Origin: a virus
Taxonomy: Duplodnaviria; Caudoviricetes
Direction: 5' to 3' (one strand)
DNA: 35,730 bases
Virus record (IMG/VR): IMGVR_UViG_3300033076_000104
Span: 1 to 35,730 of that record
Positions within the stretch are counted from its first letter, which is position 1, and the number at the start of each line of letters is the position of its first letter. Below the pieces are notes generated by a model. That model was not told the origin of the DNA. It searched no databases and was given only the letters and a program-made list of their open reading frames with translations. Shown one piece after another: positions 1-35,730 of this stretch. The position numbers and the translations under genes were made by a program.

Positions 1-64
1 ATACGGCCTTACCCAAGCTGACCTATTGGCTGACGTTTTTAACGCCTTAGACGATGGGAAATAG
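1..64 (+). CDS. ref: 3' end of Ref-family (RecA-dependent HNH) nuclease, continued from 35492 across the circular junction
   Basis: After merging the terminal ATACGG overlap the frame reads ...AFERK-YGLTQADLLADVFNALDDGK*, with TAG at 62-64. Confidence 0.85.
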   Translation, partial: YGLTQADLLADVFNALDDGK

Positions 65-99
65 CGCTTATTTACGCTTATTTACTCTTATTTACGCTT
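64..99. repeat. 10-bp tandem repeat (TTTACGCTTA-like, ~3.5 copies) at the convergence of the two transcription units
   Basis: gcgctta tttacgctta tttactctta tttacgctt read directly. Confidence 0.85.
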
Positions 100-237
100 G
101 TGAGCGACAGACATCGGCTGCTTTTCGTGTTTTTTCAATTCACGTTCTAACGCAGCCACTTTTTTTGTCTCTTGTTTAATCAATTTTTCTTCTTTTTTCT
201 CGTGCTTGCGTTCTGTAAGAATAAAGTTTGTAGCCAT
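88..237 (-). CDS. Small basic helical protein (49 aa, MATNFILTERKHEKK...VAHKRK), not in the ORF track
   Basis: ATG at 237 preceded by AAGGA overlapping the endolysin stop; open to TAA at 88-90. Confidence 0.7.
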   Translation of the reverse strand: MATNFILTERKHEKKEEKLIKQETKKVAALERELKKHEKQPMSVAHKRK

Positions 238-245
238 GATTTTCC

Positions 246-689
246 TTAAATGAATTGACGAGTACCAGTTTTATCAATTATCAACGCCTGTTTTCGTGCT
301 TTGTCTGCTGCGTTGTTTGGGATGCTGATGTGAGTCCAGCCGCCTCCTGTTGGGGTTGCAAACTCACGAATTACTTGGTCGTACTCCAGCCCTGAAGCTA
401 CAACTGCTTTTACAACTTCATTCGGGGTCATGCCAGGGACTCTAATATCAGCAGCGCAACCCACTCTGTGTTGGCTTGTGTCCTTAGAGCCTACAGCGTC
501 ATTGACTTTTTTGCATCGAAAAGCTGAGTTAATCATTATGGGCTTACCGCCCAAGACAGTCTTAACGCCTTCAAGGAACAGCGCTAAACGCTTTAGATTA
601 GCTAATTCAGTCTCATTAGGGGTATTGTCAAACTCACGATGCTCAGTATGCGTAAGTTCTTCTAACGTGAAATGTGCGCTCAAATTCAT
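246..689 (-). CDS. Endolysin, peptidase M15A-type Zn peptidase
   Basis: Motifs SAFRC..VN.AVG...SQHRVGCAADI and WTHIS (H-x6-D...H zinc ligands); terminal position next to a holin-like gene. Confidence 0.9.
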   Translation of the reverse strand: MNLSAHFTLEELTHTEHREFDNTPNETELANLKRLALFLEGVKTVLGGKPIMINSAFRCKKVNDAVGSKDTSQHRVGCAADIRVPGMTPNEVVKAVVASGLEYDQVIREFATPTGGGWTHISIPNNAADKARKQALIIDKTGTRQFI

Positions 690-1198
690 TTGTGACCCTT
701 CAGCAATTCATCCTTGTCCTTACTGGATTTTGACGAGCCAAAGAAAAAATTGAGGATTGTTGCAACAACCGTACCGAGCAAAAAGCCCAGAATAGTGTCA
801 GCAAAACGTACATTTTCTTCAGGAATGGGAACAAAAGTAATCCCCACAATGTAACTAACAGCAAACAAAGACCAGCCAATAGCAAGCCAGTAGACAAAAC
901 GAGCAGCAAATTTGTCGCCACTCGCAAGCGCAGCAGCCTGCATAGAACGTGCGTTCTGCGTATTTTCTGTATCAGCTTTAGTTTGCTCAACTTGTACTTT
1001 CGCAAACTCTAATTCTAATTCTTTTACTTTTGCGATAGCTTCAGGATTGCCAGCCAACTCTTTAGCCACAGCCTCGACAGAATCTTCAATGCCGAGCTTA
1101 GAAGCCAAAGCAGACACAGCAGCGCCCCCAAAAGGACCAGCAATGGCAGTCCCAAGAGCAGGAGCAACGTTTCTGAGTAACTGGAGAATTTCATTCAT
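686..1198 (-). CDS. Putative holin (3TM/GTA-holin-like membrane protein)
   Basis: N-terminal APALGTAIAGPFGG, coiled linker ending in ..NAR.MQ, two C-terminal TM helices, FFFGSS tail; stop overlaps endolysin start. Confidence 0.7.
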   Translation of the reverse strand: MNEILQLLRNVAPALGTAIAGPFGGAAVSALASKLGIEDSVEAVAKELAGNPEAIAKVKELELEFAKVQVEQTKADTENTQNARSMQAAALASGDKFAARFVYWLAIGWSLFAVSYIVGITFVPIPEENVRFADTILGFLLGTVVATILNFFFGSSKSSKDKDELLKGHK

Positions 1199-1266
1199 TT
1201 ACCCGCCCAAATCGCCACTAAAAGCGCAAAAATGCAAACAATGATGCCTATTTGAGCGTCACTCAT
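1195..1266 (-). CDS. 23-aa single-TM micropeptide MSDAQIGIIVCIFALLVAIWAGK, not in the ORF track
   Basis: ATGA overlaps at both ends (1263-1266 with the upstream stop, 1195-1198 with the holin start); entirely hydrophobic core. Confidence 0.65.
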   Translation of the reverse strand: MSDAQIGIIVCIFALLVAIWAGK

Positions 1267-1469
1267 TTGAATGTTAAGTAATGAGAAATAAAGCCAATAA
1301 AGCTAGACACAGCAGAAACAACTGCCATGCCCATCCAAAAGCCACCTTTTGATTTATTCGCTAATTCTAGAAGTTCTCTTACGTCTTTACGCAAGTCTGC
1401 AACTTCTTCCTCCATAGTAACAACTTTTTGCCACATGACACCGTACTTAACTGGGTCGATTTCAGCCAT
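1263..1469 (-). CDS. Small coiled-coil protein with C-terminal TM helix (lysis-cassette membrane protein)
   Basis: Heptad region followed by KGGFW plus a hydrophobic helix; GAGG RBS. Confidence 0.7.
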   Translation of the reverse strand: MAEIDPVKYGVMWQKVVTMEEEVADLRKDVRELLELANKSKGGFWMGMAVVSAVSSFIGFISHYLTFK

Positions 1470-1476
1470 AACATCC

Positions 1477-2229
1477 TCAAGACTTCATGATGTAAGCCAA
1501 CGCATAGTACGGAGGCAAGTTTTGTCCAGTTCCGCTTGTACCAGCACTTGCAACTGTTGTTGAAGTGGATACAGAAATGCCTGTTGTAGCAGAGTTTGAA
1601 TCCATAGTGCTTGCTGCTGCTGAATCATCAGTTGCAGGCCTTCCAGAACTTCCGCTGGCGTAGCCTGTTCCTTGGTTAATGGTATGCGTATGCCCTGGGT
1701 CTGAAACACTAGAGGAAGACGTTGCTGTGTGCGTATGTGACACAACAATAGCATCAGCAGTACCGCCAGTTGCTCCTACAGCATAACTAGAGCCTGCACC
1801 AACAAGAAATTTATCTCGCAAGTCAGGAGTGCCGTTAGCGCCATCGCACAAATACCAGCCAGAAGGCACAGCACCCACAGCGCCTGACCACAAAGAAATC
1901 AAGCCAGCAGGGATTGTTGCGCCAGAACTAGGAGCAGTTCCAATAATGCCATACAAATTGTCATAAGACTGAATCTGCACATCGCTAGAGTCAGTCAAAA
2001 TGAATTTGTAGTTGTAGCCATAAGTAAGCCAGATTTCGTTTGCAGGCCTACCATCAGAGCCGAGAATAATAGGGTTGGTGTTAGCGTAAACCCCACCATT
2101 GTCTGAATATGTCGCAAGAGGAGTGCTAGACCCTGCTTGATATGTGTAGATTTTGCCGCCAGCAAGGGGCAAACCTGTAGTTGTAAGGAACTGAAAGCCG
2201 TTCCCAATTGGCGATAAGTTTACTGACAT
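1477..2229 (-). CDS. Short tail fibre: particle-binding N-domain, tail-collar domain and metal-binding tip
   Basis: N-terminal PLAGGKIYTY.AG..TP...NPIIL..DGR; collar IPAGLISLWSG...PSGWYLCDG.NGTPDLRDKF; HxH motifs (SHTH, GHTH); terminal NLPPYYALAYIMK. Confidence 0.85.
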   Translation of the reverse strand: MSVNLSPIGNGFQFLTTTGLPLAGGKIYTYQAGSSTPLATYSDNGGVYANTNPIILGSDGRPANEIWLTYGYNYKFILTDSSDVQIQSYDNLYGIIGTAPSSGATIPAGLISLWSGAVGAVPSGWYLCDGANGTPDLRDKFLVGAGSSYAVGATGGTADAIVVSHTHTATSSSSVSDPGHTHTINQGTGYASGSSGRPATDDSAAASTMDSNSATTGISVSTSTTVASAGTSGTGQNLPPYYALAYIMKS

Positions 2230-2230
2230 T

Positions 2231-4579
2231 TTATTTCCCTATGTCTGAGAGTTTATTTGTTGGGTTGGCATATTCCATTACTTTTTGCATTTTTTGTTTT
2301 GCTTTTTGCCGTTTGTACAAATGAGTTCCAATTGTAATAACTGGCGCAGGGACACCTGTCACAGCCGTTGTAACTCCAGCTTCAGCAAGCGCAGACAACA
2401 AAGTAGACGTTGTGCCAGAAGTATTGACAGTTCCTTGAGGAGTTGTCTGCATATCCTTTGTCACTTCATTCAAAGTTCTGTATCGAGCAGCTTGCTCTTT
2501 GCCAAAAATTAAATCTAATTTCCCACTTTTGTCTAAAGCGTTGATTTGCTTATCTAAAGCAGCAGTTGAAACATAAGGCTTGCCATTTATGTCACGCCCT
2601 ACGCCTTTTGTCGCTTCTTGTTTGATATGTTCAGCAACAGCGCCACGCAATTCATTTATAAGTTGCTGCCCTTCAGGACCAGCTTTTTCTAATGTAGAAA
2701 ATACAGCTTGAACATCTGATTTTGGCCCTTTAAGCATTGTGTGCTTGACCATATCTTCAAACGCAACAGCTCTGTCAACGCCGCCTTTTTTAAATCTGTT
2801 AATGTCACGAATTACAGCTTGATTTTCAAACTCATTTTCAAATTCGCCATATTTTTTTCTGGCTTCTTTGTACAAATCGCCGCCAGCATCTTTTGTTGCT
2901 TTATCAATTTTTTGTTTTAACTTGTTGCCAAAATGTAAGCTGCCTTTTTGAGTTGGCTCCATTTGGCTGTTAATTAACTGACGAATGTCCTCCATAGCAT
3001 TAAGGCTAATAGTGCCTGTGCCTGTTGGGTCATTTGCTTTTATTTCTTCTTCAACAATGCTAAGAATTGGATTTTGCGATTTAAGAGTAGGGCGATTTTT
3101 TGTTGTTTCACGAATGTAATTAAACAAGCCTTGATAAGAAATAGGCTGCGCCATTTCGCCAGCATCTCGTGCTTGTTGATATAAATTATCAACTTCAGAT
3201 TTACGCTCGTTTTTGTATTTTTGAACAGTATCGCTAACTTCTTTGCCAAACTCTCCAGCTTCAATGCCGACTTTTTCTGCGCCAGTATGCTCAACTTCTG
3301 CTTGCAAATTTTGTTGCAGTTTTGAATTAACTGCTGCGTATTTTTCCTGCAAAGGACCACCAAATTCAGGGCTTTTTGCTGTTTCACGTTCCCATTGAAC
3401 ATCCGCAGGATTACGAGTAATCATGCTTTTTGTCATGTCAGCATCCATAGGAACCAACAACTCAGCGGCTCTTTGCTGACGTTGCAAACCTTGCTCAACT
3501 CCAGCAGCACCAACGCTTCCAGCAGGAGCAGTTTGCCCAGGTCTAATTTTCTCAAATTGACCACGCACTTGTTGCTCAACTGTTTGTGCTTTTTGTTTTA
3601 GTGCATTAACACCAGTTTTTGCAGCTTCTGCCGCAATTTTTGCTTCTTCTGCGATTGGCTTTATAACTGCTTGAACTGGCTTTGTTTTTACAAGTTCTGG
3701 AGCCGCTAACGTAGCAGTTCCAATCATGTTTTGAACATCGCTGACAGGCAATCCAGTTTTATCAGAAATCCATTGAGCGCCTTTGTTGATGTTTTCACCA
3801 ACAAAATCCATCAATTGACGGCTTGCTTCGTTTTTGTATCCTTCTGTTTCTGTAACGCCAAATGCTTTACCAAAAGGCTTATCAACAGATTCAGCCACTT
3901 GCTTTTCTAATGCAGAAGCCTCTGCTGGAGTCTTTTGCAATGCTCTTGCGCCAGCATAAGTAACAGCGCCTGCAACTTGAGGAATAATGCCTCCTACAGT
4001 TACATCAAGAACAGAAGCCAAGCCAGGACCAAAATCAGACGCTGCTTTTTTAACTGAGCCAACGACCTGTTGTTTTGCCTCTGGCTTTGTTGGCGCAAAA
4101 TACGCTTGTTTAACTGCTTCTTCAATGTCTCCAAGATTTATATCATCTGAAGACTCTTGAGCGACATTTTCTAAAGGTTTACGATTAGGCATTAAAACAG
4201 CATGAACAGGGTCACGCTTACCTAATGGGCGATGAATTCCATATTGGTTTAAAAACGCTTCAGGCACTTCTGTACTAATATCTACAGCATTTGCATGAAA
4301 TACGTCTTGTCCAGGCTTTGTCGCTGGATTGATTGGCATATAAACACCAGGCTTACCTGCGCCAGCATCACGAAATAATTTTTCTTGTTCTGCTCGTGAG
4401 CGAACTCCACTAGTAATAGGAAGTTCTTTGCCAAATTTTTGATACCAAGCAGATTGAGCTTGTTCAAGTCTAGATTGAAGTTCTTGATTGCCAATAGTTA
4501 CAGATGACGATTTTTTGCCAAACGCATTGTTTACTGCGCCTTGAATATCGTCAAGGGAAATTTCATCAGCCGTAGCCAT
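2231..4579 (-). CDS. Large DNA-ejection protein (P22 gp16 position) with N-terminal M15/VanY-like peptidoglycan peptidase domain
   Basis: Third of three ejection-type genes; ITSGVRSRAEQEKLF...H.NAVD...YG...DPVH motif at about aa 56-127. Confidence 0.75.
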   Translation of the reverse strand: MATADEISLDDIQGAVNNAFGKKSSSVTIGNQELQSRLEQAQSAWYQKFGKELPITSGVRSRAEQEKLFRDAGAGKPGVYMPINPATKPGQDVFHANAVDISTEVPEAFLNQYGIHRPLGKRDPVHAVLMPNRKPLENVAQESSDDINLGDIEEAVKQAYFAPTKPEAKQQVVGSVKKAASDFGPGLASVLDVTVGGIIPQVAGAVTYAGARALQKTPAEASALEKQVAESVDKPFGKAFGVTETEGYKNEASRQLMDFVGENINKGAQWISDKTGLPVSDVQNMIGTATLAAPELVKTKPVQAVIKPIAEEAKIAAEAAKTGVNALKQKAQTVEQQVRGQFEKIRPGQTAPAGSVGAAGVEQGLQRQQRAAELLVPMDADMTKSMITRNPADVQWERETAKSPEFGGPLQEKYAAVNSKLQQNLQAEVEHTGAEKVGIEAGEFGKEVSDTVQKYKNERKSEVDNLYQQARDAGEMAQPISYQGLFNYIRETTKNRPTLKSQNPILSIVEEEIKANDPTGTGTISLNAMEDIRQLINSQMEPTQKGSLHFGNKLKQKIDKATKDAGGDLYKEARKKYGEFENEFENQAVIRDINRFKKGGVDRAVAFEDMVKHTMLKGPKSDVQAVFSTLEKAGPEGQQLINELRGAVAEHIKQEATKGVGRDINGKPYVSTAALDKQINALDKSGKLDLIFGKEQAARYRTLNEVTKDMQTTPQGTVNTSGTTSTLLSALAEAGVTTAVTGVPAPVITIGTHLYKRQKAKQKMQKVMEYANPTNKLSDIGK

Positions 4580-6015
4580 TATTGCCCCTTAATGAGTTCG
4601 TTCATCTTTTTAAGTTTGCCAAGCAGAGATTTGTAACCAGCAGAGTCAATCCCACCAGAACTTTTAACAATTGCTTTAATTGCTTCTGTATCGTGATTCT
4701 TTGTTGCATCATACAATCTAATTGCGTTAATGCCATCAGAGCCAAGCGTGCTTATCCATTTGTTTTGGAAATCAGTAGCAGCAAATGGGTCTTTTGTCTT
4801 TTCAAAAGAATTTTGAACGCCTTTGTTAAACAATTCAGTTCCTGTTGCCAACGCTCTGTTAACTCTAGCAGTTTCTTTAATTGCAGGCGCTGTCCATTCT
4901 GTAGTGCCAGCCATTTCTCCTGACAATTTATTTGCTGCGTCAGTACCGCTTAAACCTGAAGATTTAGCGAGTGATGCTGTCTGCAATGCCATGTAATGCC
5001 CTAGCTGGTTCATGTTTGCAGCATTGTCTGAAGTCCAAGGAATTGCAGCATAGCCACCAGTTAAGTTAGCGATAGCGCCAGCGCCTTTACCAGAAATTAC
5101 ATCATCAGCAAGTTTAATAATTTGATTGCTGTTAAAAACTTGCATAGGCACTTCAGACGCTTTGTCTCTAGCGCTAGTTCTAACGTCTTGTGCAATTTTT
5201 GCTGTTTCTGGCGTTTCACCAGCTCTTAGTCGAGCAGGGGCCTCACCAGCGCCAATTGGATTTGCGCCAGCAGGAATAGTGACTTCACCAAGAATTTTCC
5301 CTGACGCATCTTTAACATATGCTGTTGGGTTGTTGTTTGTATCTAAACGACCAGTAGGCTCGTATCGAGAGCCAACAGGCAATGTTGTTGAGATTTGCTC
5401 GCCAACTGCTGTTCCAGGCTTAACATTCGTTAATGCTTCAGCACCCACCATGCGAGGAGTAATCGTGCCGCCTTCTGACACAAGAGAAGCATTAGGATAC
5501 AACTTTTCTAATTGCGCCTGACTTGCCATTGTGCGAGCAAGTGCATGAGCAGCCCACGCTTTGTAATCAGCAGGTGAACCATACTGAGGCAATCCCACTA
5601 AAGATTTAGCCAATGATTGCTCATCGCCACCATTTTTTGCGTTGATGTCTTTTGCTCGCTCAACAATATCTTGAGCATTTAAATCAGGCTTTCTTAACAA
5701 ATCTTGAATATTTTGAACAACATCATTTGCATGAGCATTGATTTTGTTTAACTTTTTAACATCAGTTTCCATTTCTGATTGAGCAGTAAGATTTTCTTGC
5801 TGCACAATCTTAGGCTGCAAAGTTCCTTGCGCCAATTGATTAGCCAATTGTTTAGAAGTAAGTTCTTCTTGTGCTTGTTGCAATGCCAAAGGATTTAACT
5901 GTTGCGATTGCTGATACGCTTGAGCGCCACGAGCAATGTTCAACATATCCGCTAATGAAGTCGCAGCAACAGGCTTAATTCCTGATGCAACTGGTGTAAC
6001 TGATAAGTCTGCCAT
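4579..6015 (-). CDS. DNA-ejection protein (P22 gp20 position)
   Basis: Synteny, size, Gln/Ala-rich helical N-terminus. Confidence 0.7.
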   Translation of the reverse strand: MADLSVTPVASGIKPVAATSLADMLNIARGAQAYQQSQQLNPLALQQAQEELTSKQLANQLAQGTLQPKIVQQENLTAQSEMETDVKKLNKINAHANDVVQNIQDLLRKPDLNAQDIVERAKDINAKNGGDEQSLAKSLVGLPQYGSPADYKAWAAHALARTMASQAQLEKLYPNASLVSEGGTITPRMVGAEALTNVKPGTAVGEQISTTLPVGSRYEPTGRLDTNNNPTAYVKDASGKILGEVTIPAGANPIGAGEAPARLRAGETPETAKIAQDVRTSARDKASEVPMQVFNSNQIIKLADDVISGKGAGAIANLTGGYAAIPWTSDNAANMNQLGHYMALQTASLAKSSGLSGTDAANKLSGEMAGTTEWTAPAIKETARVNRALATGTELFNKGVQNSFEKTKDPFAATDFQNKWISTLGSDGINAIRLYDATKNHDTEAIKAIVKSSGGIDSAGYKSLLGKLKKMNELIKGQ

Positions 6016-6017
6016 GA

Positions 6018-6737
6018 TTAAGGCCTTAAAGTATAGTCAGCATTTACAGATGTATTGCCAAGCGTATAAGCTGGTGTTACAGCATTTCCTTGAGGCTTCA
6101 GCAACTGAGACAACGTAACATTGTTGCCAAAATTATTGAACGCATTGCCATAAGCATTAGCAGCGCCAACTTGCCCTGCTCCAAGCGCAGAAGCAGCGCC
6201 AATTCCAGCTTGACCAATATTGCCTGCTGTTTGGGCGGCTAAATTAGATGTAGTGTTTTGAGCGTTTTGCCCAATGCCAGCAATTCCAGCCAAAGTGTTA
6301 TAAATTCCTTGGCGCTGAGTTTGAAAGCGATTGAAAGCGTTGTTATATTCTGTGCTGGCTAAACCTTGCGTGTAATCTTGCATACCACGCAGAGTGTTGC
6401 CACTAAGCAGACCGCCAGACATATTAGCCGCTTGATTAGCTGCTTGCTGTCCTTGTTGTAAACGCCATTGATATGAAGGGTCAGTTTGGAAGTCTTGAGC
6501 GCCATATTGGTGCGTCAAGTAATCTTTCATTCCTGCAATGTCTTTAAGCGCTGTATACCCTGCTTCACGATAAGGCGCATAATCCTGACGCTGCTGCTCG
6601 TACATTTGCTTTTGTAAAGCAGATGCTTGATTTGCAGCGTTTGCTTGTTGACTTGCAGCGCTTTCAGCAGCTTTTGCTTGCATACTAGCGCCGAGCAAGC
6701 CTGCGCCACCTAAAATTAAAGCCGTTTCAAGACCCAT
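6018..6737 (-). CDS. DNA-ejection/pilot protein (P22 gp7-like)
   Basis: Gly/Ala/Gln-rich; hydrophobic N-terminus; APYREAG, DPSYQWRLQQG and GGLLSGNTL motifs typical of this family. Confidence 0.8.
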   Translation of the reverse strand: MGLETALILGGAGLLGASMQAKAAESAASQQANAANQASALQKQMYEQQRQDYAPYREAGYTALKDIAGMKDYLTHQYGAQDFQTDPSYQWRLQQGQQAANQAANMSGGLLSGNTLRGMQDYTQGLASTEYNNAFNRFQTQRQGIYNTLAGIAGIGQNAQNTTSNLAAQTAGNIGQAGIGAASALGAGQVGAANAYGNAFNNFGNNVTLSQLLKPQGNAVTPAYTLGNTSVNADYTLRP

Positions 6738-6754
6738 GATTCACCTCAATAGGA

Positions 6755-7114
6755 TTAGACATATTTGCACCTGTCACACCTTAAAAAAATAATACCGTTT
6801 TCTTGCTTTGTTACTACAAATCCTAAACGAATACACCACTTTAATGCTTTTTCATTATCTTGAGAGATTGATGTAAAAGCGTGTCCGTATTTGTTTAATA
6901 CTTGACCCAAACTCATCTTTAAATATTTTCTAATTGATGCTTTTGGCGGTTGAACAAAATTTATATGAACTTCATCATTTTTGACAGCCAAGCCACCTAT
7001 TACTTTATCGCCTTCAGATATATCAAAAATTGTCCAATCTTTCATAAATTCCACAAAATCTTTGTAACTTATCATGTGTTTTGTGGATTCAAAAAGTGCA
7101 TCAATTCCTGTCAT
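6755..7114 (-). CDS. GNAT-fold virion assembly protein (P22 gp14 / T7 gp13 position); probable start ATG 7114
   Basis: NEKALKWCIRLGF resembles the GNAT N..A..F..RLGF motif; ATGA overlap with the upstream stop at 7111-7114. Confidence 0.65.
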   Translation of the reverse strand: MTGIDALFESTKHMISYKDFVEFMKDWTIFDISEGDKVIGGLAVKNDEVHINFVQPPKASIRKYLKMSLGQVLNKYGHAFTSISQDNEKALKWCIRLGFVVTKQENGIIFLRCDRCKYV

Positions 7115-7332
7115 GTATTGTAATACGGCACTTTGTAAGAAGTACCATTTACTGTGATATTTATAAAGCCTACAGGCGCTGCTGGAAGCGTTCCTGAACC
7201 TGCTGTTGCTGTAGTTGAACTCGTAAAATTCAACAAATTCTGCAAATAAAGCATCCAAGCACGAGCAGGACGCTTAGTTTGAGCATCCAAAAACTCAGCT
7301 TGTGGGTACGGAAAATTCTGTGGAGCAGTCAA
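7111..7332 (-). CDS. Short tail plug/needle protein (P22 gp26 position)
   Basis: Directly after gp10; N-terminal P...FLD..T.RP.RAW..YL helix and short beta tip. Confidence 0.55.
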
Positions 7333-9212
7333 TTTTCACCCTCCGAGGCTTTCAAATTACACGACACAATCACAGCATTAACAGGGTCAGTCACGACAAC
7401 TTCAAACACTCTGTCACGACTCCAGCCCAAGCGCCGCCAAATGGCACGATTCTTGTACCGACCAGTTTTGCCGATGCTGCACCAATGTTCGTTTGACCAA
7501 GTTGAGCCGCCATCGTTTGACCAGCGCAACATAGCTTGCGGGTCTGCGCCAACAACTTCAGAATTAAGTGGAGTTGTAATCCCAGTCAGACCAACACCAG
7601 GCTGGAACTGAATCTGTAACTCATCAAAATATTGACGTTGCAAGTCTGTTACAAGATGAGGCGCTCTGCGTAGTCTGCGAACGTTTTGACCATCGTCTGT
7701 ATAAACGTTTCTGTCTAATTTGTAAATCTTGCCGTTTTCGTAGTCACCGACCAAGACTAAGCCTTGGAACACAGCAGAGCAATTGCCTCGATGACGCTGA
7801 TATTGGTTTTGATTGTTTACATAAAGCCATTTGTGCCACATCTGAGTAGTGACATCAAAAGCCCAAGTGAGATTAAGAGTAGGGAAAGAAACGACATAGA
7901 CTTCATGCCCTTCAAGTTGATAAGTCCAAGCAACAGCGTCATCAATGTATTGATTAGCCAACGTATTTTCAACAGCATGGGTAGATATACGCTGAGGAAT
8001 ATACCCATTCATCTGCACAACCATTGCCTGCCCACGATTGTTGCGTGAAACGTAAGCAAAAGAGTTGCCTAGACGAGCCATTGAGAATTTAGCAGCAATA
8101 CCATGCTGGGTGGATGTGCCAGGAATCCGTTGAAACGGAAAAGGCGATGTGCCTGCGTCAATCCAAACCTCAGACGATGTTTCGCCAAGAATGTAAATCT
8201 CTCGATGGTCAACAATCAACGAAACAATGTTGTCAGGGTTTCCGTCAGCAGAACCAAAGTTTAAGCTGCCTGAGATTGGAGATAATAAATTAGAACTACC
8301 AAACTGCTGAGAATCAACCCTGTTGTAAACAAAATAGTTATCTAAGATGTCTACAGTACCAGCGCCTGAGAAAGCGCCATCAGTTGTGGGCAGTACGGTC
8401 CAGTTGAGGCCGTACATTGTTCTAGATGAAACGGTTTGCGATGTGCTTATTGTGTAAGTTCCTGTGCCACCTGTGCCTGTGCCGAACGCAGTAATAATTG
8501 TGTTTGCAGCGACAGTAGAGCCTTGAACAGTTTGACCGATATAGAGAGTTCCGCTTGCGACAGCAGTAACAGTTAAAGTTGTTCCTGAAGTAGAAGCTGT
8601 GTAGACAGCGCCAGCAGTCGCTGAGTTCATACGCTCAGATGCTACTGAGGCTGTATTGTTGATTGTGTAAGTTCCAGCACCGCCAGTTCCAGTACCCAAC
8701 GCAGTTATAACTGTTTCTTGGGGAACGCTAATGCCAAACAAAGATTGACCGACAGCGATAGTTCCATTAACAACGCTGCTAACAGTTAAAGTTGTGCCTG
8801 AGATTGAAGCGTTGAAAATAGCCGCAGAAGGCGATGAAATGCGCCAAGTGTAGCGATATGTCCCATCAACGATATAAGCGTTTACGCCGTTATCTGTGAT
8901 GCTTACACGCCCTGTTGAACTATTAAGCTGCCCGACAATAGTTGCAACAAACGATGAATTTACAACATAGACGTAAGGACCGCAGACAGCGACCATTTGC
9001 GAGCCGCCAGAAAGGGTTTGCATCCCCCGCACTTCTTGTTGGTTTTGAAACAAGATTTGCGTCAACAAGCCAGGAGTCGGGTAAAGCGCTACAACGCCAC
9101 GTTCTCCAGGCTGCTTTAGCGGGTCAATTTCAGGGAAAAAGTTGATGCACTCCTGAGCATCCTGATAGATACTAGGAGCTTCGTAACTAGGCCCAACAAA
9201 ACCAAAATCCAT
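7329..9212 (-). CDS. Tail hub / packaged-DNA stabilization protein (P22 gp10-like) with two inserted beta-rich repeats
   Basis: LYPTPGL N-terminus, beta-propeller-like body, C-terminal [15 protein letters not shown]...WRRLG..RDRVFEV. Confidence 0.9.
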
Positions 9213-9214
9213 GC

Positions 9215-9808
9215 TTATGCCTGTGTTTCTTTATACGACTTGCCACTAAGTAGCGTTTTCATGCTTGGCAAACTTAAACCAAACTGTTTTGCTAAATCTC
9301 GAACAGAATGTCCATCTTTTCGTAATTGTCTTGCTTCTCTTGCCTGTTGTATTGTTAATTTACATCTCGGTCCTTTATCTCCACTAAAGTCTGGAGAACG
9401 ACCTTTTGCGACCTTATCAGCCATGTTTTCTGCATGGGTTCCAACCCTCAGATGCTTTGGGTTACAACAAGATGGGTTATCGCAAGTATGAAGTAAAAAG
9501 CCTGATTCTGCATAAGATTTAGGGGCTTTTAATTCTATAACTCCAGGATTCGCCAAATCAAATATTACTCGATGTGCGTAATAGTTCCAATCATTTATTT
9601 GAACCCTTCCATAACCATCATCTTTTTTGCTTCCCATCCAATTCCAACATTCATCTTCGCCTTTTTTATCTACCTTACTCCATAAAACTTCAGGAGTGTT
9701 TGCAGGCTTTCCAGGAGGCCTTACGCCTTCCCCATTCTTTTTCCTGTAATAGTGAGCTTTTTGATATTCACGTTGTTTTGCAAGTTTTGCAGCTTTTTGT
9801 GCATCCAT
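9215..9808 (-). mobile_element. Free-standing HNH homing endonuclease with C-terminal HTH; probable start ATG 9808
   Basis: WSKV...CWNW.G....GYG...AHRV...HTCDNPSCCNPKHL..GT..EN..D...KGR...KLT; GGAGA RBS before ATG 9808; sits between the normally adjacent gp4 and gp10. Confidence 0.9.
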
Positions 9809-9834
9809 GATGTTCTCCAAATAAAAGGAACTTC

Positions 9835-9863
9835 ATCATATACACTTCTTAGTAATCTTGCAA
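9835..9863 (-). promoter_or_regulatory. Sigma70-type promoter for the HNH gene (TTGCAA-N17-TATGAT)
   Basis: -35 at 9863-9858, -10 at 9840-9835, 17-nt spacer, intergenic. Confidence 0.65.
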
Positions 9864-9872
9864 CCTTATAAA

Positions 9873-10844
9873 TCAACGGAAGAAACCCCCGGTCAAAATC
9901 CAGCCCGCGTCCTTTTGCCTGCTTTGCAACAGAACGTCATCGTAACGAGCAACCAATGGAGGCTTCATATTAGTACGCTTAACGGTAGCTTTAGCTTGGC
10001 TTGCAAACTGCATAATCATTTGAATCTGCGTAGGGCTTGCTTTGCCATACATAGGCATCAAACGCTCTGCCAAACACCAGCGCAGAGCCATTGAATAGCC
10101 TTCAGGCAGCACAATCGTGTCATAAAGCGACTCATAGCGCCTAAACAGGGTGTCTGCAAACATATGCATTTCGCCCTGAGAAGGGTTAGGCCACACAAAA
10201 AGGTTGCCCAAAATCTCAGTCGGCTGATAGTACAACGCTTTAGGCCAAGGACCGTTTAGGGTTTTCAAGCCAATCATTTCATAGCTGTCATAGTCAAGCA
10301 CAGCTACAGGGTAGTCTAAGCCACCATTGAGGATAGGTTGACCATTGCTGTTGGTGTTAATCCGCACAAAAGCAGAGTTAATCACCAATGGGCGCTGATA
10401 AAAAGCATTGATTGTTGTACTTGCGACAGTTTGTGAGATGTTGACTGTGTAAGTCCCTGCTTCGTTGACGTTGCCGCCAGCGCCTGTCAAGAAGCCCACA
10501 ATCTTTGTGCCTGTAGCGATGCCTGTGCCTGTGATTGTTTGATTTAGCGCAATAGCGCCTGAGTTAATCGCAGTTACAGTTAAAACATTGCCTGAAATTG
10601 AGCCTACGACTTGAGCGCCGATTTGACCGCCTGGGCCAATTGTGTATTGAGTTTGACCCGCAGTAAGAGGAAAGATGATTTCCGTCTTGTAATAGGTCAT
10701 CATATCTTCGTTTGACCATTGGTCGCACATATCATTCAGCATATCAAACGCATCTTGCGCTGCATCTGCTGTAGGGGTTTCACCCGCTTCAAGTGCGCCA
10801 ATGTCTTTTAACGCTCTGCTAACAATGTCTATCGGCGCTGTCAT
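9873..10844 (-). CDS. Head-tail adaptor (P22 gp4-like) with inserted beta-rich domain
   Basis: [11 protein letters not shown]....GETP...[16 protein letters not shown]-terminus; LPEGY..ALRW.LAERL.PMYG C-terminus. Confidence 0.85.
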
Positions 10845-11137
10845 AGGCTCACCTTAAATGTTTCAAACTTCCAAGGCAGCTTTACTTCTTCAACGACCTC
10901 AGATTTCACAACTTCTAACTGTTTGAGTAAATTTTGCTCGATTTGCTTTTGAATGTCTGCTTTTATCCATTCAACAACATTGCGCTCTTTTACTTGCTCA
11001 ACAGGTGTGGGCTTGTTAATTTCCCAGTTCCCACGAGTTTCAATTGTATGCTTTCCGTCTGTGGCTGTCACCGAATATTCAGCGCTAGTTATAAAGCCGT
11101 CTTTAGCTTTTACAGAAAGAATTTTCCAATCAATCAC
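10841..11137 (-). CDS. Hypothetical protein, fibre-associated cluster
   Basis: Overlapping start/stop with both neighbours; W-rich small domain ending KLPW. Confidence 0.6.
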
Positions 11138-11490
11138 GCCACTTCAACCCATGATGTTGTAGCTTCATCCCATGTGTAACGCTTGCCATCATCAGGCATA
11201 GCAGTAGGAGCAGCCCATTGGCAAGTTTCTTCAACCAGCACCCAAGATGCAAAAGGCTTTGGAGGAATAAACGCATCACGGCCTGCATCGTATGTATAGC
11301 CAATGCCTGCGTAGTTCTTGCGAATATTGCCGTTGTAACTTGTTTTTTTCCAAGTACCACCTAAAAGGTTATAGCAAAATTCAACGCCTTTTGACTCGTC
11401 AAAAACACCGTCAATTTCTTCGTCTGAGTTTGCAACAACGATAACTTGAGTTACCACATTGTTTTCGTCAAGCTGTGCGTAATGAGCCAC
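11134..11490 (-). CDS. Conserved phage protein that accompanies glycine-rich fibres (putative assembly chaperone)
   Basis: MAHYAQLDENNVVTQVIVV...WKKTSYN...RKNYAGIGYTYD..RDAFIPPKP...W.AP..MP...Y.WDE; GTG start. Confidence 0.7.
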   Translation of the reverse strand: MAHYAQLDENNVVTQVIVVANSDEEIDGVFDESKGVEFCYNLLGGTWKKTSYNGNIRKNYAGIGYTYDAGRDAFIPPKPFASWVLVEETCQWAAPTAMPDDGKRYTWDEATTSWVEVA

Positions 11491-11707
11491 TTAAAGCCTC
11501 CAATTGTTCAGGTAAATAAATTGTCTCGATTGAATCTTCAAACAGTTTAATCTTCATCATTGTTTCGTCAATCTCTTGCCATGTTGGGCAGGGGCGTGGG
11601 TCATCCCAGCGTGTTATTTCACGATTAGAGATTTCCCACTTAGCCCCAGGTCTAAGCATTTCCATTGCCATGTCAATGCCGTAAATTCTGTAAATCTTAG
11701 TAGTCAT
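11468..11707 (-). CDS. XkdW-like small fibre chaperone
   Basis: AM..LRPGAKW......I..W.DPRPCPT..EI pattern; follows the fibre gene. Confidence 0.55.
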   Translation of the reverse strand: MTTKIYRIYGIDMAMEMLRPGAKWEISNREITRWDDPRPCPTWQEIDETMMKIKLFEDSIETIYLPEQLEALSGSLRTA

Positions 11708-11708
11708 G

Positions 11709-13349
11709 TTATGCCCACTTAATGATTACTATGCCTGAGCCGCCATTCCCGCCTGAGTAGAATTGCCAGTTTGATGATGAGCCAGAGCTAGGGCCACCTC
11801 CACCACTTCCAGTATTGGCTGTGGCACTAAATCCATTTTGCCCTCCTGAACCACTAGAGCCTCCACCGCCAGACCCTCCTGAAGATTGAGAGCCTGCGTA
11901 ACTTCCACCGCCACCACCGCCTGCTCTAGTCACAGAAGACCCTGTTATGGATGATGCTAATCCAGCCCCACCATTTCCACCACCAGAAGCTGACCCATTA
12001 GACCCTGCTGAGGAGGCTCCTCCTCCTCCTCCAGCACCATAGCTGGCTGAAGCTGTGTATCCTGACCCTCCGTTATTTCCTTGCCCAGACGTTCCAGTGC
12101 CGCCTGTTGTATGGCCAGTATCTCCACCACCACCTGAGCCACCGCTTTGCCCATTCTGTGCTGGAGTATTACCCGCCGTTCCCCCGCCTCCAATAGCTGT
12201 TAAAGAGGAAAATGTGGAGTTTGAACCTGACAAACCTGGGGTAACGCTTGCACCGCCGCCACCAGCTCCAGCCGCCCCTACGGTGATTGTATAAGTGGAA
12301 CCTGGTGTAACGGAAAAACCTGTACCAGAAAGATAACCTCCAGCACCACCACCACCACCTACACCACCACCGCCACCACCACCAGCAATCACAAGGTAGT
12401 CAACAGAAGAAACGCCAGCAGGAGCAGTCCAAGAGCCAGATGTGTAAAAAACAGCTATGTTTGGCACTTGATAGGAAAGGATTACTATGCCAGAGCCGCC
12501 TGAGCCACCATTTAAAATAGCGCTAACAGTATTTTGAGCCGCAGCACCACCCCCGCCGCCTGTGTTGGCTGTTCCGTTACTTCCAGCATTAGATGGTATT
12601 TTCCCATTACCACCGCCGCCTGCACCACCAGTTCCAGCGGTAACTCCTGATGACCCACCGCCACCGCCAGCATAAGTTACAGATGTGCCACTTATAGACG
12701 ATGCTGTTCCTGCGCCACCATTACCGCCAACTCCAGATGAACCCGTTGAGCCAGCAGCAGATGCGCCACCTCCACCACCAGAATAATCAGTTAAAACTCC
12801 GCTATAAGAATGAGTGCCATCGCCTCCAGCGTTGCCTTGGCTTGGAGACGTGCTTGGCGTGTTGCCAGCCGCACCAGTCCATCCTCCAGAACTTGCAGCA
12901 CAGCCGCCGCCACCACCTGAGCCTCCTGACGCAGGATTTGTGAAATAGTTTCCACCATATCCACCGCCAGCAGATTCTATTTTTGCGCCTCCACCTGCTG
13001 CGCTAGTATTCCATGATGAAACACTGCCAGAAGCAGCATTGCTTGTATTGACATTAGTTCCACCAGCCCCACCAGCGCCAACAGTAATCGTATAAGTAGT
13101 GCCTGCTGTTACAGCGTAACTAGTGCCTGTTCTAAAGCCGCCTGCACCACCGCCACCACCAAAAATATAATTATTTGTTGAAGCGCAACCGCCGCCGCCA
13201 CCAGCAACAACCAAATAATCAACAGTTGTTACACCAGTAGGGCAAGTCCATGAGCCTGAAGTTGTGAATGTTTGAATAACAGTAGCAGAACCGCTACCTC
13301 CACCAATAGCGGAGATAGCCATCGCAAGTTTTGTAAAAGATAAAAACAT
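11709..13349 (-). CDS. Glycine-rich fibre/receptor-binding protein made of two tandem glycine-rich domains
   Basis: Two copies of F.TSGSWT.P.GV..VDYLV.AGGGGG...TYTITVG...ANTG.GGG...GGSGIVI. Confidence 0.85.
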   Translation of the reverse strand: MFLSFTKLAMAISAIGGGSGSATVIQTFTTSGSWTCPTGVTTVDYLVVAGGGGGCASTNNYIFGGGGGAGGFRTGTSYAVTAGTTYTITVGAGGAGGTNVNTSNAASGSVSSWNTSAAGGGAKIESAGGGYGGNYFTNPASGGSGGGGGCAASSGGWTGAAGNTPSTSPSQGNAGGDGTHSYSGVLTDYSGGGGGASAAGSTGSSGVGGNGGAGTASSISGTSVTYAGGGGGSSGVTAGTGGAGGGGNGKIPSNAGSNGTANTGGGGGAAAQNTVSAILNGGSGGSGIVILSYQVPNIAVFYTSGSWTAPAGVSSVDYLVIAGGGGGGGVGGGGGAGGYLSGTGFSVTPGSTYTITVGAAGAGGGGASVTPGLSGSNSTFSSLTAIGGGGTAGNTPAQNGQSGGSGGGGDTGHTTGGTGTSGQGNNGGSGYTASASYGAGGGGGASSAGSNGSASGGGNGGAGLASSITGSSVTRAGGGGGGSYAGSQSSGGSGGGGSSGSGGQNGFSATANTGSGGGGPSSGSSSNWQFYSGGNGGSGIVIIKWA

Positions 13350-13365
13350 AATTGTCCTTTACAAA

Positions 13366-13755
13366 TTAGGGCGTATAGCCTTGAGCAATGTTTCCGTACC
13401 AGTTGGTTCCATCAGACACGAATGTAAGAATATCCATTTTGCCTGCTGTCGCTGTAATAGTAGGTGCGCCTGCTGTGCCCCACTTTACGCCTGTGAAAGT
13501 AGCTGTTCCGTTACCAGTTGTAGCTGCTTGCTTGAGCAACAAAGTAAATGACTTTCCTGCTGTCGCTGTGGGCATTGTGAACGTACAAGCTGTTGAAGCA
13601 GTTAGCGTAGCTGTTTGAATTGTTCCGCTAGTCAGGGCAATAGTGCTTGCGCTTGTAACAGTTCCGATTGCTACAACAGATTCTGTGTAGTTTGTGATTG
13701 TCGGATTTACTAAAGCGTAATCAAATGTAATCCCAGAAGTGCCAAATTGCGCCAT
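13366..13755 (-). CDS. C-terminal part of a fibre protein (in +1 frame relative to 13721-14500, or restart at ATG 13755)
   Basis: Thr-rich beta domain ...TFTMPTATAGKSFTLLLKQ..TGNGTATF..VKW.....PTIT..AGKMDILTFVSDGTNWYG; sequence upstream of ~13773 in this frame is shadow-like. Confidence 0.7.
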   Translation of the reverse strand: MAQFGTSGITFDYALVNPTITNYTESVVAIGTVTSASTIALTSGTIQTATLTASTACTFTMPTATAGKSFTLLLKQAATTGNGTATFTGVKWGTAGAPTITATAGKMDILTFVSDGTNWYGNIAQGYTP

Positions 13756-14500
13756 TCGAGTTGTTGCTATAAAGCGACAAAGTATCAGAGCCACCAACGC
13801 TAATACGACCATTCGGAGAAGAATAATCAACAACAACGCCATCTGTATATGTGCCAGCCAAAGCACCCTGCGCCCACACGCCTTTTGTGGCTGTTGTGTC
13901 GTTTGTTGAAGCCAAATAATTAGCTGTAAGCGTTGTGCCATTAAATGTCAAATTGGCTGAAGATGACAAAGCACTTGTGCCGTTACCATAAGGCACATAG
14001 TTTGCAGTCAAAGATGTTAAACCTGTGCCGCCGTTAGCAACGCCCAAAGTGCCTGCCAATGTGACAACGCCAGTTGATGCTGTTGACGGAGTCAATCCAG
14101 TTGAGCCTGCGCTAAAACTTACAACGCCAGCAGTTGTGGCTTGCTTCAAATTGCCGTTAGTATCAAAAGTTCCATCTGTTGTCCATGTATCGCCAACAGC
14201 TAAAGTCACTTTGTAAAGCGTTCTTAATGTGCTGTTGTTGTTATAGCTTACAGTTACAGTTACTGCCGCTGTATCTTTGTTTTCAATTGACAAAGATTTA
14301 ATTAGCCTGCGAGTTGCTGAAGCAGGCGCAGCAACCATAGTCACAGATGATGTGCCGTTTAAAGCGCCATCATTTGCGCCTTCTGTAAAAGTTGAGCCAT
14401 TATTGTCAGAATAAGCTGCTACAAAATCAGGGTTTGTAGTTGCAGCAGCGCCAGACATGGCGACAACAATACTTTTTGTTACATCGTCTAAAACTATCAT
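13721..14500 (-). CDS. Fibre/structural protein, N-terminal part (apparently frameshifted near 13760-13774)
   Basis: Thr/Ser/Gly-rich with LGVANGGTG fibre motif; composition breaks abruptly at ...YSNNSNGAIWHFWDYI*. Confidence 0.75.
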   Translation of the reverse strand: MIVLDDVTKSIVVAMSGAAATTNPDFVAAYSDNNGSTFTEGANDGALNGTSSVTMVAAPASATRRLIKSLSIENKDTAAVTVTVSYNNNSTLRTLYKVTLAVGDTWTTDGTFDTNGNLKQATTAGVVSFSAGSTGLTPSTASTGVVTLAGTLGVANGGTGLTSLTANYVPYGNGTSALSSSANLTFNGTTLTANYLASTNDTTATKGVWAQGALAGTYTDGVVVDYSSPNGRISVGGSDTLSLYSNNSNGAIWHFWDYI

Positions 14501-14509
14501 GTTTTCACC

Positions 14510-15316
14510 TTAACTGATAAACCAAGCATAAGCGTTAGCTTCTGCGTTGCTTCCACCGCCGCCACCGCCACTAGCAGCAATCGTTATGCTGCCTGAACTA
14601 TTTGTAATTGTTACGTTTGCGCCTGCTGTCAATGTTGCAAGCGTAAAGCCTGAACCATTGCCAATAAGCAATTTCCCATTGGTAGGAGTGGTTGTAACGC
14701 CTGTTCCACCATAACTAACGCTTAATGTTCCACTTGATACGTTTGAAGCATTTAAAGCAGTCAAAGAAGCGCCTGAGCCACTAAAGCTAGTTGCTGACAA
14801 CGTGCCTGATGAAGGGTTGTAAGTGTACTTTGTTGATGACGTATATTCAGTTGTTACAGTTCCTGTTGTAACTGTGCTGAACAAAGGGTACAACGTTGAA
14901 TTTGTTGTAGTGTCATCAGTAATTGACAGGCTACTTCCACCGCCAGCAGCTTGCCAAGTCGGTGCGCTCGCTCCGTTTGAAGTCAGAACATAACCAGAAG
15001 TTCCTGCGCCAGTAAAAGCATAAGCAGAGCCAGTTCCATAAGCTACGCCGCCCGCAGTAGGTGTAGCAGTTCCGCCAGTACCACCGTTAGCGACATTTAC
15101 TGTGCCGCCAAGAGTCACAACGCCGCTTGTAGCGGTCGCAGGAGTCAGACCAGTAGTGCCGCCACTAATAGATAAAACGCCGCTTCCTGGAGGCTGTGGA
15201 GCATAGAAAGGGTCACCAGCAGGGCCAATTAACGTGACAATCGAGTGGTCTTCGTTAAAAATGCCCTGAACTGGTACGATATTTATCGTTTCTGTTTTTG
15301 CCGTGTCATTAGACAT
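14510..15316 (-). CDS. Fibre/structural protein with GGTG repeats
   Basis: VNVANGGTG, GYVLTSNG..APTW, YNPSSGTL, LSVSYGGTG and GKLLIGNG fibre motifs. Confidence 0.75.
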   Translation of the reverse strand: MSNDTAKTETINIVPVQGIFNEDHSIVTLIGPAGDPFYAPQPPGSGVLSISGGTTGLTPATATSGVVTLGGTVNVANGGTGGTATPTAGGVAYGTGSAYAFTGAGTSGYVLTSNGASAPTWQAAGGGSSLSITDDTTTNSTLYPLFSTVTTGTVTTEYTSSTKYTYNPSSGTLSATSFSGSGASLTALNASNVSSGTLSVSYGGTGVTTTPTNGKLLIGNGSGFTLATLTAGANVTITNSSGSITIAASGGGGGGSNAEANAYAWFIS

Positions 15317-15325
15317 CTTGAATCC

Positions 15326-15817
15326 TTATGCAGGGTCAATCACATGAATAACTGCAAAGTTCAGTTGTACAGCTTCAGACAAAGATGAGCCATGACGGTT
15401 TACAAGCGAAATATCACAAGAACCGTTTGCCATAGCAGTTACAAATGTGAAATAACCGCCAGCAGTAGCGCCACCAGCAACGTTCAAAATAAGAACATCG
15501 TTTGCGCTCAAAATGTTATTTGTAAGCGTAAATGTTACAACAGCGCCATTAGCAAGCGCTGCATTGTTCATTGTTATGCGACCAGACGGAGAATTTAAAG
15601 TTACTCCTGTCGATTTGCTTGTGGCTTGAGTTACTGTAGCAAAAGCACCATCGTAATAGCCCAAAGCATCGCTTGCATAAACAGTTGTAGCTGCAATAGG
15701 AGGCGAAAAGTACGCACCCCCAGGGCCAACAAGCCCTACGCAACTACCATTTGCTGCAAATTCAGCTTGAACAGGAACAATGTTTGAAGTTGATGTGGAT
15801 GCGACTTGATTTGTCAT
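15326..15817 (-). CDS. Structural (head fibre/decoration) protein
   Basis: VTQATSKSTGVTLN..SGRITMNNAALA...LSEAVQLNFAVI beta domain; N-terminus paralogous to 14510-15316. Confidence 0.7.
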   Translation of the reverse strand: MTNQVASTSTSNIVPVQAEFAANGSCVGLVGPGGAYFSPPIAATTVYASDALGYYDGAFATVTQATSKSTGVTLNSPSGRITMNNAALANGAVVTFTLTNNILSANDVLILNVAGGATAGGYFTFVTAMANGSCDISLVNRHGSSLSEAVQLNFAVIHVIDPA

Positions 15818-15819
15818 GA

Positions 15820-16161
15820 TTAGTCTGCCTGTGCTGCTGTTACATACAAAGTATTAGTGCCTGAACTTACAGCCTTAATGTAAAAAGGTCCTTTAGGGGC
15901 AGCCAACATCAAAGGATAGTTCATTGCAGGAGGCAGAATGTAAGAACCGCCTGTGCCGTCAGCAGCAACAGTAGGAGTCTTAACTGTGTCGCTTGCGTTG
16001 CCCATTTCAATGGCAGCTACACCAGTTCCTGTGTTGAGCAGATGAACATAGTTTGTTTGGTCATTTGTCAAGGGCACAATCGCTAAAGCGGATGTGGCTG
16101 TTGTAGTCAGGGCCATCGTATAAGTCAAGCCGCTAACACGAAGAACTGATGTATTTACCAT
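15820..16161 (-). CDS. Small beta-rich structural protein
   Basis: Position in post-capsid cluster; Thr/Ala-rich beta-sandwich-like; GAGG RBS. Confidence 0.6.
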   Translation of the reverse strand: MVNTSVLRVSGLTYTMALTTTATSALAIVPLTNDQTNYVHLLNTGTGVAAIEMGNASDTVKTPTVAADGTGGSYILPPAMNYPLMLAAPKGPFYIKAVSSGTNTLYVTAAQAD

Positions 16162-16171
16162 TTTTTTATCC

Positions 16172-16504
16172 TCAAGCAGCGTTAGTAGGTGCAGGACCCT
16201 CTAAGCGGTCAACACGAATGTTATACACGCCAGCAGCAGGGGTCAGAGCAGTACCGCTAATCAGGTTGCCCCATTGAATTGTCAGAACGCCATTTGTTAG
16301 AACATCGGCTTCTGTAACAACAACGCCTGCTGTTTGATTGCCTTGATAACCAATCAGGGTAACGATGTCTCCGACTTGCAAGCCAGCGATAGGGTAGGTT
16401 TGCAATGAAGTTGTAGCGGTTGTTCCAAGCGCTGTCGGGGTCAAAGTCGGGGAAATAATGAAAGATTCGTGCAAATTGCCACGAGTTACGGTCGTAGATG
16501 ACAT
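16172..16504 (-). CDS. Putative capsid decoration protein
   Basis: IAGLQVGDIV...VLT.GVLTIQW.N...LTPAAG.Y beta-rich pattern; close to coat gene. Confidence 0.6.
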   Translation of the reverse strand: MSSTTVTRGNLHESFIISPTLTPTALGTTATTSLQTYPIAGLQVGDIVTLIGYQGNQTAGVVVTEADVLTNGVLTIQWGNLISGTALTPAAGVYNIRVDRLEGPAPTNAA

Positions 16505-16542
16505 GATTTATCCTTTGTTAAAGGTCAATTGATTATAGCGAT

Positions 16543-16589
16543 AAAAAGAAAAAAGCCACCCTTTTTAGCGAGTGGCTTCCCTCTTTTTT
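16543..16589 (-). terminator. Intrinsic terminator (possibly bidirectional)
   Basis: Minus strand AAGCCACTC-loop-GGGTGGCTT then TTTTCTTTTT; T-run also on the plus side. Confidence 0.75.
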
Positions 16590-16597
16590 ACATCAGA

Positions 16598-17014
16598 TTA
16601 CTGAACTGAGAAGTCGTAACCGTAAATGTAAACATCAACAGTACCAGCAACGGCTGTGCCAACGTTTACATACAGGTTTTGAGCAGTCTGAACAGCGGTT
16701 GTTGCAACAGTACGTTGGTCAACCACAGTAGAGCCTGTCAGAGCAGTCAACACAGCGTTTGACACGATGGCTGTACCAGCGCCAGCGGGGGCGGTACGAA
16801 CAGCCAAATAGCCAGTCGAAATGTTGGTCGATGCGTTAGTCAGCACAACTTGATACACAGAGTAGTTTGTTGTGTTAATCAAAGGCAAAGTAGCTGCGTC
16901 ACCAGTAGTTGCAAGGCTCACACCTTGTTGAACTGCCAGCAAACGGATAGCTTGGTTTGTGCCTAGTTGTTGTGGGTGTACGCTTTGCGTACTTGCGGGT
17001 CCTGGATTGCTCAT
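16598..17014 (-). CDS. Putative capsid decoration/cement protein
   Basis: Immediately after coat and flanked by terminators; beta-rich with VDVYIYG C-terminus. Confidence 0.65.
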   Translation of the reverse strand: MSNPGPASTQSVHPQQLGTNQAIRLLAVQQGVSLATTGDAATLPLINTTNYSVYQVVLTNASTNISTGYLAVRTAPAGAGTAIVSNAVLTALTGSTVVDQRTVATTAVQTAQNLYVNVGTAVAGTVDVYIYGYDFSVQ

Positions 17015-17037
17015 GATAAGTTCCTTAAATTTGTTAC

Positions 17038-17059
17038 AAAAAGGGGGTGTTTAGCCCCC
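17038..17059 (-). terminator. Intrinsic terminator after the coat gene
   Basis: Minus strand GGGGG-CTAAACA-CCCCC-TTTTT. Confidence 0.75.
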
Positions 17060-17064
17060 ATTCA

Positions 17065-18324
17065 TTAGGCTGCGACTCGGCAAGCCAGTTCAGGATAGAG
17101 CGGTGCCCATCCGTACAACACATCCAAACGAGTAGGAATACTATCGTTGTTAATGGTGTACTGACGCACAACACGCATACTCAGACCCAACTCTTTGTCA
17201 GAGGCACGACCAGCAAAGTGGACACCTTCAGGCAATTCCAAGTCAGCCATCGCAACTGTGAACGCATTTTTGTGCATGATGATGTTCTGGGGAGAAACAA
17301 CACCAGCACCCGACAAACCTGCGCTGAAAGGAGTCACAGTAGCTGTAGAGCTAGTTGTGGGGATAGAAACGTTTTGGAACTGACCAGCGGTGATGATAGC
17401 GGGGCTAACAGTCACGCTCATTGTGCCTGAACCTGTACCTGTAACAGTAGAAGTCACGACAAAGTTACGCAGCTTGTTAGAGCCGTAGGCTTGACGGTTC
17501 TGGGGGTTAACAGCAAACACATTAGCGATTTGAATCACATCGCCTTGGTTCAAGGTCAAAGTAGCGCCTTGAGTCAGGGTGATTGTTGATGTTTGCGCCC
17601 AGCCAGAGCTAATACCGATAGAAGTGGTGTTAGCAGTCAGGGTAGAGGCAGAAGAAGCAGCCCATGAGCCGAAAGTTTGTGACACAACGTTTTGGTCCAT
17701 GTACCAGTTCATGCCAGCAGAGTCACGACCCATCAAACCTTTTTTGTATTGGTCAGAAATCTGTTGCTGAGGAACGAACAAACCTTTCAAGCTGTCAACG
17801 ATAGTTGCAGAAGTAAAGGGTTCAACCACGCATGAACGGCGACCGTCACGGGGAGCGCCTTCAGAGTCAAGATAAGCACCAGCAGTCAGGTAAGTAATCA
17901 AACCTGTGGGAGGCGTACCAGCAGTACCAACGATGTTGGCGGTGTTGTTCTTAGCCATAACCAAGCCGTCACGGTCAACCTTGTTGGCGATAGCCGCCAC
18001 AGCAGGCTTCAACACACGGTCGCTGAACATATCCAAGCTCAGGGCCAAATCCTGGGTGGTGAACTGGGTGTCAACGTGAAATTGGGTAGACAAGGTCACA
18101 GGAGTGCTAGTTTCGTTGAAATCTTCAACGTTCAAAGCAGGACCAGTTGTACCGATGAAACGACCAGGGCGGCGAACGTTCACGGTGTTACCAATCTTAG
18201 CGCCAACAACGGCAAATTGGTCATCGTAGTTACGGTCAACATTGCCAGTAAAGGTCAATTCGTTTTCGAGGACCATCAAGGCCTCGTTAGTGATTTTGCT
18301 AATCGTCAGCAGATTATTAGCCAT
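17065..18324 (-). CDS. Major capsid protein (P22 gp5-like); start ATG 18324
   Basis: MANNLLTISKITNEALMVLENEL...KIGNTVNVRRP...RLDVLYGW..LYPELACR; GGAG RBS before 18324. Confidence 0.95.
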   Translation of the reverse strand: MANNLLTISKITNEALMVLENELTFTGNVDRNYDDQFAVVGAKIGNTVNVRRPGRFIGTTGPALNVEDFNETSTPVTLSTQFHVDTQFTTQDLALSLDMFSDRVLKPAVAAIANKVDRDGLVMAKNNTANIVGTAGTPPTGLITYLTAGAYLDSEGAPRDGRRSCVVEPFTSATIVDSLKGLFVPQQQISDQYKKGLMGRDSAGMNWYMDQNVVSQTFGSWAASSASTLTANTTSIGISSGWAQTSTITLTQGATLTLNQGDVIQIANVFAVNPQNRQAYGSNKLRNFVVTSTVTGTGSGTMSVTVSPAIITAGQFQNVSIPTTSSTATVTPFSAGLSGAGVVSPQNIIMHKNAFTVAMADLELPEGVHFAGRASDKELGLSMRVVRQYTINNDSIPTRLDVLYGWAPLYPELACRVAA

Positions 18325-18353
18325 GATAAAAACTCCAAATATAAAAAATAGGT

Positions 18354-19253
18354 TTACCGAATCTTGCCAGCTAATCGGGCTGCTTTCCACGCTTGGAATG
18401 TGCCATGAAACTCACCTTTTGAGTCTATGTTTACATCTAGAGCGTTTCCATTGCCTTTAATTGGCGAAATCGGCGCAGGTGCTTTACTAACAGATACAGG
18501 TCTAGCAGCAGGAGTTTCAACTTTCTCAAATCGAGCCTCTAACTTCCCAAGTTCACGCAATGCGCTTGCAACAGACAAACTGCTCAACTTCTCAGCAACT
18601 TGTGGATTCTCTGCTAAGTGATACAGGATTTTTGGCCCCACATCGCTCTCAAGAATCGCATCCCTAATCTGGTCACTCACAACCACATCAGATGACGCTA
18701 CCATGTCCTCGTAATCAGGAAGTTCAGCCTTCGCAGCCTCTAGCTTTTCGTTCCAAGATTTAATAACCTTTTCACGTTCTGCTTGGGCTTTGCGCTCTGT
18801 TTCTTCTTTCTCACGCTTTGCAATTGCTTGCTCTGCTGACCATTCTGCTAACGCTTCTGCATATTCAAAAGCATCAGAAAACTGGGCAGGCGTAGGCTTT
18901 TCATCCATGTTCCGAATCGGTTGAGGATTCGATTGCTGTTCTAAAGCCTTTAAACGAGCCTCAAGAGCCTCTCTAGCTTCACGCTCTTTAGCAGCTTCTT
19001 GTCTCGCTGCTTCACGTTGCTTAGTTAGCTCTGAAAATCGCTTTTCTAACTTAGGATTCTGCTTTTTCTCTGTATCAGTTGCTTCCTTCTCAGCCTCTAC
19101 TGGTTCACTCGACTCCTCTTGCTCTGCTATCGGCTCTGCTTCTTCAGCAGCCACAATCTCAGGCTCTTGGCTCGCTAAACCTAATTTTTGTGCTTGAAAT
19201 TCAGCTAAATTCTCACTTGTTACAACATTACTTGCTTGTCTTGTATCTGACAT
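18354..19253 (-). CDS. Scaffolding protein
   Basis: Acidic coiled-coil between portal and coat; KRFSELT, GPKILYHLA.NP, SKAPAPISP motifs. Confidence 0.9.
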   Translation of the reverse strand: MSDTRQASNVVTSENLAEFQAQKLGLASQEPEIVAAEEAEPIAEQEESSEPVEAEKEATDTEKKQNPKLEKRFSELTKQREAARQEAAKEREAREALEARLKALEQQSNPQPIRNMDEKPTPAQFSDAFEYAEALAEWSAEQAIAKREKEETERKAQAEREKVIKSWNEKLEAAKAELPDYEDMVASSDVVVSDQIRDAILESDVGPKILYHLAENPQVAEKLSSLSVASALRELGKLEARFEKVETPAARPVSVSKAPAPISPIKGNGNALDVNIDSKGEFHGTFQAWKAARLAGKIR

Positions 19254-19302
19254 GAGTTACCTCAAGAATTAACCCAGTTTACCTAACTGGTAAGGTTTGA
19301 AT

Positions 19303-19333
19303 ATTATATATATTACTTTTTGCTACTTGTCAA
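19303..19333 (-). promoter_or_regulatory. Putative internal promoter for scaffold/coat (TTGACA-N17-TATATA or N19-TATAAT), followed by a 6-bp hairpin at 19274-19290
   Basis: Perfect -35 overlapping the portal stop; AT-rich intergenic region; CCAGTT-N5-AACTGG inverted repeat upstream of the scaffold RBS. Confidence 0.5.
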
Positions 19334-21444
19334 TAACGTTGATTTTGCTCATCGTCAATGTCTTGAACTGCAATATTTGCCGCAGTTGCTTGCTGCGCTT
19401 CACGACTGGCTATCTCTTTCTCAAGCCTAGCTGTGTCCATGTGGTGCAGCAAAAGTTGAACAATTGCGTCAATTTCAGTCTTGTTTTGACTTGTAATCGC
19501 TCTAGTGTTTTGGTCATTAACCTTAACTTCAGCCATTGTTTCTGTGTTGTGCGCCTTAGCAGTCACATCCATCAGTTTGCGCTTAGTTTCAGCATCTTGC
19601 TTGACTTGCTCAATGTCCTGACGTTGTTTGATAGTCATTTGCAGCGCTTGATTCTGTTGCTGAAGCTGCTCAATAGCTTTTTGAGACTGAGCTAACTGCA
19701 TCTGCACTTGCGGAGGAATGTCAGACTTGTCGTCAATCTGAGCCAGCGGGTTAACCGCAGCCAATCTGTCAGCAATGATTTCAGCGCCAGGGAAATCCAT
19801 GTTCCTGAACACCAAATCGCCAGCAACGTTAAACAATTGTTCATTACCGTTAATCAGGGGCATCATTGCTTCAACTGCTGCTTGACGCTTGCTGTTAAAA
19901 CCAGGGCCAGTTTCCATGACCACATCGTATTCGCCAACAGTCACATCGTTCAGAATCTTGTGAACGCCTTGCTCGTCTTGTGAGTGTTCATTGATTGTTA
20001 CAAGGTCAGGCTTCCCATCAGCGCCAATAATCCGCATCACACGCTGTGTGTCATAGATTTTAGGAACCAAGTCCAGAATAATCTTCCCTGTGTGACGTAT
20101 TGAACGAGTCAAATTGTCATAGAAGTGGAAGTTAGTCAAATCAATCTGTTGCTGCTGACCGTTCAGGGCTTTGCCTGAAATGTTGCCAGTTGCCATTTGA
20201 TTGGGGTCAAAAATGCCCAACACAGCTTGCAAATCAGCGTTGATTGTTTGAGAAGCAGACAAAATCCCTGCTGGAGGAGGCTCAGGTTGCAAGCGCTGAG
20301 GAGGAGGCGCAGGCATCCCTTCAATGTCTTTTTGCTTGTAACGCAGTACAGGAGCAGACTTGACGTTAGCTTGCGCCCAATCAACTTCATGCCCTTCGTC
20401 TTGTCCTTCAGCAAGCAGCCACTTGGCTTTAGGAGCCAGCGCAACAGACTCTGTTAAAGAAGTCTGCCAGAAGTTATACATCCGTTGCGGGTCTTTAGCG
20501 TTGCGAACTACGCCAAAACGCCTACGCTTGTTCTCAACAACGATTTGCTCGCCGTACACAGGCACAACTGGGATGAACTTGCCAGCCCAAACGCCTTCCT
20601 CAAGAATCTCCATCGCTGTGAGTTTGCACCATTTAATAACCTTTTTAACAGTCGGGCGCTTGTTCTCAACAGTAATTCCAGCGGCGTCAAGCACTTCCTG
20701 CTTGGGCATCTCATCTTCGTAGACTGTAGTTCCATCAGATAATTGAACCAGATTCGTTTTCTTGCGTTCTGTGTAGAAGTACTCAGCTACACGAATGTCA
20801 TCACGCTCAATCCAGTTGGCCCAATTGTCTCCTGTGCCTCTTAGGGTAAACCCTTGACCGTCATCAGCGCCAGGGTATCGGACCCTGAACTCAGCTTTAG
20901 TCATTACTTCAGTAATCAGCACCTTTTCTGCGTCAGAGCCATCAGGCTGCACAGAGTTAGGGTCAAAGTACACAGTAAAAGGGTTGTGTATCTGCTCAAT
21001 GAAAATATCTTGGTCAAAACTATCGTCACGAACGTAGTTTGTTGTAACTCGCCAGTAGCCCCAACCCATACGCACAGCATAGTCAAACGCATGGTCATAC
21101 GCATTGTCAGCGTCTGAGTTAACTTCAATGTGGCGTGTAATGCCCTCAAGAATTTCAGCTACTTTAGCGTCAGATTCGTTGTTCATCCCATGCACTTTGA
21201 TGCGAGGGCGCTGCTGACGTTGCTGATTGGTGATTTGTTTGATGTATGTATCAACTTTGTTGATAGTCAAACAAGGGCGAGATTCTAAGTTTCTGCTGTT
21301 TTGAACTTCAACAGGCCATTGGTCCCCTGCTGAGAAACGCACATCGTCTAGTGCTTCTGCTCTGTTATTGCTGTCGGCTTCGTTTGCGAGGCGCAGAAAC
21401 TCCATCGCTTCTTCGATTTTGCCGCTTGAGTCTGTATCTTCCAT
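19330..21444 (-). CDS. Portal protein (P22 gp1-like)
   Basis: GDQW...RPCLTINK, GVVRNAKDPQRMYN, SGKAL, G.YDV..ETGP, Gln-rich C-terminal barrel; 704 aa. Confidence 0.95.
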   Translation of the reverse strand: MEDTDSSGKIEEAMEFLRLANEADSNNRAEALDDVRFSAGDQWPVEVQNSRNLESRPCLTINKVDTYIKQITNQQRQQRPRIKVHGMNNESDAKVAEILEGITRHIEVNSDADNAYDHAFDYAVRMGWGYWRVTTNYVRDDSFDQDIFIEQIHNPFTVYFDPNSVQPDGSDAEKVLITEVMTKAEFRVRYPGADDGQGFTLRGTGDNWANWIERDDIRVAEYFYTERKKTNLVQLSDGTTVYEDEMPKQEVLDAAGITVENKRPTVKKVIKWCKLTAMEILEEGVWAGKFIPVVPVYGEQIVVENKRRRFGVVRNAKDPQRMYNFWQTSLTESVALAPKAKWLLAEGQDEGHEVDWAQANVKSAPVLRYKQKDIEGMPAPPPQRLQPEPPPAGILSASQTINADLQAVLGIFDPNQMATGNISGKALNGQQQQIDLTNFHFYDNLTRSIRHTGKIILDLVPKIYDTQRVMRIIGADGKPDLVTINEHSQDEQGVHKILNDVTVGEYDVVMETGPGFNSKRQAAVEAMMPLINGNEQLFNVAGDLVFRNMDFPGAEIIADRLAAVNPLAQIDDKSDIPPQVQMQLAQSQKAIEQLQQQNQALQMTIKQRQDIEQVKQDAETKRKLMDVTAKAHNTETMAEVKVNDQNTRAITSQNKTEIDAIVQLLLHHMDTARLEKEIASREAQQATAANIAVQDIDDEQNQRY

Positions 21445-21445
21445 G

Positions 21446-22705
21446 CTATCCCATCCAGGTTGAAGGCATTGCGTAACTTGTCTTTTTAGGCGTTCCTCGC
21501 TTCGGCTCGTTTACAGCCATTGCAACATACCTAAACGCATCAGCGCCATGAGAATACTGGTCATGTAGCGGTTGACGGCTAAACATTTTTGTGTCAGGGT
21601 CTACGTCATAGCGATAATGGCGTAAGCATTGTAACCCCTCGTAAGTATTTTCTCTATCAAAATAACACTTAGGAAATATGGTTCTAGCCGCATTTATGCT
21701 GTCTACAACAGGAATTCGAGGCAAAACCTGTGTTTTTATGCCAGTTGCCCGCACAATTTCTTCGATGCTCTTGCCTGTGCCTAAAGACTTGTTTTGAGCG
21801 TCATGGGGCAACCAAATCGTGTCAAAGACGTAACCAAACGTCTGCATCTTGGCTAAATAATGGCTAATTGTCTGTTGGCTGTCCTCCATGTAGCGGATTA
21901 GCCTGATGTCATAGCCTATAAACTGAACAAACCAAATAGCTGTGTTATCTGCCCAGCCCAAGTCAAACACAGCGTGGACAGGCTTGATTGGGTCGTAAGC
22001 CACCCTAGTGATTCTGTTGTCAATCTCAGCAAACTGCATCTCTTTAGCAAAGATTGCGCCGTCTACTGTCAGCCTGCACATCCCTTCCCAGACTGTTTGA
22101 TACGCTTCTGGGTCCCTATCCTTCAGCGCCACACGCTCTAAATCTAGGGTTTCAGGGAACCAAGGATTGTCAGAATAGTTGATTTTCTGAACTATTGCGT
22201 TCTCAGGCGGGTGTACAACAAAGCGCTGATAGGTCTCATCAGTTTCTAACTCAGGGTTAAAACTTACCCAAATCTCTGAGCCTTCCTTACGGATTGTCGG
22301 GATAAGCACGTTCCAGGACAAACGGCTCACAGTTTGAGCTTCCTCAACCCAGCAGATGTCCACGCCCTCATAGGACTTGACGTTTGCTACGTTGTTCTTA
22401 AGGCCAACAAAGCTGAACTCTGAGCCGTTCTTGCCTCTGATGCTGTTTTGAGTGATTTCAAACAAAGAAACCATGCCCATCGCTGTGATTTGGTCAGTCA
22501 ACAGCTTATGCACAGAGTCACGCATTGAAGTCATAAACTCACGAGCGCACAGAATCCGTAATGGCTCTTTAGCTGCTTTGATTAACAGCGCTCTAGCGAT
22601 GCCCCAAGACTTTGCGCCGCCACGACCGCCATAGAGCACCTTGTAGCGGCTTTTCTCAAACAAGCAAGCCAGCTTTAGCGGGAACTCGACATTACTCTCG
22701 CTCAT
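21446..22705 (-). CDS. terL: Terminase large subunit (PBSX-family-like)
   Basis: YGGRGGAKS Walker A, CWVEEAQ Walker B, SFNP, DLG..D and SHGADAFRY nuclease motifs. Confidence 0.95.
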   Translation of the reverse strand: MSESNVEFPLKLACLFEKSRYKVLYGGRGGAKSWGIARALLIKAAKEPLRILCAREFMTSMRDSVHKLLTDQITAMGMVSLFEITQNSIRGKNGSEFSFVGLKNNVANVKSYEGVDICWVEEAQTVSRLSWNVLIPTIRKEGSEIWVSFNPELETDETYQRFVVHPPENAIVQKINYSDNPWFPETLDLERVALKDRDPEAYQTVWEGMCRLTVDGAIFAKEMQFAEIDNRITRVAYDPIKPVHAVFDLGWADNTAIWFVQFIGYDIRLIRYMEDSQQTISHYLAKMQTFGYVFDTIWLPHDAQNKSLGTGKSIEEIVRATGIKTQVLPRIPVVDSINAARTIFPKCYFDRENTYEGLQCLRHYRYDVDPDTKMFSRQPLHDQYSHGADAFRYVAMAVNEPKRGTPKKTSYAMPSTWMG

Positions 22706-23102
22706 CAGGCTTCACAAAAGTGACTTGAATACCTGTCAGCAGCGGAGCGCCATCAGCTCCTGTAATCTCTGTCTTTGTTTCCTGTCTGTACTTCTTAGGA
22801 AAGCGAGCAGCCATGCTGCGTGACCAAATAGAAGCGTTGAGTTTTGCTGCGTCTTTATGCTCTAGCATATAAGCTGCTGCTTGTTCTTCCCACCACGCTT
22901 GCTCATAAGTTTTAGCTTCTTCCAAGGCTTGCGAAAATTCTTCGTGCCTGTCACGCCATTCATACAAAGTTCTTATAGGCGTGTTTAAGTTATAACAAAT
23001 TTGTTCAATAGATTTGCCTAGTTTGCCTAGTTCTACGACTTTCTCGCAATATGCGGGGTCGTATGTTGTAGGTCTACCAACTGGGCGTTTTTCTTCAGTC
23101 AT
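22692..23102 (-). CDS. terS: Terminase small subunit
   Basis: GRPTTY N-terminus, HTH with TLYEW...HEEF, EITGADGAPL C-terminus; upstream of terL. Confidence 0.9.
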   Translation of the reverse strand: MTEEKRPVGRPTTYDPAYCEKVVELGKLGKSIEQICYNLNTPIRTLYEWRDRHEEFSQALEEAKTYEQAWWEEQAAAYMLEHKDAAKLNASIWSRSMAARFPKKYRQETKTEITGADGAPLLTGIQVTFVKPDERE

Positions 23103-24097
23103 TTGATTGGTTGATTGTTTCGTTCAAGGATTGTTAGATGATTAGGGTCAAAAACGACAAAATTGCGAGTTCCAACCATTTTATGTTTTGTTTGAAATCC
23201 TTCAGCCTGTTTTTCTTTTGCGTATTGTTCCGCTTGTTCTTTAGTAGCGTATTCACTAGTGGCATACGGTTTGCCTTTATGTAATATTTCTACTTGATAA
23301 GGCGACCATCTGCTTTTTTCATCTAAATATTTAATGCCTCTGATTCCTGCTTGCTCAAGAATTTGTTTACCTTCTTCGCCTTTTCCAACTTTAGCCAATA
23401 AATCACCGCCAAGGTCATTTAAGTCCATTCCCAATGATTTAGCCAACTTTCTAACAATAGTGGGCTGATTTTTAAGTGGTTCATCCCAATCCAGCATCCT
23501 GCGAATATGGGTGTCAGGCAAATCAACTTTATAAAATCCGCCTTTGTCTGTTGCTTGAATTGCAAGCTGTATATCTTTGTCTGTAATTGATTTGTAAGCC
23601 TTTTTCATTTCCTCTGGAATTTTTTCTAAAGGATAATTTGCTTGTCTAAAACTTTCAACAGCATGAACAAAAGCAGGGTCAGAAGGCTGCTGATTTAAAT
23701 CGGTTCGACCAGCAAGAGACCTTCTATATTCTTCTGCAACATTTGGGCTTTGAGCCATATACATACCTTTACCGTATGCTTGCGCCCCCTCGCCAGTTCC
23801 AATTTTTGAAAGGTCAAAACGCTCAAAAATGTGTGGCGAGCCGTGATAAACAGTCATCCCAACAGGGTTATAAGACTCTGCCAAAAGGTCTGATAGTTCT
23901 TGTTGAGCAGGTCCTATAAGTGAGCCTGTTCTTTTTAATTCATCAGCAGCAGAGTAAGTCATCTGATTTAGATTTCTTGCTCTGTCGTTAGCGTAGCCAA
24001 GCATTTGTTCAATACTTGTTACAGGATTCTGTACTGTATCAGCTAGTTTTCGTTTGAAAGTGTTAGCTGCGCTGTAGATGTCTGCTAATGTAGCCAT
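23099..24097 (-). CDS. Putative ADP-ribosyltransferase (ART-PolyVal-like domain)
   Basis: VYHGSPHIFERFDLSKIGTGEGAQAYGKGMY...Y.VD...GI.GIKY.D...NFVVFD motif series. Confidence 0.7.
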   Translation of the reverse strand: MATLADIYSAANTFKRKLADTVQNPVTSIEQMLGYANDRARNLNQMTYSAADELKRTGSLIGPAQQELSDLLAESYNPVGMTVYHGSPHIFERFDLSKIGTGEGAQAYGKGMYMAQSPNVAEEYRRSLAGRTDLNQQPSDPAFVHAVESFRQANYPLEKIPEEMKKAYKSITDKDIQLAIQATDKGGFYKVDLPDTHIRRMLDWDEPLKNQPTIVRKLAKSLGMDLNDLGGDLLAKVGKGEEGKQILEQAGIRGIKYLDEKSRWSPYQVEILHKGKPYATSEYATKEQAEQYAKEKQAEGFQTKHKMVGTRNFVVFDPNHLTILERNNQPIK

Positions 24098-24106
24098 GAA
24101 AAATCC

Positions 24107-24253
24107 TCATTTTTTCTTCTGAGGCATTTTAGCCGCTTCTCGCTTCTCTGAATACGCAATAGCTACAGCCTGCTTGACAGGTTTTCCTGCTTTGACTTCA
24201 GCTTTGATGTTCTCTTTAAACGCCTTGGCGCTTGTGCTTTTCTTCAGAGGCAT
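24107..24253 (-). CDS. Small basic conserved phage protein (48 aa, MPLKKSTSAKAFKENI...GKPVKQAVAIAY), not in the ORF track
   Basis: AAGGA RBS; MPLKK...NI...G.P.KQAVAIA pattern seen near head genes of P22-like phages. Confidence 0.8.
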   Translation of the reverse strand: MPLKKSTSAKAFKENIKAEVKAGKPVKQAVAIAYSEKREAAKMPQKKK

Positions 24254-24264
24254 AACTTTTCCTT

Positions 24265-24310
24265 AAAAAGAAGGGTACTCGCTGCACCTTTCGGCATCCG
24301 CTTTCCCCTC
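24265..24310 (-). ncRNA. Candidate structured RNA element / atypical terminator with loop-E-like internal loop and GNRA tetraloop
   Basis: GAGGG-GAAA-GC-GGA-UGCC-GAAA-GGUGCA-GC-GAGUA-CCCUUC-UUUUU in the intergenic region after groES. Confidence 0.5.
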
Positions 24311-24319
24311 GTTGCTCTC

Positions 24320-24613
24320 TCACTCTACAACAAAACAAACGTCTTGCCATGACATGACTAAGTATTTCTCATTATTGTCTGTAAATTCAAAATATTTCAA
24401 GTACTCATCGTTGCCCATTGTGCCAAAACGTATTTTTTGACCCACTTCTACAGGCATAGGGCCTCGAGTGCCATCCTCTTGCATTTTGCCAGGACCTACT
24501 GCTAGGACTGTCCCCATATTGGGCTTTTCATCCATCACCACAGCTATTACTTCGCTTTTTACTCGTTCTTCAGGCTTTACAAGTATCTTGTCGCCCATCA
24601 TTCTGTAATTCAT
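24320..24613 (-). CDS. groES: Co-chaperonin GroES-like protein
   Basis: GDKILVK...EKPNMGTVLAVGPGK..DG.R.PM.VEVG..I.F...YLVM...DV; 97 aa. Confidence 0.9.
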   Translation of the reverse strand: MNYRMMGDKILVKPEERVKSEVIAVVMDEKPNMGTVLAVGPGKMQEDGTRGPMPVEVGQKIRFGTMGNDEYLKYFEFTDNNEKYLVMSWQDVCFVVE

Positions 24614-24816
24614 TGCTTTGCTGGCCTTCCTCTTTTCTTAATCGTTTCTTCAGATTGCACAACAATAGGCGCAGTTGAAGGCGCTGTTAATGCGTATTCT
24701 CCGCACCAGTCGTTTGCGTGTTTGTTTAGAGAAGTAGGAAAACGCCGACAAACGCCAATTTGTTGCGTTTCAGCGAAATGCTTGCAAGTTTTGCAAGTAA
24801 AATTCATGTCAGCCAC
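24610..24816 (-). CDS. Small 4-Cys metal-binding protein with basic KKRGRP tail
   Basis: CKTCKHF...CRRFP...DWCGEY; GTG start; stop overlaps groES start. Confidence 0.7.
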   Translation of the reverse strand: MADMNFTCKTCKHFAETQQIGVCRRFPTSLNKHANDWCGEYALTAPSTAPIVVQSEETIKKRGRPAKQ

Positions 24817-24843
24817 TTGATTCCTGCTCCTATCTTGTGGTTA

Positions 24844-24878
24844 GAAGCGTCTAAGTTGGGGATGAACTTAGGCGCTTC
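24844..24878. promoter_or_regulatory. 14-bp intergenic hairpin
   Basis: GAAGCGTCTAAGTT-ggggatg-AACTTAGGCGCTTC (one G-U pair on the plus strand). Confidence 0.6.
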
Positions 24879-24884
24879 GCCTTT

Positions 24885-25115
24885 TCAGCGGTACTCTGAA
24901 CGGTCGTGAACGTAGCAAATGCCTTCAGTACGGCCTGTGTTAAACAGTTTGTCTTTGCCGACTGCGTCTTCTTTGCCCATGCCAACGCCGCCAGTCACTT
25001 TGCCTGTGCGCTCGCCAGTACGGTCAGACGATGTAGCACCTTTAGGCGGTGTTGCGCCAGTTGTGCTAGGAACGCCTTTGCTTGAATCCATCTTGCCCAT
25101 GTTGTTTTCCTTCAT
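24885..25115 (-). CDS. Small Gly/Thr/Lys-rich hypothetical protein (start may be ATG 25100)
   Basis: Open frame; AAGGA precedes ATG 25100. Confidence 0.65.
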   Translation of the reverse strand: MKENNMGKMDSSKGVPSTTGATPPKGATSSDRTGERTGKVTGGVGMGKEDAVGKDKLFNTGRTEGICYVHDRSEYR

Positions 25116-25129
25116 GTTTGGAAATTACA

Positions 25130-25417
25130 TTATACAGAATCCGCATAGCCATGAGTGCCCTGCGGTATCTTCGGCTTAATAATAGCATCATATTTACCAT
25201 CAAGCAATGCTATGCCTGCATCTTGTAAATACTTTTGTATTGTGTAGTTTGGCGACTCTTCGCCAACCCGCAGCAACATTTTCGCAGCATCCTGAGTAGC
25301 TGTGATGTACGCTGCTTTGTAAACTAGCCAGCAAATATCATCCTCAGAGATATGCCCATCTTTGAATGTCGCCTTGTAACTTTGTTTGATGTGTTCTTCC
25401 ATTATTTGCCCAACCAT
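25130..25417 (-). CDS. Hypothetical protein
   Basis: Fills the operon between neighbours on the coding strand. Confidence 0.55.
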   Translation of the reverse strand: MVGQIMEEHIKQSYKATFKDGHISEDDICWLVYKAAYITATQDAAKMLLRVGEESPNYTIQKYLQDAGIALLDGKYDAIIKPKIPQGTHGYADSV

Positions 25418-25815
25418 GTTTTGTTAATTCCTGTTGTAAGACCAACTGTGCGTCTTGGGTAAATCCGTTCGCCTTCTCTCAGGCTGGGGATTTCCATGAA
25501 GTCGTATGCGCCAGGTCGGTGGCAAGTCCTGCCAAGTTCTGCGCCATCATATTTGCCTGTGTGCATAAAACGCTCTACACGCTCTTTTTTGGGCTTGGGT
25601 GTGTCTACATACCCTTTTGCTCGTTCCATCGCATATACGGTCGCATCTTTTGTTATGACAATAAGTTTGTCATCCATGCGCTCAAGTACTTTTTTCCAAT
25701 GGTAAGTCTTTTGCGTCTTATCTTTTTTCACACATTTTTCTAACAACGCCTCAACTGTCATTTCATCGTTGCCAAGAATTTGTAACACAGTTTTTTGATT
25801 ATCAGTTAAATACAT
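25402..25815 (-). CDS. Hypothetical protein, possible N-terminal winged helix
   Basis: AAGGAG RBS; LTDNQKTVLQILG..EMTVEAL pattern; C-terminal RPGAYDF..IPSL. Confidence 0.6.
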   Translation of the reverse strand: MYLTDNQKTVLQILGNDEMTVEALLEKCVKKDKTQKTYHWKKVLERMDDKLIVITKDATVYAMERAKGYVDTPKPKKERVERFMHTGKYDGAELGRTCHRPGAYDFMEIPSLREGERIYPRRTVGLTTGINKTWLGK

Positions 25816-25825
25816 TCTTTTCTCC

Positions 25826-26080
25826 TTAGTATTTGAATCGGGGGGCGCACGTTACATCAGCAACAATATCTGTCAGATAACCATTGATTCTGCGTTTAGC
25901 AAAAATCATGTTTGCTCGTAAGCCTGAAGCCTCGCACTCTTGAACAGCTACGATTACCTCGTTTCTGCTCATCGCTTGAACTTCTTTATCCAAAATCATC
26001 GTCTGTTGGGGATAGGTGCGTTCAACTGTTGAACTGCACCCTGCTAATACCATCAATCCTACACAAATCAATCTTTTCAT
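25826..26080 (-). CDS. Small lipoprotein
   Basis: MKR + hydrophobic stretch + LAGC lipobox; two further Cys. Confidence 0.75.
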   Translation of the reverse strand: MKRLICVGLMVLAGCSSTVERTYPQQTMILDKEVQAMSRNEVIVAVQECEASGLRANMIFAKRRINGYLTDIVADVTCAPRFKY

Positions 26081-26094
26081 ATATTACTTTCTAG

Positions 26095-26340
26095 TTAAAA
26101 AGGAATCGAATCACTATTGGGCTTTGCTTGCTCATCTTTAGCTTTAACAGCCAAGCTGAAGAATTTGTCAATGCCTGATGTAGCCAGCTTAGAGCCTTCT
26201 TTTGAGTCTTTGACCCATCCTGACAGCCAATATTCACGCCCTTCAACGTTGATTGTTCCAGCGAAATCAGGGTGCTTTGTCTCAGTCTTGCGGTTGTTGC
26301 GGTGCAAAATGCCTGAATTGGTATTGTCAAAAGTTGTCAT
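26095..26340 (-). CDS. Single-stranded DNA-binding protein-like (DUF736-type)
   Basis: HPDFAGTINVEGREYWLSGW motif and SSB-like DSIPF C-terminus; follows recombination genes. Confidence 0.75.
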   Translation of the reverse strand: MTTFDNTNSGILHRNNRKTETKHPDFAGTINVEGREYWLSGWVKDSKEGSKLATSGIDKFFSLAVKAKDEQAKPNSDSIPF

Positions 26341-26939
26341 AATTTCTCCAGTTGTTTCAATTTAAGTTCAAGTTCGTTTAAGAATTTTTTAACTTCATCC
26401 TCAAGCATCGTCAAATAGGCTTTGTCAGGCGTAAACCTTGTAACAAATAACTGCAAATGCTCAGGGAAGTCTTGATTATACGAAACGAAATCGCACCAGT
26501 CACGACCAGTACATAAGCATTGCCAAGCCATCTGAGGCTTGTACTTTTCAGGAACTACACCACCCAGGACATACTCCAAGTGACTACCTGAGCGAGGACA
26601 CTTAATCTCAATAAGACCTTCGCCAACTAAACCATCAGGGCTTGCGCCTGTCATCGCTATTGATGGATGAGCAATAAATCCAACTTCCTCAACTGTTGAG
26701 TTTGTTTGAATCTCATACATTGCTCTAGCGATAGGCTCAAGTTCTACGCCGCGCTCCATGTCTGCGTTTGTATAACTTTCTGCTTGCTTGCTAGTCAGGC
26801 GCTCGCAAATTAGCTGCGCCATGTAGTTAGCTCTTGTTGCAGAATAGCCTGACTTTGTTTTAGCAATGACATCAGCTACTCGTGAAGCTGTAACTTTTCC
26901 AAGCCTGTCAGCAAACCAACTTTTTGTGCGCTGCTCCAT
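26337..26939 (-). CDS. YqaJ / lambda-exonuclease-family recombination nuclease
   Basis: MEQRT..W...RLGKVTAS, M.RG.ELEP.AR, GASPDGLV, IEIKCP, Y..QM.WQ, WCDFVSY. Confidence 0.95.
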   Translation of the reverse strand: MEQRTKSWFADRLGKVTASRVADVIAKTKSGYSATRANYMAQLICERLTSKQAESYTNADMERGVELEPIARAMYEIQTNSTVEEVGFIAHPSIAMTGASPDGLVGEGLIEIKCPRSGSHLEYVLGGVVPEKYKPQMAWQCLCTGRDWCDFVSYNQDFPEHLQLFVTRFTPDKAYLTMLEDEVKKFLNELELKLKQLEKL

Positions 26940-27325
26940 TATTCTTCACCTTTAAATTTTAAACCATGCTCCATCATTGCTTGTTTAACAAAATTTAAAC
27001 CTTTTATTCCTAAATTAGGTATTTTTCTCATTTCTTTTTCATTCCATTTACATAAATCTTCTTTCATCCAAATATTTTCACTAATTAAACATCTATGATA
27101 TCTAATTGGCAAATTTAATTCTTTTAAATTAGTATTTTTGTAACGAAACTGATTTTCTTCTTCATTTTTCCATTCTTGCAAAATACTATCACGATGCTCT
27201 ACCATTGCTTTTGCCATTCGATACGCTGTTTGAGCTAAAGCAAAAGGATTTGTAATTCCCATTTTTTCAATTTGCGCTTGCATTGCACAAACAGCAAAAT
27301 GGTCTAATAACTCTTCTTTATTCAT
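26939..27325 (-). CDS. RNA polymerase alpha-subunit C-terminal-domain-like protein fused to a small phage helical domain
   Basis: LKELNLPIRYHRCLISENI....DL......EMRKIPNLGIKGLNFVKQAM..HGL matches the alpha-CTD pattern (L.L.VR..NCL..E.I..I.DL.....ELLK.PNLG.KSL.EI...L...GL). Confidence 0.8.
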   Translation of the reverse strand: MNKEELLDHFAVCAMQAQIEKMGITNPFALAQTAYRMAKAMVEHRDSILQEWKNEEENQFRYKNTNLKELNLPIRYHRCLISENIWMKEDLCKWNEKEMRKIPNLGIKGLNFVKQAMMEHGLKFKGEE

Positions 27326-27870
27326 TATGCAAACTCCTTTTTCTTCTTGTCTTTTGCTTCGATGATTTTCTTTTGTGAAGCAATATCGTTTGCAGATGCT
27401 TTGAAAGCCTTGCTGAACACATCTTTCAGGGATTCTTCGCCATCACAAGCCTGGATAGCAGAAATCCAGTCAGCCAGCTCGCCCATGTCCATGCCCTTAC
27501 GCACAGCAGCGTTTCCATCGTCATCCTCTGGGGCAATCCCGCAAGCAGCCATTAACGAATAGCGCCTGGCGTATGTGAGAGCAGAGCCGTACCCTTGTGG
27601 GTCTTGCTTTGAAGCAGGAACGTGCAGTTTGCCGCAATTCAGGGTTTCGCCAGATTCATGGATAAACGTAGTTTCAACAATCACGCCGTTTGACGACTCA
27701 TGGCAAGTTTGAACAAGAGCAATGCCGTTGTTGTTTAAGCCATCCATTACAGCCTCTACGCAAGCAGCTAAGTCAGCGTAGCGTGATTTGAAGTGAGGGT
27801 TTGTGGATGTTTTTAGCGCAGGACCAAAGGCTTTTTGTGCTTTGACTAACGCTGTGGCTATGTTTTTCAT
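27325..27870 (-). CDS. erf: ERF-family single-strand annealing recombinase; start ATG 27870
   Basis: NPHFKSRYADL, HESGE, QGYGSALTYARRYSL...GIAPEDDDGN. Confidence 0.95.
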   Translation of the reverse strand: MKNIATALVKAQKAFGPALKTSTNPHFKSRYADLAACVEAVMDGLNNNGIALVQTCHESSNGVIVETTFIHESGETLNCGKLHVPASKQDPQGYGSALTYARRYSLMAACGIAPEDDDGNAAVRKGMDMGELADWISAIQACDGEESLKDVFSKAFKASANDIASQKKIIEAKDKKKKEFA

Positions 27871-27899
27871 CAGTTTTCCTTTCAATTATTGAGATGTGT

Positions 27900-27929
27900 A
27901 TTTTAACTATTGTTTTGAATTTCTGTCAA
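27900..27929 (-). promoter_or_regulatory. Sigma70-type promoter for the recombination operon (TTGACA-N18-TAAAAT)
   Basis: -35 at 27929-27924, -10 at 27905-27900, ~30 nt upstream of the erf ATG. Confidence 0.65.
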
Positions 27930-28055
27930 CTGTTTTTCTAAAGATGCAATGTATGCTTGCTGCTCAAGCAGACGCAAAGCGCACTCATTGGCGTAAACGC
28001 TAGGGAATTCCCTAACCAGTTCTGCAAGCTGTTCAATTGTAAATGTCATGTTCAT
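27903..28055 (-). CDS. Small hypothetical protein (50 aa, MNMTFTIEQLAELVREFP...), not in the ORF track
   Basis: Starts at the ATGA of the linker repeat with AAGGAG RBS; open to TAA 27903-27905. Confidence 0.65.
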   Translation of the reverse strand: MNMTFTIEQLAELVREFPSVYANECALRLLEQQAYIASLEKQLTEIQNNS

Positions 28056-28255
28056 GTGTTTTTCTCCTTGAGTTGTGCGTCATGCGCCAAGCCGCCACGA
28101 ATACCTAAATCTTGCTTTGGTTGTGGATGGGTGTACAGTAAAGTCCCGTTTGGTAACGCGTAAAAATCATCTGTTTTAGCGCAAGCCATAACATTACCAG
28201 TTTTACTTACTCTGATATAAGCCACAGGCTCTTGCATCTCTGCTTCTGTGCTCAT
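28052..28255 (-). CDS. Small mosaic early protein (QEPVA...LYTHP...LKEKNT)
   Basis: Linker RBS/ATGA at both ends; EPVA and LYT.P motifs of lambdoid Eaa/Ea22-like mosaics. Confidence 0.7.
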   Translation of the reverse strand: MSTEAEMQEPVAYIRVSKTGNVMACAKTDDFYALPNGTLLYTHPQPKQDLGIRGGLAHDAQLKEKNT

Positions 28256-28458
28256 GTGTTCTTCTCCTTGAGTTTGGCTTCTAAGTCACGGGCAAAACCA
28301 TGCCAGTTGTAATCTTGCTCGTTAGCTTCTAAGGCTTTGAAAACTTCTGCGGCAGTTAACCCTACCCATTGGCGTTTTGGTTTCTCAGGTACGTTTTCTC
28401 TTTCGCAGCCTGACTTTTTGCAAAACCCGCCACAACTTGAACACTGTCTATCCATCAT
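28252..28458 (-). CDS. Small mosaic early protein (CxxCGG.C...C, WVGLT..E, EAKLKEKNT)
   Basis: Linker RBS/ATG; shares its C-terminus with 28052-28255. Confidence 0.7.
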   Translation of the reverse strand: MMDRQCSSCGGFCKKSGCERENVPEKPKRQWVGLTAAEVFKALEANEQDYNWHGFARDLEAKLKEKNT

Positions 28459-28464
28459 GTGTTC

Positions 28465-29061
28465 TTACTCCTTAATACCGTGAACGGCTTCGCAAATCCT
28501 TCTTAATTCTTTTTCTTGTGCATCCCTCGCAGCATCCCCCGCAGCATCCATCGCAGCAGCCCTCGCAGCATCCCTCGCAGCAGCCCACGCAGCATCCCAC
28601 GCAGCATCCCTCGCAGCAGCCCTCGCAGCATCCCTCGCAGCATCCCACGCAGCATCCCTCGCAGCAGCCCTCGCAGCAGCCCACGCAGCAGCCCTCGCAG
28701 CATCCCTCGCAGCAGCCCACGCAGCATCCCACGCAGCAGTTATCGCAGCATCTAATTCTTCATATGTTGCATTTCCGTACGCATATCTTTCAGCAACATT
28801 TAATGCGTCAAGGCTTCGCTTATCGGTCATTAAATGCTGAACCTGTCTAGCGCACCACACAGCAAACAAACGAATCTCTTTATCATGTCCATCAACTGCT
28901 CTTAAACACCATAACGCATCGTCCAGTCCGTTGCTATCTAATATGGTTGTAATAGATAAAAGCTCATCATCTGCTTGTGTTTTGTTTAAATGTTTGAGCA
29001 ACTTTTTCCAGCCATATGCACATGGGCTGTGTTCTCTTATCTTATTTAATGTTGTATTCAT
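28465..29061 (-). CDS. Helical protein with Imm5-like core and AA(R/W)(D/A) tetrapeptide repeats
   Basis: PC..GW.KLL..L...DDALWCL...RLFAVWCARQV.HL..D.RS..AL.VAERYA.G.AT.EEL.AA followed by repeats; AAGGAG RBS. Confidence 0.8.
   Translation of the reverse strand: MNTTLNKIREHSPCAYGWKKLLKHLNKTQADDELLSITTILDSNGLDDALWCLRAVDGHDKEIRLFAVWCARQVQHLMTDKRSLDALNVAERYAYGNATYEELDAAITAAWDAAWAAARDAARAAAWAAARAAARDAAWDAARDAARAAARDAAWDAAWAAARDAARAAAMDAAGDAARDAQEKELRRICEAVHGIKE
28522..28749 (-). repeat. 12-bp coding tandem repeat, 19 units, consensus GCTGCG(A/T)GGG(A/C)T
   Basis: 228 bp = 19 x 12, counted from the translated AAxx units. Confidence 0.95.
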
Positions 29062-29064
29062 CTC

Positions 29065-29706
29065 TTACTCCTTAATGCCTTGGGCGGCTTCGATGGCATC
29101 AATTACTTTTCGCCCTTGCTTTGAAATCGGGCCAGCACCGCCGTTTAATGCAAAGTGATAGCGCAAAACATCGTTCGCCATAATCTGCTCATCCGTCAGC
29201 GGCTTGCGCTGTGGTGGGGGAGCATGAACTGTGACGACACTCAAAGCCCAATTAAGCCATTGCTCTGCCGTCATGTCGTAATACCCAAACGGGCCAACGG
29301 AACACAGGTCTTCGCCCACGCGAATAGCTGCGTTACGCCACGCCACAGGCTCCTGCTCTGGCTGAATTTCCTGCCCCAATCGCTGAACTTCGTACATAGC
29401 TTGTTCTTGCGCTATTCCATCTAATCGACCAGCCTCATACGCATCCCAAGATTCACACTCACAGGTGTAGCGGTCATTCGCGTGACTTGCGTTGCGATTG
29501 AACCCATGAGGCGCTTTGGGATGTGGGTTGCACTTAGGCTCCTGCTCTGGCTGCTCCAATGCTTCTTTGATGGCGATGATGGCTGACATAATTTCTGGAT
29601 GGTCTATTGGTTCAAGTGCTCGAATATCATCCCTCCATCCGTTTATTTCTTTATTTGCCCATAACAACGCCTCAAGCGCCAGCTTCAATGCTTCATCTTT
29701 GTTCAT
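29065..29706 (-). CDS. Mosaic early protein (EALKLALEAL...QPEQEP...EPVAW...RKPLTDEQI...GIKE)
   Basis: ATGA-coupled start; internal 18-bp direct repeat; motifs shared with the adjacent small genes. Confidence 0.75.
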   Translation of the reverse strand: MNKDEALKLALEALLWANKEINGWRDDIRALEPIDHPEIMSAIIAIKEALEQPEQEPKCNPHPKAPHGFNRNASHANDRYTCECESWDAYEAGRLDGIAQEQAMYEVQRLGQEIQPEQEPVAWRNAAIRVGEDLCSVGPFGYYDMTAEQWLNWALSVVTVHAPPPQRKPLTDEQIMANDVLRYHFALNGGAGPISKQGRKVIDAIEAAQGIKE

Positions 29707-29825
29707 ACCAGTGCCTTCGGAGCGTTTGTTGGTGGTTTTGCTTTTTTAACCTTTGGCGGGGCGTAAGGCTTGGTCTTGCTGACCACTTTCCACTTTGGGA
29801 AAGGCCACGAATTAGTTGAACTCAT
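29703..29825 (-). CDS. 40-aa Lys/Pro-rich peptide (MSSTNSWPFPKWKVV...), not in the ORF track
   Basis: ATGA overlaps at both ends; AAGGA RBS. Confidence 0.65.
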   Translation of the reverse strand: MSSTNSWPFPKWKVVSKTKPYAPPKVKKAKPPTNAPKALV

Positions 29826-29902
29826 ATCAATCCTTTCACAATTTCAATCAAAAACGGCACAGACAAGATAAGACCAATTGCTAATGCTTCTAAATATTTC
29901 AT
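29822..29902 (-). CDS. 26-aa single-TM peptide MKYLEALAIGLILSVPFLIEIVKGLI, first gene of the leftward operon, not in the ORF track
   Basis: Strong AAGGAG RBS; downstream of the leftward promoter; ATGA overlap with the next ORF. Confidence 0.7.
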   Translation of the reverse strand: MKYLEALAIGLILSVPFLIEIVKGLI

Positions 29903-29936
29903 CTTTTCTCCTTTTCGTGCAACAACGCACAACGCA

Positions 29937-29965
29937 AGTATGCTACCTTTTAACAATTTGTGCAA
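29937..29965 (-). promoter_or_regulatory. Leftward promoter TTGCAC-N17-CATACT
   Basis: -35 at 29965-29960, -10 at 29942-29937; spacer holds AAATTGTTAAAAGG. Confidence 0.65.
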
Positions 29966-30002
29966 ATATCCCCTGTTTTTGGTCAAGTATTCTAAATTTT
30001 AG

Positions 30003-30031
30003 TTGCAAGATTATAAATTTGTGTTTAAAGT
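30003..30031 (+). promoter_or_regulatory. Rightward promoter TTGCAA-N17-TAAAGT
   Basis: Upstream of the AAGGA RBS and ATG 30057. Confidence 0.6.
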
Positions 30032-30056
30032 TTAGCTGTCAACAAAAGGAACTAAC

Positions 30057-30311
30057 ATGACACTTAATGAATACCTTAGTAAACATGGAACTGGCGCAAA
30101 GTTTGCCAAAGATTTAGGCATCACGCACACTTATCTAAGCATGCTTAAATCAGGCAAGCGCAAGCCATCTCGCAAGCTGGCAATGCTGATGGTGGCTTTG
30201 AGCGAGGGTCAGATTACAGCTGAGTCTTTTGGCTTTACGCCGACCTTTGGCGATAAAGATGTAACAATCCCTGCGGAGTTCCTAGGCAATGACAACACCA
30301 TTCAAAACTAA
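30057..30311 (+). CDS. Cro/YdaS-like HTH regulator
   Basis: MTL.EYL......FAKDLGIT..YLS.L.SGKRKPS...LSEGQIT; first gene of the rightward operon. Confidence 0.85.
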   Translation: MTLNEYLSKHGTGAKFAKDLGITHTYLSMLKSGKRKPSRKLAMLMVALSEGQITAESFGFTPTFGDKDVTIPAEFLGNDNTIQN

Positions 30312-30513
30312 GTCTGGTCTGCTTATCGGCTCAAAATATGAGCCAAAGCAAGCACCACTATACACATCATTTGACGATGACAAAATTCAAGAATCTCTGC
30401 TGCCGACACCAGTTGAGTACGACTTCTGGGAAACCCTGACAGATTACATACTTCAAGGCATATCTTTGTTCATTGGCGTAATGGTTTTGATGATGGTTTT
30501 TGGACTTGTATGA
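30289..30513 (+). CDS. Hypothetical protein with C-terminal TM helix
   Basis: TKSGLLIG..Y.P motif, GGAG RBS, hydrophobic tail. Confidence 0.65.
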   Translation: MTTPFKTKSGLLIGSKYEPKQAPLYTSFDDDKIQESLLPTPVEYDFWETLTDYILQGISLFIGVMVLMMVFGLV

Positions 30514-30740
30514 TGATTGATGACTTAATTCCAATGCGTAAAGGTGCTGTAATAGGCGTTGTGAGTCTTTTGTTGGGAGTTTGCATTGGATATTGGCTTG
30601 CTTACATTCCAATCGCCCAAGCTCGATTAGAAGGCTTTGAGCATGGCGTTCAAACCATCTTGAAAGAGCCAATTACCACCAACGCTTGTTTGAAAGTCCT
30701 TTTTGATTTGCAAGAAGAAACTAACAGGAAAAAGAAATGA
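30510..30740 (+). CDS. Hypothetical membrane-anchored protein
   Basis: N-terminal TM; ATGA coupling. Confidence 0.6.
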   Translation: MMIDDLIPMRKGAVIGVVSLLLGVCIGYWLAYIPIAQARLEGFEHGVQTILKEPITTNACLKVLFDLQEETNRKKK

Positions 30741-30913
30741 ACTATGGAACCAATTGGGGCCACCCAAACGACCCAAGGAATGATGATGACTTTGATGATG
30801 AAGAATTTGATTTATTACTTCAAGACCCACAAATTTATAACTGTTCAGAGTTTGATGAGCCACTTCCTGATGTCAGAATCATCGGCACGAAACTACATCG
30901 GGAAGTTTGTTAA
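30737..30913 (+). CDS. 58-aa highly acidic peptide (MNYGTNWGHPNDPRNDDDFDDEEFD...), not in the ORF track
   Basis: AGGA RBS and ATGA overlap with the upstream stop; 15 D/E versus 4 K/R. Confidence 0.5.
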   Translation: MNYGTNWGHPNDPRNDDDFDDEEFDLLLQDPQIYNCSEFDEPLPDVRIIGTKLHREVC

Positions 30914-30986
30914 ATCAGGAGAACTTGTAAAACACAGGTTAAAAGTTGATAGGAAAACTGCTTACTACTGGAAAGGCGAAAAATGA
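30798..30986 (+). CDS. Small winged-helix DNA-binding protein (start uncertain, 30744-30798)
   Basis: ITVQSLM.HF.MSESSARNYI..FV.SGEL HTH-wing pattern; stop overlaps the next ATG. Confidence 0.65.
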   Translation: MKNLIYYFKTHKFITVQSLMSHFLMSESSARNYIGKFVKSGELVKHRLKVDRKTAYYWKGEK

Positions 30987-31186
30987 AAAAAGTTAAAAAA
31001 GATATTCTTGTAAATATCATGTCTCAACGCTTTATTTCTGCACTAGAGGCTTTTAGACTTGCAGGCACGATGCGTCTTTCAGCTTATGTTTATTTGCTGC
31101 GCCAAGAAGGGTATAACATCATTTCCAAGTGGAATGATGATGTAACAAAGGACTATAAACTTTACAAAATTGTTAAAAGGAACTAA
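30983..31186 (+). CDS. Small winged-helix protein (HTH_39-like)
   Basis: ISALEAF...GTMRLSA.V..LR.EGYNI...W......Y.LY. Confidence 0.75.
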   Translation: MKKVKKDILVNIMSQRFISALEAFRLAGTMRLSAYVYLLRQEGYNIISKWNDDVTKDYKLYKIVKRN

Positions 31187-31189
31187 AAT
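31161..31189 (+). promoter_or_regulatory. Promoter TTTACA-N17-TAAAAT upstream of the replication gene leader
   Basis: Spacer holds the same AAATTGTTAAAAGG box as the leftward promoter. Confidence 0.65.
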
Positions 31190-31194
31190 AGTTT

Positions 31195-31289
31195 GAAACA
31201 TCGGCTAGGTTGTGGGTAGCTCCCATTACCGAAAAGCGAAACCACCCCGCCTGCCGCTTGTTTCTTCAGGGTGGAAATTTGGGTGCGTT
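31195..31289 (+). ncRNA. Candidate structured 5' leader RNA (three-way junction plus possible pseudoknot)
   Basis: GAAACA/TGTTTC and CGGC/GCCG basal stems; TGGG-TAGCT-CCCA arm; GCG-AAACCACCC-CGC arm; loop CCACCC complementary to GGGTGG 31269-31274. Confidence 0.6.
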
Positions 31290-32030
31290 ATGAAATTAAA
31301 ACCAAAAAATTGGGCTGTATTCCAGCACTATAAAAATCGTATGCCTCCTTGGATTAAGTTCCACAGGAATCTGTTAATTGACAGAGAATATATGAGTTTG
31401 CCTATTGCTAGCAAAGCGATAGCGCCATTGCTCTGGTTGCTAGCATCTGAGTCACAAGACGGCTCTTTTGATGCGTCAATTGCTGAACTAAAGTTTAGAC
31501 TGCATTTGACTGAAAAAGAGATTGAAATTGGACTCAAGCCATTGATTGATAAAGGATTTTTCTATTATGCTAGCAAGATGCTAGCAGATTGTCAGCAAGA
31601 TGCTTGCCTAGAGACAGAGAGAGAGAAAGAGAAAGAGGTAGAGAAAGAGGCAAAGAAAGAGTCACAAATTGGTATTTGTCCTCCTAATGTTTCAACAGAA
31701 GTTTGGGAAGAATTCATTTCACACAGAAAATCAAAGAAAGCTAAAGTTACACAACTTGTTATAAACGGAATTGTTAAAGAAGCCAATAAAGCTGGGTGGC
31801 CTGTTGAGGATGCCTTGAAAGAAGTAATAATTAGAAATTGGCAGTCCTTTAAAGCTGAGTGGGTCGCAGCAAAGCAAAACCCTGCTGATGTCGTGCGTCA
31901 TACAGTTCCATCCAAGCAAGAACGTGACCCTGAATTAGTTAGGCTTGAGGAAGAAAGAAAGTTAGCTGTCAAACCCAACCCTGAGATGATGGCAAAGTTA
32001 AAACAATTTACCAATGGGATGAAATTATGA
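31290..32030 (+). CDS. Replication initiator (lambda O-like architecture); start ATG 31290
   Basis: KNW..FQHYK.R.PPWIK N-domain, E/K linker encoded by a purine tract, C-domain W.EF..HRK.KKA..T...W..F...W. Confidence 0.85.
   Translation: MKLKPKNWAVFQHYKNRMPPWIKFHRNLLIDREYMSLPIASKAIAPLLWLLASESQDGSFDASIAELKFRLHLTEKEIEIGLKPLIDKGFFYYASKMLADCQQDACLETEREKEKEVEKEAKKESQIGICPPNVSTEVWEEFISHRKSKKAKVTQLVINGIVKEANKAGWPVEDALKEVIIRNWQSFKAEWVAAKQNPADVVRHTVPSKQERDPELVRLEEERKLAVKPNPEMMAKLKQFTNGMKL
31568..31661 (+). repeat. Putative replication origin: four 11-bp-period iterons followed by a GA-rich tract
   Basis: TGCTAGCAAGA TGCTAGCAGAT TGTCAGCAAGA TGCTTGCCTAG then agagacagagagagagaaagag...; extra TGCTAGCA palindromes at 31406 and 31438. 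Confidence 0.7.
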
Positions 32031-32320
32031 AAGAGATATTTTTTGCTTTGATGATTAGTTCATCATCTGCCCATGCGTTAATCATTGCTGAAATGTATAA
32101 CAAAGCTAACGGCAAAATTGTTATAACTGATGAGGTTTGCAATTTGGGCGGTACTGCAAAACTTGCGTATACGACAATTCCTAATGGGAAAACAGACTTG
32201 GGATGTTGGGTATACGATGAAGATTACATTCACATCAAATGGCAAGAAGGCAATAGATTGCAATCTTATCCATTTGAATTGTGGGATGTAAAAGCAAAAG
32301 CTAAGAGGAATGGAATATGA
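32027..32320 (+). CDS. Hypothetical secreted protein
   Basis: Signal peptide ending SAHA; N..NGKIVIT...C...GCW.......I.W......YP. Confidence 0.7.
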   Translation: MKEIFFALMISSSSAHALIIAEMYNKANGKIVITDEVCNLGGTAKLAYTTIPNGKTDLGCWVYDEDYIHIKWQEGNRLQSYPFELWDVKAKAKRNGI

Positions 32321-33194
32321 CATGGATAATCAGCCAAGCCTTAATGAACTCGCTTTATTTGCAGGCGCAGGAGGAGGAATCCTTGGTGGGAAAATGCTTG
32401 GATGGAGAACAGTTTGCGCCGTTGAATGGGAGCCATATCCAGCAAGCGTATTGTGCGCCAGACAAAATGACGGTTTTCTCCCGCCTTTCCCGATTTGGGA
32501 TGACGTTCAAACCTTTGACGGAAAACCTTGGAGAGGAATTGTTGACGTTGTATCTGGGGGATTTCCTTGCCAAGACATTAGTGCAGCAGGAAAAGGCGCA
32601 GGAATTGACGGAGAACGAAGCGGAATGTGGAGAGAAATGGCTCGCATCATTCGTGAAGTACGACCAAGATTCGTCTTTGTGGAAAACTCACCAATGCTCA
32701 CTTCTCGGGGACTTGGAACCGTTCTCGGAGACTTGGCCTCAATGGGGTTTAATGCGAGATGGGGAGTGTTGGGAGCAAACGCAGTTGGTGCACCCCATCA
32801 AAGAGAGCGCATTTGGATTTACTGTTCCCACCCCAGTAGCAAGCGATGGAACAACAGGGTCTGTAATTGGGAAAAAAGACAACTTTTACGAAACAAAAAC
32901 TGGGATGCCTCGAAAAATAAATCAAAACGGGAAGGATGGTTCAGTTGGGTTGGGCAGATTGGTAAAAATGTGGCCAACTCCAACATCTCACAACGCAAAA
33001 GAATGTGCAAGCCCAAGCGAGTTTACCAGAAACACACCGACATTAGCAGCCCAAGCTGGTGGGAAATTGAACCCAACGTGGACAGAGTGGCTGATGGGGT
33101 GGCCGCTGGAGTGGACAGACTTAAAGCCATTGGAAACGGACAAGTTCCATTATGTGCAGCAACAGCATGGAGAATCCTAAGTGAGCAAATCTAA
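32310..33194 (+). CDS. C5-cytosine DNA methyltransferase, catalytic (alpha) chain lacking motif IX; start may be ATG 32322
   Basis: Motif I LFAGAGG, IV GGFPCQDIS, VI ENSP, VIII PHQRERIW, X LKAIGNGQVP. Confidence 0.93.
   Translation: MEYDMDNQPSLNELALFAGAGGGILGGKMLGWRTVCAVEWEPYPASVLCARQNDGFLPPFPIWDDVQTFDGKPWRGIVDVVSGGFPCQDISAAGKGAGIDGERSGMWREMARIIREVRPRFVFVENSPMLTSRGLGTVLGDLASMGFNARWGVLGANAVGAPHQRERIWIYCSHPSSKRWNNRVCNWEKRQLLRNKNWDASKNKSKREGWFSWVGQIGKNVANSNISQRKRMCKPKRVYQKHTDISSPSWWEIEPNVDRVADGVAAGVDRLKAIGNGQVPLCAATAWRILSEQI
32317..33180 (+). CDS. Overlapping +1-frame ORF, putative methyltransferase beta chain (target-recognition region plus motif IX)
   Basis: 287 codons with no stop inside the MTase gene; AGAGGA RBS 7 nt before ATG; ATGA coupling to the upstream gene; PTP/PTL repeats and LNPTWTEWLMGWPLEWT. 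Confidence 0.8.
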   Translation: MTWIISQALMNSLYLQAQEEESLVGKCLDGEQFAPLNGSHIQQAYCAPDKMTVFSRLSRFGMTFKPLTENLGEELLTLYLGDFLAKTLVQQEKAQELTENEAECGEKWLASFVKYDQDSSLWKTHQCSLLGDLEPFSETWPQWGLMRDGECWEQTQLVHPIKESAFGFTVPTPVASDGTTGSVIGKKDNFYETKTGMPRKINQNGKDGSVGLGRLVKMWPTPTSHNAKECASPSEFTRNTPTLAAQAGGKLNPTWTEWLMGWPLEWTDLKPLETDKFHYVQQQHGES

Positions 33195-33288
33195 AGCCCA
33201 CAACATTTTGAATCAAGTGCGTAACGGAATACACGTTCCTGCTGAATTGATATTACTTGCTTTGATTGCTACTGGTGACTTGTGCTAG
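33181..33288 (+). CDS. 35-aa peptide (MSKSKAHNILNQVRNG...ALIATGDLC), not in the ORF track
   Basis: GTG immediately after the beta-ORF TAA; GGAGA RBS upstream. Confidence 0.6.
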   Translation: MSKSKAHNILNQVRNGIHVPAELILLALIATGDLC

Positions 33289-33470
33289 ATTCATATCAGC
33301 AAGCAATTATCAGAGTGTTTTTAGCGTATAGAGTTAAGTTTGGCAAAGAAGCAATGGAGCGAGCAGTCAAGCAATACGCTAAAGATAAAGCACCTATTGT
33401 GTTAAGTCATGTAGAAAAAGCATGGGCTGTCGGCAACAGAGGTCAGTTTGAAGATGTTAGGGGTTTATGA
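33282..33470 (+). CDS. Hypothetical protein
   Basis: W..GNRG C-terminal motif; overlaps both neighbours. Confidence 0.6.
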   Translation: MLDSYQQAIIRVFLAYRVKFGKEAMERAVKQYAKDKAPIVLSHVEKAWAVGNRGQFEDVRGL

Positions 33471-33769
33471 GAAAAATAGCACGAGTAGACAGGAATCACG
33501 CAGAAGTTGTTGAGTTTCTCAGAAAGCAAGGTGCAACAGTTCGTTCTCTAGCGAATCTTGGCGGTGGAGTCCCTGATTTACTTGTTTCTTACAACAAAGT
33601 TTTATTTTTAATTGAAGTGAAAGACGGTGAAAAACCACCAAGCCAACGCAAGTTGACGCAAGATGAAGCAGATTTCTTTGCGGAATTTGACTCACATTGC
33701 TTTATAGTTTGTAACTTAGATGAAGCATTAGATTTATTAAAAAAGGTGAATGATGAAAGACCCACATGA
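33467..33769 (+). CDS. VRR-NUC / PD-(D/E)xK endonuclease (putative resolvase)
   Basis: ARVD.NH, GVPDLLV, LIEVKDG, LT..E..F. Confidence 0.9.
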   Translation: MRKIARVDRNHAEVVEFLRKQGATVRSLANLGGGVPDLLVSYNKVLFLIEVKDGEKPPSQRKLTQDEADFFAEFDSHCFIVCNLDEALDLLKKVNDERPT

Positions 33770-34076
33770 AGCAGCTACTTATATTTTCAAACACAGCGCA
33801 CTATATGCACAAGCAAAAGCAGATAGGGCTTACCTTGAACAATTCAGGAAAAGCAAGAAAGCCCTGCTAATGGCTCAAAGTGACGCTAAGACAGCGATTC
33901 TCAAAGAGATGGAGGCATACAGCCACCCAGAGTATTTAACGCTGCTAGAGGGGCTTAGAGACGCTGTAAAGACTGAAGAAGAACTAAAGTGGAAGATTGA
34001 ATCTGCAAAGCTGTCAATCGAGATTTGGAAAAGCAACGAATTTGCTAATCGTCAACAAGATAAGGTCATGCGATGA
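33753..34076 (+). CDS. Conserved helical hypothetical protein
   Basis: YAQAKA...YLEQFRKSKKALLM...EAYSHPEY...LKW...IEIW.S..AN.R. Confidence 0.7.
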   Translation: MKDPHEAATYIFKHSALYAQAKADRAYLEQFRKSKKALLMAQSDAKTAILKEMEAYSHPEYLTLLEGLRDAVKTEEELKWKIESAKLSIEIWKSNEFANRQQDKVMR

Positions 34077-34516
34077 ACTGGACACAAGCAGAAGTTAAAA
34101 AATTGAAGGAATTGTGGGATATTGGGATGACAGTAGAGCACATGGCTTTGCGGATACCTAATCGGACACCAATTGCTATTCGTGGCAAATTGCAAAGAAT
34201 GGGGATTGGGTATCATGGTTTTTCTACGATACGCAAAAGCAAAGTTATTCGTGACAAAGTTTATGATGTGCTAATGGAATACGATGGCCTAACAACTGGA
34301 CAAATTGCTGCAAAAGTAGGCTGCACAGAAAACTCTGCTCTATACCATTGCAAGAAGCTAAAAGGATGTGTTCCAGTAAACTGGAGTTGCGGAAGGGCTA
34401 TGTATGGTTTTGGGAAAAGGATGCAAAAACCAAAGCCGTTGACTAAAGCAGAAGTTATGCGTAAACAACACGCAAAAAAACGATTACTCAATAATTTTTG
34501 GCGAATTGCTGCTTGA
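34073..34516 (+). CDS. Double-HTH protein with GcrA/Myb-like N-terminus
   Basis: MNWT..EV..LKELW..G.T...MA.....RT..AIRGK..RMG; second HTH LTTGQIAAKVGCT. Confidence 0.7.
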   Translation: MNWTQAEVKKLKELWDIGMTVEHMALRIPNRTPIAIRGKLQRMGIGYHGFSTIRKSKVIRDKVYDVLMEYDGLTTGQIAAKVGCTENSALYHCKKLKGCVPVNWSCGRAMYGFGKRMQKPKPLTKAEVMRKQHAKKRLLNNFWRIAA

Positions 34517-34526
34517 TTGGATAAAA

Positions 34527-34772
34527 ATGACTGTTCTTAATGCTTTTGACTTATATTTTAATCAAAGAGAGCAAATTAAAGATGAAGAAGTAAAAAATAA
34601 AGATTTGTTAAAGAATGGGATGCGTAAATGCAGGGATTGCAAACAAGTTAAGCCATTTGAAGATTTTTCCAAGAAAGGCAAAAGAGCAGGAAGGCAGGAA
34701 ACTAGAACTGAGTGCAAGTTGTGCAGCAGTATTCGTCGAAAGATACGCAGAGGCACAGGAGGAACTTGGTAA
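34527..34772 (+). CDS. Small zinc-finger protein
   Basis: KCRDCKQVKP..DF...CKLC. Confidence 0.65.
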   Translation: MTVLNAFDLYFNQREQIKDEEVKNKDLLKNGMRKCRDCKQVKPFEDFSKKGKRAGRQETRTECKLCSSIRRKIRRGTGGTW

Positions 34773-34909
34773 TGTGGGTTCTTTTCTTTTATTTAAACCA
34801 AGTTATAACTGTGCAAGTTGATTCACAAGAGAAATGCTTAAAAATTGAGCAAATCATGCAAAAGAACAACCCAACAGCTACAACAAAATGTATAGAAATC
34901 ACAAAATGA
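34772..34909 (+). CDS. Small hypothetical protein (MWVLFF...)
   Basis: TAATG and ATGA overlaps; GGAGGA RBS. Confidence 0.6.
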   Translation: MWVLFFYLNQVITVQVDSQEKCLKIEQIMQKNNPTATTKCIEITK

Positions 34910-35277
34910 CAGTTTTTAATGACCAACGCACATTTATGAAGGCTTGCGGGCAGTCAGTTGATAGCGAGAATCATTCTCAATACTTGTTATATAGAAGTTT
35001 GATGGCTGAAGAAATGGGTGAATTGATTGATGCAGATACGAAAGATGACATTATTGAGCAAGCAGATGCAATCATTGATATTCTTGTTGTAACAATCGGT
35101 GCTGGATTGTCTTTGGGTCTGCCAATGCAGCAACTATGGGATGAAGTAAGGCGTTCTAATTTTTCAAAGATTGATTCTGCAACAGGAAAAGTTAGAAAGC
35201 GTGAAGATGGCAAAGTCCTCAAGCCAGAAGGCTGGAAAGCCCCCAACATTGCAGCAATTTTAAAGGAGCAACTATGA
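34906..35277 (+). CDS. MazG-like / PRA-PH nucleotide pyrophosphohydrolase
   Basis: L..EE..EL...DAIIDILVV..G...EV.RSN.SK...REDGKVLKP.GW..P. Confidence 0.9.
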   Translation: MTVFNDQRTFMKACGQSVDSENHSQYLLYRSLMAEEMGELIDADTKDDIIEQADAIIDILVVTIGAGLSLGLPMQQLWDEVRRSNFSKIDSATGKVRKREDGKVLKPEGWKAPNIAAILKEQL

Positions 35278-35495
35278 GAAAGACTGTAAACAAGCGTCAA
35301 ATCGGCGGTAAACACTACGTTACAAAAGATATACAGCCCTGGGATGCAATGGCTGACTGGATGTCACATGAAGAATTTGTAGGCTACTTGCGAGGCAACG
35401 TCATCAAATACATGGCTCGCTGCAACGAAAAGGGTGGCGTTGAAGATTTGTTAAAAGCGCAACATTACCTAGACAAGCTCATCAGCATCTTATGA
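35274..35495 (+). CDS. DUF3310 (T7 gp1.7 nucleotide-kinase-like) protein
   Basis: QIGG.HY....IQPWD...GN.IKY..R...KGG.EDL.KA.HYL. Confidence 0.9.
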   Translation: MRKTVNKRQIGGKHYVTKDIQPWDAMADWMSHEEFVGYLRGNVIKYMARCNEKGGVEDLLKAQHYLDKLISIL

Positions 35496-35730
35496 GTAAA
35501 ACAGTTGCGGAAAAAGAGCATTTAAATGCAGTAGCCAATCTTGGCTGTTGCTTATGCAGACGATTGGGCTATGAAACTTATGAAGTGGAATTGCACCATA
35601 TCAGAGATATAGGCTTAGGAATTGGTAAGCGCAGCAGTCATTTTGAAGTGCTGCCGCTTTGTGTGCATCACCATCGAGGAAATAATGGTTTTCATGGATT
35701 AGGCAGAAAAGCGTTTGAGCGCAAATACGG
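35492..35730 (+). CDS. ref: Ref-family recombination-enhancement HNH nuclease (5' part; continues at 7-64)
   Basis: E..HL..VA.LGC.LC......ELHHIR..G.G.G.RSSHF.VLPLC..HHRG..G.HG.G.KAFERKY. Confidence 0.85.
   Translation, partial: MSKTVAEKEHLNAVANLGCCLCRRLGYETYEVELHHIRDIGLGIGKRSSHFEVLPLCVHHHRGNNGFHGLGRKAFERKY

Follow-up and report, generated by a model that had tools for sequence, protein, structure and literature searches.

Does the short leader of a phage replication gene fold into an RNA that controls translation, and if so, to what class of RNA does it belong and how might it act? The question is raised by a locus on a Caudoviricetes virus record (IMGVR_UViG_3300033076_000104), all 35,730 nucleotides of which were analyzed and are hereafter called the window. 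A first-pass annotation had placed a predicted transcription start near 31195 at the base of a stem closing a three-way junction, and had noted that one hairpin loop is complementary to two G-rich segments downstream, the second of them where the Shine-Dalgarno (SD) sequence should be. These pairings were taken to form a translational switch, or a processed antisense RNA, controlling the dosage of the replication initiator. All of the elements so named were confirmed in the window (Table 1). The P2 arm, UGGG-UAGCU-CCCA (31213-31225), is present as sequence but had been drawn too short; P2 extends further and holds an AGCU palindrome (31218-31221) in its loop.

Table 1 Features of the leader and its flanking genes in the window.
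Feature	Position	Strand	Basis or remark
Upstream winged-HTH ORF, 67 aa	30983..31186	+	PF14090 HTH_39, E 2e-8
Predicted sigma70 promoter	31161..31189	+	-35 TTTACA 31161-31166, -10 TAAAAT 31184-31189
P1 5' strand (GAAACA, T, CGGC)	31195..31205	+	Pairing in window; P1 pairs in relatives
Junction J1/2, UA of conserved CUAG	31206..31207	+	Rfam alignment
P2 hairpin, long variant; loop UAGCU 31217-31221	31208..31230	+	Predicted self-kissing loop
Junction J2/3 GAAAA	31231..31235	+	Rfam alignment; bases imposed by search patterns
P3 hairpin, 3 bp; variable loop AAACCACCC 31239-31247	31236..31250	+	
J3/1 (CU) and P1 3' strand, U-rich	31251..31264	+	
Site A (putative decoy) GGGTGG	31269..31274	+	Predicted 6-bp pseudoknot with 31242-31247, flush on P3
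Site B GGGTG	31281..31285	+	Shine-Dalgarno region of replication gene; predicted partner 31243-31247
Phage replication protein, 246 aa (O-like initiator)	31290..32030	+	PHROGs matches; ATG 31290

The leader and its locus

In the window, P1 pairs GAAACA (31195-31200) with TGTTTC (31259-31264) and CGGC (31202-31205) with GCCG (31253-31256). The P2 arm consists of three base pairs, a 1x1 internal loop and five base pairs, and the P3 stem pairs GCG (31236-31238) with CGC (31248-31250), with CCACCC (31242-31247) as part of its loop. The calculated duplex energies of this loop are -11.4 kcal/mol with site A and -9.2 kcal/mol with site B. A genome-wide search of the 35,730-base record found one leader copy and no second. 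The open reading frame that follows matched a replication protein (phrog_26426, E 1e-36) and an O-like replication initiation protein (phrog_678, E 1e-18) in PHROGs; a Pfam search gave no match. Within this gene lies an AG-rich repeat encoding a charged linker (31606-31652, +), which by analogy with O-like genes we assume may be related to an origin.

The predicted sigma70 promoter has a 17-nt spacer, scores 10/12 and would start transcription at about 31195-31196, at P1. The upstream ORF stops at a TAA that doubles as the 5' half of the -10 box and lies 8 nt before P1. Among relatives, TAnnnT occurred at -20 to -10 from the conserved CUAG in 149/277, compared with 28-36/277 in five control bins; TTG at a spacer of 17 was found in 31 of those 149, and the commonest gap from the last T of the -10 box to the first P1 base was 6 nt. 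This conserved spacing implies that the fold likely begins at +1 of its own transcript. The start near 31195 at the basal stem is a predicted one. Transcripts that begin in upstream genes may also read through into the leader. In 59/123 relatives the end of an upstream ORF is no more than 24 nt from CUAG. An origin of the -10 signal as a stop-codon artefact was rejected, the signal being present in 32/59 relatives with a nearby stop and in 32/64 without.

Relationship to the int-alpA family

A search of the window against Rfam matched 31198-31274 to the full int-alpA model (RF02996, positions 1-71 of 71) at 29.8 bits, below the gathering threshold of 35.8 (E 3.5e-4; E 4.9e-6 within the genome). 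No Rfam family reached its gathering score in the window, and int-alpA was the best of the seven matches at E<=10. The leader has the int-alpA three-way junction (CUAG / CGAAAAG / CCUG), with a P2 of 23 nt versus 13 in the model. Relatives with the same long P2 also score below the cut-off (29.1-35.4 bits), and most short-P2 relatives pass it. The window leader is a long-P2 variant of int-alpA and not a curated member, so the earlier suggestion that a known motif might be present was well placed. The phage or prophage context of the family holds as well, the window being a virus record with a replication and recombination module. Rfam types int-alpA as 'Gene; sRNA', whereas the window copy behaves as a 5' leader rather than a free-standing sRNA. 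The model breaks off within site A and contains neither site B nor the SD; in its consensus, one loop is complementary to the 3' end of the consensus itself and the P2 loop is ACGU.

Pattern scans of IMG/VR, GTDB genomes and metagenomes each returned at least 120 loci (at least 119 for the metagenomes), hence the loci are samples; for two patterns the number of stored IMG/VR stretches was estimated at about 800 and about 2,300. By record title, the GTDB carriers among the matches listed included Alpha-, Beta- and Gammaproteobacteria, Bacillota, Planctomycetota, Acidobacteriota, Bacteroidota and others. When 20 relative loci were searched against Rfam, 17 matched int-alpA, 12 of them above the cut-off, and three (L133, L146 and L014) had no match; 46 of 50 phage records matched, 36 above the cut-off. 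A blastn search of the window leader against cultured phages found no match. Enterobacter phage Tyrion is a cultured carrier of the family.

At L159 (about 896-1000, +) a copy scoring 50.7 bits has site A followed by a terminator-like hairpin and a U run in place of site B and the gene, and is possibly a small-RNA-only form. Another copy, at L747 (2501-2585, OP377721.1), belongs to a P22-like phage and sits in its late region, with a KilA-N gene on one side and, on the other, an 89-aa ORF that precedes terminase; relatives occur in 57/5,426 E. coli genomes, often ahead of DUF551 genes.

We take the motif to have been described by Weinberg et al. 2017. The word 'alpA' occurs 0 times in the main text of that paper (PMC5737381) and is also absent from the main text of PMC10690425. 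A literature search that covered these main texts found no account of an int-alpA mechanism and no use of 'RF02996'; 'int-alpA' was found only as an entry in a table of predicted sRNAs and as wording for gene order.

Comparative support for the fold

Folding of the window leader did not differ significantly from that of shuffled sequences (minimum free energy z -0.26 for 31190-31300, -0.78 for 31195-31292 and -1.84 for 31195-31262). Nor is the nested minimum the three-way junction: the junction has -24.1 kcal/mol, pseudoknot excluded, against minima of -25.6 to -29.5 kcal/mol for forms of 74-98 nt, and in the 98-nt form the minimum pairs the loop sequence with site B. The evidence for the fold is comparative. 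Among 436 unique elements, P2 pairs left free beside the imposed anchors form in 410 and 369, free P3 pairs in 407, 402 and 381, and the free P1 pair in 375. These positions, the first one to three pairs of each stem, are 85-94% paired and use all four Watson-Crick types, and the G-U type pairs fit the + strand. The junction bases were set by the search patterns, so that their invariance is not an independent result. Family-wide, long P2 arms accompany short P3 stems (rho -0.22, n=269; means 3.6 versus 4.7 bp), a link that may reflect one clade.

A variable loop matched to two sites

The P3 loop was analyzed in 483 loci among the matches listed (480 matched; 27 with a match dropped, having no 3-bp P3). 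These reduced to 330 unique elements, in which 193 different P3 loops had a length of 5 nt or more; the loops come from several phyla. When each loop was compared with its own next 51 nt, the longest Watson-Crick run averaged 5.85 and the second longest 4.87, versus 3.89 and 3.22 against the tail of another element (193 loops; z 30.7 and 35.8; 0/50,000 permutations). The match persisted in 78 pairwise-dissimilar loops (z 18.3 and 22.4). Upstream complementarity was at background (3.68/3.07), revealing no upstream target, as was a far-downstream control, and a direct-repeat control gave 3.32/2.76. Pairing coverage peaks at +16 to +20 and at +30 to +32. In a leave-one-out analysis of 233 loops, made without the two-site filter, site A pairs at all six 3' loop positions (76-94%) and site B at positions 2-6 (68-84%) and not at position 1 (65/205); the swapped background was 25-33%. 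The covariation of loop and downstream elements, on whose absence the switch was to have been abandoned, was thus found in the relatives for both sites.

Both sites lie in the expected geometry for 166/193 distinct loops, and in 151 of these 166 they share at least 4 loop nucleotides. As A and B use the same loop bases, one loop cannot hold both. Of 269 leaders in total, 248 have an ORF and 202 of these a recognisable SD; in 172 of the 202 the SD is overlapped by site B, and the start codon lies a median of 7 nt beyond B. The alternative decoy and ribosome-binding-site pairings envisaged for the window alone therefore recur across the family, as sites that compete for the same loop bases with B covering the SD.

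The two sites differ in detail. The loop base next to P3 pairs at A in 107/129 and at B in 23/97, so site A looks like a putative helix stacked on P3 and site B does not; the window is an exception in that its site B does pair loop position 1. Site length has a mode of 6 nt for A and 5 nt for B. Duplex energy is better for A in 92 of the 166, for B in 66 and for neither in 8, with means of -8.2 kcal/mol for A and -8.0 kcal/mol for B. The linker before A is U-rich, with G at only 1-4%, and the distance of A from the junction is independent of P1 length (rho 0.09, n=113). Site B starts 8-29 nt past the start of A, and the distance to it bears no relation to P2 length (rho 0.07, p 0.24, n=269). 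A U-rich tract (at least 6 U in 8) occurs in 91/269 leaders, versus 5 and 7 in two control windows. A universal intrinsic terminator after P1 was rejected, 178/269 leaders having no terminator-grade U tract. P1 has no A-U strand bias (159 versus 182, p 0.23).

Taken together, a real leader with two alternative loop pairings is very highly probable. In copies from gut-type phages (L022, L713 and L719) site B and the SD lie about 45 nt past site A rather than 14, and a second copy about 590 bp upstream has the same CCUUG loop core and a different P2 palindrome.

A self-complementary P2 loop

The wider collection held 710 loci among the matches listed (706 matched; 52 with a dropped match), of which 473 were unique and 376 had two sites. 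Patterns that leave P2 free contributed 353 elements to the P2 analysis, with 138 distinct arms and 81 distinct loops. A palindromic tetramer was found in 51 of these 81 loops and a hexamer in 15; within-loop shuffles gave 19.6 +/- 3.5 loops with a tetramer and a maximum of 33 in 20,000. Among P3 loops the count was 23/223. Two scans fixed an AGCU P2 loop and two others excluded the commonest P2 length; with all 10 AGCU loops removed, 41/71 loops retain a palindromic tetramer. Fourteen of the 16 possible palindromic tetramers occur, and in 9 of 25 groups with a common P3 loop and more than one P2, one palindrome is exchanged for another. GACG tetraloops are also present. As folded, 30/81 loops have no palindromic tetramer; only 6/117 cores have neither a tetramer nor, where one would be expected, a self-complementary dinucleotide.

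In 61/117 cores the middle of the palindrome is displaced by 0.5-1.5 nt to the 3' side of the hairpin axis, and in 6 it is at the mirror position, an offset that would fit a kissing loop and not a symmetric DNA operator. No outside target for the P2 loop was found (3.51 versus 3.61, n=142). Cofolding favours the P2 duplex by about 6 kcal/mol, as it would for any palindromic hairpin. Two RNA copies likely pair through this loop, a feature that is new relative to the first-pass annotation, which had missed the palindrome. By comparison among relatives, the three-armed fold, the two predicted competing pairings, the overlap of B with the SD, the palindrome and the putative promoter at P1 are established as features of the family.

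Downstream genes and copies per genome

One hundred downstream ORFs, many cut at about 85 aa, were drawn randomly from 187 with distinct N-termini, and 38 matched Pfam: DUF1376 (15), HNH types (7), HTH_36 (4) and DUF6291 (2), with single matches to integrase, Rha, antirepressor, KilA-N, T5orf172, DUF559, Dam, methyltransferase, DUF6387 and, weakly, LapD. PHROGs was searched with 32 selected ORFs, 30 lacking a Pfam match and 2 having one; 18 matched, comprising seven replication or primosomal proteins, five primase-like proteins, four nucleases or resolvase-like proteins, one tail chaperone and one more HNH protein. A protein-led search with the replication protein found three loci, two of them identical in the stretch examined, and none with the leader; the leader thus does not accompany this replication protein family throughout. 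It appears from its distribution to be a portable cassette placed ahead of dosage-sensitive genes. The role specific to initiator dosage that had been assigned to it is too narrow, as the family also precedes HNH nucleases, integrase and antirepressors.

Seven of the 50 phage records, a small and partly related sample, carry two copies. The P2 or P3 loop differs between copies in 7/7 and the palindrome in 6/7. In G009 and G020, near-identical copies carry GAUC and GACG in P2, with CCUUG in both P3 loops. Identical copies at L610 and L628, 35 kb apart on one metagenome contig, represent a duplication or an assembly repeat.

A proposed concentration-sensing brake and its alternatives

We propose, with a probability of roughly 0.45, that the int-alpA-type leader is a translational brake that senses the concentration of its own RNA, possibly with the sign reversed. 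In a new transcript the P3 loop would pair with site A, leaving the SD open and translation ON; A would capture the loop by virtue of its earlier transcription, its flush stacking on P3 and its fixed distance. As RNA accumulates, the P2 palindromes would join two leaders, and in the dimer a free loop would cover site B, block the ribosome and turn translation OFF. The free loop might come from a short leader that lacks A, through termination at the U-rich stretch or 3' trimming, or be released from A by dimerization. The predicted output is a burst of initiator that is then limited. Such a brake would explain why a decoy exists, since site A disarms the loop in cis, and why B need not stack. 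A 4-bp kiss and a 5-bp loop contact are weak, which counts against the brake; a short trans contact could suffice because the second contact holds the partner. Also against it, longer P2 arms do not go with a greater distance to B, which a loop might need in order to span a P2 dimer. The 30/81 P2 loops that have no palindromic tetramer as folded, and the pairing of B at loop position 1 in the window, likewise count against it. No source of A-less RNA is evident, because two thirds of leaders have no U tract and P1 has no A-U bias.

The near-equal duplex energies of A and B mean that the sequence does not fix the sign. A lone transcript might instead be OFF, its loop on B in cis, and dimerization might move the loop to A, its own or the partner's, so that translation would switch ON once the RNA passed a threshold, as might happen upon induction or when copy number is high. 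The long linker of B would reach the loop in any geometry (8-29 nt past the start of A), the nested minimum of the 98-nt form places the loop sequence on B, and a sigma70 promoter directly before initiators or nucleases would presumably need a default brake in a prophage. Of the studied precedents the closest is IsrK; it is an activator and not a repressor, which speaks for this sign and against the brake (PMC4825925, available text). We nevertheless consider it unlikely, because A is made first, is longer (mode 6 versus 5 nt) and stacks flush, all of which favours A as the default in cis. A switch acting purely in cis, with no P2 dimer in vivo, also seems doubtful. A protein or small ligand at the junction would flip the loop between A and B or, in a variant, a ribosome finishing the upstream ORF would loosen P1 in read-through transcripts. 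Conservation of junction bases across phyla, as in ligand-binding RNAs (an argument found in the available text of PMC5737381), and the nearness of upstream ORF ends (at most 24 nt from CUAG in 59/123; 8 nt before P1 in the window) would suit such a switch. It leaves the exchange of one P2 palindrome for another unexplained, the downstream genes share no common pathway, and the cluster of stop codons coincides with the -10 box, which is equally common where no stop is near (32/64 versus 32/59).

It is quite improbable that there is no switch at all, with equilibrium competition between A and B setting a fixed, low level of translation, as in a portable promoter with a rheostat. The similar mean energies of the two duplexes and the many dosage-sensitive genes downstream agree with this, but a weak SD would suffice without a 70-nt fold, and the palindrome would have no explanation. 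The differences between copies in two-copy genomes (7/7, with the palindrome in 6/7) and the presence of two independent variable codes are what would be expected if a processed leader silenced the matching leaders of superinfecting phages, the variants of loop and palindrome being immunity groups; autoregulation predicts the same insulation, however, the AGCU palindrome and a few loops are common to many unrelated phages, and there is no upstream target, unlike in P4 or C4, so that this is very improbable. Least credible is a DNA-level element (an operator or cruciform) or chance, which we give scarcely any weight. P2 is an inverted repeat and single-sequence folding is not significant, but the palindrome is off-axis and P2 therefore no symmetric operator, the G-U type pairs fit the + strand, and loop and sites are linked by complementarity and not by direct repetition (3.32/2.76). 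Covariation largely refutes this last reading.

The broader claim, that portable phage leaders in several phyla count their own copies through a palindromic kissing dimer and an exchangeable decoy/RBS loop, in a protein-free and allele-specific feedback on replication initiators, nucleases and integrases, we hold at slightly better than even odds. If it is true, thousands of phage loci would dose replication and nuclease genes by RNA concentration, and the family would be a natural set of orthogonal 100-nt feedback parts. With this proposal an orphan Rfam family gains a specific, testable mechanism.

Comparison with known systems

The C4 RNA of P1/P7 has two alternative loop targets, one of them near a ribosome-binding site, and controls replication or antirepressor genes. 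The P4 CI RNA resembles the leader in that a loop sequence has two alternative complementary targets, one near a ribosome-binding site, and sets a precedent for the action of a short isoform on the long form of the same transcript (PMC4825925, available text). In both systems there is a target on either side of the RNA, which is itself excised from a precursor, whereas here both targets are downstream, the fold starts at the predicted +1 and only one loop has outside targets. Identity with C4 RNA was rejected, as no C4-type model was among the seven Rfam matches at E<=10 and no upstream target was found; the earlier reading of a C4-type processed antisense RNA was accordingly dropped.

IsrK of the Salmonella prophage Gifsy-1 is alike in being a phage leader that is both an mRNA 5' end and possibly a short RNA, and in its short form it acts in trans upon the long one, controlling a dosage-sensitive gene (PMC4825925, available text). 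It differs in its long strand displacement, Rho-independent terminator, activation and coupled ORF, and a palindromic loop is not among the features described in the available part of that source. The Rfam isrK model had no match in the window at E<=10. The repZ leader of ColIb-P9 also places a loop-to-RBS-region pseudoknot before a replication initiator; there, the pseudoknot is activating, and Inc, an antisense RNA with a gene of its own, blocks it (PMC8383071, available text). Here, site B overlaps the SD, a decoy copy exists and there is no conserved leader peptide, and the PK-repZ model had no match in the window. A leader peptide coupled to the downstream gene was rejected for the family: starts lie 4-10 nt after A in 110/269 leaders versus 65-89 in controls, and 43 are ATG. 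In the window a four-codon frame (31279-31293, +) starts with TTG 4 nt past site A, and its TGA overlaps the ATG of the replication gene (ATGA); no conserved peptide of this kind was found in relatives.

Structural analogues of the P2 loop are found in retroviruses. Like P2, the HIV-1 DIS and the MoMuSV GACG loops have a palindromic hairpin loop with more unpaired bases 5' than 3', and GACG tetraloops are common to MoMuSV and the leaders; the MoMuSV tetraloop kisses through 2 bp, and functional RNA homodimers are rare outside eukaryotic viruses (PMC7357161, available text). The int-alpA leaders have mostly 4-nt palindromes and a phage mRNA setting, so the likeness is one of analogy only and not of homology. 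Like kissing-loop signals, the P2 loop appears to keep its self-complementarity while its sequence changes. The literature searches turned up no leader, bacterial or phage, in which translation is controlled through a palindromic loop that pairs with a second copy of the same RNA.

Other features of the window

Downstream of the replication gene, two ORFs of 294 and 287 aa (32310-33194 and 32317-33180, +) overlap almost entirely in different frames and match DNA methyltransferase PHROGs (phrog_363, E 2e-67; phrog_1008, E 2e-26), a possible case of conserved dual coding. On the opposite strand, a 198-aa ORF (28465-29061, -) without a match in a Pfam search carries a tandem repeat rich in Ala, Trp, Asp and Arg, and several other frames stay open across it. 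At 26939-27325 (-), between the ERF and YqaJ recombination genes, lies the gene for a phage protein that carries the C-terminal domain of RNA polymerase alpha (PF03118, E 2e-11).
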